Source of the DNA: Cetorhinus maximus
Lineage: Eukaryota
Assembly (NCBI RefSeq): GCF_964194155.1
Contig: NC_135901.1
Location: forward strand, 27,218,001-27,282,000
Reading direction: 5' to 3'
DNA length: 64,000 bases
Part shown: in pieces, positions 1 to 64,000 of the stretch
How positions within the stretch are numbered: position 1 is the first letter of the stretch
Layout: every line of letters begins with the position of its first letter
Notes under the pieces: generated by a model
Database searches by the model: none
Told to the model about the DNA's origin: nothing
What the model saw: the letters and a program-made list of their open reading frames with translations, nothing else
Translations under genes and position numbers: made by a program

Positions 1-555
1 AGAAATAGAGGGATTGAGAACAAAAGCAGGGAAGTTTTGCTGAACCTTTATAAAGCTCTGGTTAGGCCACAACTAGAGTATTGAGTCCAGTTCTGGTCAC
101 CACACTTTAGGAAGGATGTGAGGGTCCCTGAGAGGGTGGAGAGGAGATTTATCAGAATAGTTCCAGGAATGAGGGATTTTAACCACAAGGTTAGGTTGGA
201 GAAGCTGGGGTTGTTCTCCTTGGAGCAAAGGAGGTTGAGGGGAGATTTGATAGAGGTGTACAAGATTATGACAGGTTTAGATAAGGTGGACAAAGAAAAG
301 CTGTTCCCATTCGTTGATGATACAAGGATGAGGGGGACACAGAGTTAAAGTTTTGGACAGGAGATGCAGGGGGGATGAGAGGAAGAATATTTTTACACAG
401 TGAGCGGTAATGACCTGGAACTCACTGCCTTTCGGGGGGATGGGACGTGGAAGCAGAGACAGTGAACAGTTTCAAAAGGAAATTGGACGGGCACTCAAGG
501 GAAATAAACGTGCAGAGATATGGGGATAGAACAGGGAAATAGGGCTGACTGGTGC
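1..555 (+). mobile_element. CR1-type LINE 3' fragment
   Basis: ORF 118..348 has the CR1 ORF2 C-terminal motif RLEKLGLFSLEQRRLRGDLIEVYKIM, followed by a CR1-like 3' UTR. Confidence 0.85.
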
Positions 556-561
556 AACGAA

Positions 562-1373
562 GATTCTCAAGAATTGCAGATGATACGAAATTGGAAACGT
601 TGTCAACTGTGAAGAGGATAGTCTCGAACTTCAAGAGGACATAGACATGTTAGTGGATTGGGCAGATGTGGTAGATGAAGTTCAATGCAGAGAACTGTGA
701 GGTGATTTATTTTGGCAGGAAGGATAAGGAGAGACAGTATAAAATAAAGGCAGAAACTCTAAAGAAGGTGCAGGACCAGAGGGACCTCGGTGTATATGTA
801 CATACGTCATTGAAGATAGCAGGGCATGTTGAGAGCGCAGTTGATCAAGCATATCGTACTTTAGGCTTTATTAAGAAAGGCATTGAGTACAAGAGTAAGG
901 AGACACTATAAGACACGAGTAAGGCCTCATCTGGAGTACTGTATCCAGTTTTGGGCACCATACTTGAGGAAGGATGTGAAGGCATTGGAGCGAGTACAGA
1001 GGAGATTCACAAGAATGATTCCAGGGATAATGAACTGTAGCTATGAGGATAGACTGGAGAGGTTGGGACTGTTTTCCTTGGAGAAAAGAAGGCTGAGAGG
1101 AGACTTGATAGAGATATTCAAGATCCAGAGGGGTATGAACAGGGTAAATAGTGAGAAACTGTTTCCACTCAAGAAAACACAAGAACTGGAGGGCACTGAT
1201 TCAAAACAATTGTCAAAAGGAGTAAACCGTGATGTGAGGAGAAACTTGTTCACCCAGAGAGTGGTTGGAGTCTGGAATGAACTTCCTGAGAGGGTGGTGC
1301 AGGCAGGTTCAATCGATGTGTTCAAAAGGGAATTGGATTGCTATCTGAAAAGAAAGAATGTGCAAGGTTATGG
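562..1373 (+). mobile_element. CR1-type LINE, end of RT to C-terminus of ORF2; its 3' tail resumes at ~2360-2465 after an LTR insertion
   Basis: ADDTKL-like motif near 577, MKFNAENCEV, QRDLGVYV, VRPHLEYCIQFWAPY and LGLFSLEKRRLRGDLIE spread over broken frames. Confidence 0.9.
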
Positions 1374-2359
1374 TGTAAAGAAAATATCTTTTTTTCCTAA
1401 TTTTACTGTGGGATGCTTTAAAGCAGGCTTATGGGGGCTGTGTGTGTGACTAATTTCATCAAACTGCAGACAGTCAGACTGCAAGGTTTAAATCATCAAA
1501 GGGGTTAGGTGTAAAACAGGCATTTGAAATGGAGATGGGTAAGCTAGGATGAAGTCCCAGCAGATACAGTGTGAATGGAATTTGTATTTAGAGATGAGTT
1601 GAGAGGTTGTTTGATTTTCAAAGGGACATGATGAGATGTTTTCCAACTGGCAAGATAAGTAAGGCAAAGTTATTAAGTTTATTTTTTCCCGAAAGTGCTG
1701 GACATAAGGACAACATGAAAGATTTTTATATTTTGGCAAAAGTAACTTCCAAAGAAAGGGTGAAACAATGGGATTTACAGATCAAAATGGAGGAAATATA
1801 TTAACAGAGAGATGGGAAGCTGTATGGGGAGTGGCCATGTGAGATCTTGACTGTGTAAAACAGACTTGTGAAGAAGCAGCCTCTGGTCACCCCAAAGAAG
1901 TGCTTGCATTCCTGAGTGCAAGGTTGTTTAGAAGCCTTGAAATTCCATTGTCAAGGGAGAGGGAGAAAGAAGCTGTGAAATACCTCCCTTATAGCAACAG
2001 TGTATGCTTGTGGTAATATTGCTGGATGTTTGATACATGAAGAATCAATTTGGACATTTGCCTCAAAGAGGTGCGTAGCTGGGAGTCTAGTTAAGTAGAA
2101 ATCTTGTGGGAGCTGTTATCAGGCTAAATGTAACTGTGTAACTGTCGTCTTGTGTGTTTAAGTTTTCTTTTCTTTTGTTAATAAATGTTTTGATTTAATC
2201 TTTAAAATCCCTAAAGCTGGTAGTGGACTCTTTACTTCTGACTTCAGTGCACAAACCTTCTTGTAATAAATACAAATTGCAAAATCGTTCTAATAGCTTG
2301 GCCAAGTTTCTCTTTGGGATTTGGTCAATCTGGCAAATGCCACCTACCATATCATAACA
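1374..2359 (+). mobile_element. Solo LTR (986 bp) inserted in a CR1 tail
   Basis: TG...CA termini; 4-bp TSD ATGG at 1370-1373 and 2360-2363; AATAAA near 2180 and 2265; removing it rejoins the CR1 3' end. Confidence 0.85.
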
Positions 2360-3132
2360 ATGGGGATAAGACAGGGGAGTGGGACTAGGCAGAATGCGCT
2401 TTCAGAGAGCCAGTGCAGACTCGATGGGCCAAATCCTTCTGCACCATAAGGATTATGTGATTCTGTGAATAATACCAGAATTGAGAGCATTTTACCCTTA
2501 AGAAAGGCTGGGGCTGCTTTTCTCTAGAAAAAAGACTGAAGGGTGACCTTATGGAAGTCTTTAAGATGATGAAGGGGATCAATAATCCAATAGGGATTTC
2601 ATGAGAAACCTCTTTACCCAGCGAGTGGCGGGAATGTGGAACTCATTACCACAGTGAGTGGTTGAGGTGAACAGCATGAATACATTTAAGGGGAAGCTAG
2701 ATACATACATGAGGGAGAAAGGAATAGAAGGATATGCTGATGGGGGGAGATGAAGAGGGGTGGGTGGAGGCACATGTGGAGAATAAATACTGACAGAAAC
2801 CAATTGAGCCAATTGGCCTGGCCCTGTGCTGTAGACTCAATGGAACAGAGACAAATGTATTTATTTTAGATCTACCTGTAGTGGTAGGAAAAACACTATT
2901 TACTATCCAGGATAAAATAAATGTATTTCATCAGCTTTTGCGAATCATTTCAGTGGAAATGTGCACTCCCAGGCACAAAGAGCATCAGCCACTGGAAGCA
3001 AAGTCATGAGACCGGTCAGTCCAGCAGAAAGAAACTCTCCGAACCTCCCACTTCACCAAGTGTCAGAATGAACATGGTTCAGTCCTGGATGTGATTAACA
3101 GCAGCAATAACAGCAGAATCCAACCCCTGGAA

Positions 3133-3807
3133 TCACTTGTGAACTCGCTGGTGTCTCAGCTGGTGGGCTAACTGAGTGAATGTCTTTCCACACTCAGAGC
3201 AGATGAATGGCCTCTCCCCAGTGTGAACTCGCTGATGTGTCTGCATGTGGGATAACTGAGTGAATCCCTTACCACAATCGGAGCAGGTGAATGGCCACTC
3301 TCCATTGTGAACTTGCTGATGTGTCCGCAGGTAGGATGACCGAGTGAAACCCTTCCCACACTCAGAGCATGTGAATGGCCTCACCCCTGTGTGAACTCGC
3401 TGATGCCTCAGCAGGTTGGATGAATCAGTGAATCCCTTCCCACACACAGAGCAGGTGAATGGCCGCTCCCCGGTGTGAACTCGCTGGTGTGTCTGGAGGT
3501 GGGATAACTGAGTGAATCCCTTCCCACACTCAGAGCAGGTGAATGGCCATTCTCCGCTGTGAACTTGTTGGTGTGTCAACAGGTGTGAAGACCGAGTGAA
3601 TCCCTTCCCACACTCAATGCAGGTGAATGGCCTCTCCCCAGTGTGAACTCGCTGGTGTGCCAGCAGATCGGATGGATTAGTGAATCCCTTCCCACAGTCA
3701 AAGCAGCTGAACGGCCTCTCCCCAGTGTGATAGCGACGATGAGTTTCCAGCTCAGATGGGGACCGGAATCCCTTCCCACAATCCCCACATTTCCACCGTT
3801 TCTCCGT
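3133..3807 (-). CDS. C2H2 zinc-finger array A, 8 fingers; the family start ATG is ACG here (possible pseudogene)
   Basis: Frame is open from accACGgag (3807) through [10 protein letters not shown]... to HQRVHK-TGA; the ORF track shows only the part from a TTG at 3579. Confidence 0.7.
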
Positions 3808-5103
3808 GGTGCGGGTGTCCTTGTGTATCTCCAGGTTTGACGATCAGTTGGAGTCGCGTTCACACACTGTAACTGGTGAAAACTCTTTCCACAGTCAGCG
3901 CACTGGAACACTTTCACTCGGGTGTGTGTGTCTCAGGTTTTTTCCAGTCACACTGATGTTTGAAAACTTCAGAAGGTGACAGAACAGAAAAACCTTTCTC
4001 CTTCGAGATTCAAAGGCCAATGACATTCAGCTCCCGATGAATTGAGTGCCGCTGGCAGGATTGATGTGATGTTTGGTTTCAGATTTCTGTCTGCAAATCC
4101 TCCCCTTCTAATATCCTGTAAAAGGAGTTTGCAAAGGTCATCACTGTCAAAGTGCAGGATAGAAATTCAGAACAGATTGTTCTAGATTCTATGGAACATT
4201 ATTTCCTCTGTCATTCCCCAAAAGTCTTCCCAGACACACTCCCTGAATTCTCACTTTGCTGTGCCTAATATACATCCTCCCAATTCTCCTGAAGGTGCTG
4301 ATTCATGCTGACCGACAGACCCATGCTCACCGCAACTATCCCAGACACAGAAGCCTGAAAATCTCGATGCAAGCTGCTAGTCTAAATGTATATTTACATA
4401 TTTAGTGGACTAAACGATGTGTATAATCTACAGCATTCTATTCCTTGATTAGAGGTACAGGGGTGGGGTAAGGAAGAAACTTATTTAGGCAGTGAGTAGT
4501 CATGACCTGGAACTCACTGCCTACAAGGGTAGTGGAAGCAGAGACGACTAATAATTTCAAAAGAAAATTGGATGGGCACTTGAATAAAATAAATTTGCAG
4601 TGTAATTATGGAGTGGGGGGGGGGGGGGGGTGGGCGGAGAGAGAGAGGGGGAATGGGACTGACTGGATTTCTCAACAGAGAGTTGGCATCGATTCGAGTT
4701 GTCAAATGGATTCCTGTGTCGTGATGACTCCATGACTGGAAATATATAACGTAGCTAATATATTACAAAACTAGAAATGATAATAAATGTACTTTATTAG
4801 ATAACCAGAACAATATATTATGTATTTACCTGCCTCATATATTACTAGCCTAGAAATAAAATAAATATAACTAGAGAACCATAAATAACATATCTAATAT
4901 GTACAAAATAACAAACTAGACATATCTCTGTCCTATATTAATTTACTGTCCCCTTAAATGTCAGCCATCTCCTGGGGAAACCACCCCTTTAATTATGAAC
5001 ATTAGGAAAGAGACCATCCTTTTAGCCAGACAAATAAGTGTGTCAAGCTGAGGGAGCAAAGGATGTCAATGTCTTTAAGAGAGAGAGAGAGACCTGGGCC
5101 AAC

Positions 5104-5277
5104 CTTTCTAGAGTCTGCACCCTCCCTGGATTCACTTCCTTTCCCTTCAGTTCCTGCAAGTCAACAATTTGCCCCCAGAATGAGAAAAGAAATGGAAAGG
5201 GGGAGAAAAGAAAGTGTTTTACTCACAGATGCTGGACACAGGAGGAGGTTTTCGTCTGCGTGAAGCTCAATCTTCAT
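5104..5277 (-). other. Predicted exon 1 (ATG 5277 to 5227) and 50-nt mini-exon 2 (5153-5104) of gene A
   Basis: Donor GTGAGT at 5226; pyrimidine tract plus TTGCAG acceptor at 5154; donor AAG/GTTGGC at 5103; next acceptor TTTACAG at 4116. Confidence 0.65.
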
Positions 5278-5279
5278 TC

Positions 5280-5590
5280 ACACAAAGCCCGTGCTCTGAT
5301 TGGCTGGAGGACCAGGGTCCTTCCGGTCCACCAACTCTTCCCATTGGTCAACACCTCAGCATGACGGGAAGGAGCGGGTTCTCCCCCGCACATGCGCAGC
5401 TTCCCCTCTCCCGAGTTCTCCGAGCGGCTTCTCGCTTTGGCCGGAGCCGTCAGCCGGTTGGCTGGAAACCTTGGCTCGAGGAGGTGGAGGGGGAACAATG
5501 GGTGGGGGAGGGGGAACAATGGTTGGGGGCGGGGCTCCCGTGTCCGCGCGCCTGGCCTGCGGTCTTTCATCTCTCTCCATTGGTCAATCC
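5280..5590. promoter_or_regulatory. CpG-rich promoter (arm type A) of gene A
   Basis: CCAAT boxes, CCGGAAG ETS-like core, NRF1-like CGCACATGCGCA (~5387) and GGGGCGGGG GC box; paralogous to the other promoters in the window. Confidence 0.7.
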
Positions 5591-5682
5591 CTGTTCGACC
5601 AGACGAGGTAGCGGAGCCCAAATTATTTCCAAACTACTAGTTTATGTAGTCATAAACTACATAAGATAATATTACTGGTCCC

Positions 5683-6279
5683 NNNNNNNNNNNNNNNNNN
5701 NNNNNNNNNNNNNNNNNNNNNNNNNNNNNNNNNNNNNNNNNNNNNNNNNNNNNNNNNNNNNNNNNNNNNNNNNNNNNNNNNNNNNNNNNNNNNNNNNNNN
5801 NNNNNNNNNNNNNNNNNNNNNNNNNNNNNNNNNNNNNNNNNNNNNNNNNNNNNNNNNNNNNNNNNNNNNNNNNNNNNNNNNNNNNNNNNNNNNNNNNNNN
5901 NNNNNNNNNNNNNNNNNNNNNNNNNNNNNNNNNNNNNNNNNNNNNNNNNNNNNNNNNNNNNNNNNNNNNNNNNNNNNNNNNNNNNNNNNNNNNNNNNNNN
6001 NNNNNNNNNNNNNNNNNNNNNNNNNNNNNNNNNNNNNNNNNNNNNNNNNNNNNNNNNNNNNNNNNNNNNNNNNNNNNNNNNNNNNNNNNNNNNNNNNNNN
6101 NNNNNNNNNNNNNNNNNNNNNNNNNNNNNNNNNNNNNNNNNNNNNNNNNNNNNNNNNNNNNNNNNNNNNNNNNNNNNNNNNNNNNNNNNNNNNNNNNNNN
6201 NNNNNNNNNNNNNNNNNNNNNNNNNNNNNNNNNNNNNNNNNNNNNNNNNNNNNNNNNNNNNNNNNNNNNNNNNNNNNNN
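5683..6279. other. Assembly gap (N run)
   Basis: Run of n; lies where the promoter arm and first exons of gene B would be expected. Confidence 0.99.
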
Positions 6280-7070
6280 GGGATCAAAGCAATTAGAATT
6301 GTCTGTTCTGAATTTCTAGGCCTTGTGTTGTCATGTCCACTCGCTCCCTGAATAAAATTCTCCCTCACTCCCCCCACCACCATATCTCTAATAAGTCTGA
6401 CATTACTGAATATTGCACACAATTTTAGTCCAGTAATATAGACAGATATATGGCGACCAGCCTGCATGAAGATTTTAGGGTCCCTGTGTGCAGGACAGCA
6501 AGTGCTGAGCATGGATCTGTCGATCAGCATAAACCGACACGTTCAGGACAATTGGGAGGGTGAATATCAGGTGTACAGAGTGAGAACAGAGGGAGAGTGT
6601 GTGGGATGGAGATTTACAACTTTTGGGGAATGAGAGAGAAAATAATATTCCAGAAAAACTCAAATTGTTCTGAATTTCGACCCTGCACTGACTTTTGTAA
6701 ACTCCTTTTACAGGATATTAGAAGAGAATTTAAAGACAGAAATCTCAAACCAAACATCACGTCAGAATCTGACAAGTCACTCAATTCATCAGGACCTGAA
6801 TATCATTGGTCTTTGAATATAGAAGGAGAAATGTTTCCCTGTTCTGTCCACATCAAAAGATTTTAAACGTCAGTGTGACTGGAAAAGCATTGAGATGCAG
6901 ACATCTGAGTGAGTGGGTTCCAGCGCACTAACTGCAAAAAGAGCTTTAATCAGTTACACAGCCCAAAATAAATCATACCATTCACAGCAGGGAGAGACTG
7001 TACACGTGTTCTGTGTGTGGATGAGGCTTCAACTGATATTCAAACCTCAATAGTCACAAGGGCACCCAAC

Positions 7071-7748
7071 ATGGAGAAACGGTGGAAATGTGGGGACTGT
7101 GGGATGGGATTCAAAGCCCCGTCAGATCTGGAAACTCATCGACGCATACACACCGGAGAGAGGCCGTTCACCTGCTTTGTGTGTGGGAAGGGATTTATTA
7201 AGTCATCCAACCTGAAGCTACACCAGCGAGTTCACAGCGCAGAGAGGCCATACACCTGCTCCATGTGTGGGAAGGGATTCATTGATTCATCCACCCTGCA
7301 GAAACACCAGCGAGTTCACACCGGGGAGAGGCCATTCACCTGCTCTGAGTGTGGGAAGGGATTCACTCAGTCATCCCACCTACAGACACACCAGAGAGTA
7401 CACAGTGGAGAGAGGCCGTTCACCTGCTCTGACTGTGGAAAGGGATTCACTCAGTCATCCCTGCTGCAGATACACCAGCGAGTTCACAATGGAGAGAAGC
7501 CATTCTGCTGCTCTGCATGTGGGAAGAGATTCACTAATTCATCCAACTTGCAGAGACACAAGCGAGTTCACACCGGGGAGAAGCCATTCACCTGCTCTGA
7601 GTGTGGGAAGGGATTTACTCAGTCAGTGCACCTGCAGACACACCAGCGAGTTCACACTGGGGAGAGGCCATTCACCTGCTCTGTGTGTGGGAAGGGATTC
7701 ATTTGTTCATCGGAGCTGCTGAGACACCATGGCAGTCACACCGATTAG
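7071..7748 (+). CDS. C2H2 zinc-finger protein B, 8 fingers
   Basis: [10 protein letters not shown] start (aacATGg), eight CxxC-12-HxxxH units with TGERP linkers; acceptor TTTACAG at 6713. Confidence 0.85.
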
Positions 7749-7775
7749 AGATTTTTTAGATATTCTGATTGTGGG

Positions 7776-8095
7776 TGTTAAATGTATTTATTCAGGTTAA
7801 GTAGATATTGATTGGATATTTACATGAGTACACATGAATAGAGACTTACTGACATTGTGTGGAGTCAGGAGGAATATACCTGCAATGTTTCACTCTGTGA
7901 ATAAATCTATACAAAAATAATGATTGACTCCACCCTCAGGCTGTCAGGATTAGAACAGGGTAACAGAGAAAGCTGTTCTAATACTGAAGTTTGAAATTTA
8001 TAGGAAAGTAAAATTTCAGACAGAAGCCTACAATCTGAGTAGCTCTTGTGAGAAATGGCTGAAAGCAAGTGAAAATTGTCAGGGTCTGATTACAC
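7776..8095 (+). mobile_element. Copia-like LTR (7776-7957), PBS-like site and truncated gag start
   Basis: TG...CA, AATAAA at 7900, GGGTAACAGAG directly after the LTR, ATGGCTGAAAGCAAG at 8055; homologous to the reverse complement of 23385-23717. Confidence 0.75.
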
Positions 8096-11000
8096 ATGGA
8101 TGAGGCTGCAACTGATCATCGAATTCACAATGAGGAGAGACTGTTCACCCGATCTGAGTTTGGGAAGGGATTCAGCCATTCATGCACCCGGCTGAGACAC
8201 CAGCGAGTTTCTACCACTGCAGGTAGATCTAAAAGAAATACATTTGTCTCTGTTCCATTGAGTCTACAGCACAGGGCCAGGCCAGTCAGCTCAGTTGGTC
8301 TATGTCAGTACTTCTGCTCCACATGAAACATCACCCACTCCTCTTCACCTCCCCCACCCCCATCAGCATATTTGTCTATTCCTTTCTCCCTCATGTGTGT
8401 ATCGGACTTCCCCTTAAATATATTCAAGCAGCCCAGCCTTTCCTAAGGGTTAAATGCTCTCAGTTCTGATATTATTCTTGTGAATCTTTGTTGCCCCTTC
8501 TCCAGTGCCTCTATTTCCTCTTTCTAAAAGAGATCACAAATGTTGACAGTACTCCCAGCGTAGGCTAACCATGGTTCGGAGCAAGTTGAACATAACCTCC
8601 CTGCTTTTCATATCTATCTTTCCCTCTAGAATGGAACCCTATATCTGGACCCCACACTTTAAGAAAGATGTGAAGTTCTCAGAGAGACTGGAAAGAGGAT
8701 TTACGAGAATGGCACCAGGAATGAGGGGTTTAGTTAATGGAGAGACTGGAGCAACTGAAATTTCTCTCTGTGGATCATAGAGTCATTAGAGTAGGGAATG
8801 GGGCCATTCAGCCCATTGAGTCCATGCCGGCTCCCTGTAGAGCAAACCAGTCAGTCCCATTGCCCCGTTCTATCCCCGTATTACTGGAGGTTTATTTCTC
8901 TCAAGTGCCCATCCAATCTTGTTTCAAAAACATTCCATCATCTCTGCTTCTACCACATTCATAGGAAGTGGGTTCCAGGTCATTACCACTCATTTTAACT
9001 GCACACGAGGCTCATAGAGCACAGAAGGAGGCTATTTGGCCCATCGTGCCCATGCTGGCTCTTTGAATTCATCCCATTGTCCTATAGTTTTGTTTTTCTT
9101 TCAAGGATCTGTCCTGTTCCCTTTTCAAAGATAAATTCAAATCTGCTCCTCGCACCATTTTCAGGCAGTGCATTCCACATCACAACAACTCGCTGTGTTT
9201 TCATACAAATAATTCAGGATATAACTGTGTTTTGATTTTCACAGAGTATTCAAAATGGCATCAAAGACATGGTTATTACACAAAATTAAAGTTCAATCTT
9301 TATCAATAATTTTGATGAGGGGACTGAGCTTAAATATCCAAGTATGCGGACAATTAGAAATAAATTGCATTTCTATAGCACCTCTCATGACCACAGGACC
9401 TCCTAAAATGTTTTACAGTCAACAACGCACATTTGAAGTATAGTCACAGTTGTAATGTAGGAAACTGTACGTAGGACTGGGTAATCAAATTTACTTTTAA
9501 AATTCAATCACTTTCATACCATATTCACTGTTATGAGTAACAAGGTCAAGGAAGCCATTTTAAACCCTAACATGTGGCTTGCTGCAGCCATTTCACATTC
9601 TGTAACTTTATTAACTATATATTGATTTCGTATTGAAAGGCAGTCATGAAACAAATGATTATTCAGTAATGAACCTTGCAATGTAAGAGATAATTACTTT
9701 GTAAAGGCTGGATCTTTATTTTAAAAATGAACACTGTATAAACCGAAATGTTTCTCGACACTGCAGAGCTAGCAGTAATTGTTTAAACAAAGACATTCTT
9801 TTCTAATTTTGATAAGGACTTCATATTCTGTCAAAGTCCAGCTCAAGAATAAAGCTAATTTTTCAATACAATCAAAATCAGTAAGAAAGAAAGCTATTGT
9901 CTTCCACAAGCTGTCTTTTTGAACCAATGTACCTTGTATTAACCAAATGTGTTAATTCAAGATTACTGTATTAATTAGCTACCAGTCGGTAATGGGTGAT
10001 TGAATAAGTAGTGAGCATTAACTGAGTTACAATTATTAATCAGTAATTACAGTAAAAGACTGAATTTAATTTTCTGTAAAAATGTAAACCCTTAATTGCT
10101 GTGTATGTAAAGAATGTGCAATGATGATAAATGTACCGGCAAGGGAGACCTTCAAGCTCTGATTAGCCTCAACATTTGAAATTGTATGAATAAGGGATTG
10201 TATAGAATCAGATAAAGGGATAGTATGAAACAGTTCTATTGTCTTCCTGTCTAAGTTAATGAGAGAAGGTGGTGTAAGTAATTGGGGATCCAATTAAATT
10301 AATCTAGTAACCAAATTGACCAATTGTCATCTTACAACTGGTCCAACTCTGATGTGAGGTCATGGTGACTTTGGGGATAAAAGTAGAGGTTCTGAAGGTC
10401 TTCCTTGCTAGCCAAGTACTGAAGACTCCCGAGTTGAGTTCCAAGGAAGTTACTGTCAAAGATGGAGCCAGACTCCTGAGGCTGAATTCCTCAAGAATTA
10501 CTGTCAAAGAAGGAGCCAGAGAGGGTTACGGTTCTACAGACTGATCACCCGCATAAAGTTGTAAAAGTCAATGTCTTCTCCGAACCATAAGTGACTTTAT
10601 TAAATACTGATTGAATACTTATTAATACTTTATTAAATCCACTGAGCCACGGCTGACACTCCAGACAATACAACATTAGAAACAGAAAGTTACCCTTTAA
10701 AATCCTCCGCCCTTTGCCTCCAGTGCTTAAATCTCATAATAAAAACCCCAGTATAAATAATAAGTATTTGATGGACAAATGTTGAAGTGTTGGTTTAGAG
10801 CCACAAGTTTTGAGTTACCATTTGAGCCTCCAGCACCTTTCTGACTCTCTATTGCTCGTGTCAATGACAGCCAGGCGACGAGCTGAGGGCTGAATTTAGC
10901 TGAGAACAACTGCGGCCCCGTTGGGAAACTGCCATGGGCGTCGCACTAATAGAGAGACAGGAAGGTGCTGGAGGGCTGACTGGGAAATGGGCCTCCAACC

Positions 11001-12339
11001 AATCGGGGCGCGGGAGGGGGTGACCCGACCCCCGGGGTTCAGTGCCCCTGTGTCCAAAGTGGGGAGTCACGGGAAGAGGGTACGGAGGAGCCGAACAGAA
11101 ACCATTTAGGTCCAGAACATTGTGCACATCCTTTTACTCTGGTTGTCTTTTATCCTCAAGTAATTTTCTGGTTTTTTTTAACCATGTTCTGTTTCATTAA
11201 TAAACTTTTTTTAGTAAAAAATATTTTATTCTGCTGGGCTTCTCATGATTAGATTTCTGCACTTTAGGGAAAGTGGGTGAGAGGGGTTGGCAGGCTCTTT
11301 AATAGAAAGTGAGTCCCTCTAAGGTAATTAGCAAAGGAGCCAGAGGGGGAGATGAGATTTTATTTTTGACACAGCGATGTTAGAAAATGGGGTTCAGGGA
11401 GTCAATTAACCCTTTATCCCCTTTTCCCAAACTCTGAAATGATTCACAGTGATAACCCTTATTGGTGGCAGTGATTAGATTTGATTCAGAATAAATAAGA
11501 CCTGACACATGCTCATGTCTGAGCAGTAGTATCAAAGTGCAGCAGCATTACCATTACACTCTGGGTAGAAGCACCATCTCCACGTAAATGCTCTCTGATA
11601 TGCCCGAGATGCCATGGCACCAGTCAATGCAATACGTAAAACCTCTACAAATCTCTGTGCTCGGGGAATCCCTTCTGATACTTTTTTACATCACAAAGTC
11701 TATGGAGACTGATTTAACCCAATCATTGCCGAGCTAACATTTGAACGGACCAATTACAAAACCTGTCATTGAACCATCTGTACCTGCCCAAGCCACGTCA
11801 AACTCTCAAACAATTGGCTTCCCACGCTCCGTCCCCGGTACAGGGAGTCGGCATTCCCATGCCAAGTAGTGAAAACATGGTGGCCTTGACATCCAGGTGT
11901 TGTCTAGGATTCAAGGCACTCTTGTCTTCTCTGTCCTCTGGGAGCTGTTCATCTCCCTGTTCCCACATAGCAAGTCGTCTGTTCTCCGCTCTGCCAGATT
12001 TCTGCTGAAGTTTGGTCCATTTTACAACTTTTGGATCAATAAAACAATCAGAAAATGAAGACCTGTGTATGGTTTTCTTTTAAAGAAGTTCATAGACAAA
12101 GGATACAAATTTCTCCAAGATACAGCGATCAACTTATTCATTTCATCAACACTTTCTTGTCTTTCACTAAAATGTAGGTGGAAACCATAATGTTACATTC
12201 CACTGAACTACACCCAAGGTGAGTTATTCCAATTCCTTTACTGTCCAGTACAATATTTTCCTCATATCTTCAAAACAGAAATCAAATATTCCCATTTGAT
12301 TTCAGAGATTAACATAATTTATTTGCTCTTTATTGTAGA

Positions 12340-12745
12340 TGTCAGGCTGGGGTTTTTCTCCTTTGCGCACAGGAGGTTGAGGGGAGATCTGAAAGAGGTG
12401 TACAAGATTATGACAGGTTTAGATAAGATGGACAAAGAAAAGCTGTTCCCATCAGCTGATGGTACAAGGACGAGGGAGACACAGATTTAAGGTTTTGTGT
12501 AAGAGATGCAGGGGGGTATGAGGAGGAACTGTTTTATGCAGCGAGTGGTAATGAGCTGGAACTCGTTGCCTGTGTGGTTGGTGCAAGCGGAGACGATGAA
12601 CGATTTCAAATGGAAATTGGGTGGAGACTTGAGGGAAGTAAACTTTCAGGGATATGGGGATAGCACGGAACAGTGGGACTGGTTTGCTCTACAGAGAGCT
12701 GGCATGGACCCGATGGGCTGAATGGCCTCCTTCTTGGCCCTAATG
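12340..12745 (+). mobile_element. CR1-type LINE 3' fragment
   Basis: RRLRGDLKEVYKIMTGLDK motif and 3' UTR closely similar to 205-550. Confidence 0.8.
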
Positions 12746-13709
12746 GCTCTTGATCTAAAGAGAACAATTTCAGCTGCTCCAGTCTCTCCAACCAACTGAA
12801 GTCCCTCATCCCTGGTGCCATTCTCATAAATCTCCTCTGCTCCCTCTCTAAGAACTTCACATCTTTCCTAAAGTGTGGGTCCCAGATATAGGGTTCCATT
12901 CAAGAGGGATAGAATTGAAAAGCAGGGAGGTTATGTTCAACTTGTTTTGAACCATGGTTAGACTACAATGGGAGTACTGTCAACATTTGTGATCTCCATT
13001 TAGAAAACGGAAATAGAGGCACTGGAGAAGGGGCAACAAAGATTCACAAGAATAATACCAGAACTGAGAGTATTTAACCCTCAGGAAAGGCTGGGGCTGC
13101 TTTTCTCTAGAAAAAAGACTGAAGGGTGACCTGATTGAAGTCTTTAAGATGATGAAGGGGTTCAATAATCCAATAGGGATTTCATGAGAAACCTCTTTAC
13201 CCAGCGAGTGGTGAGAACGTGGACCTCACTACCACAGCAAGTGGTTGAGCTGAATGGCATGAATACATTTAAGGGGGAGCTGGATACATACATGAGGGAG
13301 AAAGGAATAGAAGGATATGCTGATGGGGGAGATGAAGAGGGGTGGGTGGAGGCTCATGTGGAGCATAAATACTGACAGAGACCAACTGAGCTGACTGGCC
13401 TGGCCCTGTGCTGTAGACTCAATGGAACAGAGACAAATGTATTTATTTTAGATCTACCTGTAGTGGTAGGAAAAAGACAATTTACCATCCAGGATAAAAT
13501 AAATGTGTTTCATCGCTGTTGCAGATCAATTCAATGGAAGCGTACACTCCCAGGCTCAAAGATCATCACTAGAAGCAAAGTCGTGATACCGGCCAGTCCA
13601 GCAGAAAGAAACCCTCCAACCCTCCCACTTCACCAAGTGTCAGAATGAACATGTTTCAGTCCTGGATGTGATTAACAGCAGTAATAACAGCAGAATCCAA
13701 CCCCTGGAA

Positions 13710-14384
13710 TCACTTGTGAACTCGCTGGTATCTCCGCAGGCTGGATAAATGAACAAATCCCTTCCCACATACAGAGCAGGTGAATGGCCGCTCCCCAGTG
13801 TGAATTCTCCGGTGTTTCTGTAGGTGGGATAACTGAGTGAATCCTTTCCCACACTCAGAGCAGATGAATGGTCTCTCCCCGGTGTGAAGTCGCTGGTGTG
13901 TCAGCAGACTCGATGTGTCAGCGAATCCCTTCCCACACTCAGAGCAGGTGAACGGCCTTTCCCCAGTGTGAAATCGCTGGTGTGTCTGCAGGCTGGATAA
14001 CTGACTGAATTTGTTCCCACACACAGAACAGCTAAACGGCCTCTCTCCAGTGTGAATTCGCTGGTGTGTCAGTAGGTTGGGTGACTGAGTGAATCCCTTC
14101 CCACACTCAGAACACGTGAACGGCCTCTCCCCGGTGTGAACGCGCTGATGTGTCCACAGGTGGGATGACCCAGTGAATCCTTTCCCACACTCAGAGCAGG
14201 TGAATGGTCTCTCCCCGGTGTGAACCCGCTGGTGCTTCAGCAGGTGGGATGACCGAGTGAATCCCTTCCCACATTCGGAGCAGGTGAAAGGCCTCTCCCC
14301 AGTGTGAATGCGACGATGAATTTCCAGTTCAGATGGGATTCGGTAGCACTTCTCACAGTCTCCACATTGCCATGGTTTCTCCAT
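13710..14384 (-). CDS. C2H2 zinc-finger protein C, 8 fingers (last one His>Tyr)
   Basis: [10 protein letters not shown] start at 14384, TGERP linkers; acceptor at 14742; exon-1 donor at 15701. Confidence 0.85.
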
Positions 14385-15084
14385 AGTGTGGTCGTCCTTG
14401 TGAATCTCAAGGTTTGACAATCAGTTGAAGCCTCGAACTCACACGGAATACTTGGACAGTCTCTCTGCACTGTGATGTTTTTTCAGGCTGTTTAACTGGT
14501 TAAAGCTCTTTCCACAGTCAGTGCACTGGAACACTCTCACTTAGGTGTGTGTGTGTCTCGGTGCTTATCCAATCACAATAACGTTTAAAATCTTTTGAAG
14601 CAGACAGAACAGACAAACATTTCTCCTTCCAGATTCAAAGCTTAAGAGTATTCGCATTCCGATGAATCAAGCGACACTGTCAGATCTTGACATGATGTTT
14701 GTTCTGAAATTTTTGTCTGAAAACTCTCTCCTTTTGATAGGCTGTAAAAAAGAGTTTGTAAAAATCAATACAGGATAAAATTTTGGAACTGAGAATTCTA
14801 GTTCATGTGAAACATTCTTTCTTCTGTCACTCCCCAAAAGGTGTGAATCTTTGTCCCACACACTGTCCCTCCATTCTCACTCTGCTCTATCTTAAATACA
14901 CCCTCCCAATTCTCCTGATTCATGCTGATCGATAGATCCATGCTCACCGCTTCCTCTCCAGGGCACAGAGACCTGAAAATCTTCAAGCAGGTGGTCAACC
15001 ATATATGTGTCTATTTTAAAGCATGAAAAATGTGTCATATACTGCACTATATCACTTGCTTAAGATACAAGGGGAATGTGAAGA

Positions 15085-15385
15085 AGAACTTTATTTACCT
15101 CCGAATAGGACAAGGGCAGCAGATGCATGGGAACACCACCACCACCACTTGCAGGTTCCCCTCCAAGCCACTCACCGTCCTGACTAGGAAATATATCAGC
15201 TGTTCCTTCACTGCTGCTGGGTCAAAATCCTGGAAATCCTTCCCTAACAGCATGTTGGGTGTACCTGCAGCACATGGACTGCAGCGGTTCAAGAAGGTCT
15301 CTCACCACCACCTTCTCAAAGGCAATTAGGGATGGGCATTTAAAATGCTGGCCTAACCAGTGACATCCAGACCCCGTGAAAGGAC
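15085..15385 (+). mobile_element. 3' end of the CR1-clade LINE family seen at 30545-33172
   Basis: Matches the reverse complement of 30560-30830 and of 41735-42040. Confidence 0.7.
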
Positions 15386-15701
15386 ATAATGAAAATGTAG
15401 ACAGCGCGCAGTCATGACCTGGAACTTGCTGCCTAAGGGGTGGTGGAAGCAGAGAAGATCAATAATTTAAAAGTGAAATTGGATGAACACTTGAAGGAAA
15501 CTTCTGGGAGAGAGAATGGAGATATTGAGGGTGAAGGAGACTGACTGGATTGCTCTCCAGAGAGTTGGCACAGACTCGAGTTGCTGAATGGAGTCCTTCT
15601 GTGCCATAATGACTCTATGACTGGAAATATATAATAACAGCATTTTATTACAAGACTAGAAAAGAAATGGAAAGGGGGAGAAAAGAAAGTGTTTTACTCA
15701 C

Positions 15702-16149
15702 AGATGTTGGACACAGGAAGAAGTTTTAGTCTGTGTGAAGATCAATCTTCATTCACACAAAACCCGCGCTCTGATTGGCTGGAGGACCAGAGTCCTTCCG
15801 GTCCTCCAACTTCCCATTGGTCAATCCCTCAGCATGACGGGAAGGGGCGGGCTCTCTCTCGCACATGCGCAGCTTCCCCTCTCTCGAGCTCTCCGAGCGG
15901 CTTCTTGCTCTGGCCGGAGCCGGTTGCCTGCAAACCTCGGCTCGTGGTGGTTGAGGGGGAGGGGGAGCAATGGGTGGGGGCGGGGCTCCCGCGTCCGCGC
16001 GCCTGGCCTGCAGACTGGAACCCGAGGACGTCACCGCAGAGCAGAGTGATTCCTATTGGCTGATTCAGGCAGGGTTCCATTGTGGACGTCACAATGCGGA
16101 AGTTGGACAATGAGCTTCAGACTAAAACTTCCTCCTCTGGGCAACATCT
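15702..16149. promoter_or_regulatory. Bidirectional promoter plus first exons, arm A (-) / arm B (+), between genes C and D
   Basis: Outward-facing donors at 15701 (GTGAGT) and 16150 (GTGAGG); CCAAT, ETS-like, NRF1-like and GC-box motifs; two GACGTCA CRE-like sites. Confidence 0.75.
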
Positions 16150-16478
16150 GTGAGGAAATCAATGTTTCCCCCTTTCCATTTCTTTTCTCATTCTGGGGGC
16201 ATATTGTTGACTCGCAGGAACTGAAGGGAAAGGAAGTAAATCCAGGGAGGGTGCAGACTCTGGAAAGGTTGGCCCAGGTCTCTCTCTCTCTTAAAGACAT
16301 TGTGACACTCAAGTGAGAGTGTTTCCAGTGCACTGACTCTGGAAAGAGCTTTAACCAGTTACACAGCCTGAAAAAACATCACACCATTCACAACAGGGAG
16401 AGACTGTACATGTGTTGTGTGTGTGGATGAGGCTTCAACTGATTGTCAAAGCTGGAGAGACCCAAGGACACTCACAAC

Positions 16479-17234
16479 ATGGAGAAACCATGGAAATGTG
16501 CAGACTGTGGGAAAGCATTCAGGTTCCCATGTCAGCTGGAAACCCATCGACACAGTCACACCGGTGAGAGGCCATTCACCTGCTCGGAGTGTGGGCAGGG
16601 ATTCACTCAGCGATGCAACCTGCTGAGACATCAGCGAGTTCACACGGGGGACAGGCCGTTCAACTGCTCTCAGTGTGGTGAGGGATTCAGTGATTTGTCC
16701 ACCCTGCTGTACCACCAGCAACTTCACACTGAGAGGCCATTTACTTGCTCAGAGTGTGGGAAGGGATTCAATCGGTCAGCCCATCTACTGAGACACCAGC
16801 AGTTTCATACTGGGAAGAGGCCATTCACCTGCTTGGAGTGTGGGAAGGGATTCATTCAGTCATCCAGCCTGCTGGCACACCAACGAGTTCACACTGGTGA
16901 GAGGCCATTCATCTGCTCTGAGTGTGGAATGGGATTCACTCAGTCATCCAGCCTGCTAAAACACCAGCGTGTTCACAACGGGGAGCGAGCATTCACCTGC
17001 TCTAAGTGTGGGAAGGGATTCACTGATTCATCCAACCTGCTGCGACACCAGCGAGTCCACACTGGGGAGAGGCCATTCACCTGCTCAGAGTGTGGGAAGG
17101 GATTCACTCAGTCGTCCAGCCTGTTTACCCACCAGCGACTTCACAGCGGAGAGAGGCCATTCCTCTGCCCCATTTGTGGGAAGGGATTCAATCGATTATC
17201 CAACCTGCGGAAGCACCAGCAAGTTCACAAGTGA
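16479..17234 (+). CDS. C2H2 zinc-finger protein D, 9 fingers
   Basis: [10 protein letters not shown] start, nine fingers; the normal acceptor of the finger exon is deleted (junction ~16302). Confidence 0.75.
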
Positions 17235-17469
17235 TTACAAGTGTTGGATTCCATTTTGCTGCTGTTAATCACATCCTGGACTGAACCATGTTCGTTCTGG
17301 CAGTTGGCAATGGAGGGTTTCTTTCTGCTGGACTGTCTGTTCTCATGACTTTGCTTCCAGTGGGCTGATCCTCTGAGACTAATTGCGAGTATTTAGTTGC
17401 TTATTTCATATAGATCACAGGAACAAAGGGTGTTTTGAAGGTAAATGAAATGGTATTTAGTTTGCGTTT

Positions 17470-18105
17470 ATGTTTGGAACCTCCTAAAGCATGCCACTTT
17501 GCCATGGAGATGGGCTGTGGGAGGATTAGAAGGTTATTTTGTTTAATTTATCTGGGTGTTTCTCACAGAAAGCAGCCACAGATTTGCTCTTGTTTTATTT
17601 GCAGCTAAATTGGAGTTGGTGAGTGGAAAAGAAGCTGGAAGATTTGTTGAGCTTGGAGTTGGAGGATGAAATCTATAGTGACCCTCGCAGTGAAAGGCCT
17701 TGTGGTAGAACCAGTCAGCTTGAGCGGTTAGCTTGGAAAGAGCTGTGAAGATGCAGTTGGAGCAGGCTGGGGAGAAGCAGTCTGTCTGGTCAAAGTCAGG
17801 TCAAGAAGGCAGTGAGGCTCACGCTTGAGTTGAGGAATCCACAGTCGTGAGCTCTGAAAGAAATTTTGGAGGGTCGCTTAGCCAAAAGCTGATGGAATGA
17901 TGCTCAAAGGTAGAACGGGGTTTACAACTTAAATAATTACAAGACAGTGTTAAGTTCCTAGTGTGTAGTTTGTTCAATTTTCTTCTTTACAATAAAGTTT
18001 GTTTTTGTTTAAAAGCATTACATTTTGTGGCGTAACTCTTTTAGTGAATCAGTGGGTGTTCAGATTTCTCTTTAAACACTGACAGTCCCGACCGGGATGG
18101 TAATG
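17470..18105 (+). mobile_element. Possible LTR remnant
   Basis: AATAAA near 17991 and a 3' end resembling other LTR-like elements in the window; no TSD found. Confidence 0.3.
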
Positions 18106-19129
18106 TTCTAGCTTGGTGCCTGGGGAGAAAAGTGACCAGAAACGGTCAGTGAGAATCTCCACAGAGAGCGAGGCAGCAGAAGCCAGTCAGGCTCAGGAAG
18201 AGGTGAACAGATATTGGGTGTATTTAAGTTACTGAATGAGACAGTGTGGACTGTTTGTTCTTCTTCTTTGTCATGGGCAGAGAGTCAGAACTGGAAGCTT
18301 TTTTTATTTTTTCACAGAATGTGAGCGTCACTGTCTAGGCCAACATTTATTGCCCATCCCTAATTGCCCATGAGGGGAGGGTGGTGAGCCACCTTCTGGG
18401 ACCGCTGCTGTCTATCTGATTCAAGTTTTCTGTAACAGTTTGGTACAACTGTGTGTCTTGCTAGGCCATTTCTGAGGGCAGTTAAGGGTCAACCACATCC
18501 CTGTGGGTCCAGAATCACTTGTAGGTCAGACCAGGTAAGGGCGGCAGATTTCCTTCCCTGAAGGGCATTGGTGAACCAGATGGATAAGAGAATTCCAAAG
18601 ATTCACAAGCCTCTGAGTGAAGAAATTTCTCCTCATCTCAGTCTGAAATGATCAGCCCCTTATCCTGAGACTGTGCCCTCGTGTTCTAGATTCCCCAGCC
18701 AGGGGGAAACAGCCTCTCAGTGTCCACCCTTCACACCCTGACTCTGGCAGCAAGTTGGCTCCACCATTTGCCAGTTGAACTTTCAGATGTGAAGCGATGG
18801 GGGGGAAACATTCTTAATAAGTGTCGCCTGGTTGACTCTGGTAATGCTTTGCAGATTCCCAGTCAATGTCCCGACTCCTCCCCTCCCAGCGGAGGAATCT
18901 TTGAGAAGAGCGGGAACCCCAGCTTTGTCCACTTGTGGCATTGTGGCCTGGTCTTGTGATCCCCCACCCCCACCGCCGCACCCGGGCAGATACCAGGGAC
19001 CTGACATTGATCCCCTTGGGGTCTGAAAGAAATCCAAATAATTTTCAAAGCAAACACTGATGCAGCTTGAAATTGGTACATTTGTCACTGAAACAAAATC
19101 CACGTGGGATTCCACTCCCTCATTAGCTT

Positions 19130-19610
19130 CATGTGGCAGATAGACCAATGGGAACAACTGGAGGACCGAAAGGACTCTGGTCCTCCAGCCAATCAGAGCT
19201 TCCCCCATTGTCTGAATGCAGAAGTTGGACAATGAGTTTGTTCACCTGCTCATTGCTGCCCAGTAAAGCTGCTGCTCCTCTCTCTCTGAATGAAGGTTGA
19301 GCTTCACACAGACTAAAACTTCCTCTTGAGTCCAATGTCTGCGAATAAAACACCTTCTTCCCCCCCTCTGCCCCTTTCCATTTATTTTCTCATTCTGGGG
19401 GGAAATTGTTGACTTGCAGGAACTGAAGGGAAAGGAAGTGAATCCAGGGAGGATGCAGACTCTGGAAAGGTTGGCCCAGGTCTCTCTCTCTCTTGACATC
19501 CTTTGCTCCCTCAGCTTGACACATTTATTTGTCTGGCTAAAAGGATGGTCTCTTTCCTAATGTTCACAATTAAAGGGGTGGTTTCTCCAGGAGGTGGCTG
19601 ACATTCAGGT
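19130..19610 (+). pseudogene. Orphan promoter arm, exon 1 and mini-exon (19420-19469) with no finger exon downstream
   Basis: Paralogous to 27460-27870; exon-1 donor decayed to GCGAAT; followed only by repeats. Confidence 0.6.
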
Positions 19611-20009
19611 GACATTATAGCAATATAGGATATAGTATAGTCTAGTGTTATTATTTATATATTATTTATGGTTCTCTAATTAAGAACATGTATTTTATTC
19701 CTAGTCTTGTAATATAGTGCTGTATATATTTCCAATCATAGAGTCATAAAGGCACAGGAGTCTATTTGGTAACTTGAGTCCTTGCCAACTCTCTGTAGAG
19801 TAATCCAGTCAGTATCATTCCCCCTCTGTATGCCCGTTGCCCTTAAAGTTTATTCCCTTCAAGTGGCCATCCAATTTCACTTTGAAATCATTGATTGTCT
19901 CCGCTAACACCATCCTCATTGGCAGCGAGTTTCAGATCATCACAACTCACTGTCTAAATAAAGTTTCTCCTCACATCCCCGTGTAGCTCTAAGCAAGTAA
20001 TCCAATACG

Positions 20010-20305
20010 AATAATCATTTGGCAGCGCAGAACCTGAGTACTGCTGAAGAAAGAGACATGACGTCAATGCTTTTTGTCTTGCACTCATCAGGACAATTTG
20101 CAAGAATACCAATTGTAAATGGAACAACAATTTATATTGCATGGGAAGAGAGTACTCATTGGTTGGCAAGTAGACTCTGATTGGCAGAGGCGTTGCCATG
20201 CACAACGATCTTGGAAATGGTTTACAGCCAAACTTTTGTTTAAATGCAAACCAGACTCTGGTTGATCAAGGCAGTGCCCTGGGGAATGAACCACGGAATG
20301 GCTTA
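20010..20305 (-). mobile_element. Penelope-like pseudo-LTR fragment with decayed hammerhead motif (20062-20095)
   Basis: Minus strand reads TGTC-CTGATGA-GTGCAAGAC-AAAAAGCATT-GACG; homologous to 55966-56202 and 61470-61740. Confidence 0.65.
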
Positions 20306-20329
20306 AATGTCAGTTGGGAAGCATTTTTT

Positions 20330-20695
20330 GGGGAGGCGATGGCACAGTGGTATTGTCGCTGGACTAGTGATACAGGCACCCAAGGTAATGTTCTAAGGAC
20401 CCAGATTCAAATCCCGGTACAGCAAATGGTGGAATTTGAATTCAATAAAAATCTGGAATTAAAAAGTCTCATGATGATTATGAAACCATTGTCAATTGTT
20501 GTAAAAACCCATTTGCTTCACTAATGCCCTTTAGGGAAGGAAATCTGCTGTCTTTACATGGTCTAGCTGACATGTGACTCCAAACCCACAGCAATGTGGT
20601 TGACTTTTAAATGCCCTCTGAATAAGTGTAATTAGGAAATGGCAATAAATGTTGGCCTAGCCAGCGACACCCACATCCCATAAATGAATTTTTTT
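20330..20695 (+). mobile_element. tRNA-derived SINE with CR1-clade LINE-like tail
   Basis: A-box-like TGGCACAGTGG, B-box-like GATTCAAATCC, tail shared with 15320-15380; second copy inverted at 46880-47175. Confidence 0.7.
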
Positions 20696-20699
20696 TTAA

Positions 20700-21255
20700 G
20701 TTTAGGAGACTGTGATCATTGTATTGTATGTTTTAGGATGATGATAGAAAAGGACGATAGGCAATCCACAGTAAGAATTATTAACTGGACAAGAGCTGAG
20801 TTGGGCTAGATAGAGTGGAGCAAAAGATTGGCAGGAAAAACTGCAGTTGAACAATGGGCAACCTTCACAAAATTGGTTTGGGCACAGTCAAAGTATATTT
20901 CATCGAAAGAGAAGGTAGGGAAAACAAATCCAGAGCTCCCTGGATAAAAAAGGAGATTGAAATGAAGATCAGGAAGACAAAGTGCGCTTATGATAGGTGT
21001 CAGGTAGAAAATACAATTGTGAACCAAGAGGGATACAGGCGGTTCAGAGGGGAGGTGAGAAAACATATTAGAGAAGCGAAGAGGGATTATGAGAAAAGAT
21101 TGACAGCCAACATAAAGGGGAATCCCAAAGTCTTCTATCGACATATAAAGAGTAAAAAGGTGGTAAAGTGGAATAGGTCCAATTAGGGACCTAAAAGGAA
21201 ATTAACACATCGATGAAGGGGCCAAGGTTGAGGTATTAAATGAATACTTTTAATC
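20700..21255 (+). mobile_element. CR1 ORF2 internal fragment (endonuclease-RT tether)
   Basis: PWIKKEI...IREAKRDYEKRLTANIKGNPKVFYRHIKSKK motif. Confidence 0.8.
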
Positions 21256-21339
21256 CATCTGGAACGAATAAAAAAAATTAGGAGACAGTGATCACAGGCT
21301 ACCTACACCCTATTATTGAAACACTAATTCATGCTACTA

Positions 21340-21760
21340 TCCTCCTCCAGCTTTTTCACCAATTCTCCTCCCCTGAAGGTACTGACTCTCGGGTTCAGTT
21401 TCACACTCACCTATTACCCTCCCCAATATGTCACCCAGGTGTCTGAATCTTTACACCTGAAGTTAACAAACTGTTTTGCTAAGGGGACGTCACAATCAAA
21501 TCCAGTGATTACCCCCATGTACTTGGTGTCAGGGTGGGATCACTGTGCCCCCCCCACCCCCACTTTCCATCCCAGTCCCAGGAGTTTGGAGACTGGGCTC
21601 CGGATGAGCAATGGCGGCCGCAGCTCCCACAATCCAATGTGCTGGGGAAATCGCTCTATCCGCCACGCGGGCAGGCGGCCCAGGACTGCGCATGTCCAAG
21701 GGAGCGGGGAAACTGCGCATGTGCTGAGGAGACAATGGACTGCGCATGTGAGCCTGCGGG
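21340..21760 (-). promoter_or_regulatory. Orphan promoter arm type C
   Basis: Paralogous to 47245-47615, 54630-54935 and inverted 41085-41480; three TGCGCATGT NRF1-like sites. Confidence 0.55.
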
Positions 21761-22479
21761 TTTTGGGCATGAATGTGCATGGCATAGAATCAGATAAAGG
21801 GATAGTGTCAAACAGTTCTGTGTTATACCTGTCTAAGGTAATGAGAGAAGGTGGTGTAAGTAATTGGGGATCCAATTAAATTAATCTAGGAACCAAATTG
21901 ACCAATTATCATCTTACAACAGGCCCAAAAGCTGTTCCCGCCAAGGACGAGGGGGCACAGGCTGAAGGTTTTAAGTGAGAGATGTGGGGGGGATGTGAGG
22001 AAGAAGCTTTTTTTACACAGCGAGTGAGAATGACCTGGAACTCGCTGCCTATGAGGTGGTGCAATCAGAGATGATGAACGATTTCAAAAGAAAATTGGAT
22101 GGGCACTTGAAGGCAATAAACCTGCAGGGATACGGGGATATAGAGGGGGAATGGGACTGACTGGATCGCTCTGCAGAGAGTCAGCATGGACTCGAGGTAC
22201 CAAATGGACCTTTTTGAAGGTAACTTTGTAACATTTAACCCATGTTGGTGCAGCTGTTCAACAAAACTAACAACTTCTTAAACAAATATTTGTGACTCTT
22301 GACCAATGGGAAAAGTGTTCCTCATTTCCCCACAACAAATTGAGCCAATCAGCTTGGAGTCCCTTCTAACTGTGAACTATAACTTGTATCTAAACAGGGT
22401 ATCCTGGAACACCTGGTGCTCTGACCCCTTCCTGACCTGAACAACAGTTTTTTTTTCCTTAAAGCTACATTACAGTATC

Positions 22480-23717
22480 TGGAACTTAAATAGACAGGCA
22501 ATTGAAGACTGTTCATCGTTAAGCTTACATACAGTACAATTTGGTAATATAAGCCTTATTAATTACACAAATGTGTCATTGGGGTGAAGTCTAACAGTTA
22601 ACACTGATAAAGAGGCTGACTCCAGTTATTTTGCAGGGAATCCCCACTCTTTTTAGTGACTTCAATGTGTTGACATCACCAAAGCAGAACTTTCATACTC
22701 CTTAACCTTGTGTCGATCCTCACTATGAGGTGAATCTGGGTAACATGTTCACCAATCTGATCCACATACTGTCGAGGTGCAGCCACTATCTAACACAGCA
22801 CAGTTGAATGAGTCTGTGACTAACACACTCATCACTGGACCAAAGCTCCTTGTGACTAGTACAATTCCTTCAGAGTGATCATCATCATCACCTTCAGCCT
22901 CAGAATTCTCTCTATCATGTGTCACTTCGAAGACCCTGATTTTCCACTTTGGGCAGTTCATCACATAATGATATTTTGAGTCAGACCTGAAACACCTGTT
23001 AATTGTTCCCTGGCCATTCCTGGGGTTCATTCACCTATTAGTGCTGTTCCAATCCTGTCTCTTGTTGAGATATCCAGATCTGCTAAAGATGTTTTCACCC
23101 TCATTCGAAACCTGTCAAAGTCCAACTATGCTTCATAGGCATCCAATAGATCATCTTTCTTGTAAATCTCATCAATGAACCTGAATAGAAGATCCAAACC
23201 TTCATCAGTATCCAACTGACGGGCATCCAGCTCACTAAATAATTTGCTTCTGATTTACTTTTGTTGGTAAGTGACAATACCAAGACCAGACCTTGTTTCC
23301 TCCTTGGTGGGAACGTAACCCGTGTCCACATATCCACTTCATTCTTCCACTGGTCGTGTGGCTCAGACTCCGAGAACATCGGCGGGTAATCAGACCCTGA
23401 CAATTTCCACTTGCTTTCAGCCATTTCTCACAAAAGCTACTCAGATTGTAAGTTTCTGTCTGAAATTTAATTTTCCTTTAGTTTCCAACCTTCACCATTA
23501 GACATGTTACCATGTTATAATCCTAACAGCCTGATGGTGAAGGAAGAAACCGGAGCCAATCTTTACTTGGTATAGATTTATTCACAGAGTGAAACATTAC
23601 GGGTATATAGCTCCTGACTCCACTACACTCTAAGTCAGTCAGGGTCTCTTTATATGTGCTCAAGTAACTATCCAATCCATGATGTCCACCTGTATATACC
23701 TAACCTCAATTCACACA
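22480..23717 (-). mobile_element. Decayed Ty1/Copia-like LTR retrotransposon: 5' LTR (23717-23513), PBS, gag, zinc knuckle, protease
   Basis: TG...CA 205-bp LTR followed by TGGTAACA; ORF MAESKWKLSG...QWKNEVDMW; knuckle-like RCFRSDSKYHYVMNCP; aspartyl protease motif AVLDSGCTSTVCG. Confidence 0.8.
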
Positions 23718-23751
23718 ATCGAAAGCCACAGTCACAGCATCTAAAAGGTCT

Positions 23752-24593
23752 CTAATCAGTGTGACTGTCATGGTGTGTCAGCAGCTCGGATGAACAAGTG
23801 AATCTCTTCCCACACTCAGAGCCTGTGAACGGCCTCTCCCTCGTGTGAACTCGCTGGTGTCTCAGCAGGGTGGATGGATCACTGAATCCCTTCCCACACA
23901 GAGAGCAGGTGAATGGCCTCTCCCCAGAGTGAACTCGCTGGTGTTTCTGCAGGTCGGATGACTGAGTGAAACTCTTCCCACACTTGGAGCAGGGGAACGG
24001 CCTCTCCCCAGTGTGAACTCGCTGGTGTGTCTGCAGGGTGGATGACCGAGTGAATCCCTTCCCACACACATAACATATGAATGGCCTCTCCCCAGTGTGA
24101 ACTCGCTGGTGTGTCTGCAGGTCGTAAGACCGAGTGAATCTCTTTCCACATTCAGAACAGACAAGCCAGTCCCTGGTGTGAACTCGCTGGTGTGTCAGCA
24201 GGTAGAATGACCGAGCGAATCCCTTCCCACACTCAGAGCAGGTGAATGGCCTCTCCCCGCTGTGAACTCGCTTGTGCATCAGCAGGAGGGATGATTCACT
24301 AAATTCCTCCCCACACTCAGAGCAGGTGAATAGTCTCTCCCAGTGTGAACTCGCTGGTGTCTCCGCAGCTGGGATGTATTCCTGAATTCCTTCCCACATT
24401 CAGAACATGCGAACGGTCTCTCCCCAGTGTGAACTTGCTGATATGTCTGCAGGTGAGATGACTGAGTGAATCCCTTCCCACACTCAGAGCAGATGAAAGG
24501 CCTCTCCCCAGTGTGAATGCGTCGATGAGTTTCCAACACAGACGGGGTTTTGAATGCCTTCCCACAGTCCCCACATTTCCACGGTTTCTCCAT
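23752..24593 (-). pseudogene. C2H2 zinc-finger gene E, 10 fingers, one frameshift after finger 3
   Basis: [10 protein letters not shown] at 24593; linker G run is one base short (24339-24341), splitting ORFs 24279..24593 and 23752..24399; could be a homopolymer error. Confidence 0.7.
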
Positions 24594-25509
24594 GATGCGT
24601 GTGTCCTTGTGTCTCTCCAGGTTCTACGATTAGTTGAAGCTTCGTCCTCACACAGAACACGTGTAAGGTCTCTCGCTGCTGTGAATGGTGTGATGTTTTT
24701 CTCAAGCTGAGGAACTGGTTAAAGCTCTTTCCACAGTCAGTGCACTGGAACACTCTCACTCGGGTATATGTGTCTCGGTGCTTTTCCAGTCACGCTGATG
24801 CTTAAAACCTTTTGAAGCAGACAGAACAGACAAACATTTCTCCTTCTAGATTCAAAGGCTGATCATATTCAGGTCCCGATGAGTCGACTGAGTCTGTCAG
24901 ATCTTGACGTGATGTTTGGTTTGAGATTGCTGTCTGCAAATCCTCCCCTTCTAATATCCTGCTAAAGGAATTTACAAAAGTCATTATTGTCAGTATAGGA
25001 TAGAAATTCAGAACAGACAATTCTAATTTGTAACGAACATTCTTTCCTCTCTCATTCCCCAAAAGCAGTAAATCTCCATGCCACACACTCTCACTCCATT
25101 CTCACTCTGCTGTATCTAATATACTCCCAATAGTACTGCACTAAAAATGTGTATAATACACAGTTCACTATTACATGATAAGAGATACATGGTGCAGTGG
25201 GGAAGAACTTTATTTCAACAGCCCGTGATGATGACCTGGAACCCACTGCCGATGAGGGTGGTGGTTCCAGAGACAATCAATCATTTCAGAATGAAATTGA
25301 ATTGACACTTGAAGGAAATGGTACTGGGACTGACTGGATCACTCTACAGAGAGTCAGTATGGACTTGAGTTGTCAAATGGACTCCTGTGTCATAATGACT
25401 CTATCACTGGAAATATATTAGGTAGCTACAGTACTGTCCTATAAGACTAGAAGGATAACAAACGCACTTTAGTACAAAACTATAAATAATATATCTAAAG
25501 TGTCCCCCA

Positions 25510-26425
25510 TTACGAAAGTATGATAATTTTCACACTATTATTCTGGTTTATTGTCAAGTAGGTTTATGGGTGTGAATGTGAAGGTTCTCTCTGTGTGATT
25601 TAATTACATTTGGAGTCAGGGAGACTGCAAGATTGAAATTATCAAAATAAGTTAGGTGTAGATATGTAGTCGAAATGCTAATTTATAAACAGCGATGTGG
25701 TCTTAGCGTGTAAGGTGTGAAGGGTATTTGCATTTTTAGATAAGTGAAGAGTTGTTTGGATTTCAAAGGGACGTTAGGCTTTTTACAACGAGCCAGATAA
25801 GCAAGGCTAACCAGTGTGTTTATTTTTCCCAAAGGTTACTGACAATATTGGCAACATGAAAAATGTTTATAGTATCGGAAAGGTAAAGTTCCAAAGACCT
25901 ATGGAACAATGGAATTTACATATTAAAGAAAGAGAAACATATATAAAGGAGAATGAAAGTTATGTTGGGGGGCCATGTGAAATCTAGCAGGAGTGTGTGA
26001 AACAGCCTTCAGGAAGCATCCACCCATTTGTGCATAAGTCTACCTTGTCCAGTGACTAAAGTTGGAGACAAGCTTTTGGAAATCCACTGTCAAATGTGTA
26101 CTGTGGTAACTTGCTGACTTGTTTTTTAAATTTAAAATCTATTTTGGATTGTTGCATTAAAGAGGGTGTGTAATTTAGAGTCAGGTTAATTAGGAATTTT
26201 AGGATTTGTTATAGTATTAAGTAATTGTAGTCTAATGTATGTGTTTGAAATCTTTTTATTCTGTTAATAAATATTTAAATTTCATTTTTAAAATCTCTAA
26301 AGGTCTTAGTGGACTCCTTGTTTCTGAATTCAGTGCACACATCTTCTCGTAATAAATAGAAATTGCAAAACTGTTGTGATAGCATGGCCAAGTTTCCCTA
26401 GTGGATTTGGTCCACCTGGCACACA
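25510..26425 (+). mobile_element. Solo-LTR-like element related to 1374-2359
   Basis: 26250-26420 is colinear with 2165-2340; interrupts intron sequence that is contiguous in the paralogue at ~40345-40370; termini and TSD unclear. Confidence 0.65.
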
Positions 26426-26855
26426 TCATTAGACATATCTTTGCCCTCTAGCACTGTGTTCTCCAGGGGACAGAATTCTTATGAAATAAAATAAGGGACC
26501 CTTCAGACGTGGGGCTGGAGGCATGCGTGGGGGTGGGATGCTTGTGACCATGAGAGCAAGTTGACGGGGGGCTGGGTTTCAATATGAGAGAGAGGATGGG
26601 AAAGAGGGGTCCTGATACAATAATAGTGGGAGGGGTGGGGTTTAAAATCAACTAAAACTTACAACTTATCTTGTTCAGTCATAGCATCATCATTCCTCTG
26701 CTGGCTGATCATTCACTTGCCGTCCCACTCGAATCACTCAAACTCACACTGAAGACTCCCGGGATCAGTTTCCCACAGGCTGTCCTAGAAATACAGGACA
26801 AAAGGTAAAATAAGGAGCAATCCCTTAAAATACAGGACAGTTAAAAACCCTGATA

Positions 26856-27872
26856 TTGTCCCCTTAAATGTCAGCCATCTCCTGGGGAAACCACCCCTTT
26901 AATTGTGAACATTAGGAAAGAGACCATCCTTTTAGCCAGACAAATAAATGTGTCAAGCTGAGGGAGCAAAGGATGTCAATGTCTTTAAAGGAGAGAGAGA
27001 CCTGGGCCAACCTTTCCAGAGTCTGCACCCTCCCTGGATTCACTTCCTTTCCCTTCAGTTCCTGCAAGTCAACAATTTCCCCCCAGAATGAGAAAAGAAA
27101 TGGAAAGGGGAGAAAAGAAAGTGTTTTACTCGCAGATGTTGGACACAGGAGGAAGTTTCAGTCTGAATCTCATTGTCCAACTTCCGCATTGTGACGTCCA
27201 CAATGGAACCCTGCCTGAATCAGCCAATAGGAATCACTCTGCTCCGCGATGACGTTCTCAGGTGCCAGTCCGCAGGCCAGGCGCGCGGACACGGGAGCCC
27301 CGCCCCTACCCATTGTTCCCCCTCCATCTACACCTCCTCGAGCCAAGGTTTCCATGCAACCGGCTGACGGCTCCGGCCAGAGCGAGAAGCCGTTCGGAGA
27401 GCTCGCGAGAGGCGAAGCTGCGCATGTGCGGGGGAGAGCCCGCCCCTTCCCTTCATGTTGAAGGACTGACCAATGCGAAGTGTTGGAGGACCGGAAGGAC
27501 GCTGGTCTTCCAGCCAATCAGAGCGCGGACTTTGTGTGAATGAAGATTGAGGTTCACACAGACTAAAACTTCCTCCTGTGTCCAACATCTGTGAGTAAAA
27601 CACTTTCTTTTCTCCCCCTTTCCATTTCTTTTCTCATTCTGGGGGGAAATTGTTGACTTGCAGGAACTGAAGGGAAAGGAAGTGAATCCAGGGAGGGTGC
27701 AGACTCTGGAAAGGTTGGCCCAGGTCTCTCTCTCTCTCTCTGAAAGACATTGACATCCTTTGCTCCCTCAGCTTGACACATTTATTTGTCTGGCTAAAGG
27801 ATGGTCTCTTTCCTAATGTTCACAATTAAAGGGGTGGTTTCCCCAGGAGATGGCTGACATTTAAGGGGACAG
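26856..27872. repeat. ~300-bp near-perfect inverted repeat (26856-27163 / 27563-27872) around a promoter
   Basis: Direct comparison of the arms; they are the exon 1 / mini-exon / intron starts of divergent genes E and F. Confidence 0.9.
27134..27590. promoter_or_regulatory. Bidirectional promoter plus first exons, arm B (-) / arm A (+), between genes E and F
   Basis: Inverted paralogue of 15702-16149; donors GCGAGT (27133, minus) and GTGAGT (27591, plus). Confidence 0.75.
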
Positions 27873-27924
27873 TAAATTAATACAGGACTGATATATGTCT
27901 AGTGTTGTTATATCTTATATGTAC

Positions 27925-28185
27925 ACTGAGATGAGGAGAAATGTCCTCATCCAGAGAGTGGTGAGCCTGTGGAATTCGTTACCATGGAAAGTAATTGAGG
28001 CCAAAACATTGTGTGTTTTCAAGAAGCTGTTAGATGTAGCTCTTGGGGCAAAACAGATCAAAGGATATGGGGAGAAAGCGGGAGCAAGCTGTTGAGTTGG
28101 ATGATCAGCCAAGATCATAATGAATGGCGGAACAGGCTCGAAGGGCTGAATGGCCTATTCTTGCTCCTAGTTTCTATGTTTCTAT
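27925..28185 (+). mobile_element. CR1-type LINE extreme 3' end
   Basis: RRNVLIQRVVSLWNSLP motif and tail ending TTCTATGTTTCTA. Confidence 0.7.
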
Positions 28186-28907
28186 TAGATATATTTATTA
28201 TTATTTCTAGTGTTCTGACATAGTACTGTAGCTACATTATAAATCTCCAGCCCTAGATTTGTTAAGACACAGAAGAAGACTAATGGGCACCTTGAGTCCG
28301 TATCAACTCTCTGTAGAGCAATCCAGTCAGTCCTATTCCCCCTCTGTATCCCTATACTGCTGCAAGTCTATTTCCTTCAGGTGCCTATCGAATTTCAGTT
28401 TGAAATCATTGGTCTTCCACCTGCCTTACAAGTTGCGAGTTCCAAATAATGACCACTCACTGTAATAAACTACAGTTGTGAACATTTCGAATCATGGAGT
28501 TCATTAAAACTAGAATTGTGTGTTCTAAATTTCTATCCTGTACTGACAGTGATGGCTTTTGTAATCTCTTTCTACAGAACATCAGAAGTTGAGGATGTGA
28601 AGACAGGAATTTCACAACAAACATCACATCAAGATCTGACAGACTCACTCAAATCATCAGGAGCTGAATATCATCGAACTTTGAATCTAGCTGGAGAAAT
28701 GTTTCTGTGTTCTGCCTGCTTCAAAAGATTTTAAGCGTCAAGGTGACTGGAAATGCACCGAGACGCACACACCCGAGTGAGGGTGTTCCTGTGCACTGAC
28801 TTGTGGAACAAGCTTTAAACAGTTATGCAGTCTGAAAAAACATCACAGCATTCACATTGAGGAGAGACATTATACATGTTCTGTGTGAGGACAAGGACAC
28901 CTGCACC

Positions 28908-29918
28908 ATGGAGAAACCGTGGAAATGTGGGGACTGTGGGAAGGGATTTCGGGCCCCCTCTGATCTGGAGATTCATCGACGCCGTCACACTGGGGAGAGG
29001 CCGTTCACCTGCTCCGTGTGCAAGAAGGGATTCAGTCAATCATCCAGCCTGCTGCAGCACCATGTCACTCACACCAATGAGAGACCTTTTAAATGCTCTG
29101 ACTGTGGGAGTGCCTTCAAAAGGTCTCATGATCTGACGGTCCACCAGCACATTCACACTGAGGAGAGATCATTCAGCTGCTCTCACTGTGGGAAGGCATT
29201 TGGAACATCCTCCAAACTGCTGATACACCAGCGAGTTCACTCTGGGGATAGGCCATTCACCTGCTCCATTTGTAGAAAGGGATTCACTCAGTCAAGCACC
29301 CTGTGGACACACAAGCGAGTTCATACCGGGCAGAAGCCGTTCACCTGCTCTGAGTGTGGGAAGGGATTCAGTGATTCATCACATCTGCAGAGACACTGGC
29401 GAGTACATTCTGGGGAGCGGCCGTTCTCCTGCTCTGAATGTGGAAAGGGATTTACTCAGATATCCAACCTGCAGATCCACCAGCGAGTTCACTCTGGGGA
29501 GAGGCCATTCACGTGCTCTGTGTGTGGAAAGAGATTCACTCAGTTATCCAACCTGCAGATCCACCAGCGAGTTCACACCGGGGAGAGGCCATTCACCTGC
29601 TGTGTGTGTGGAAAGGGATTCAGTCATTCCTACACACTGCAGAAACACAAGTGGGATCACACTGGGGAGAAGCCATTCACCTGCTCTGAGTGTGGGAAGG
29701 GATTCAGCGATTCATCCACACTGCAAACACATAAGCGAGTTCACACAGGGGAGAGGCCATTCACTTGCTCCTTGTGTGAGAAGAGATTCACTCAGTTATC
29801 CAACCTGCTGACACACCAGCGAGTTCACACTGGAGAGAGACCGTTCACCTGCTCTGAGTGTGGAAAGAGATTCACTCAGTCATCGCACCTGCAGAGACAC
29901 CAGCGAGTTGACAGGTGA
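28908..29918 (+). CDS. C2H2 zinc-finger protein F, 12 fingers (last lacks the final His)
   Basis: accATGg [10 protein letters not shown]; acceptor at 28577; upstream exons ending 27590 and at 27664-27713. Confidence 0.88.
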   Translation: MEKPWKCGDCGKGFRAPSDLEIHRRRHTGERPFTCSVCKKGFSQSSSLLQHHVTHTNERPFKCSDCGSAFKRSHDLTVHQHIHTEERSFSCSHCGKAFGTSSKLLIHQRVHSGDRPFTCSICRKGFTQSSTLWTHKRVHTGQKPFTCSECGKGFSDSSHLQRHWRVHSGERPFSCSECGKGFTQISNLQIHQRVHSGERPFTCSVCGKRFTQLSNLQIHQRVHTGERPFTCCVCGKGFSHSYTLQKHKWDHTGEKPFTCSECGKGFSDSSTLQTHKRVHTGERPFTCSLCEKRFTQLSNLLTHQRVHTGERPFTCSECGKRFTQSSHLQRHQRVDR

Positions 29919-30544
29919 TTCCAGGGATTGGATTCTGCTGTTTTGCTGCTGTTAATCACATCCAGGACTGAATCATATTCATCCTGACACTTGATGAAGT
30001 GGGAGGGTCGGAGGGTTTCTTTCTGCTGGACTGGCCGGTCTCTTGACTTTGCTTCCAGTAGCTGATGCTCTTTGAGCCTGGGAGTGCACATTTCCACTGA
30101 AATGATCCACAAAAGCTGATGAAGGATATTTATTTCATCCTGGACAGTAAATAGTGTCTTCCCTAACAATACAGGTAGATCTAAAATAAATACATTTGTC
30201 TCTGTTCCATTGAGTCTGCAGCACAGGGCCAGGCCAGGCGGCTCAATTGGTCTCTGTCAGTATTTATGCTACACTTGAGCCTCCACCCACCCCTCTTCAT
30301 CTACCCCATCAGCATATCCTTCTATTCCTTTCTCCCTCATGTATGTATCTAGCTTCCCCTGAAATATATTCATACTATTCACCTCAAGCACTCGCTGTGG
30401 TAGTGAGTTCCATATTCTCACCACTCGTTGGGCAAAGAGGTTTCTCATGAAATCCCTGTTGGATTATTGAACCCCTTCATCATCTTAAAGACTTCCATCA
30501 GGTCACCCTTCAGTGTTCTCTTCATTTTTTAAAACAGTTAATCA

Positions 30545-33172
30545 TTTATGGGATGTTAGACTTTCACAGGATGTGGATTTATCTGACTAGACCAACATTT
30601 ATTGCCCTCCTCTAATTGCCCCTTGAGAAGGTGGTGGTGAGCTGCCTTGTTGAACCGCCGCAGTCCGTGTGGTGTAGGTACACCCACAGTGCTGTTAGGG
30701 AGGGAGTTCCAGGATTTTGACCCAGCGACAGTGAAGGCACGGCGATATTGATTCACGTCAAGATGGCGTGTGGCTTGGAGGGGAACTTGAAGGTGGTGGT
30801 GTTCCCATGTGTCTGCTGCGCTCATCCTTCGAGGTGGTAGAGGTCGCGCGTTTGGAAGATGCTGTCGAAGGACCCTGAGTGAGTTGCTGCTCTACATCTT
30901 ATAGATGGTAAACACTGCTGGAGGGAGTGAATGTTTGTGGATGGGGTGCCAATCAAGTGGGCTGCTTTGTACAGGATGGTGTTGAGCTTCTAGAGTATTG
31001 TTGGAGCTGCACTCATCCAGGCAAATGGGGAGTATTCCATCACACTCCTGACTTGTGCCTTGTAGATGGTGGACAGGCTTTCGGGAGTCAGGAGGTGAGT
31101 TACTTGCTTCAGAATTCCCAGCCTCTGGCCTGCTCTTGTAGCCACAGTATTTATATGGCTGGTCCAGTTCAGTTTCTGGTCAATGGTAACCCGCAGTATG
31201 TTGATAGTGGGGGATTCAGTGATGGTAATGTCATTGAACATCAAGGGGTGATGGTTAGATTCTCTCTTGTTGGAGATGGTCATTGCCTTGCACTTGTGTG
31301 GTGCGAATGCTATTAGCCACTTGTCAGCCCAAGCCTGGATATTGTCCAGGTCTTGCTGCATTTGGACATGGACTGCTTCAGCATCTGAGGAGTCTCAAAT
31401 GGTGCTGAACATTGTACAATCATCGGTGAACATCCCTACTCCTGATCTTATGATGGAAAGAAGATCATTGATGAAGCAGCTGAAGATGGCTGGGCCTAGG
31501 ACACTACCCTGAGGAACTCCTGCAGTGATGTCCTGGAGCTGAGATGATTGACCTTCAACAACCACAACCATCTTCCTTTGTGCTAGGTATGACTCCAACC
31601 AGCGGAGAGTTTTCCCCTGATTTCTATTGACTCCAGTTTTACTAGGGCTCCTTGATGCCATATTTGGCCAAATGCTGCCTTTCTGTGAAGGGCAGTCACA
31701 CTTGCCTCACTCCTGGAGCTCAGCTCTTTTGTCCATGTTTGAACCAAGGCTGTAATGAGGTCAGGAGCTGTGTGGCCCTGGCGGAACCCAAACTGAGCAT
31801 CAGTGAGCAGGTTATTGCTGAGTGAAAGGTGCTTGATAGCACTGTCGACGATGCTTTCCTTCATTTTGCTGATTGAGAGTAGATAGTTGGGGGGTAATTG
31901 GCCGAGTTAGATTGTCCTGCTTTTTGTGTATATACACATTGCCAGGTTGATGCCAGTGTTGTAGCTGTACTGGAACAGCTTGGCTAGGAGCACAGCTAGT
32001 TCTGGAGCACAAGTCTTCAGTCCTCTTGCCAGAATTTTGTCAAGGCCCATAGCTTTTGCAGTATCCAGTGCCTTCAGCCATTTCTTAATAGCATGTGGAT
32101 TGAATCAAATGGGCTGAAGACTGGCATCTATGATGCTGGGGATCTTAGGAGGCCAAGATAGATCATCTAGCTCACACTTCAGGCGGAAGATGTTTGCAAA
32201 TGCTTCAGCCTTGTCCTTTGCACTGATGTGCTTGGCTTCCCCATCACTGAGGATTGGGATATTTGTGGAGCCTCCTCCTCCAGTGAGTTGTTTATTTGTC
32301 CACCACCATTCATGACTGATTTGGCAGGACTGCAGAGCTCAGATCTGATCCCTTGGTTTTGGGATTGCTTAGCTCTGTCCGCCACTTGCTGCTTTCACTG
32401 TTTGGCACACAAGTAGTCCTGTGTTGCAGCTTCACCAGGTTGACACCTCATTTATAGGTTTGCCTGATGCTGCTCCTGGCATGCCCTTCTGCACTCTTCA
32501 TTGAACCAGGGTTGATCCCCTGGCTTGGTGGTAATGGTAGAGTGGGGGATATGCCGGGACATGAGGTTACAGATTGTGGCTGTGCACAATTCTGCTGCTG
32601 CTGATGGCCCACAGCCCCTCATGGGTGCCCAGTTTTGAGCTGCTAGATCTGTTTGAAATCGATCCCATTTAGCCCAGTGGTAGTACCACACAACATGATG
32701 GAGAGTATCCTCAATGTGAAGACAGGACTTTGTCTCCACAAGAACTGTGCAGTAGTCACTCACACCAACACTTTGATGAACAGCTGAATCTGCGATAAGG
32801 AGATTGGTGAGGACGAGGTCAGGGAGGTTTTTCCCTCTTGTTGGTTCCCTCAATACCTGCCGCAGACCCAGTCTAGCAGCGAAGACCTTTAGGACTCGGC
32901 CAGCTTGGTCAGTGGTGATGCTACTGAGTCACTCTTGGTGATGGACATTGAAGTCCCCCACCCAGAGTACATTTGGTGCCCTTTCCACCCTCAGTGCTTC
33001 CTCCAAGTGCTGTTCAACATGGAGGAGCACTGATTCATCAGCTGAGGGGGTGGTCGGTAGGTGGGAATCAGCAGGAGGTTTCCTTGTCCATGTTTGACCC
33101 GATGCCATGAGACTTCATGGGATCCAGAGTCAAAGTTGAGGACTCCCAGGACCACTCCCTCCTGACTGTATC
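30545..33172 (-). mobile_element. Decayed CR1-clade LINE ORF2 (AP endonuclease plus reverse transcriptase) and 3' UTR
   Basis: Fragments EPTRGKNLPDLVLTN, QFGFRQGH, GVPQGSVLGPAIFSCFINDL, MFTDDCT, VRSVMEYSP across several frameshifts. Confidence 0.9.
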
Positions 33173-33229
33173 CCACTGTTTACACAAATACCATTGTACA
33201 CACAAATTGCTGAATTCAGAGCAAGATGA

Positions 33230-34700
33230 CAGGGAATTTCTTCCAAAAGTCCAATTCCTAACAGCCAGTACTCAAAAGCCAGATGGATTGTCAGCAATCA
33301 GCAATGTGGTTCCTGGCAAAGTGAACCAGACCTCAAATCTGGAAATCCTTTGGACCCATCACAAGTTCTATCCCAGGGCCCAGACTGTACACAATCCGAT
33401 ACAGATTTAAAAAGCACCATGAGGAATAGAAAACTGAAGTACAACCTTTTAACCAAGGACCTGGAAAGACTGTGACAGGGGAAAGGAGATCTCTTGAGAA
33501 GGTTAAAGAAAGTGAATCAACCAATAGCAAAATGAACTCTTGTTTACCAGAACATTGGACTCTAAGAACTCAAGCAAATTGAACTTTAAAACCTAATTGT
33601 CACATTCAGTTTGTTTTGTTACAGGTTAAGCTGAGAGTGTTGCCAAGGTGATATGTTTAATTGTAAAATGTGACGAAGGGAAAACATTATCTGTACAGCG
33701 TGTAAAAAGGTAGTTGTTACAGTGTTTATCATGTTAAAATGTGTTGTAGTCAAAAAGGATTGTGGTAATTTCCTTGCTTCAGTCAGGTTTTTTCCCTTGG
33801 GTGTGGGGGGGCATGTGATGACCCATGTACCTTGGGGAAAGGGTGTTTTTTATTCATGCAATGGCCCCTTTAAACCCAAAATGAAACTGGGGATTCTTCC
33901 GAAGGAGGGGTAATTGATTTCCTGGTTCTGTGATCATTACTTTAAAGAAATGGCCATGAGACCTGAGGTTAATTTGGGGATGAAAACCTCAGAAACCAAG
34001 AGTTAAAAGACAGTGTATTTTAAATTGAATTGCAGTTTGATTTCTGCTGAAGCAGGTTCAGTTACAGGGTAAAATGTCAGACATAGTTGAGAACGAAACC
34101 TGGTGTTGAAGCAGGGACTGTGGTACTCAGTGTGTTATACAGTTGGAAAGGGCAGGGAGCTGAAGACAAGGAGAGCAGGGGATTGTGGATTGGAAAAGAC
34201 CCCTTGCTTCTATTTCAGTTTTGCCAGAGCCAGCCAGACGTTTTAAAGGGGCTGAAGAAGGGAGCCTTTGGGTATTCTGTGACATCAGGACTGCTGTGAC
34301 CCAAGAGAGAGAGCATTCGTAGACGTGCACTTTATTGGTTTTCACCGTACGTCGGGACCTCAGATAGAATAGTGACTCCAGGGCTAAATCCATTGAGTGG
34401 GAAGTGAGAGGTCCGACATAGGGAGGGCAATTGGAAAGACTGTGAGATTGCCCGTGGTGCAACATGTGTGCAGGAAGTAATGTGGGTGTTTATAACAACC
34501 CTTTGTCCTATCGACTATTTACAGTGAAATTTCCCCTTTGAAATATCCATTGCCTGTTAATGAATGTTTGTGTTGATTTTAGTTGATTTATTACAGTAAA
34601 AGTTTTAAAAGGTGAAATCTTGTCCATTGGTTTTCTTTCCATTGGTGTCGTGGGGATTCCTTTCATTTAATAAGTTATCGGTCTCTACAGGAATCGGAAC
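33230..34700 (+). mobile_element. Probable Gypsy-type 3' internal remnant plus LTR
   Basis: WKSFGPITSSIPGPRLYTI...MRNRK resembles integrase C-terminal PRSY..RRNR; 34590-34700 recurs inverted at 63465-63575. Confidence 0.4.
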
Positions 34701-35689
34701 GGAGTCATAGAATCATTAGGGCAGAGTAGGAGGCCATTCCACCCATCAAGTCCATGCTGACCCTCTTTTTAACAATATGGTCAGTCCCATTCTCCAGTTC
34801 TAACCCTGTAGCCCTGCAAGTTTATTTCCCTCAAGTGCCCATCCAATTCTGTTTTGATATCTGGGTAAGAGAACCAAGAGCTGGGAGGGACCCAAAGGAA
34901 AGCCAGTTTAATCTGGCATGTTCGCTGTTTATTATTCAGACCTGGAAGGTAAGAAGGGGTTTAGTTAATCAGCAAGTCGAGCCTGGATCAGGTCAAAAAA
35001 ATGGGGATGAAATGGGTTTGATGTGTATCTGAGATGGGAAAGCTTTATGTAAACCCGATCAAATCTTTGAGAGGAGAGAGAGAGACAAACATTAGAACAG
35101 GTCCCAGTCCCCATTAAAACACGCAGCCTGGGAAGATTAGGAAGGGGACCTCCTCTGCCACTCAGTCAGCTCATGGCTGATCTACACATCCACTCCGTGC
35201 TCCTGTCTTTGCTGTGCTCTGCACAGGGTTGGGTCGATGAGGGATGGAAGCCGGTGAGATTAGAGTGGGGGTGGGACGGGGAACCAGAGCCCAATGAACA
35301 CACACGTGAACCCTGCAGGAGGCTGATCCCCCACAACTGACCAAGCCAGAAGGAAAAGAGCATCCTGAAACGCAGCAAGAATTCTCTCAGCTGGGAGCTA
35401 ACCAGGCAATGTGTTGTGAGGAGGCTTTAGAAACATACCCTGGGTAGACTCGTTCTCCGAAGCTGTGGGCTTGTCAGCTGGACAGTGAAACTAGGCGTCC
35501 AACAGCCACAGCCGCCTCTAATATGGGACACTGGGTGTAACCCTGTTCTGTATTCAGACCGAGCTGATGCTGGCTTATTGTGATATTGTTAATCTGACCC
35601 TTAATTGATTCAATTCCATCCGTTGATAACATTGATTCAAGTAAAGTGCTTACTCTGTTAATCTGCAAATAAAGTGTCTCCACTGACAC

Positions 35690-36220
35690 TCAGTCCATTC
35701 ACCTATCACCCCCTGTGCTCACTGACTGACATTGGCTCCCACTCAAGCAATGCCTCCATTTTAAAATTCTCCTCCTTGGGCCCGATCTTACCTCTGTAAA
35801 AGCGAATGGGATTTTGAGTGAGTTAAAATCGGGCCCATTCTTTTCAAATCCCTCCATGATCTCACCCATCCCCATCTCTGTAATCTCCTCCATCCCTACA
35901 ACCCTCTGAAATATCAGTGCTCCTCTCATTCTGGAGTATCCCTGATTTTAATCGCTCCACCATTGGCGGCCGTGTCTTCAGCTGCTTGTGTCCCAAGCTC
36001 AGGAATTCCCTCCCTAAACCTCTCCGATTCCCTCCCTCACTTTCCTCCTTTAAGACTCTCCTTAAAACCTGCCTCTTTGTCCGAGCTTTTGGTCACCTGA
36101 CCTAATATCTCTTTATGTGGCTCAGTGTCAGATTTGGTTTGATAATCGCACCTGTGAAACTCCCTGGGAAGTTTTACTACATTAAAGGTGCTATATAAAT
36201 GCAGGTTGTTTTTGTTGTGG
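35690..36220 (+). mobile_element. L2-like LINE 3' end
   Basis: GGRVFSCLCPKLRNSLP...SFKTLLKTCLF motif and tail AAAGGTGCTATATAAATGCA; inverted copy at 60400-60965. Confidence 0.7.
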
Positions 36221-36974
36221 TGGTTTGAATTATTTTCAGGGGATGCCGCTGTTGTTAAGCAGTCAAATATTTTCTTGCTGCGTCCAGAGAGAGCTACAGG
36301 AAGGCTGTTGACTATAATCGGCCATGCAAGGCTTTGTTCAATGTTTAAATATACAGAGGAGTGGAGACATTGTTATATTGGTCACTCAGAGCTGAACAGA
36401 AACCCGTCTCTTTAAATACAGATACAAGGAAGAGGCTGAAATGAAATCTGTCCCTTTTAACCTGCACAAAAGCAGGAGGCTCAGATTCACAGGCTGCAGG
36501 AGTCCATTCGCCCATTGTGCCCCTGCCATCTCTTTGAAAGGACTCTCTGATTCGTCCAACTGCTCTGCTCTTTCCCCACAGCCCTGAAAATTCTTCCCTT
36601 TCAAGTATTTACCCTTTGTAAAGATACTATTGAATTTGCTTTCAGGCAGATCAGAACAACTTGCTGTGTCAAAAAATAAAATCTCATCTCCCCCTCTGGC
36701 TCCTTTGCCAATTACCTTAGAGGGACTCACTTTCTGTTAAAGAGCCTGCCAACCCCTCTCACCCACTTTCCCTAAAGTGCAGAAATCTCATCATGAAAAG
36801 TCCAGAAAAATTAAATATTTTTACTGATAAAAATTTATTCATGAGATTGAGCATGGTTAAAAAAAAACAGAAAATTACTTGAGGATCAAAGACAACCAGA
36901 GTAAAAGGATGTGCACAATGTTCTGGACCCAAATGGTTTCTCTTTAATTCATCTGTCCCCTGTTTGCTGTCCTC

Positions 36975-37595
36975 TTTGTGGAACACCTCCGCTCAGTCCA
37001 CAAGCATGACCCTGACCTTCCAGTTGCTGCCATTATAATTCACCACCTTGCTCTCATGCTCACATTTCTGTCCTCGGCCTGCTGCAATGTTCCCGAGAAG
37101 CCCAACACAAGCTGGATGAACAGCACCTCATCCTCCGATGAGGCACTTTACAACCTCCTGGACTCAACATTGAATTCAACAACTTCAGACCATTGACTCT
37201 GTCCTACATTTTGAATTTTTTTTTTACCAAGTGCCAGTCTGCATCTTGTTTTCATGTTTTTGCTTTCAAACAGAGCTGTCCTTTATTCTGCCATTAACAC
37301 TTACTCTGGACCAATGCTTTGCTTCTTTACTGCAACCATTGCCTCTCCCTTTGTCTTTTGTTCCATGACATTTTTGTTATTTAATCTCACCCGCCCTCTA
37401 ACCAATCCCTGACTTTCCCTTTTGTTCTTCCGAACCCTCCCCCCTTTCTCAACAGCATCAAACCCATCACATTTCTCCCTCTCTGAAGTTGTGAGGAAGA
37501 GTTATGTTGGACTCGAAACGTTAACTCTGTTTCTCTCTACACAGATACTGCCAGACCCGCTGAGTTTTTCCAACACTTTCAGTATTTATTTCAGA
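36975..37595 (+). mobile_element. Penelope-like element 3' part (GIY-YIG endonuclease C-terminus and pseudo-LTR)
   Basis: Across a frameshift reads EHLRSVHKHDPDLPVA-HYNSPPCSHAHISVLGLLQC...EQHLILR*GTLQPPGLNIEFNNF; inverted copy at 59160-59765. Confidence 0.8.
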
Positions 37596-37804
37596 TCTAC
37601 CTGTAGTGGTAGGAAAAACACTATTTACTATCCAGGATAAAATAAATGTCCTTCATCAGTTTTTGTGGATCATTTCAGTGGAAATGTGCACTCCCAGGCT
37701 GAAAGAGCATCAGCCCACTGGAAGCAAAGTCGTGAGACCGGCCAGTCCAGCAGAAAGAAACCCTCTGACCCTCCCACTTCACCAACTGTCATAAAGAACA
37801 TGGT

Positions 37805-39205
37805 TCAGTCCTTGATGTGATTAACAGCAGCAATAACAGCACAATCCAACTCCTGTAATCCCTTGTGAACTCGCTGGTGCCTCAGCAGGCTGGATAAATG
37901 AGTGAATCCCTTCCCACACATAGAGCAGTTGAACGGCCTCTCCCCGGTGTGAACTCGCTGGTGTGTCAGCAGGGTGGATGAAACAGTAAATCCCTTCCCA
38001 CACTCGGAACAGGTGAAGGGTCTCTCCCCGGTATGAACTGGCTTGTGTTTTTTAAGGTCGGATGAATTACTGAATCCTTTCCCACACTTGAAGCAGGTGA
38101 ATGGCCTCTCCCCGGTGTGAACTCTCTGGTGTCTCAGCATATTGGATGAATCAGTGAATCCCATCCCACACTCGGAGCAGGTGAACGGCCTCTCCCCGGT
38201 GTGAACTCGCTGGTGTGTCTGCAGGTGGGTTGAATTACTGAATCCCTTCCCACAATCGATGCAGGTGAACAGCCTCTCCCCAGTGTGAACTCTCTGATGC
38301 CTCAGCAGGCTGGATGAATCACTGAATCCTTTCCCACATTCGGAGCAGGAGAACGGCCTCTCTCTGGTGTGAATTCGCTGGTGTGTCAGCAGAGCGGATG
38401 AATGAGTGAATCCCTTCCTACACTCGGGGCAGGTAAATGGCCTCTCCCCGATGTGAACTCGCTGGTGTGTCAGCAGGGTGGATGAAACAGTAAATCCCTT
38501 CCCACACTCGGAACAAGTGAAGGGTCTCTCCCCGGTATGAACTGGCTTGTGTTTTTTAAGGTCGGATGAATTACTGAATCCTTTCCCACACTTGAAGCAG
38601 GTGAATGGCCTCTCCCCGGTGTGAACTCTCTGGTGTCTCAGCATATTGGATGAATCAGTGAATCCCATCCCACACTCGGAGCAGGTGAACGGCCTCTCCC
38701 CGGTGTGAACTCGCTGGTGTGTCTGCAGGTGGGTTGAATTACTGAATCCCTTCCCACAATCGATGCAGGTGAACAGCCTCTCCCCAGTGTGAACTCTCTG
38801 ATGCCTCAGCAGGCTGGATGAATCACTGAATCCTTTCCCACATTCGGAGCAGGAGAACGGCCTCTCTCTGGTGTGAATTCGCTGGTGTGTCAGCAGAGCG
38901 GATGAATGAGTGAATCCCTTCCTACACTCGGGGCAGGTAAATGGCCTCTCCCCGATGTGAACTCGCTGGTGTCTCAGCAGGTTGGATGAATCACTGAATC
39001 CCTTCCCACACTCGGAGCAGGAGAACGGCCTCTCCCCGGTGTGAACTTGCTGGTGTCTCAGTAGCGTAGATGAATGAGTGAATCCCTTCCCACACACAGA
39101 GCAGGTGATTGGCCTCTCCCCAGTGTGACTGCGTCGATGAATCTCCAACTCAGATCGGGATTTGAATCCCTTCCCACAGTCCCCACATTTCCACGGTTTC
39201 TCCAT
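37805..39205 (-). CDS. C2H2 zinc-finger protein G, 16 fingers, with C-terminal stop-loss extension
   Basis: accATGg [10 protein letters not shown] at 39205; sixteen fingers; acceptor near 39562; exon-1 donor at 40723. Confidence 0.88.
37948..38971. repeat. 504-bp (6-finger) tandem duplication inside gene G
   Basis: Sequence from 37951 recurs at 38455; only one difference noticed by eye (~38012 vs ~38516). Confidence 0.92.
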
Positions 39206-40723
39206 GGTGTGGGTGTCCTTGTGGCCCTTCAGGGTCAATGATCAGTTGAAGCCTCGTCCACACACATAACATGTATAATGTCTCTCCTTATTGCGAATCA
39301 TGATGTTTTTTTCAGACTGTGTCACTGGTTAAAGCTCTTTCCACAGTCAGTGCACTGGAACACTCTCACTCGGGTGTGTTTATGTCTTGGTTCTTTTCTG
39401 GTCAAAATGTTGTTTAATATCAGACAGAACAGACAAACCTTTCTCCTTCTAGATTCAAAGGTTGATGATATTCAGGTCCTGATGAATCGAGTGACTTTGT
39501 CAGATCTTGATGTAAAGTTCGTTTTAAGCTTTCTGTTTGCAAATCCTCCCCTTCTAATATCCTGTAAAAGGAGTTTACAAAAATCATCACTGTCAGTCCA
39601 GGGTAGAAATTCAGAACAGACAATTCTAGTTTCTAAGGAACATTCTTTCCTCTCTCGTCCCCCAAAAACTGTAAATCTCCGTCCCCAATGCACTCTCCCT
39701 CCATTTTCACTCCGCTGTATCTAATATTCTCCCAACATTACTGCACTAAAAATGTGTGTAATATACAGTGTTAGGGTAGGAAACAGTGAACTGCCAAGGA
39801 GTGTTTCAAATTGTATTGTAGGTTAATTGACAAATACTTCACTGGGTGTATCTAAAGAGGAAACAGGTGAGACAATGTGCAGAATTCTGCGTGTGTTAGA
39901 ATAAAATTCTGCTTGAAGAAGTCAAGATCGGTTTCTGTCTTTATTGTCAAGCAGCCTTTGGATCTTACCATACAGTATTCCATTACATGATTAGGGACAG
40001 ATGGGTCTGTTAAGGAGAACTTTATTTCGACAGTGAATGCTGATGACCTGGATCTCGCTGTCTACGAGGGTGGTGGGAGCAGAGACAGTCAATAATTTCA
40101 CAATGAAATCAGATGGGCACTTGAAGGAAATAAACTTGCAGGGGAACGGGTATATAGAGGGGGAATGGGACTGACTGGATTGCTCCACAGAGAGTCAGCA
40201 TGGACTCATGTTAACAAATGGACTCCTTCTGTGCTGTAATGACTCTGTGACTGGAAACACATTATGTAGCTACAGTAGTATATTACAGGACTAGGAACAA
40301 TAATAAATGAACGTTACTGCAGAACCATAAATAATATATCTAAAATGTCCCCATCATAACATTATGCATATCCAAGCCCTATGTTACTATATTGTCCATG
40401 GTGTGCAACTCCTCTGAACCAAAACAAGGGACACCTCAACCTCAGGACTGGGGGATGAGTGGCGTTGGGATGCTGGTGACTGTGAGAGTAAGTTAGCGGG
40501 GTTTGGGTTTCAATATGAGAGGAGGGGTCTTGAGACAATAATAGTGGGAGGTATGGGGATTAAAATCAACTAAAACTTACAACTTATCTCGTTCAGTCAG
40601 AACATCATCTCTCACCTTTCCCTGGATTCACTTCCTTTCCCTTCAGTTCCTGCAAGTCAACAATTTGCCCCCAGAATGAGAAAAGAAATGGAAAGGGGGG
40701 AGAAAATAAAGTGTTTTACTCAC

Positions 40724-41270
40724 AGATGTTGGACACAGGAGGAAATTTTAGTCTGTGTGAAGCTCAATCTTCATTCACACAAGGCCCGCGCTCTGATTGC
40801 TGGAGGACCAGAGTCCTTCCGGTCCTCCAACGCTCCCCATTGGTCAATCTTCCGCATTAAGACAATGGGGCTGTGGAAAACTTCCTGGGCCCGGCAGACC
40901 CTTTGTCCCGATGATGAGCTGAGCGAAAACAGAATTACCTGGAAAAACTCAGCAGGTCTGGCAGCATCGGCGGAGAAGAAAAGAGTTGACGTTTCGAGTC
41001 CTCATGACCCTTCAACAAAACTAAGATGAGCTGAACGGTTGGCCAATGGGAAACGACAGGCTCCGCACATGCGCAGCTTCCCCTCTCCCTTGGACATGCG
41101 CAATGCCGGGCCGCCCGCCCGCGCGGCGGATAGAGAGGTTTCCCCAGCGCGGGGGATTGTGGGCACTGAAGCCGCCATTACTCATTCGGATCCCAGTCTC
41201 CAAACTCCTGAGACTGGGATGGAAAGTGGGGGTGAGGGGCGCAGTGACCCCACCCTGACACAAATTACAT
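40724..41270. promoter_or_regulatory. Bidirectional promoter plus first exons, arm A (-) / arm C (+)
   Basis: Donors GTGAGT at 40723 (minus) and 41271 (plus); NRF1-like CATGCGCA twice; CCAAT; CpG-rich. Confidence 0.7.
40923..41024 (-). mobile_element. Short Penelope pseudo-LTR insertion within a promoter
   Basis: 10-bp TSD GATGAGCTGA at 40913 and 41025; homologous to 37480-37590 and 50938-51035. Confidence 0.75.
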
Positions 41271-41335
41271 GTGAGTAGATTTGATTGTGACGCCCCCTTA
41301 GCAAAACAGTTAACTTCATGTGTAAAGATTTAGAC

Positions 41336-41433
41336 TGAAATAAAAAGAGAAAGTGCTGAAGACACTCAACATGTCTGGAATCATCTGTGGAGAGAGAAAC
41401 GGAGTTAACGTTTCGAGAATGTGACTCTCTTCC
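41336..41433 (-). mobile_element. Short Penelope pseudo-LTR insertion
   Basis: 15-bp TSD TGTAAAGAT(T/G)TAGAC at 41321 and 41434; absent from paralogous arm-C copies. Confidence 0.7.
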
Positions 41434-41734
41434 TGTAAAGATGTAGACACCTGGATGACATATTAGGGAGAGCAATAACTAACCCAAGAGGTCTTGTGGA
41501 GACGTGGGTAGTATCCCAGCTTCTTAACAAAAAGCTCCTAATTCAAATCCCACTCTAGGACGTAATGGCCAAGGTAAGTGTCTTCATGATACAGCCAAAC
41601 AAATTTAGTATCAACTTGTAAAACCTTTCAACACACGCCCATGGCAGGTGGTAAAAGACAGAGAGATTCCTGGTCAGTGATGTAATGGAAAGAAATTAGA
41701 ATCTCGGCCATCAATATCCATGGATTTTTTAACT

Positions 41735-42040
41735 TCATTCATGGGATATGGGCTTCGCTTGCTGGGCCAGCATGTATTGCCCATCCCTAGTTGTCCTTGA
41801 GAAAGTGGTGGTGAGCTGCCTTCTTGAACTTCTGCAGTCCATGTACTGTAGGTACACCCACAGTGCTGTTAGGAAGGGAGTTCCAGGGTTTTGACCCAGC
41901 AACAATGAATGAACGGTGATATATTTCCAAGTCCGGATGGTGAGTGACTTGAAGGGGATCTTCCAGGTGGTGGTGTTCCCGTCTATCTGCTGCCCTTGTC
42001 CTTCAAATGGTAGTGGTCGTGGGTTTGGAAGGACTGTAAC
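41735..42040 (-). mobile_element. CR1-clade LINE 3' end
   Basis: Colinear with 30560-30865. Confidence 0.7.
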
Positions 42041-42279
42041 TTGCATGTAACAGTGTGTGTTGCCACAACAATTCACACTCCTCGGTGGGGCTGGTTGGGT
42101 GTGGATCAGATTGGTGCCAACAGCACGGGGATCGATGCCCGTTCCAGCTGTGGTGGACTCAGGATCTGCCTCCTTACCCTACCCATGGTGCAGGTCATGA
42201 CACTGTGGGTCAGATTCAAGAAGAAGAGGAGGGATTCAGTCCCTCATTGAGCTTTATTACATCCTGTGAGCTCCCAGCG

Positions 42280-42450
42280 GAGAGAGAGAGGCCATTCACC
42301 TGCTCCATATGTGGGAATGGAGTCACTCAGTCAGCCAACCTGCTGGCCCACAGCGAGTTCAGGCTAGCAAGAGGCTGTTTAAATTCCAAGTGTGGAAAGG
42401 GATTCATACGTTCATCCCACTTGCTGAGACACCAGCGAGTTCACAAGTGA
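42280..42450 (+). pseudogene. Zinc-finger gene remnant H (last two decayed fingers, then the family 3' UTR)
   Basis: ERPFTCSICG...[22 protein letters not shown]. Confidence 0.75.
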
Positions 42451-43272
42451 TTCCAGGGGCAGGATTCTGCTGTTATTGCTGCTGCTAATCACATCCAGGA
42501 CTGAACCATGATCATTCTGACAGTTGGGGTTTGTTTCTGCTGATGTTAATAATCCCTGTAACTGGGCTGGAGTTTAATATCCTGGGTAAATGTCAAATAA
42601 ATCAGTTTTGTTTTGGGCACACAGTTTGTCAAGTCCTTGATGTCACTGAGATGCAAAAAGGTAGGTTTTAAGCAGAGATTTAACGGAGGATACAGAAGTG
42701 GAGGGGTTAAGGGTGGAAATTCCAGAGCTTAGGAACCTGACAGCTGAAGCCCTGGATTTTGGGGACTCGAGTCATTAGAGTGGGGACTTGAACCCATGAC
42801 CTTCAGATTCAGATACGAGAGTATGAGGCTGACTGAGTCCTGGTGTTCGGGGAAGTGATGTGAAGTCTCAGTTGCCTCATTCTTCCTCTGTTCTTTGTCC
42901 CATTCCAGGGTCAGCAGATCAGCTGAGAAACTGGACAACAATTAAAAGGGGCAAGAAGAAAGTTAAGAAAATAAATTTCTTCACCCAGTGAGTGGTGAGA
43001 ATGTGGAACTTGCTCCGACACAAGCGGTTGAGACTAATAGCATAGATCCATTCATCGGAATTTGAATATGTTCAGGGGGAAGAAAGATGAGGCTTATGTT
43101 TGGCACAGCAGCTCATAAATGCTCAGCTGCTCAAATCCCAGACGGAAACTTGAAACAACTGCCACATCTGGTTTGCAATTTATATTCTGATTTTGAGATG
43201 TGTGCTTTGAATTCAGTGGTAATGAGTCCACCAAAGCTTAAAGGTTTTTGTTTACAAAACGAAATTAAACAT

Positions 43273-44722
43273 TGTCACGAAGAGATATTAATGTATATAA
43301 TATTATTGGAAATTATGTTAAATTGGACTTGTGGTAGGGTCTGTGTCTGTGGGTGTGTCTGTGTGTGTGTCTTAATTGGATTGAAGCCAGCTAGTCTGGG
43401 TGCTGTGATGCGTAGTAGTTTTGAGATGTTAAACAGTAAGGAAGTTAAGGTAAAGAGTACGTTTGCATTTTGTTGAATAAACAATAAGATTGGGAGTGAA
43501 ATCTTGCATCTAGCTAGGAGACACCAAGCAATATGTTTATATTGTTAAAAAAAAATTGGTACTATGAAAGAGTATTAATTGTTAGAGGAGGTAGCGTTCA
43601 AAGGGCCTGGTGATACAATGTGGAAGAATAAAATACATCTACAGGTCAACTAAGGGTTAAACAGTTAGCACCATAGTGGAATACTATAGCACAGTTCCCT
43701 CTCTTGTTAGCACCATAGTGGAATACTACAGCACAGTTCCCTCTTTCGTTCTAGCAGGCACACCTGCAGCTGCCAGCTAATTGAGCAGGAGGGGAGAAAG
43801 GGGAGTGTCATGGGCAGGCTTCCTGGAGTCCTTGAGACGAGGCTGGGATGTCTGCCCCCAACACAAGGAGACAGGATCAAGCAATGGTCATCTGTTCTCT
43901 AGAGTGTACACCCCCTAGCACTAAAGATAAGGTCAAGCATGGTTATCTATTCTCTGTCTCACTTTTTATTACTACGTGAGCTTCCCCCAATATCCTGTAT
44001 AGTCATAAACTTAGAACAGACTAATTGTGTGACAATGATTCTCAATGTAATTGATCATTGAAAGTTAGACAGTCTTATCACCTTCAAGCTCTTTGATATG
44101 TACAACTTCTACTATAAATATGTGTGTAGTCTGATGCTTCCTCAGAGTGTCAGCTAGCTACCTTGTATGCTACTGGGCTCTCCGTGATATCACGATTAAT
44201 AAAGGCTTCCGAGACAAACCTCCTGGGTCTGAGTGTTCACTCCGATTTCCGCGACATACAATGAGAATTTTCATTCAAAGCAGAGGCTAGGGAAAGACAG
44301 AAGATTTTCCTGCGTGGGAGTCAGAGGCATGGAAGATCTTAACCTGTAAGCCTGCCACTGTGTCTGCAAAGGAACAAATTCAAAGGAACCTCATTTTGAT
44401 TTCGTAAAGTGAAAAATGCGTTGCCTGATGTCTGTTTAAGTCTATTGGTTATTGTTGCCTTAGTGGAGATTAATTTGGGAATTTGTTAAAAAGTTATGAT
44501 CATAGTAATTTGTAGCCATGTGCATGTGTTTAATTTGTTGTAAATTAATAAATATTTAATTTAGTTTGATATAAAAACCTCTCTAGACTTGGTGGTCTTA
44601 TTCCTCAATATGGTGTTGCAACTCAAAACATACCAATTGAAAATATAGGTTATGACAGTTGTTTAAAGTTTCCCTCTGGGGTTTTAAATAACTCAGCCTT
44701 TACCAACTGCTGTGTCATACCA
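43273..44722 (+). mobile_element. Solo LTR, middle layer
   Basis: TG...CA termini; 4-bp TSD ACAT at 43269-43272 and 44723-44726; AATAAA near 44547. Confidence 0.8.
43619..44256 (+). mobile_element. Solo LTR, innermost layer (638 bp)
   Basis: TG...CA termini; 5-bp TSD TACAA at 43614-43618 and 44257-44261; TATAAATA ~44113; AATAAA 44198; internal 42-bp tandem repeat at 43664/43706. Confidence 0.85.
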
Positions 44723-45112
44723 ACATTTATTAATAAAATAAGTAACTTTAAGGACAAACATAGGTCTACAAATTACTACTATGATAACTCCAAGCTCCAC
44801 GAATTAATCAGACTCCCTGTTATACCCCTGTGAAGGCAACAAAAACAAAATGGATTTTAACAAACCCAGGCAAGGCACACGATACCCTGGTCAGGGATAT
44901 TCACAATGAATTCTCTTAGTTTCGTTTCTTATAGGCAGCAGCTTGGTACATAGAGGCTGGAGGCTTTTCACACTTGTTAGATCTTAGAATTCCTTTCCCT
45001 TACACATAACCTCATTTCCTTTATACATGTTTCTCCCTTTCTAATGTAAACCCCATTGTTCCAATATGTCGTTGGACTTTACCTTCCTAAAAATAAATTC
45101 TTTCAGAGTACC

Positions 45113-45500
45113 AAAGGGGTTTGCATACACACAGGCCCTGAAATAAAGGGGTTTGTATACACAGAATGTGAACTAAAGGGGTTTACATACACACAGGCCC
45201 TGAACTAAAGGGGTTTGTGTACCCACGGACCCTGAGCTAAAGAGGATTGTGTGCACACAGACCCTGAACTAAAGGGGTTTACATACACACATGGCCTGAA
45301 CTAAAGGGGTTTGTGTACACAGACAATGAACTAAAAGGGATTGTGTCCTCTCCAACCCTGAACTAAAGGGGTTTCTGTACACACAGACCATGAACTAAAT
45401 AGGATTGCGTACACACAGACCCTGAACTAAAGGGGTTTACATCCACACAGGCCCTGAAATACTGGGGTTTGAGTACACACAGTTACTGAGCTGCAGGGGT
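45113..45500. repeat. ~33-bp minisatellite (consensus about CCCTGAACTAAAGGGGTTTGTGTACACACAGA)
   Basis: About 12 diverged tandem units. Confidence 0.85.
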
Positions 45501-46879
45501 ATTCATACGCACAGATCCTGAGCAATATAGGTCCAAGTCAGGAGTGTCACACGGAGGGAAATTTCAACTGATGCCGTTCCCATGTGTCTGTTGCCCTTGT
45601 CATTCGAGCTGTTAGAGGTTGTATTTGGAAGGTTCTGTCGAAAGGTGCCTGACAAGTTGCTGCAGTGTATCTTGTAGATGGTACACACTGCAACCACAGT
45701 GTGTCAGCGATGGAGGGAGTGAACGTTCAAGATGATGGATGGGGTGCTGTTCAAGTGGGCAGTTTGTCCTGGATGAAACAGACTCTCCAATTTGATAAAG
45801 ACTGGCTGAAAAATAATAATCGTTTTGGGAAAGCAATGGTATCAGTGAATTTAAAAAAATTCAGTCAATTTGCAAAATGTTTGCTCTTGAAAGATATATT
45901 GGAACAAATCACATGAGATGTTTGCAGTTGAATTGAATGCTTTGGCTCCTCACGTGGATACCTGACTGACAAGAGGCAGTGATTGGACAATGGCTGGAAA
46001 CAATGAGCTGAAATGTTCTTCTGTGAGTGAAACTGTTTCTCTTTAACCCGGAATGGACTATGTCAGAGTTAAAGGCAATACCAGGTTCAATTACATTGAA
46101 TGTACAGCACAAAAACAGGTCATTCAGCCCACCCAATCCATGCCAGGGTTTATATTTCACGTGAGCCTCCTCCCATGCTTTCTCATTTCACTCTATCAGT
46201 GAATCCTTCGGTTCATTTCTCCCCCATGTGCGTATCCAGCTTCCCCTTAAATGTATCTGTGTTATTCACCTCCATCACTACCTGTGGTAGCGAGTTCCAC
46301 ATTCTCACCACTCTCTGGTAAAGAAGTTTCTCCTGAATTCCTGATTAAATTTACCATGACCTCTCGTTTTCCTCTTCCTCCTACAAATTGAAACATTTTC
46401 TGTGTTAATCAAAACCTTTCAGAATTATAAAAAACCTCCAACAGCCCTCAGCCTTGTCTTTCCAAGAGAGAAGTGACCCAGCCTATTCATCGTCTCCGGA
46501 TGGGTTAAAACTCTCAGAGTAAAAATCTGAAGACATAAATGCTTTGTTCACACATGAGCTCAGCACAGTGAGACAGCATGGACAGAGTCACAATGGAGCC
46601 TGAGAACAGGAGGTTCACTGAGAATGGCTGGGCTAGGCTGTGCTGTGGGAATGAGATGGTTGATCAGACTGTTCATCGTAGGGGTCTTTGAGTTGGGGGC
46701 AGTGGGGAGTTCAAGTGGCAGCCTTCAGTAACAGAACAACCTGTATTTATATAGCACCTTTAATGTAACAACATGTCCCAAGTTTTTCACATGAACATTT
46801 TGAAACAGAAATTGACAAAAGATTTGTTCAAGATTATGATTATGTCATAGAACATCCTACAATCGTTAATGTGATTTGG

Positions 46880-47175
46880 GTGGCTCATCCCAAATTGTCC
46901 TTGTTCAGAGAGCATTTAAGAGTCAACAGGATTGCTGTGGGTCTGGAGTCACGTGTCGGCCAGATTTCCTTATCTCGAGGGCATTGGTGAAACAAATCAA
47001 ATGGGTTTTTGCAACAATCAGCAATGGTTTTATGGTCGTCATCAGACCTTTGAATCCTGGTTTTTGTTGAATTCAAATTTCAACATCTGCCGTGGTGTGA
47101 TTCTAACCCGGGTCCCCAGAGTATTACCCGGGATCTCTGCAATATTAGTCCAATGGCAATGCCACTATGCCTCTC
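46880..47175 (-). mobile_element. tRNA-derived SINE, same family as 20330-20695
   Basis: Reverse-complement similarity including head and core. Confidence 0.6.
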
Positions 47176-47414
47176 AAACTATATACCTCTGTGCCCCGGA
47201 CATTCCCTTCCAACTATTGATTGTAACAGTAATTCGTCCTATTATCCTCCTCCTCCTTCTTCCCCAATTCTCCTCCCCGGAAGGTGCTGACTCTCGGGTT
47301 CAGTTTCACACTCACCTATTGCCCTCCCCAATATGTTACCCAGGTGTCTAAATCTTTACACCTGAAGTTAACAAACTGTTTTGCTAAGGGGAGTCACAAT
47401 CAAATCCAGTGACT

Positions 47415-47837
47415 ACCCACTTGTACTTTGTGTCAGGGTGGGGTCACTGCGCCCCCCACCCCCACTTTCCATCCCAGTCCCAGGAGTTTGGAGACTGGGC
47501 TCCGGATGAGTAATGGCGGCCGTAACTCCCAAAAAAAACCTCGCGCACCACTCTATCCGCCACGCGGGTGGGCAGCCCGGGACTGCGCATGTCCAAGGGA
47601 GAGAGGAAGCTGCGCGTGTGCAGTGAATGGCGTTGCCCATTGGCCATCCGCTCATTCCGTCTTGAGAGTCAGAGGGTCTCCCTCGCGCTGCCCCATTGTC
47701 TTCATGCGAGAGATTGACCAATGGGAAAAGTTGGAGGACCGGAAGGACTCTGGTCCTCCAACCAATCAGAGCGCGTCTTTGCGTGAATGAAGATTGAGCT
47801 TCACACAGACTAAAACTTCCTCCTGTGTCCAATATCT
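47415..47837. promoter_or_regulatory. Bidirectional promoter plus first exons, arm C (-) / arm A (+)
   Basis: Inverted paralogue of 40724-41270 without the Penelope insert; donor GTGAGT at 47838. Confidence 0.7.
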
Positions 47838-48863
47838 GTGAGTAAAACACTTTCTTTTCTCCCCCTTTCCATTTCTTTTCCCATTCTGCGCATAAATTAT
47901 TAGATATATTATTTATGGTTCTGTAATAAAGTACATTTATATTATTTATAGTCTTGTAATATAGTACTGTAGCTACGTTACATATTTCCTGTCAGACTCA
48001 TTACGGCACAGAAGGAGTCCATTTGGCAACTTGAGTCCATGTCAGCTCTCTGTAGAGCAATCCAGTCAGTCCCATTCCCCCTCCATATCCCCATTCCCCT
48101 GCAAGCTTATTTCCTTCAAGTGCCTGTCCAATTTCAATTTGAAATCATTGATCACCTCTGCTACCTCCACCCGCCCAGGCAGCGAGTTCCAGGTCATGGC
48201 TAGTCACTTCCTGAACAAAGTTCATCCTCACATCGCCCTCCATATTTACAGCCTGCAGCAACATTTTCATGTCTGTGTCCACGACATGAAGCAGTGACCA
48301 TGGATCTGTTGACCAGCATTGATCGCTCCTTCTGGAGAATTGGGAGGGTGTATATTCGGTACAGCTGAGTGAGAATGGAGAGAAAGTGTCTGGAATGTGG
48401 GAATGAGAAAGGAAGGAATGATACACTGAAACTAGACTTCTCTGTTCTGAATTTCTAAACTGTACTGACATTGATGCTATTTGTAAACTACTTTTACAGG
48501 ATACTAGAAGGGGAGGAATTGCAGACACAAATCACAAACCAAATTGCATGTCAAATCTGACAGAGTCACTTGATTTACCGGGACCTGAATATCATTGGCT
48601 TTTCAATGTGGAAGGAGAAATGTTTCCCTGTTCTGTCTGCTTCAAAAGGTACGAAAGATCCGTGTGACTGGAACAGCAGCAAGACACACACACACCTGAG
48701 TGAAAGTGTTCCAGTGCACTGACTATGGAAAGAGCTTTAACCAGTTACTCAGTTGAGAAAATATCGCACCATTCACACTGAGGAGAGACATCATACATGT
48801 TCTGTGTGAGGACAGGTCTTCAACTGACCATCGGACCTGGGAAGACACAAGGGCATCCACATC

Positions 48864-49496
48864 ATGGAGAAACCGTGGAAATGTGGGGACTGGAGATTCA
48901 TCAATGCAGCCACACTGGGGAGAGGCCATTCACTTGCTTTGTGTATGGGAAGGGATTCAGAGATTTATACACCCTGTGGTCACATAAGCGAGTTCACACT
49001 GGGGAGAGGCCATTTACCTGCTCCATGTGTGGTAAGCAATTCACTCAGTCATCCATCCTTCGGAGACACCATGTCACTCACACCAATGAGAGACCCTGTA
49101 AATGCTCTGATTGTGGCAGTGGCTTCAAAAGTGCTGCAGTTCTGAGGGTCCACCAGCGCATTCACACTGAGGAGAGACCGTTCAGCTGTTCTCGCTGTGC
49201 GATGAGATTTAGTACGTCATCCAATCTGGGGACACACCAGCGAGTTTACACTGGGGAGAGGCCATTCACCTGCTGCGAGTGTGGGAAGGGATTCAGTAAT
49301 TCATGTAACTTGTTGGCACACCAACGAGTTCAGGCCGTTCACCTGCTCCATGTGTGGGAAGGGATTTATTCGATTATCCCACCTGCTGCAACGTCAGCGA
49401 GTTCACACTGGGGAGAAGCTGTTCACCTGCTCCGTGTGTGGGAAGGTATTCACTCAGTCACCACACCTGCTGAGAGACCAGCGAGTTCATAATTGA
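48864..49496 (+). pseudogene. Frameshifted C2H2 zinc-finger pseudogene I
   Basis: MEKPWKCGD then a deletion/frameshift; fingers spread over three frames; second deletion near 49332. Confidence 0.85.
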
Positions 49497-50455
49497 TTCC
49501 AGGAGTTGGATTCTGTTATTGCTGCTGTTAATCACATCCAGGAATGAACCATGTTCATTCTGACACTTGGTGAAGTGGGAGGGTTGGAGGGTTTCTTTCT
49601 GCTGGACTGGCCGGTCTCACGACTTTGCTTCCAGTGGGATGATGCTCTTTGAGCCTGGGAGTGAACACTTCCACTGAAATGATCCACAAAAGCTGATGAA
49701 GGACATTTATTTTATCCTGGGTAGTAAATGCTGCTCCTCCAGCTTGTGTTGGGTTTCTCGGGAACATTGCAGCAGGCCGAGGACAGAAATGTGAGCATGA
49801 GTGCAAGGTGGTGAATTATAATGGCAGCAACTGGAAGGTCAGGGTCAGGCCTGTGGACTGAGCGGAGGTGTTCCACAAAGAGGGCAGCGAACAGGGGACA
49901 GATGAAATAAAGAGAAATCATTTGGGTCCAGAACGTTGTGCATATCCTTTTACTCTGGTTGGCTTTGATCCTCAAGTAATTTTCCATTTTTTTAACCATG
50001 TTCTGTTTCATTAATAAACTTTTGTCAGTAAAATTATTTGATTTTTCTGGACTTTTCATGATTAGATTTCTGCACTTTAAGGAAAGTGGGTGAGAGGGGT
50101 TGGCAGGCTTTTTAACAGAAAGTGAGTCCCTCTAAGCCGATTGACAAAGGAGCCAGAGGGGAGATGAGATTTTATTTTTGACACAACGATGTTAGAAAAT
50201 GGAAGGAGGCCATTCGGCCTATCGTGTCTGCACCAGCTCTCCAAATGAGTATCATGACCTAGTGCCATTGCTCGGCCTTTTCCCCATACCCTTGCACATT
50301 GTTACAATCAATAAGGAGTGAGTGTTGTTGTGGTGTTGGGGGGAAGTGCAGAGATTTATAGTTTGAGAGGGAGAAGGATGTCCTGTGAGAACTGGAATCG
50401 ACAGTCCTGGTTTTCCACCCTTCACTTCTGTAATCGTTTCTAATCTCCGTTTACA

Positions 50456-51536
50456 GGGCATTAATAGGGAGGATTTGTAGACAGGAAATGCAAACCAAAC
50501 ATTACATCAAGATCTGATAGCATTACTCAAATTATCAGAGTCTGACTATTATCAGCCTTTGAATGCAGAACGAAAAATTATTTGTCTATCTACTGAAAAG
50601 TTTTCAGCTATCAGTGTGAGGCTTCAATTGGTCATCCCGCTCGGTGATGGACAACTGTAACCCGACAGCAGATGAACTATATAAACATGGCAGTGGCAAA
50701 GCTTTGAGAAAGCAACCAAGCTGGAAACCCCCACTAGGGCTATCTGTACCTTGCTTGTCCTGCTTTCTACCCTTAATGTCACCTATTAGCACATTCCTTA
50801 GATAATATCACCACCTTCAACACCTCTTTGTCCTTTTGTCTATGACATATTTTGGCTATCTGCACCTATCACTGGCCCTCTATCCTGCTCTACTTGTCCT
50901 TAAGCCAGCTTATATTTCACCTCTCTTCTATTTTTCCTTAGTTCTGTTGACGAGTCATACGGACTCGAAACATTAACTGTGTTCATCTCCGCAGATGCTG
51001 TCAGACCTGCTGAGTTTTTCCAGGTAATTTTATTTAAGCTGGAAACTCAACCGTGCAGCCACAGTGGGGAGAAGCCATTCACCTGCTCTGTGTGTGGGAA
51101 GGGATTCATTTGCTCATTCACCCTGCTTAGACACTAACTAGTTCACACTGTGGAGAGGCCCTTTGCTCGCTCCCAGTGTGTGAAGGGGTTCAGAGATTCC
51201 TCTCACCTGCTGGGACACCACGATAGGCCAGTCACCTGCTCTGAATGTTGGAAGGGATTCACTCACTCATTGAGCTTGATAACATATCAATGAGCTCACA
51301 CCGGAGAGAGACCAGTCACCTGATCCAACTCGGAAGGGATTCACTCAGTCAGCTAAGCTGCTTGCAAACCAGTGAATTCACACTGGGGAGAGATATTTAA
51401 ATGTTCCATGTGTAGGAAGGAATTCAGCCAATCCTCCAGCCTGTTGATACACCAGTAAGTTCACATCAGGGAAAGGCTGTTTGAAAGTTCACTCGCTCAT
51501 CCCATCTCCTGACACACCAGCGAATTCATGTTTGAC
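50456..51536 (+). pseudogene. Heavily decayed zinc-finger pseudogene J
   Basis: Family acceptor TTTACAG near 50456, decayed fingers with several stops, family 3' UTR from ~51537. Confidence 0.75.
50729..51035 (+). mobile_element. Penelope pseudo-LTR inserted in pseudogene J
   Basis: 11-bp TSD AAGCTGGAAAC at 50718 and 51036; hammerhead-like CTGTTGAC-GAGTC-ATACG-GACTC-GAAAC at ~50944-50971. Confidence 0.75.
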
Positions 51537-52494
51537 TGCAGGGGTTGGATTCTGCTGTTATTGCTGCTGCGAATCATATCCAGGACTGAACCATGTTCAT
51601 TCTGACAGTTGGGGTCTGTTTCTGCTGATGTGAATAATCCCTGTAACTGGGCTGGAGTTTAATATTCTACGTAAATGACAACTAAATCAGCTTTGTTTTG
51701 GACACACAGTTTGTCAAGTCCTGGTATCACTGAGATAAGAAAAGATGGCTTTTCAGCAGAGTCTAAAAGGAGGAGATAGAAGTGAAGGGGTTAAGGGAGG
51801 GAATTCCAGAATTTAGGAACCTGCCAGCTAAAGTCTGAAAAAGTGTGAGCCCTGGATTATGGGGGACTCGAATCTCTGGAGTGGGGACTTGAACCCACAA
51901 CCTTCAGACTCAGAGGCGAGAGTATGGGATGGACTGAGCCCTGCTGTCTAGGGAAGTGATGTGAAGTCTCAGTTGCCTCATCCTTTATCTGCCCTTTTCC
52001 TTATTCCAGGATCAGCAGATCGAGCTGAGAAACTGGGCAACAATTAAAAGGGACAAGAAGAAAGTTAAGAGAATAAACTTCTTCACCCAGAGAGTGGTGA
52101 GAATGTGGATCTCGCTCCCACGGTGGGGAGGGGGGAGGAGAGGGGTGGGGGGGGGGTTGGGAGTTGGTTGTGGGTGGTGAGGTGAATAGGATAGATGTCT
52201 GTAAGGGGAAGCTGGATAAACACATGAAGGAGAAAGAAACGGAAGAATATGTTGGTGGGGCTTGATGAAGTAAATTGGGAGGAGGATCCCCATTTTCAGC
52301 ATTTTTAACTTAGGCGAGGAGTTTTGAACATTTGAACCACTCTCAAGGTTATGTTCGGACTGTTAATGCACAAACAGCACATGGTTATTGGAATAGCTGG
52401 AAATCAGAGGATAGTGGGTAAAGAGCAGGAAACGGCCAAGATAACCCCTACCCAGAATGCAGCAGGATGGGCTGAGCAAGGAGATGCTGAGCTC

Positions 52495-52654
52495 AAGGGG
52501 GTTTGAAGACCCGGAAATAAAAGGGGCTTGTGCATACACTGACCTGGAGGTAAAGGGATTTGTGTATAAACTGGCCCAGAGATAAAGGGGTTTGTGTATA
52601 AACTGGCCCGGAGATAAAGGGTCTTGCGTATGCACGAACCCAGAAATAAAGGGG
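52495..52654. repeat. Short ~32-bp minisatellite related to 45113-45500
   Basis: About five units of TAAAGGGGTTTGTGTATAAACTGGCCCAGAGA. Confidence 0.75.
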
Positions 52655-53497
52655 CCTAACCCTAACCCTAATCCCTAACCCCTAACCTTAACCCTAAACC
52701 TAACCATACCCCTAAATCTAACAATACCCTTAAGCCTAAACACAACCGTAAACCTAACCCTAAGCCTAACCCTAACCCTAACCCTAAACATAACCATAAC
52801 CTTAAACCTAACCATAACCCTAAACCTAAACCTAACCATAACCCTAAACAAAACCCTAAACCTAAGCCTAACCATAAACCTAATTCCTAACAATAACCCA
52901 AACCCTAAACTTAACTCTAACCCGAACCCTCACTATAAACCTAACCATAACCCTAAACCTAACCCTAACCCTATCCACAACCCTGAACCGAACCCGAACG
53001 TTAACCATAATCCTAGACCTAATCATAACCCTAAACCTAGCCATGACCTAGCCTTAACCCTAAACCTAACCATAACCCTAAACCTAACCATGAACCAAAC
53101 CATAACCCCAACCCTAACCCTAAACCTAGCTGAACCGTAACACTAATCCTAACCGTAAATCTAACCCTAAAACTAGCCCTAACCCTAAACCAAACCATAA
53201 CCCTAAACCTAACCATGAACCTAACCATAACCCTAAACCTAACCGTAACCCTAAACCTAACCATAACATTAACCCTAAACCTAACCATAGCCCTAAACCT
53301 AACCCTAAAGCTAACCATAACCCTACCCTTAACCATAACCCTAAACACAACCCTAACCTTAACCCTAAACCTAGCCATAACCCTAAACCTAACACTAAAC
53401 CTTACCATAACCCTAAACCTAACTCTAAACCTAACCATAGTGCCTAACCTAACCATAACACTAATCCTAACACTGAACCCAACACTAACCCTAACCC
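52655..53497. repeat. Degenerate interstitial telomeric array, (CCCTAA)n on the + strand
   Basis: About 140 hexamers of CCCTAA, ACCTAA, CCATAA and other variants. Confidence 0.92.
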
Positions 53498-53874
53498 AGA
53501 ATATACACTAACCTGTAAATAAACCTAATGCTAACCGGGGATCCCAGAGCTTCTCCTGAATCACGTGGTGCCTTGTAGATTGTGGACAGACTTTGCAGAT
53601 TCGGCACCTTCCAAACCCGTGACCACTCCGACCCGGAAGGACAAGGGCAGTAGATGCACCACCACCTGCAAGTTCCCCTCCAAGCCACTCACCATTCGGA
53701 CTCAGATCCATATCACCATTCCTTCACTGTTACCGGGTCAAAACCCTGGAACACCCTTCCCAATATTTCCCCACATTATGCTCCAACTGCAAATGTTCTC
53801 CCACTCACTTAACCTGCCTATATCTTTTTGCAGACTCTCTAGCTCTTCTGGACAATTTACAAAGTCCCTCAAAC

Positions 53875-54190
53875 AGCAACGTGATAATGACCAGATGATA
53901 AGTTTTTGTGATGTTGATTGAGGGATAATTGTTGACCTGGACACCAAAGAGAATAGCCCTGCTCTTCTTCCAGAATAATGAAGTGGGATATTTTACATCC
54001 ACCCGAGCAGGCAAATAGGGCCTCGGTGTAGCATCTCACCTGAAAGACGGCACCTCCGACAGGGCAGCACTCCCTTAGTACTGCACTGGAGGGTCAGATG
54101 TGAGTTTTGTGCTCAATTCCTGATTGTGGGCAAGAGCCCAGATGCTTAGGAATCAGAGGCTGGAGTGTTACCCACTGAGCCCCGACTGAC
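53875..54190 (-). mobile_element. Deu-domain SINE
   Basis: Minus strand GTGCTGCCCTGTCGGAGGTGCCGTCTTTCAGGTGAGATG resembles the Deu-domain core of SINE3/AmnSINE1/SacSINE1-type elements; related copy at 62570-62950. Confidence 0.65.
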
Positions 54191-54759
54191 AATGAAGTGA
54201 AGAGGAGTGGGAGGAGGCATGTGTGGAGAACAAAAAACATCACAGACCAGGTGGCCCGAATGGTCTGGTCCTTTGATGTTAATTCTGTGTAATTTCAATA
54301 AGTAGAACATTTCAGACATGGATTAGTTGAATTCACACGAAGGAGTTGTTTGGGTGTGATGCTGAAAGGGACCTGTTTTATTGTAAAATAATGTCCGCTG
54401 AGAGTCCCTGAATGAATGAGGAGAGATCACACACAGCAGTTCTTAAAGAGAACTGAGCTCACTCAGCAAATCAGCAATCCCAATTTATCCCACATCAAGG
54501 ACATGACACTTTCAATCCAAAGCTGATTCATTCCACTTACATCCAGAATATTAAACTCCAGCTCAGTTACAGGGGTCATTAACATGAGCAGAAGTAAACA
54601 CCCTAATTCCCCTTCCCTGGGAAGGGACACTAGGCCTCAGTTTCACATTCACCTGTTGCCCTCCCCAATCTGTCACCCAGGTGTCTAAATATTTACACAT
54701 GATGTTAACAAACTGTTTTGCTAAGGGGGCGTCACAATCAAATCCAGTGACTACCCACA

Positions 54760-55182
54760 TGTACTTTGTGTCAGGGTGGGGTTACTGTGCCCCCCAACCC
54801 CCACTTTCCATCCCAGTCCCAGGAGTTTGGAGACTGGGCTCCGGATGAGTAATGACGGCCGCAGCTCCCACAATCGCCCGCGCTGCGGAAACCTCTCTAT
54901 CCGCCGCGCGGGCGGGCAGCCCGGGACAGCGCATGTGCCGAGTCTGCCGCACAGCTGCGCATGTGCGGCTCCTGCCTGGTGGTCGCATGAAGGCCGCGCG
55001 CTCATTGACCTCCAGTTTTTCCCGTGTCCGCGAGCCTGGCCTGCAGACTGGAACCCGAGGACGTCACCGCGGAGCAGAGTGATTCCTATTGGCTGATTCA
55101 GGCAGGGTTCCGTTGTAGACGTCACAACGCGGAAGTTGGACAATGAGCTTCAGACTAAAACTTCCTCCTCTGGGCAACATCT
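54760..55182. promoter_or_regulatory. Bidirectional promoter plus first exons, arm C (-) / arm B (+), upstream of gene K
   Basis: 55020-55330 nearly identical to 15987-16300; NRF1-like and CRE-like sites; mini-exon at 55251-55300. Confidence 0.75.
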
Positions 55183-55980
55183 GTGAGGAAATCAATGTTT
55201 CCCCCTTTCCATTTCTTTTCTCATTCTGGGGGGAAATTGTTGACTTGCAGGAACTGAAGGGAAAGGAAGTGAATCCAGGGAGGGTGCAGACTCTGGAAAG
55301 GTTGGCCCAGGTCTCTCCCTCTCTCTCTCTCTTAAAGACATTGACATCCTTTGCTCCCTCAGATTGACACATTTATTTGTCTGGCTAAAAGGATGGTCTC
55401 TTTCCTAATGTTCACAATTAAAGGGGTGGTTTCCCCAGGAGATGGTTGACATTGAAGGGGACAACTTCAGGGTGATTTACTGTCCTATATTTTCAGAGAT
55501 TGCTCCTTATTTTACCTTTTGTCCCGTATTTCTAGGCCAGCCTGTGGGAAACTGATCCCAGGAGTCTCCAGGGTGAGTTTGAGTGATTTGAGTGGGACGG
55601 CAAGTGGGTGAGTCGGCCAGCAGAGAGATGATGATGTTGTGACTGAACAAGATAAGTTGTAAGTTTTAGTTGGTTTTAAATCCTACCCTCCCACTATTAT
55701 TGTCTCAAGACCCCTCCTCCCCATCACCTCTCATGTTGAAACACAAACACCCGCCCTCAACCCTCTCTCATGGTCACCAGCATTCCACCACCACCCTCCC
55801 CTGGTCCCAAGGTTGAAGTGTCCCTTCTTTTATTTCATAAGAGTGCTGCCCCTGGACAATACAGTAATAGAAAACTTTGAGATGTCTAATGTTGTGATAG
55901 GGGACATTTTAGCATGTTATTTATGGTTCTGTAGTTAAGTTCATTTATTCTTGTTTCTAGTTTTGCTGAAAAAAGAGACA

Positions 55981-56014
55981 TATCAAAGCTTTTCATCCTG
56001 CACTCATCAGGACA
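55981..56014 (-). ncRNA. Minimal type I hammerhead ribozyme motif
   Basis: UGUC-CUGAUGA-GU-GCAGG-AU-GAA-AAGCUU-U-GAUA: intact core boxes, palindromic stem III, stem I UGUC/GAUA. Confidence 0.6.
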
Positions 56015-56123
56015 CTTCGCAAGAATATCTGTACCTATCAGAGTTCACTTGCCAACCAATCAGCACTCTCTTCACATACAGAATAAATTGTTGTTTTCCC
56101 CTTATATTTGTCTTTTTGCAAAA

Positions 56124-56157
56124 TGTCCTGATGAGTGCAAAATGAAAACCTTCAACA
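56124..56157 (+). ncRNA. Minimal hammerhead ribozyme motif, partly decayed
   Basis: UGUC-CUGAUGA-GU-GCAAA-AU-GAA-AACCUU-C-AACA: core intact, mismatches in stems I and III. Confidence 0.5.
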
Positions 56158-57122
56158 TGTCTTTTTTCAGCAATATTCAAGTCTTGTACTACCAAATGAC
56201 TATTTCTAGTTTTGTAATATAGTACTGCAACTATGTTATTTATTTCTGGTCATATATTCATTAAAAACACAGAAGGAGCCAATTTGGCAACTCGAGCCCA
56301 TGCCAACTCTCTGTGGAGCAATCCAATCAGTCCCATTCCCCCTCTATATCCCCATTCCTGTGCTAGCTTATTTCCTTCAAGCGCCCTTCCAATTTCATTT
56401 TGAAATCATTGATCGTCTCTGCTTTCATCACCCTCGTAGGCAGTGAGTTCCAGGTCATCACAACTCGCTGCTGAAATACAATTCTCCCTCACACCCCATG
56501 TGTCTCTGATTATGTAATGGAGTACTGTACATTTTAAGTACAGTATGATTGGGTGTATACTGGGTAGATTAGATTTAGAATGGAGAGAGTGTAGCAGAGT
56601 GAGAATACAGGGACTGTGTGTGGGATGGAGATTTACAGTTTTTGGGGAACAAGAGAGGGTACAGTGTGCTATAAGAGTGTGCTGTAGAAATTAGAATTGT
56701 CTGTTCTGAATTTATACTCTGGACTGATAATAATGATTTTTTTAAACTCCTTTTACAGGATATTATAAGTAGAGGATTTGCAGACAGAAATCTCAAACCA
56801 AACTCCACGTCATGATCTGACAGAATCACTCGATTCTCTGGGACCTGAATATTATTGGCCTTTGAATCTAGAAGGAGAAATGTTTGTCTGTTCTGTCTTC
56901 TTCAAAAGGTTTTAAGCCTCAGTGTGACTGGAAAAGCACCGAGACACACACACCCGAGTGAGTGTTTCCAGTGCACTGACTTTGGAAAGAGCTTTAACCA
57001 GTTAAACAGCCTGAAAGAAACATCGCACCATTCACTGTGAGGAGAGACATTATACACGTTCTGTGTGTGGACAAGGCTGCAACTGATTGTCGGACCTGGA
57101 GATACACAAGGACACCCGCACC

Positions 57123-58889
57123 ATGGAGAAACCGTGGAGATGTGGGGACTGTGGGAAGGGATTCAAATACCCATCTCAGCTGGAAGCTCATCGACGCAGT
57201 CACACTGGGGAAAGGCCATTCATCTGTTCTGTGTGTGGGAAGGGATTCACTCATTCATCCACCCTGCGGAGGCACCAGCAAATTCACACTGGGAAGTGGC
57301 CATTTGCCTGCTCTGAGTGTGGGAACAGATTCAGACAGTTATCCAGCCTGCAGTCACACCAGCGATTTCACACTGGGGAGAAGATGCCATTCGTCTGCTC
57401 TGTGTGTGCGAAAGGATTCACCCACTCATCCAACCTGTTGAAACACCAGCGAATTCACACTGGGGAGAGGCCGTTCACCTGCTCTGAATGTGGGAAGGGA
57501 TTCAGTAATTCATCCGACCTGCAGAAACACAAGCGAGTTCACACCGGGGAGAGGCCGTTCTCCTGCTATGAGTGTGGGAAGGGATTCAGTAACTCGTTCA
57601 ACCTTCTGCGACACCAGCGAGTACACACTGGGGCGAGGCCATTCGCCTGCTCCGAGTGTGGGAAGGGATTCAGTCAGTTATCCAACCTGCAGACACACGA
57701 GCGAGTTCACACCAGGGAGAGGCCGTTCACCTCTGAGTGTGGGAAGAGATTCCGTAATTCATCAGACCTGCAGAAACACAAGCGAGTTCACACTGGGGAG
57801 AGGCCGTTCACCTGTTCTGAATGTGGGAAGGGATTCAGTAACTCATCCGACCTTCAGAAACACATGCGAGTTCACACAGAAGAGAGGCCGTTAACCTGCT
57901 CTGAGTGTGGGAAGGGATTCAATCATTCATCAGACCTGCAGAGACACATGCGTGTTCACACTGGGGAGAGGCCATTCACCTGCTCTGAGTGTGGGAAGGG
58001 ATTCAGTCAGTTATCCAACCTGCAGACACACCAGCGAATTCACACCAGGGAAAGGCTGTTCACCTGCTCTGAGTGTGGAAAGGGATTCAGTGATTCATCA
58101 GACCTGCATATACACAAGGGAGTTCACACTGGGGAGAGGCCATTCACCTGCTTGCAGTGTGGGAAGGGATTCGTTGATTCATCAAACCTACTGCGACACC
58201 AGCGAGTTCACACTGGGGAGAGACCGTTCACCTGCTTGGATTGTAAGAAGGGATTCAGTCATTCATCCGACTTGCAGAAACACATGCGAGTTCACACTGG
58301 GGAGAGGCCATTCACCTGCTCTGAGTGTGGAAAGGGATTCACTCAGTTATCCAACCTGCGGACACACCAGCGAATTCACACCAGGGAGAAGCCGTTCACC
58401 TGCTCTGAGTGTGGGAAGGGTTTCAATGATTCATCAGACCTGCATAAGCACAAGGGAGTTCACACTGGGGAGAGGCCGTTCACCTGCTCTGACTGTGGGA
58501 AGGGTTTCAGTGATTCATCAGACCTGCAAAAACACAAGGGAGTTCACAATGGGGAGAGGCTGTTCTCCTGCTTTCAGTGTGGGAAGGGATTCAGTGATTC
58601 ATCCAACATGCTGCGACATGAACGAATTCACACTGGGGAGAGACCGTTCACCTGCTCTGATTGTGGAAAGGGATTCACACAGTCATCCGACCTGCAGAAA
58701 CACAAGCGGGTTCACACTGGGGAGAGGCCGTTCACCTGCTCTGAGTGTGGGAAAGGATTCACTCAGTTACCTAACCTGCGGACACACCAGCGAATTCACA
58801 CCAGGGAGAGGCCATTCACCTGCTCTGAGTGTGGGAAGGGATTCACACATTCACCCCACTTGCTAAGACACCAGCGAGTTCATAAGTGA
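57123..58889 (+). CDS. C2H2 zinc-finger protein K, 21 fingers (finger 8 lacks its first Cys)
   Basis: accATGg MEKPWRCGDC, 588-aa open array; acceptor at 56758. Confidence 0.9.
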   Translation: MEKPWRCGDCGKGFKYPSQLEAHRRSHTGERPFICSVCGKGFTHSSTLRRHQQIHTGKWPFACSECGNRFRQLSSLQSHQRFHTGEKMPFVCSVCAKGFTHSSNLLKHQRIHTGERPFTCSECGKGFSNSSDLQKHKRVHTGERPFSCYECGKGFSNSFNLLRHQRVHTGARPFACSECGKGFSQLSNLQTHERVHTRERPFTSECGKRFRNSSDLQKHKRVHTGERPFTCSECGKGFSNSSDLQKHMRVHTEERPLTCSECGKGFNHSSDLQRHMRVHTGERPFTCSECGKGFSQLSNLQTHQRIHTRERLFTCSECGKGFSDSSDLHIHKGVHTGERPFTCLQCGKGFVDSSNLLRHQRVHTGERPFTCLDCKKGFSHSSDLQKHMRVHTGERPFTCSECGKGFTQLSNLRTHQRIHTREKPFTCSECGKGFNDSSDLHKHKGVHTGERPFTCSDCGKGFSDSSDLQKHKGVHNGERLFSCFQCGKGFSDSSNMLRHERIHTGERPFTCSDCGKGFTQSSDLQKHKRVHTGERPFTCSECGKGFTQLPNLRTHQRIHTRERPFTCSECGKGFTHSPHLLRHQRVHK

Positions 58890-59159
58890 TTCCAGGGGTT
58901 GGATTTTGCTGTTATTGCTGCCGTTAATCACATCCAGGACTGAAACATGTTCATTCTGACACTTGGTGAAGTGGGAGGGTCGGAGGGTTTCTTTCTGCTG
59001 GACTGGCCGGTCTCACGACTTTGCTTCCAGTGGGCTGATGCTCTTTGAGCCTGGGAGTGCACATTTCCACTGAAATGATCCACAAAAGCTGATGAAGGAC
59101 ATTTATTTTATCCTGGACAGTACATAGTGTTTTTCCTACCACTACTGGATCTAAAATAA

Positions 59160-59765
59160 ATTCAAGAAGTTTAGGAAAACTCAGCAGGTCTGGCAGCATC
59201 TGTGAAGAGAGAGAAACAGTGTTAACTTTTCCAGTCCAAAATGACTCTTCCTCAGAATTTCAGAGAGGGAGAAATGTGATGGGTTGGATGCTGTTGAGAA
59301 AGGGGGGAGGGTCAGGTAGAACAAAAGGGAAAGTCAGGGATTGGTTAGAGGGCAGACCAGATTAAATAACAAAAATGTCATGAAACAAAAGACAAAGGGA
59401 GAGGTAATGTTTGCAGTAAAGAAACAAAGCATTGGTCCAGAGTAAGTGTTAATGGCAGAATAAAGGACAGCTCTGTCTGAAAGCAAAAACATGAAAACAA
59501 GATGCAGACTGGCACTTGATAAAAAAATACTGAAAACACAGGACAGAGTTGACATTCTGAAGTTGTTGAACTCAGTGTTGAGTCCAGAAGGCTGTAAAGT
59601 GCCTCATCGTAGGATGAGGTGCTGTTTGTCCAGCTTGTGTTGGGCTTCTCGGGAACATTGCAGCAGGCCGAGGACAGAAATGTGAGCATGAGAGCAAGGT
59701 GGTGAATTATAATGGCAGCAACTGGAAGGTCAGGGTCATGCTAGTGGACTGAGCGGAGGTGTTCC
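59160..59765 (-). mobile_element. Penelope-like element 3' part
   Basis: Inverted duplicate of 36975-37595. Confidence 0.8.
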
Positions 59766-60399
59766 ACAAAGAGGGCAGCGAACAGGGTACAGATGAATTA
59801 AAGAGAAACCATTTGGGTCCAGAACATTGTGCACATCCTTTTACTCTGGTTGTCTTTGATCCTCAAGTAATTTTCTGTTTTTTAACCATGTTCTGCTTCA
59901 TTAATAAACTTTTATCAGTTAAAATATTTGATTTTTCTGGATTTTTCATGATTAGATTTCTGCACTTTAGGGAAAGTGGGTGAGAGGGGCTGGCAGGCTC
60001 TTTAACAGAAAGTGAGTCCCACTAAGGTAATTGGCAATTTGTAGGGCCAAGGGGAAAAAACAGAGCAGTTGGATGAATCAGAGTCCTTTCAACGAGATGG
60101 CAGGGACACAATGGGCTGAATGGACTCCTTCTGCCTGTGAATCTGAGCCTCCTGCTTTTGTGCAGGTTATAAGGGACAGATTTCATTTCAGCCTCTTCCC
60201 TGGATGCGTATTTAAAGAGACGGGTTTCTGTTCAGCTCTGAGTGACCGATATAACAATGTCCCCACTCCTCTTAAACATCAAACAAAGCCTTGCATGGCC
60301 GATTAAACCGAACAGCCTTCCTGCAGCTCTCTCTGGACGCAGCAAAAATGTGTTTGACTGCTTAACAATAGCGGGGTCCCCTGAAAATAATTCAAACAC

Positions 60400-60965
60400 C
60401 TCAACAAAAACAACTTGCATTTATGTAGCACCTTTAAACATCCCAGGGAGCTTCACAGGAGCGATTACCGAACAGAAGTTGACACCGAGCCACATAAAGA
60501 GATATTAGCTCAGATGACCAGTAGCTTAGTCAAAGAGGCAGGTTGAAGGAGTGTCCTGAAGGAGCAAAAAAGATCGAGGGGCAGAGAGGTTTAGGGAGAG
60601 AATTCCAGAGTGTGGGGCCCAGGCAGCTGAAGACACGGCCCCCAGTGGTTCTGCAATTGAAACCGGGGATCGTAAAGAGGCCAGAATTAGTGGAGCACAA
60701 ATATCTCGGAGGGTTGTAGGGATGGAGAAGATTACAGAGATGGGGAGAGTGTGTGTGACCACGTGGTGATTTGAAAAAAAGGCCATGGAGGGATTTGAAA
60801 AGAATGAGCCAGAATTTAGCTCAATCAACATCCCATTCACTTTTACAGAGGTAAATTGGACCCAAGGAGGAGAATTTTAAAATTGAGGCATTGCTTGAGT
60901 GGGAGCCAATGTCGGTCAGTGAGCACAGGGGGTGATAGGTGAACGGGACTGAGTGTGAGTTGGGA
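60400..60965 (-). mobile_element. L2-like LINE 3' end
   Basis: Inverted duplicate of 35690-36220. Confidence 0.7.
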
Positions 60966-61469
60966 GACAGGCAGCAAAGTTTCTCTATTGAAGAAAGTTG
61001 GTCCAGTTCTGTACATTTCCCATCACACCGCTTATGTCTAAGATCAAGCTGACATCATCACATTCCATTGGGATTGCGCAATCCGCTGATGTCATCACAT
61101 TATATTTGTGATGATGTCATAAGATGACATCAGCATGTTTGTGATTCCACAATCAGTTGACACCAGACTATAGGCTTCATTGGGAGTGTGGGATTAGCTG
61201 ATGGCTGCACATTGCTTTCTCATTGTGCAGTGAGCAGAAACATTCGTTTGTAAACAGAATTTTTAACTACATGTACAGAATTGATCTTCAGATCTGGAAA
61301 ATGATCTGGATCTTAAACATTTACCACTAAAATTAACAAATTTGCTCGTGCAAATGTATGTGACTTTTTCGACGACAGTTTGTTATCATTGTTTACAATA
61401 AATTGTTGTGGAGAAAAAAAACATTGGGTGAAATAATCTCCCAATGTTAACAAATGCTTTTAAAATTTC

Positions 61470-61740
61470 GAGTATTTCTGAAAAATGAGACATGCTGTTG
61501 AAGTTTTTTGTCTTGCATTCATCAGGACAGATGCAAGAACACCAAATGTCAAAGGGAACAACAATTTATACTGACTGAGAAACAGGGTGTTGATTGGTTG
61601 GCACATGTACCCTGATTGGTTGAGGAGTTGCCATGGGGAATGCACCAGGGAATAATTGTCCACCAAGCTTTTGTTTAATTTAAAAGGTGAAATGCCTGGA
61701 CAAATTCCTTTTGCCTGCAGAGGACCGGGTTCTGCATACA
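61470..61740 (-). mobile_element. Penelope-like pseudo-LTR with decayed hammerhead motif (61496-61529)
   Basis: Colinear with 20040-20290. Confidence 0.6.
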
Positions 61741-61749
61741 AATACAAAA

Positions 61750-62312
61750 GATCCCAAGGTCTGGATCTGGTTCACATCTTCACCAAATGTAATCATTTCT
61801 TCCTTGGGCCATACCATATTTGCATACTATGCTTGTTCAAATCCAACCGTTAGTTTTTGAGATGTATTAAAGACAGACAATCAAGGATGAAAACATGCTC
61901 TGTATCTGCAAAGCAGAAAAATATTAATGTATTTATTAACAGCGTCCATCTGCACATCCAACAACCTGTTCTGAAAACTCTGCTCACATTTTGACAGCTG
62001 TGACAAATTCCACCCCAGCAGCAGAGACAATCCACAACATTCGAAAACAATCAGCATTAGAAATAAAGCAAACTACAACAATCGAAAAGAAAAGGTCGAC
62101 TCTCCCGATCTCCCAATGTGTACGGATCCCTTCAAAAATTCCAGGATTCGGATCCTCACCAAAAACAAATCAGTTCTTCCGTGGGCCATATCCAGTCGGC
62201 GTACTGAGTTTTGTTAAAATCCATCCATTAGTTTGGGAGATAAATTGTTTACAGACAAACAGAATAACAGGGATGAAAACATTATCTCCGCCCATCTTCA
62301 GTGGCAGAGGTA
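61750..62312 (+). mobile_element. Possible non-autonomous Helitron/Helentron-like element
   Basis: Two related ~150-bp blocks (61750-61900, 62130-62290) and a terminal hairpin CTCCGCC...GGCAGAG. Confidence 0.35.
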
Positions 62313-62569
62313 CTTTCAGTACATTGAGCAGCCCCGATGTCTATTCTCAGCCAGCATTGCACAGGGGGAAAAGGGCTGGATTCTCAGACCAGCAAGTCAA
62401 GGCACCCTCTTTAAATGGCCACTTCCCGCAATGGATTTAGTGGCCTCTGAAGAGAAGCAGCCTCGGTCCACACTGGGAGTTCTTGTGCCCCCCCAGTCAG
62501 CTGGCTCATGCTGATTCATGGTCCTGCTGGACAATCTGCCTGGAAGGATAGGAGCGGGTCCATGTAAAA

Positions 62570-62950
62570 AGAAACTTGCTTTCATATAGGGCCTTTAACC
62601 ACCTCAGGGCACGTCAATGCGTTTCACTGCCAATGCAGCTCTTTCTCACGTGTAGTCATTGTCGCAAAACTGGCAGCCAATGTTTGCACAGCAAGCTCCC
62701 ACCGTCGCCAATGTGACAATGACCAGATCATCTGTTCTTACTGATGTTGACTGAGGGATAAATATCGGGCCCCAGGACACCGGGGGTGAACTCCTCCCCT
62801 TCCTGCTCTCCTTTCAATTGTGGCCTTCAATTCAGTCTTGTACATCCACCTGTGAGGGCAGATGGGACCCTCGAGTTAATGACTTACTCGAAAGATGCTC
62901 TCCCTCAGTATTGGGACTGGGAGTGTGGGCCCTGGAGTATGGGGGCTCGA
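62570..62950 (-). mobile_element. Deu-domain SINE, internally deleted
   Basis: Colinear with 53875-54100. Confidence 0.55.
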
Positions 62951-62959
62951 GTCTCTGAA

Positions 62960-63295
62960 GAATGTGTGTGCATCTCAGTGCTTTTCCAGTCACGCTGATG
63001 TTAAAAACCTATTGAATCAGATAGAACAGCCAAACATTTCTCCTTCTAAATTCAAAGGCCAATGAAGTTCAGGTCCTGATGAATCGAGTGACTCTGTCAG
63101 AACTTGATGTGATGTTTGGTTTGAGGTTTCTGTCTACAAATCCTCCCCTTCTGTTATCCTGTAAAAGGAGTTTACAAAAGTCATCACTGTCAGTTCAGAA
63201 CCAACAATTCTAGTTTCTATGGAACATTCTTTCCTGTCTCATTCCCCAAAAGCTGTAAATCACCATCCCACACACCCTCCCTCCATTCTCATTCT
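62960..63295 (-). pseudogene. Remnant L: acceptor and start of the finger exon only
   Basis: Colinear with 24765-25105 and 39420-39715; truncated at the SINE boundary. Confidence 0.75.
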
Positions 63296-63764
63296 ATTGC
63301 CGAATGGGCTCCTTCTGTGCCATGATGAGTCTATGACTGGAAATATATTACGTAGCTAATGTACTATTTTACAGGACTAGAAATAATAATAAATGTACTT
63401 TATTACAGAACCATAAATAATATATCTAATATGTACCATATAACAACACGAGACATATCTCTGTTCTTACAATCCCTGTGGAGGCCGATAACCTTAAATT
63501 AAACAAATTTCCAAACAACCCCAATGGAATAAACTGAAGGACAAGGTTTCACTTTTTAAAACCTTTACTATAACAATCAAACTAAAACCCACATAAATGA
63601 AGCATGCATTAAGAGGCAAATCGTATTTGAACAGACAAGATAAATTTGACTTTTAACAGCTCATACAATAAAAACAGATTCCACAAAATCCCCAGCATTT
63701 CCCCCCTCAGCACTAATTCCAGTTACAGAGTCCCACACCTCTCTGTATTTCCCAGGGGGAGGGG

Positions 63765-64000
63765 AAAGAAAGTGTTTTACTCACAGATGTTGGACACAGG
63801 AGGAAGTGTTAGTCTGTGTGTGAAGCTAAAAACAAAAGCTGTGCTGTTTAAAAGCAAACTGGGAAGAAAATGAAGGGAAGACATTTTGCCAAGTCCCCTC
63901 CCCTCCCCCACTCCCTCAGCTGGCAGCCCAGCACACAGGCGCAGAGAGCGCTGCTGAGCCGAGCTGTCCAGAGCAGGCGCAGTGCGGCTGCTGCCAGTGG
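63765..64000 (-). promoter_or_regulatory. Exon-1 donor of remnant L and start of a further CpG-rich promoter
   Basis: CATCT/GTGAGT donor near 63784; GCGCA-rich sequence at the window end. Confidence 0.5.

Follow-up and report, generated by a model that had tools for sequence, protein, structure and literature searches.

The window analysed here is a stretch of 64,000 nucleotides (C24:27218001-27282000, positions below being counted from its first letter) in a shark genome of 4 Gb. It contains about ten C2H2 finger exons, with both strands represented, and head-to-head pairing is frequent among these zinc finger (ZNF) genes. One of them, gene A, lies on the minus strand, head-to-head with a plus-strand gene at 6714, with the segment 5683-6279 given as N. 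Its putative promoter region (5290-5680, minus strand) is CpG-rich and contains CCAAT boxes, with a GC content of 0.58 and a CpG observed/expected ratio of 0.70. Reading along the minus strand, the 3' end of a non-coding exon 1 (5227-5277) carries an upstream ATG in weak context. This is followed by intron 1 of 73 nt (5154-5226), a non-coding and optional mini-exon of 50 nt (5104-5153) that can also be seen as an extension of exon 1 to a second donor, and intron 2 (4116-5103). The finger exon opens with a 40-codon linker (3996-4115) that is untranslated in this class of genes, and that in gene A is interrupted by a TGA at 4081-4079 and a frameshift. Beyond the linker lie decayed C2H2 fingers (3808-3995), three in the family majority and partly deleted here, and then eight intact C2H2 fingers (3133-3807), all on the minus strand. 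Gene A has ACG where the family has the ATG of the finger frame. This ACG (3807-3805, minus strand) lies in an otherwise strong start context before the eight intact fingers, so that gene A could be either a pseudogene or a case of near-cognate initiation.

The preliminary description had proposed that an unannotated N-terminal segment of about 75 amino acids is encoded by exon 1, the mini-exon and the linker. Its coordinates are correct. ATG codons at 5277, 15752, 27540, 40774 and 47787 each lie 51 nt before a GTGAGT donor, and 50-nt blocks bounded by AG and GT are found at 5153, 16218, 19420, 27061, 27664 and 55251. The ninth codon is GAA in gene A (5253-5251), with the result that an upstream open reading frame (uORF) of 8 codons is read through, while it is TAA in the other four ATG copies; most exon-1 copies stop at this point. 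The joined frame of gene A is indeed 45 amino acids long, ending at the TGA in the linker. As a single module, however, the ATG and the mini-exon hold together in just two of the five ATG copies, gene A and the copy at 27540-27713 (plus strand). The latter has exon 1, intron and mini-exon complete and TAA at codon 9, and belongs to a gene with its finger exon acceptor at 28578, its ATG at 28908 and 11 fingers. The mini-exon is deleted behind the exon-1 copies with ATG at 15702-15752 (minus strand) and 47787-47837 (plus strand), and truncated behind that at 40724-40774 (minus strand). Conversely, three of the six mini-exons sit behind an arm-B exon 1 that lacks the ATG in question. These are found at 16218-16267 (plus strand; no ATG in the MKIE frame), within 27012-27165 (minus strand; an arm-B copy whose exon 1 ends in the arm-A manner, and thus a mosaic) and at 55251-55300 (plus strand), the last in a gene with its acceptor at 56759, its ATG at 57123 and 20 fingers. 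The mini-exon at 19420-19469 (plus strand) follows an exon-1 copy with an altered donor.

Splicing was assessed from four runs of contigs guessed to be RNA, from related organisms, aligned at 80% likeness and carrying no information on start site, strand or expression level. The exon-1 donor is used in contigs of two organisms, X1 and X3, and the mini-exon donor is joined to the finger exon (4112-5104) in one contig of each. That part of the proposed exon structure therefore stands. The mini-exon is also skipped, exon 1 being joined directly to the finger exon in several X1 and X3 contigs and in one from X9, and this joint leaves the claimed frame. Pieces from X1, X3 and X9 read unspliced through the 73-nt intron, and no joint between exon 1 and the mini-exon occurs among the 15 of 47 joints listed. 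Judging from these contigs, the mini-exon block may often be an extension of exon 1 to the second donor.

The extent of the family was sampled from the window, six 200-kb blocks of the cluster at 27-31 Mb, 40 loci of 10 kb chosen among matches to the 5' part of the finger exon, and 30 sister-class loci; about 1.26 Mb of the proximal cluster of about 4.3 Mb is covered. The 5' part of the finger exon is matched from 6 to 64 Mb of the 65-Mb contig C24, among the 150 scored of 5723 first-look candidates. The closest named proteins to these ZNFs are of shark origin. Between 2 and 65 Mb the contig appears to consist mostly of KRAB-less C2H2 genes, of at least three classes with differing 5' ends. 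Exon 1 and the mini-exon are present at 27-31 Mb, at several loci at 6-26 Mb, and on C25. By blastn, neither was matched in 29 of 30 loci (28 at 33-64 Mb together with L117 at 21 Mb), L114, with exon 1 only, being counted apart from these 29, and 18 sister-class loci were likewise without a match to exon 1 or the mini-exon. What the loci at 33-64 Mb, L117 and the sister-class loci have in common with the leader of these copies is a CCAAT-type promoter core only. Exon 1 and the mini-exon are thus restricted to part of the ZNF family, and their description as the leader of the whole family was too wide. A KRAB profile gave a single genome-wide match, off this contig, on C34. It lies at C34:9121534-9124644 (L221) and is possibly PRDM9.

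Several further features of the family were observed. In the cluster at 27-31 Mb, recent duplicate pairs group around 4-6% divergence, with distances of up to megabases between the two copies, which suggests a single burst, and several recent pairs have peaks of 15-30% divergence inside their finger arrays. Within the array of the gene at 39205, a block of six fingers is repeated exactly (37865-38935, minus strand). Two predicted histone proteins of another shark, P0025 and P0036, are fused to the linker; these are probably artefacts of the gene models, and hint at histone genes lying among the ZNF genes of that shark.

We turn to the finger exon. Seventy intact genes give a column-majority in which acceptor and finger start are in frame, 364 nt apart. 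This frame reads through the 40-codon linker and then through three decayed fingers, stops being present at codons 52, 56 and 109. The decayed fingers are real. In the frame of the live array they retain the C-x2-C...H spacing and linkers of the finger type, interrupted by stops and frameshifts. Where the preliminary description had the linker followed by fingers, it leads into these remnants and not into live fingers. In 120 of 163 genes the ATG of the live array lies in a strong context, ACCATGG. The linker recurs in the sister class, where an ATG stands at its codon 37 and one further finger is intact; this architecture resembles that of the annotated shark proteins P0004 and P0005. The sister-class linker contains stops in 11 of the 12 top loci. 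Of 21 distal copies, 18 have GTG at codon 37, and in the class found in the window this codon is mostly CTA or CTG. A predicted protein of another shark, P0002, ends at a point coinciding with the codon-56 stop. An ATG at linker codon 41, the start of the first decayed finger (the region of 3995), is present in 34 of the scored proximal copies and would open a second uORF of 11 codons.

Because the sister class starts earlier, at linker codon 37, it is likely that the start codon has retreated downstream and left the first fingers to decay. In an ancestor, translation would have begun closer to the 5' end of the finger exon, either at linker codon 37, which the sister class still uses, or at codon 41. 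Decay of this start and of the first fingers would have followed, the downstream ATG taking over. In the present genes ribosomes would mostly scan past the weak upstream ATG of exon 1, or reinitiate after its 8 codons.

We have compared the leader with the fingers for signs of coding selection. By codon position, exon 1 has 62/57/51 changes and the mini-exon 27/18/16, and so the excess at third positions that was sought is not found in either. Relative to the column-majority, pN/pS is 1.11 in exon 1, 1.11 in the mini-exon and 1.02 in the linker, while the decayed fingers have 0.83 and live fingers 0.44 and 0.65; the counts repeat shared variants, and off-frame and intron controls range from 0.50 to 1.59, so that p-values are overstated. 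The mini-exon, for which a dN/dS-type test had been suggested, thus displays no coding constraint. The decayed fingers retain a weak coding-like signal. The linker has 66 indels, of which 9 are multiples of three. The corresponding count is 12 of 145 for the decayed fingers and 1 of 1 for live fingers, a set that was picked for at least five fingers and whose indel count is biased by that choice.

The uORF fares no better. Its ATG, in a TGAATGA context in 74 of 93 copies, is kept in 84 copies of the module set and changed in 8 of 92 codons. Its stop is present in 77 of 90 and the T of the stop is changed in 11 of 90, where the exon-1 mean is 3.7% per site, and its pN/pS is 0.86 (p 0.53). Neither ATG nor stop is better kept than the neighbouring bases, and this removes the suggestion that the segment is retained as a micropeptide. 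The sequence MKIE occurs in 56 of 93 copies and is never joined to fingers, for which reasons a SUMO-like reading of it was set aside.

The alternative that survives best concerns the linker by itself. The 40-codon linker could be a fossil N-terminal peptide that ancestral elasmobranchs translated from an ATG in the finger exon, as skates perhaps still do. We regard this as possible, though the balance lies somewhat against it. Open homologues exist in the predicted skate proteins P0007, P0008 and P0022, but these are automatic models selected for being open, and by hand count 120 of 150 matches to the skate stretch contain stops. At the locus L205, on another contig, there is a methionine start at linker codon 4, and from residue 1 the product aligns without gaps with the skate stretch, with 33 of 77 residues identical. 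Against this, comparing the L205 linker with 16 cluster linkers gives pN/pS values of 0.67-2.5, against 1.09 among the cluster linkers, and coding constraint on the linker of this solitary gene was looked for and not found. The linker P0001 matched no Pfam family at E up to 1 and gave no usable hit in the ESM Atlas, and the linker alone found one match among 9 candidates in the protein collection. Even a coding linker would need no upstream exon.

Two observations accompany these comparisons. L205:2137-3522 (minus strand, on C13) contains a finger ORF of 462 amino acids whose start matches a predicted skate protein, and is a candidate for the least derived copy. Two of the predicted skate ZNFs have in common an N-terminal stretch with a PxVxL-like motif followed by basic residues (P0022 residues 17-21 and P0008 residues 31-35). 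PxVxL is an HP1-binding motif, and the skate stretch is possibly a real effector segment.

The block of exon 1 and mini-exon is nearly identical between paralogues, and the manner of this near-identity can be examined directly. Copies diverge from the majority by 1.4% in the mini-exon, by 2.3% in intron 1 and by 1.7% at the beginning of intron 2, and by as much as 12-14% in the leader of the finger exon. Aligning 88 copies reveals a smooth trough of divergence running from about -35 to +325 relative to the upstream ATG (approximately 4952-5311 on the minus strand in gene A), which is indifferent to splice sites. Within it the copies lie 1-4.5% from the column-majority regardless of exon borders. 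The tract adjoins the downstream side of the CpG island. It is itself CpG-poor (observed/expected 0.0-0.11), which lowers its mutation rate, a point that counts against conversion. The homogenised leader tract is real.

Its origin is best judged by comparing recent with distant paralogues. In 25 independent recent pairs, drawn from 93 genes, the divergence is 3.84% in a 150-nt core and 4.03% in the leader; most of these pairs are homologous on both flanks for kilobases, at about 5%. For 3822 distant pairs the values are 3.21% in the core and 19.3% in the leader. Distances in core and leader are uncorrelated (Mantel r 0.05 and p 0.26, on 92 of 97 genes). There are mosaics of arms A and B, in which arm-B copies have arm-A ends, one of them at 27061, and two polymorphic sites, each shared by both arms, display all four allele combinations. 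Because recent and distant pairs are alike in the core (3.8% vs 3.2%) while their leaders differ (4% vs 19%), and because of the arm A/B mosaics, the near-identity of the tract likely reflects gene conversion, in one sweep or ongoing, rather than selection. Singletons account for 94 of 166 minor alleles in the core, which fits one sweep as well as it fits ongoing conversion. Breaks near the CpG-island promoter would be repaired from non-allelic copies, and this would generate the tract. Taken together, we think it probable, with good though incomplete confidence, that the segment is an untranslated 5' leader containing three decayed fingers, whose exon-1/mini-exon block has been kept near-identical by ectopic gene conversion of about 350 bp.

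Could the 350-bp tract instead be kept by purifying selection on a shared regulatory element, acting as a downstream promoter or in splicing or translation control, including the uORF? We consider this unlikely. The position of the tract just downstream of the CpG island would suit such an element. So would the presence of the leader block at 80% or more in four other organisms, and the fact that intact genes are slightly closer to the majority than broken ones (1.6% vs 2.3%). Yet constraint in proportion would predict 23.7 core differences between the recent pairs, and 136 are seen. Moreover variation is seen in 109 of the 150 columns of the core, copies resemble each other as closely in introns as in exons, and bases that are nearly fixed among the paralogues are different, for two other organisms each, in nearly every one of the contigs listed (5237 and 5164 in X9 and X11; 5252 in X8 and X11). 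An Rfam search of 26700-28600 gave five weak matches, all far below the gathering threshold. Some regulatory constraint on the mini-exon block in particular is possible, given that two related organisms use its donor and four carry the block at 80% or more. For the tract as a whole, gene conversion remains our preferred explanation.

There remains the joined three-exon frame itself. Of 202 hits to the module, 93 span exon 1 through the mini-exon. Codon 9 in these is TAA in 71, TGA in 6, CAA in 6, GAA in 3, another codon in 4 and deleted in 3, and is thus a stop in 77 of the 93. Among 82 arm-A genes paired with their finger exon, the joined frame reaches the fingers in none; 67 stop within 8 codons, and the longest joined frame is 81 amino acids. 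A finger start could be recognised behind 167 of 210 finger-exon acceptors. Counted from the acceptor, it lies in frame in 38 of the 167, and the sequence between is open in none of them; the remainders modulo 3 of the distance are distributed 38/66/63. In gene A the linker is frameshifted and the distance is out of frame. The exact joining of phases to the finger frame is consequently a property of the column-majority only. Even the chain of features is readily obtained by chance, for in 571 of 3000 dinucleotide shuffles (19%) there is an ATG, 51 nt or more ahead of the donor, that lies in the linker frame with no more than one stop. As about 1.26 Mb of the proximal cluster of about 4.3 Mb was sampled, a rare open copy of the joined frame may exist there.

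That exon 1, mini-exon and linker once encoded a single N-terminal effector domain of about 75 amino acids, since lost in this clade or kept as a micropeptide, is accordingly very improbable: the majority phases do join, TAA may be derived, since four loci at 6-18 Mb have CAA at codon 9, and the joint of mini-exon and finger exon exists in two runs, but three of those four loci have a stop at codon 4, exon 1 also splices out of frame directly to the finger exon, no gene is open, codon bias is absent, a fifth or so of shuffles do as well, both upstream exons are missing from the distal and sister classes, and the peptide they would encode appears in none of the stretches printed for 17 of the 21 proteins matching the linker profile. 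We conclude that the leader encodes no hidden protein domain today, and a live effector or micropeptide segment within it is rejected. The idea of fossil coding sequence in the leader holds for the three decayed C2H2 fingers, which lie in the finger frame, and not for a three-exon N-terminal segment.

A hidden effector domain would have mattered, as none is described for the ZNF clusters of cartilaginous fish in the papers found, and the evidence is that there is none in the leader. If the family apparently consists of fingers only, then how, or whether, its members bring about repression becomes the question. The near-identity of a small exon across paralogues here probably signifies homogenisation and not function, and this is a trap for gene annotation. 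The comparison of recent with distant paralogues is directly repeatable in other shark assemblies. A broader scenario can be sketched, which we put forward as speculation more likely to be wrong than right. This would be a chromosome-scale shark ZNF family without an effector domain, undergoing serial retreat of its start codon. A conversion hotspot anchored at the promoter would have spread one 350-bp leader cassette through hundreds of paralogues far older than itself, so that these share their regulation as their fingers diversify, and the linker would be what is left of an elasmobranch N-terminal peptide that skates still translate.

It is instructive to set the family beside known systems. 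The parts of PMC8455134 and PMC10208646 that we saw contain no description of this cluster, and our literature search, in which most subscription journals and supplements lay outside the scope, found no paper on it and no effector domain for ZNF clusters of cartilaginous fish. Clusters of KRAB-ZNF genes have degenerate N-terminal fingers and head-to-head pairs. In the shark family the decayed fingers lie in an untranslated leader, and the one KRAB match is on another contig. As far as the accessible text of PMC11603059 describes them, the tetrapod KRAB-ZNF clusters are similar in being clustered, fast-duplicating C2H2 genes with all the fingers in one exon. The same text places the origin of KRAB-ZNF genes after the split from cartilaginous fish, and our single off-contig match is in line with this. 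In cyprinid fish, FiNZ is a conserved coding domain of 28 amino acids on its own exon in a ZNF family (PMC10547256, seen in part). On that description the FiNZ-ZNF genes are likewise a large lineage-specific tandem C2H2 family without KRAB, with a short upstream exon before a single finger exon. They differ, in a comparison made by description and not by consensus sequence, in that in the shark family stops close the upstream exons, which show no coding constraint, and the predicted proteins consist of fingers alone. The leader fails the tests for a coding N-terminal effector domain of the KRAB, FiNZ, SCAN, BTB or ZAD type, namely an open frame and purifying selection.

For the homogenised tract there are two useful parallels. 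Recombination at promoter-like features is known where PRDM9 is not directing it (PMC5519329, in the part available). Such promoter-directed hotspots, applied here by analogy, would explain exchange next to the CpG island, although the shark trough lies just downstream of the island and not on it. The silkmoth chorion locus, as outlined in the portion of PMC4639761 that we saw, shares head-to-head pairs, short shared promoters and concerted evolution by gene conversion. It differs in the part that is homogenised: in the shark family this is the non-coding leader next to the promoter, and the finger arrays remain diverse.

Follow-up and report, generated by a model that had tools for sequence, protein, structure and literature searches.

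Three dead zinc fingers ahead of a likely linker-derived start codon in a large C2H2 gene family of the shark Cetorhinus maximus

The sequence ahead of the reading frame of gene K in Cetorhinus maximus is probably a fossil, no longer translated, of what were fingers 1-3 in an ancestral C2H2 gene of sharks: inherited stops closed the old frame, and an ATG at a linker glycine likely starts proteins that consist of fingers only. Gene K lies in the window, the whole stretch of 64,000 nt that was analysed (C24:27218001-27282000), which contained about a dozen C2H2 array genes plus fragments in both orientations. Nine MEKPW-type sites were found in the window, with ATG in eight and ACG in one (Table 1), and translation is likely to start at MEKPW, judging by the sequence.

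Gene K and its copies on chromosome C24

Chromosome C24 (65 Mb; genome, 4.0 Gb) is dense in C2H2 genes. Exact-pattern searches of the genome gave 474 matches for Met-EKPWKC, 209 for Gly-EKPWKC, the form of the type B subfamily, and 0 for a control; as only exact patterns were counted, 474 and 209 are lower bounds. Among the first 100 matches listed for each form, 96 of the Met form and 99 of the Gly form were located on C24. In 40 C24 tiles of 10 kb, placed blind, 23 finger-4 starts were detected, 22 of which fell in the 21 tiles up to 28 Mb. Sixteen were similar to type A, the type of K (11 with Met), six were similar to the type B described below, and one was unclear. By rough extrapolation, the true copy number is likely in the low thousands. 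Hundreds of related copies on one chromosome are what characterizes a lineage-specific clustered ZNF expansion; positive selection on residues that contact DNA and binding to transposons are further marks of that class. The nearest named proteins to the window arrays were from sharks and rays, and a 60-residue segment of a protein labelled Cetorhinus maximus matched the genome at 100%. A few copies of both types lay off C24, on C22 (~10.6, 29.3-29.8, and 38.2-38.9 Mb) and at C10:89004229.

Some finger genes were arranged head to head, in the window at 15658(-)/16227(+) and 27052(-)/27673(+) and also at L080, L140, and L160. Both first exons of a pair share their conserved terminal sequence and donor and flank common CCAAT and CCGGAAG motifs; such a pair with a bidirectional promoter may be what was duplicated. 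A long degenerate (T/C)AACCC-like repeat, resembling telomeric sequence, was located between finger genes at window positions 52650-53510.

Table 1. Features of gene K, its window paralogues, and the intact relatives (window positions unless a chromosome or contig is named)
Feature	Position	Strand	Basis or remark
Exon 1 of K, 3' part (start not mapped), non-coding in finger frame	55120..55182	+	conserved end and donor; one RNA-like contig
Intron GT...AG	55183..56758	+	sequence; acceptor TTTTACAG kept in paralogues; contig joint
Relic 40-codon spacer, start of exon 2, now probably untranslated leader	56759..56879	+	homologue of the spacer still open in C1, C6, C1920, and type B; neutral rate
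Dead finger 1	56880..56951	+	stop 1 TAA 56913 (from Gln CAA); stop 2 TGA 56925 (from Trp TGG)
Dead finger 2	56966..57035	+	frameshifted both sides in K
Dead finger 3	57051..57119	+	stop 3 TGA 57084 (from Arg CGA); intact in type B
accATGg	57120..57126	+	putative start codon 57123-57125 at Gly position of finger 3-4 linker
Gene K reading frame	57123..58889	+	588 aa; 21 C2H2 fingers (21 zf-C2H2 stretches); no domain ahead of first finger
Paralogue A, ACG at start position	3805..3807	-	8 fingers still open behind
Putative start codon, paralogue B	7071..7073	+	sequence
Putative start codon, paralogue C	14382..14384	-	sequence
Putative start codon, paralogue D	16479..16481	+	spacer and most of finger 1 replaced
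Putative start codon, paralogue E	24591..24593	-	frame breaks after finger 5
Putative start codon, paralogue F	28908..28910	+	sequence
Putative start codon, paralogue G	39203..39205	-	sequence
Putative start codon, broken paralogue	48864..48866	+	deletion in finger 4
Intact relative C1	C1:215369419-215370588		12 fingers; open spacer and fingers 1-3
Intact relative C1920	C1920:51134-52501		open spacer and fingers 1-3
Intact relative C6	C6:78753081-78754106		open spacer and fingers 1-3

The K protein would be a Kruppel-type tandem C2H2 protein, with C-x2-C-x12-H-x3-H fingers joined by TGEKP-like linkers. The AG of a conserved splice acceptor (56757-56758) lies 364 nt ahead of the ATG of K. The exon-1 end and GT donor (exon end, 55182) were kept in 41 of 44 homologous stretches, and the donor read GTGAGT in 27 and GTGAGG in 11, together 38 of the 41 scored homologues. 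One contig of run X5 joined 55169 to 56759 via 13 letters matching the family exon-1 end; this joint, among the 12 matches listed of 429, was a single contig in one run from another organism, with RNA status guessed. Leader bins were covered in all four sequencing runs (RNA label guessed), and no RNA record for the window stretch was found.

The earlier note had read the leader as three fingers. The 243 nt from 56880 to 57123 agreed with this, whereas the peptide that it quoted was the family majority, not K itself. The fossil is also longer than reported there, with a further 121 nt (the 40-codon spacer) between the acceptor and finger 1. K has decayed on its own account, with Cys changed to Phe at 56898 and to Arg at 57057 and with single nucleotides lost near 56965 and gained near 57017. 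Its spliced leader contains three uORFs of 13, 2, and 11 codons, none of which has both Kozak bases. The first starts at ATG 55143 in exon 1, with its stop spanning the splice junction, and the last is opened by the former first codon of dead finger 1 (ATG 56880). An in-frame ATG in exon 1 was observed in only 7 of 41 copies, and the three leader stops would end that frame. At the putative start of K, the -3 A is provided by the linker Thr codon and the +4 G by the Glu codon.

The 3' UTR right behind the stop (window 58887-59060 and 73 other non-redundant copies) was strongly conserved in types A and B and recognizable in C1, and is possibly an RNA element. It resembles a 17-residue tail (LQGLDSAV...) yet behaves as non-coding. 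A coding C-terminal tail was ruled out by extra stops and 14-nt deletions; third positions were no freer than others, and the stop is common to C1. A few copies without the stop extend into this conserved region (gene G).

Inherited stops, intact relatives, and the type B subfamily

The profile search gave 103 full-length hits, reduced to 89 distinct and 79 non-redundant sequences; removal of two intact relatives left 77 type A copies, a set enriched for the neighbourhood of K (27-31 Mb). Mean leader identity was 82%. Stop 1 was present in 53/76, stop 2 in 72/77, stop 3 in 70/76, and ATG in 65/77 copies. No leader was open (0/77), and every copy had at least one of the three stops (77/77). All 15 positions at which the earlier note had placed stops at the same codons of paralogues were indeed stop codons in the context that it described, that of paralogue E at 24632 being TAA. 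The accATGg start was likewise confirmed at F 28908, G 39205(-), and K 57123, and the strong Kozak context held for the family, with -3 A and +4 G in 61 of the 65 ATG copies. These common stops are a matter of ordinary descent, not recoding.

The ancestral state was read from three intact off-C24 copies. Those on C1 and C1920 were found by a genome search with the leader read through its stops, and that on C6 by a pattern with Trp at stop 2. In C1, C1920, and C6, respectively, the stop-1 codon was CAA, AAG, and AAA, the stop-2 codon TGG in all, the stop-3 codon CGA, GGC, and CGG, and the start-position codon GGA, GGC, and GTG. The earlier suggestion that the TGA stops arose by CpG decay was thus compatible with stop 3 (Arg CGA) but was ruled out for stop 2, the ancestral codon being TGG in all three intact genes; stop 1 arose by CAA to TAA instead. 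In the genome, the exact stop-2 pattern had TGA at 279 sites and TGG at 7, the latter being the three intact genes and four otherwise broken C24 copies. The proposed origin of the ATG at a linker Gly was upheld by GGA in C1, GGC in C1920, and GGG in type B. Gly to Met takes two base changes, and the GTG of C6 is possibly the middle step. Fingers 1-2 were constrained between C1 and C1920 (pN 0.115, pS 0.73).

Directly upstream of the intact finger exon of C1920, a 60-bp minisatellite of ~830 copies (51 kb; C1920:1-51078) was observed, and the codons of this finger exon were unusually GC-rich. The C1 gene is near exons at C1:215397000-215412500, whose translation we take to be ATP synthase alpha; these are a possible synteny anchor for an orthologue search in other fishes. 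A protein search for C1 orthologues gave 17 hits, 16 generic ones and one catshark model. A representative protein search for C1 relatives was swamped by generic finger proteins, an Atlas search returned generic ZNF clusters only, and exact protein look-ups found 0/10 in the collection.

Type B, which begins with MEGK, has the acceptor and spacer in common with type A and lacks fingers 1-2. Its start is the spacer Met aligned with Met-36 of C1, and its finger 3 is kept, with Arg or Gln and a linker that is mostly Gly. Type B would have arrived at a short N-terminus differently, through loss of fingers 1-2 by deletion and a start at a spacer Met, and two different trimmings of one ancestor appear to have each founded a large subfamily. 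Within type B, the subclade L031-L057 has gained another ATG in this linker, where Glu has become Met at the following codon (HNGMKPW), and L075 and L078 (C24 tiles) are derivatives that also lack finger 3, so that the spacer Met runs straight into finger 4.

In three trees, type A was one side of a branch (support 91/92, 95/94, and 93/86), in line with the single founder lineage that the earlier note had proposed, and types A and B were sister groups (95/94 and 99/97). The stops did not map to one branch: stop 1 and a finger-2 Cys-to-TGA stop arose later in separate subclades, the former marking a more recent clade (99/98) and one group besides, the latter another type A subclade. Stop 2, stop 3, and the ATG were distributed across basal type A lineages in the 79-row tree, with 6, 6, and 11 changes at fewest, mostly single reversals. 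L183/L185 kept Trp and had no ATG, and L120/L128 had Arg in place of stop 3 and ATT at the start position. With basal type A not resolved in the tree and mixed states in these copies, the three early changes may have come in more than one order. C6 was placed with type B at weak support (92/78), and a grouping beside type A was not rejected (p-AU 0.44).

The 13-letter protein junction, or off-frame traces of it, was detected in gene models of other sharks: Heterodontus (P0147, P0226, and P0274), Carcharodon (P0141), Scyliorhinus (P0133), Mustelus (P0059, as MGKPW), and Pristiophorus (P0040 and P0045). When alternative frames are read, the off-frame words of Heterodontus P0216 point to GA at stop 2, and those of P0274 and P0040 to T-x-A at stop 3. 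One catshark model keeps Trp at stop 2, and Heterodontus also has type B (P0181). The Met form was seen in 0 of the 9 ray and skate proteins looked at, a non-systematic sample. Since the same start occurs in gene models of other sharks, the linker-start event is likely older than the galeomorph/squalomorph split, which dates back over 200 million years. The models P0141, P0147, P0154, P0181, P0199, P0226, and P0274 (zinc finger protein 850/91/271-like) appear to be fused from neighbouring single genes of the family.

Selection on the leader and alternative explanations

Seven copies rearranged after finger 4 were dropped from the selection set, and 33 of the 70 left had at least five fingers in frame behind the start position (open copies). 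The leader evolves neutrally, and finger 4 is under purifying selection. The ratio of 0-fold to 4-fold changes in the leader was 0.95 (CI 0.70-1.36) in the 33 open copies and 1.08 (0.86-1.44) in the 70 copies, and the corresponding ratios in finger 4 were 0.41 (0.19-0.76) and 0.42 (0.25-0.65). The dN/dS of the leader, 0.63, was inside the range of a neutral simulation (0.55-0.84); coding constraint, which values of 0.6-0.7 might suggest, was therefore rejected as a method effect. A net frameshift in the leader was found in 21 of the 33 open copies, with 1.68 extra stops per 100 codons. Zinc ligands were kept at 77-85% in fingers 1-3 versus 100% in fingers 4-5, the latter figure being partly built in, as open copies have five fingers in frame by definition.

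Indirect signs favour use of the putative start, with constraint setting in directly behind it: open copies had no changes in the codons K, W, C, D, and C there and none at the -3 A, with 5 and 4 changes at -2 and -1; the start-position codon of the three open copies without ATG was ATT twice and ACG once. Out-of-frame uORFs overlapping the ATG were found in 9/30 open versus 18/30 broken copies (Fisher p 0.037, relatedness not corrected), which also favours use of the ATG. Against its use, ATG retention did not differ significantly (30/33 open versus 35/44 broken, p 0.22). Within finger 4, codons 135, 136, 139, and 142 changed most.

The earlier note had the founder lose its N-terminus. A short spacer and three fingers are likely gone, but loss of an effector domain is not borne out by C1 and C6, which appear to have non-coding first exons and a start inside the finger exon. 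That a real effector exon (KRAB-, FiNZ-, SCAN-, or BTB-like) was lost from the founder when the stops arose is in our judgement unlikely. As in two-exon effector-ZNF genes, the acceptor of exon 2 falls within a codon (phase 2) with an open spacer behind it. Neither a spacer Met nor any other in-exon Met precedes the intact fingers 1-2 of C1920, and its upstream exon would lie beyond the contig, where the upstream 51 kb are one minisatellite; an older ancestor may for this reason have had a coding upstream exon. C6, however, retains the family promoter element and exon-1 donor, its inferred exon 1 has no in-frame ATG, and Met occurs at codons 0, 3, and 8 of its second exon. Likewise, the inferred first exon of C1 is out of frame, and Met is present at codons 8, 36, and 40. 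Among 72 ORFs upstream of C1 (at least 28 aa) compared with Pfam, there was no match to KRAB, SCAN, BTB, or SET, only weak reverse-transcriptase hits and one chance hit, and an ORF comparison with the upstream DNA of C6 and C1920 yielded repeats only. A weak search for homologues among longer proteins found none. No joint into the C1 finger exon was found among the joints listed for four runs (RNA label guessed), and two contigs ending at the likely exon-1 donor of C1 are a weak hint of its use. Since the first exons of C6 and C1 appear non-coding and no effector family was found upstream of C1, an effector exon was likely absent from the ancestor already, and type A would have lost only a spacer of 30-40 residues and three fingers. 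The claim that the products are finger-only fits with this, no in-frame coding exon having been seen upstream.

Selection might also have kept the leader as a translational brake, in which stop 2 turned the old Met-40 start into a uORF of 11-15 codons ~200 nt upstream and reinitiation at MEKPW gave low output from each of very many genes. Most open copies do have an 11- or 15-codon uORF at the finger-1 Met, retention of stop 2 (72/77) and stop 3 was at the 96th and 87th percentiles among non-CpG leader codons, and 4-fold change was lower in the leader (2.3, 31 sites) than in finger 4 (3.4, 9 sites). We nevertheless regard this brake as improbable: the uORF ATG was lost in 23/77 copies, the stops were kept no better than several ordinary leader codons (TTT 72/75, TCT 74/77), parts of the leader are gone in several copies (paralogue D and partial hits), and type B manages without it. 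Readthrough by UGA recoding, or RNA editing of the stops, with fingers 1-3 still made, is barely conceivable. Two of the three stops are TGA and occur in most copies, but the neutral codon-position pattern, the frequent frameshifts, the lost zinc ligands, and the lack of a single open leader in 77 copies all argue against it. Constraint on both sides of a stop, which programmed readthrough or recoded genes show, was not found, the leader being neutral and frameshifted. Finally, the whole array might be a decaying segmental repeat, with the leader marking a pseudogene founder and the open frames untranslated. This would account for the 37 of 70 unrearranged copies with fewer than five fingers in frame behind the ATG; it is very unlikely given the purifying selection on finger 4 across all 70 copies (0.42), the 588 open codons of K, the conserved promoter, donor, and acceptor, and RNA-like contigs of relatives that cover the leader and array (RNA status guessed).

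In the fossil-leader account, which we prefer, the ancestor would already have had a non-coding first exon, with translation beginning at a Met of the spacer (codon 0-8, 36, or 40). Along the stem of type A, two base changes would have turned the linker Gly into Met, perhaps with the GTG seen in C6 as the intermediate, where the Kozak bases were already in place; Arg would have become TGA via CpG decay, and Trp would have become TGA as well. On the way to MEKPW, ribosomes would pass 1-5 uORFs, short and mostly weak, through leaky scanning or reinitiation. Tandem duplication would then have copied the whole unit of promoter, exon 1, intron, leader, array, and 3' UTR, so that the stops would be common by descent and persist because shark sequence changes slowly. 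Type A proteins probably recognize diverse DNA sequences and lack a fused repressor domain.

Comparison with known zinc-finger systems

Searches for an account of this leader or of these starts found none in a literature in which subscription journals were thinly covered, and the motifs MEKPW, HTMEKP, and MEGKST gave no literature match. Shark database entries named zinc finger protein 239/271/850-like or gastrula zinc finger protein XlCGF-like cover this family, and several begin with MEKPWKC or MEGK. These automatic names give no account of the leader, and many of the models splice or shift frame through it or fuse neighbours. To our knowledge, no KRAB- or FiNZ-like effector has been described in sharks. 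The available part of PMC10547256, in its supplement, puts sharks at 1,000-3,600 ZNF reading frames, with 3586 ZNF ORFs in S. canicula and 1851 in C. carcharias (supplementary file 2), and nothing on shark ZNFs was found in the part of PMC10380595 at hand.

Two sister subfamilies, with separate internal starts, appear to be finger-only, and the ancestral state is fixed by the three intact relatives; this makes it testable whether a large ZNF repertoire works without a fused repressor domain. The nested stops are neutral markers with which to date the expansion across sharks, and many shark gene models that are fused or frame-shifted would be put right by the conserved acceptor and starts. Going beyond this, we offer as a speculation, and a doubtful one, that sharks hold a repertoire of finger arrays without effectors on the scale of a chromosome, that trimming of the N-terminus founded it more than once, and that the dead fingers were kept as a uORF brake dosing each gene low. 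Such proteins would guard the genome against retroelements by occupancy or a shared partner, not by a fused domain of the KRAB or FiNZ type.

Start-codon shift is a known process, in which a downstream ATG takes over after upstream nonsense changes, by leaky scanning or by reinitiation after short uORFs. Unlike the general case, the shift here would have happened at the root of a family that numbers at least several hundred genes, and its ATG is in a TGEKP linker whose Thr and Glu codons give the Kozak bases; such a linker is one or two changes from a strong-context start.

Genes of the KRAB-ZNF class recruit TRIM28/SETDB1 and repress transposons. Their tetrapod (KZNF) clusters, as the accessible text of PMC10547256 describes them, consist of tandem Kruppel-type arrays in one last exon with rapid birth and death, and the shark family is like them in its tandem C2H2 arrays in one last exon, the spacer before the first finger, and the fast turnover of copies. 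It differs in that the protein begins with a finger, no upstream coding exon was found, and the leader consists of relic fingers. KRAB in an upstream in-frame exon, which defines KRAB-ZNF genes, was not observed: the K frame starts at the first live finger behind three stops, and no KRAB is present upstream of C1. KRAB-box families are among those lost in cartilaginous fishes, according to the portion of PMC8455134 available. The FiNZ-ZNF genes of cyprinid fish (zebrafish Chr 4q), in the same partial text of PMC10547256, are lineage-specific, with hundreds of copies on one chromosome and a two-exon layout, all of which applies to the shark family. Unlike the 28-residue acidic coding first exon given there for FiNZ-ZNF, shark exon 1 has an in-frame ATG in just those 7/41 copies, with the three inherited stops next, and is out of frame or without ATG in 34/41, FiNZ being taken here by its description. 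The shark case thus works like other clustered lineage-specific ZNF expansions and is outside both KRAB-ZNF and FiNZ-ZNF.
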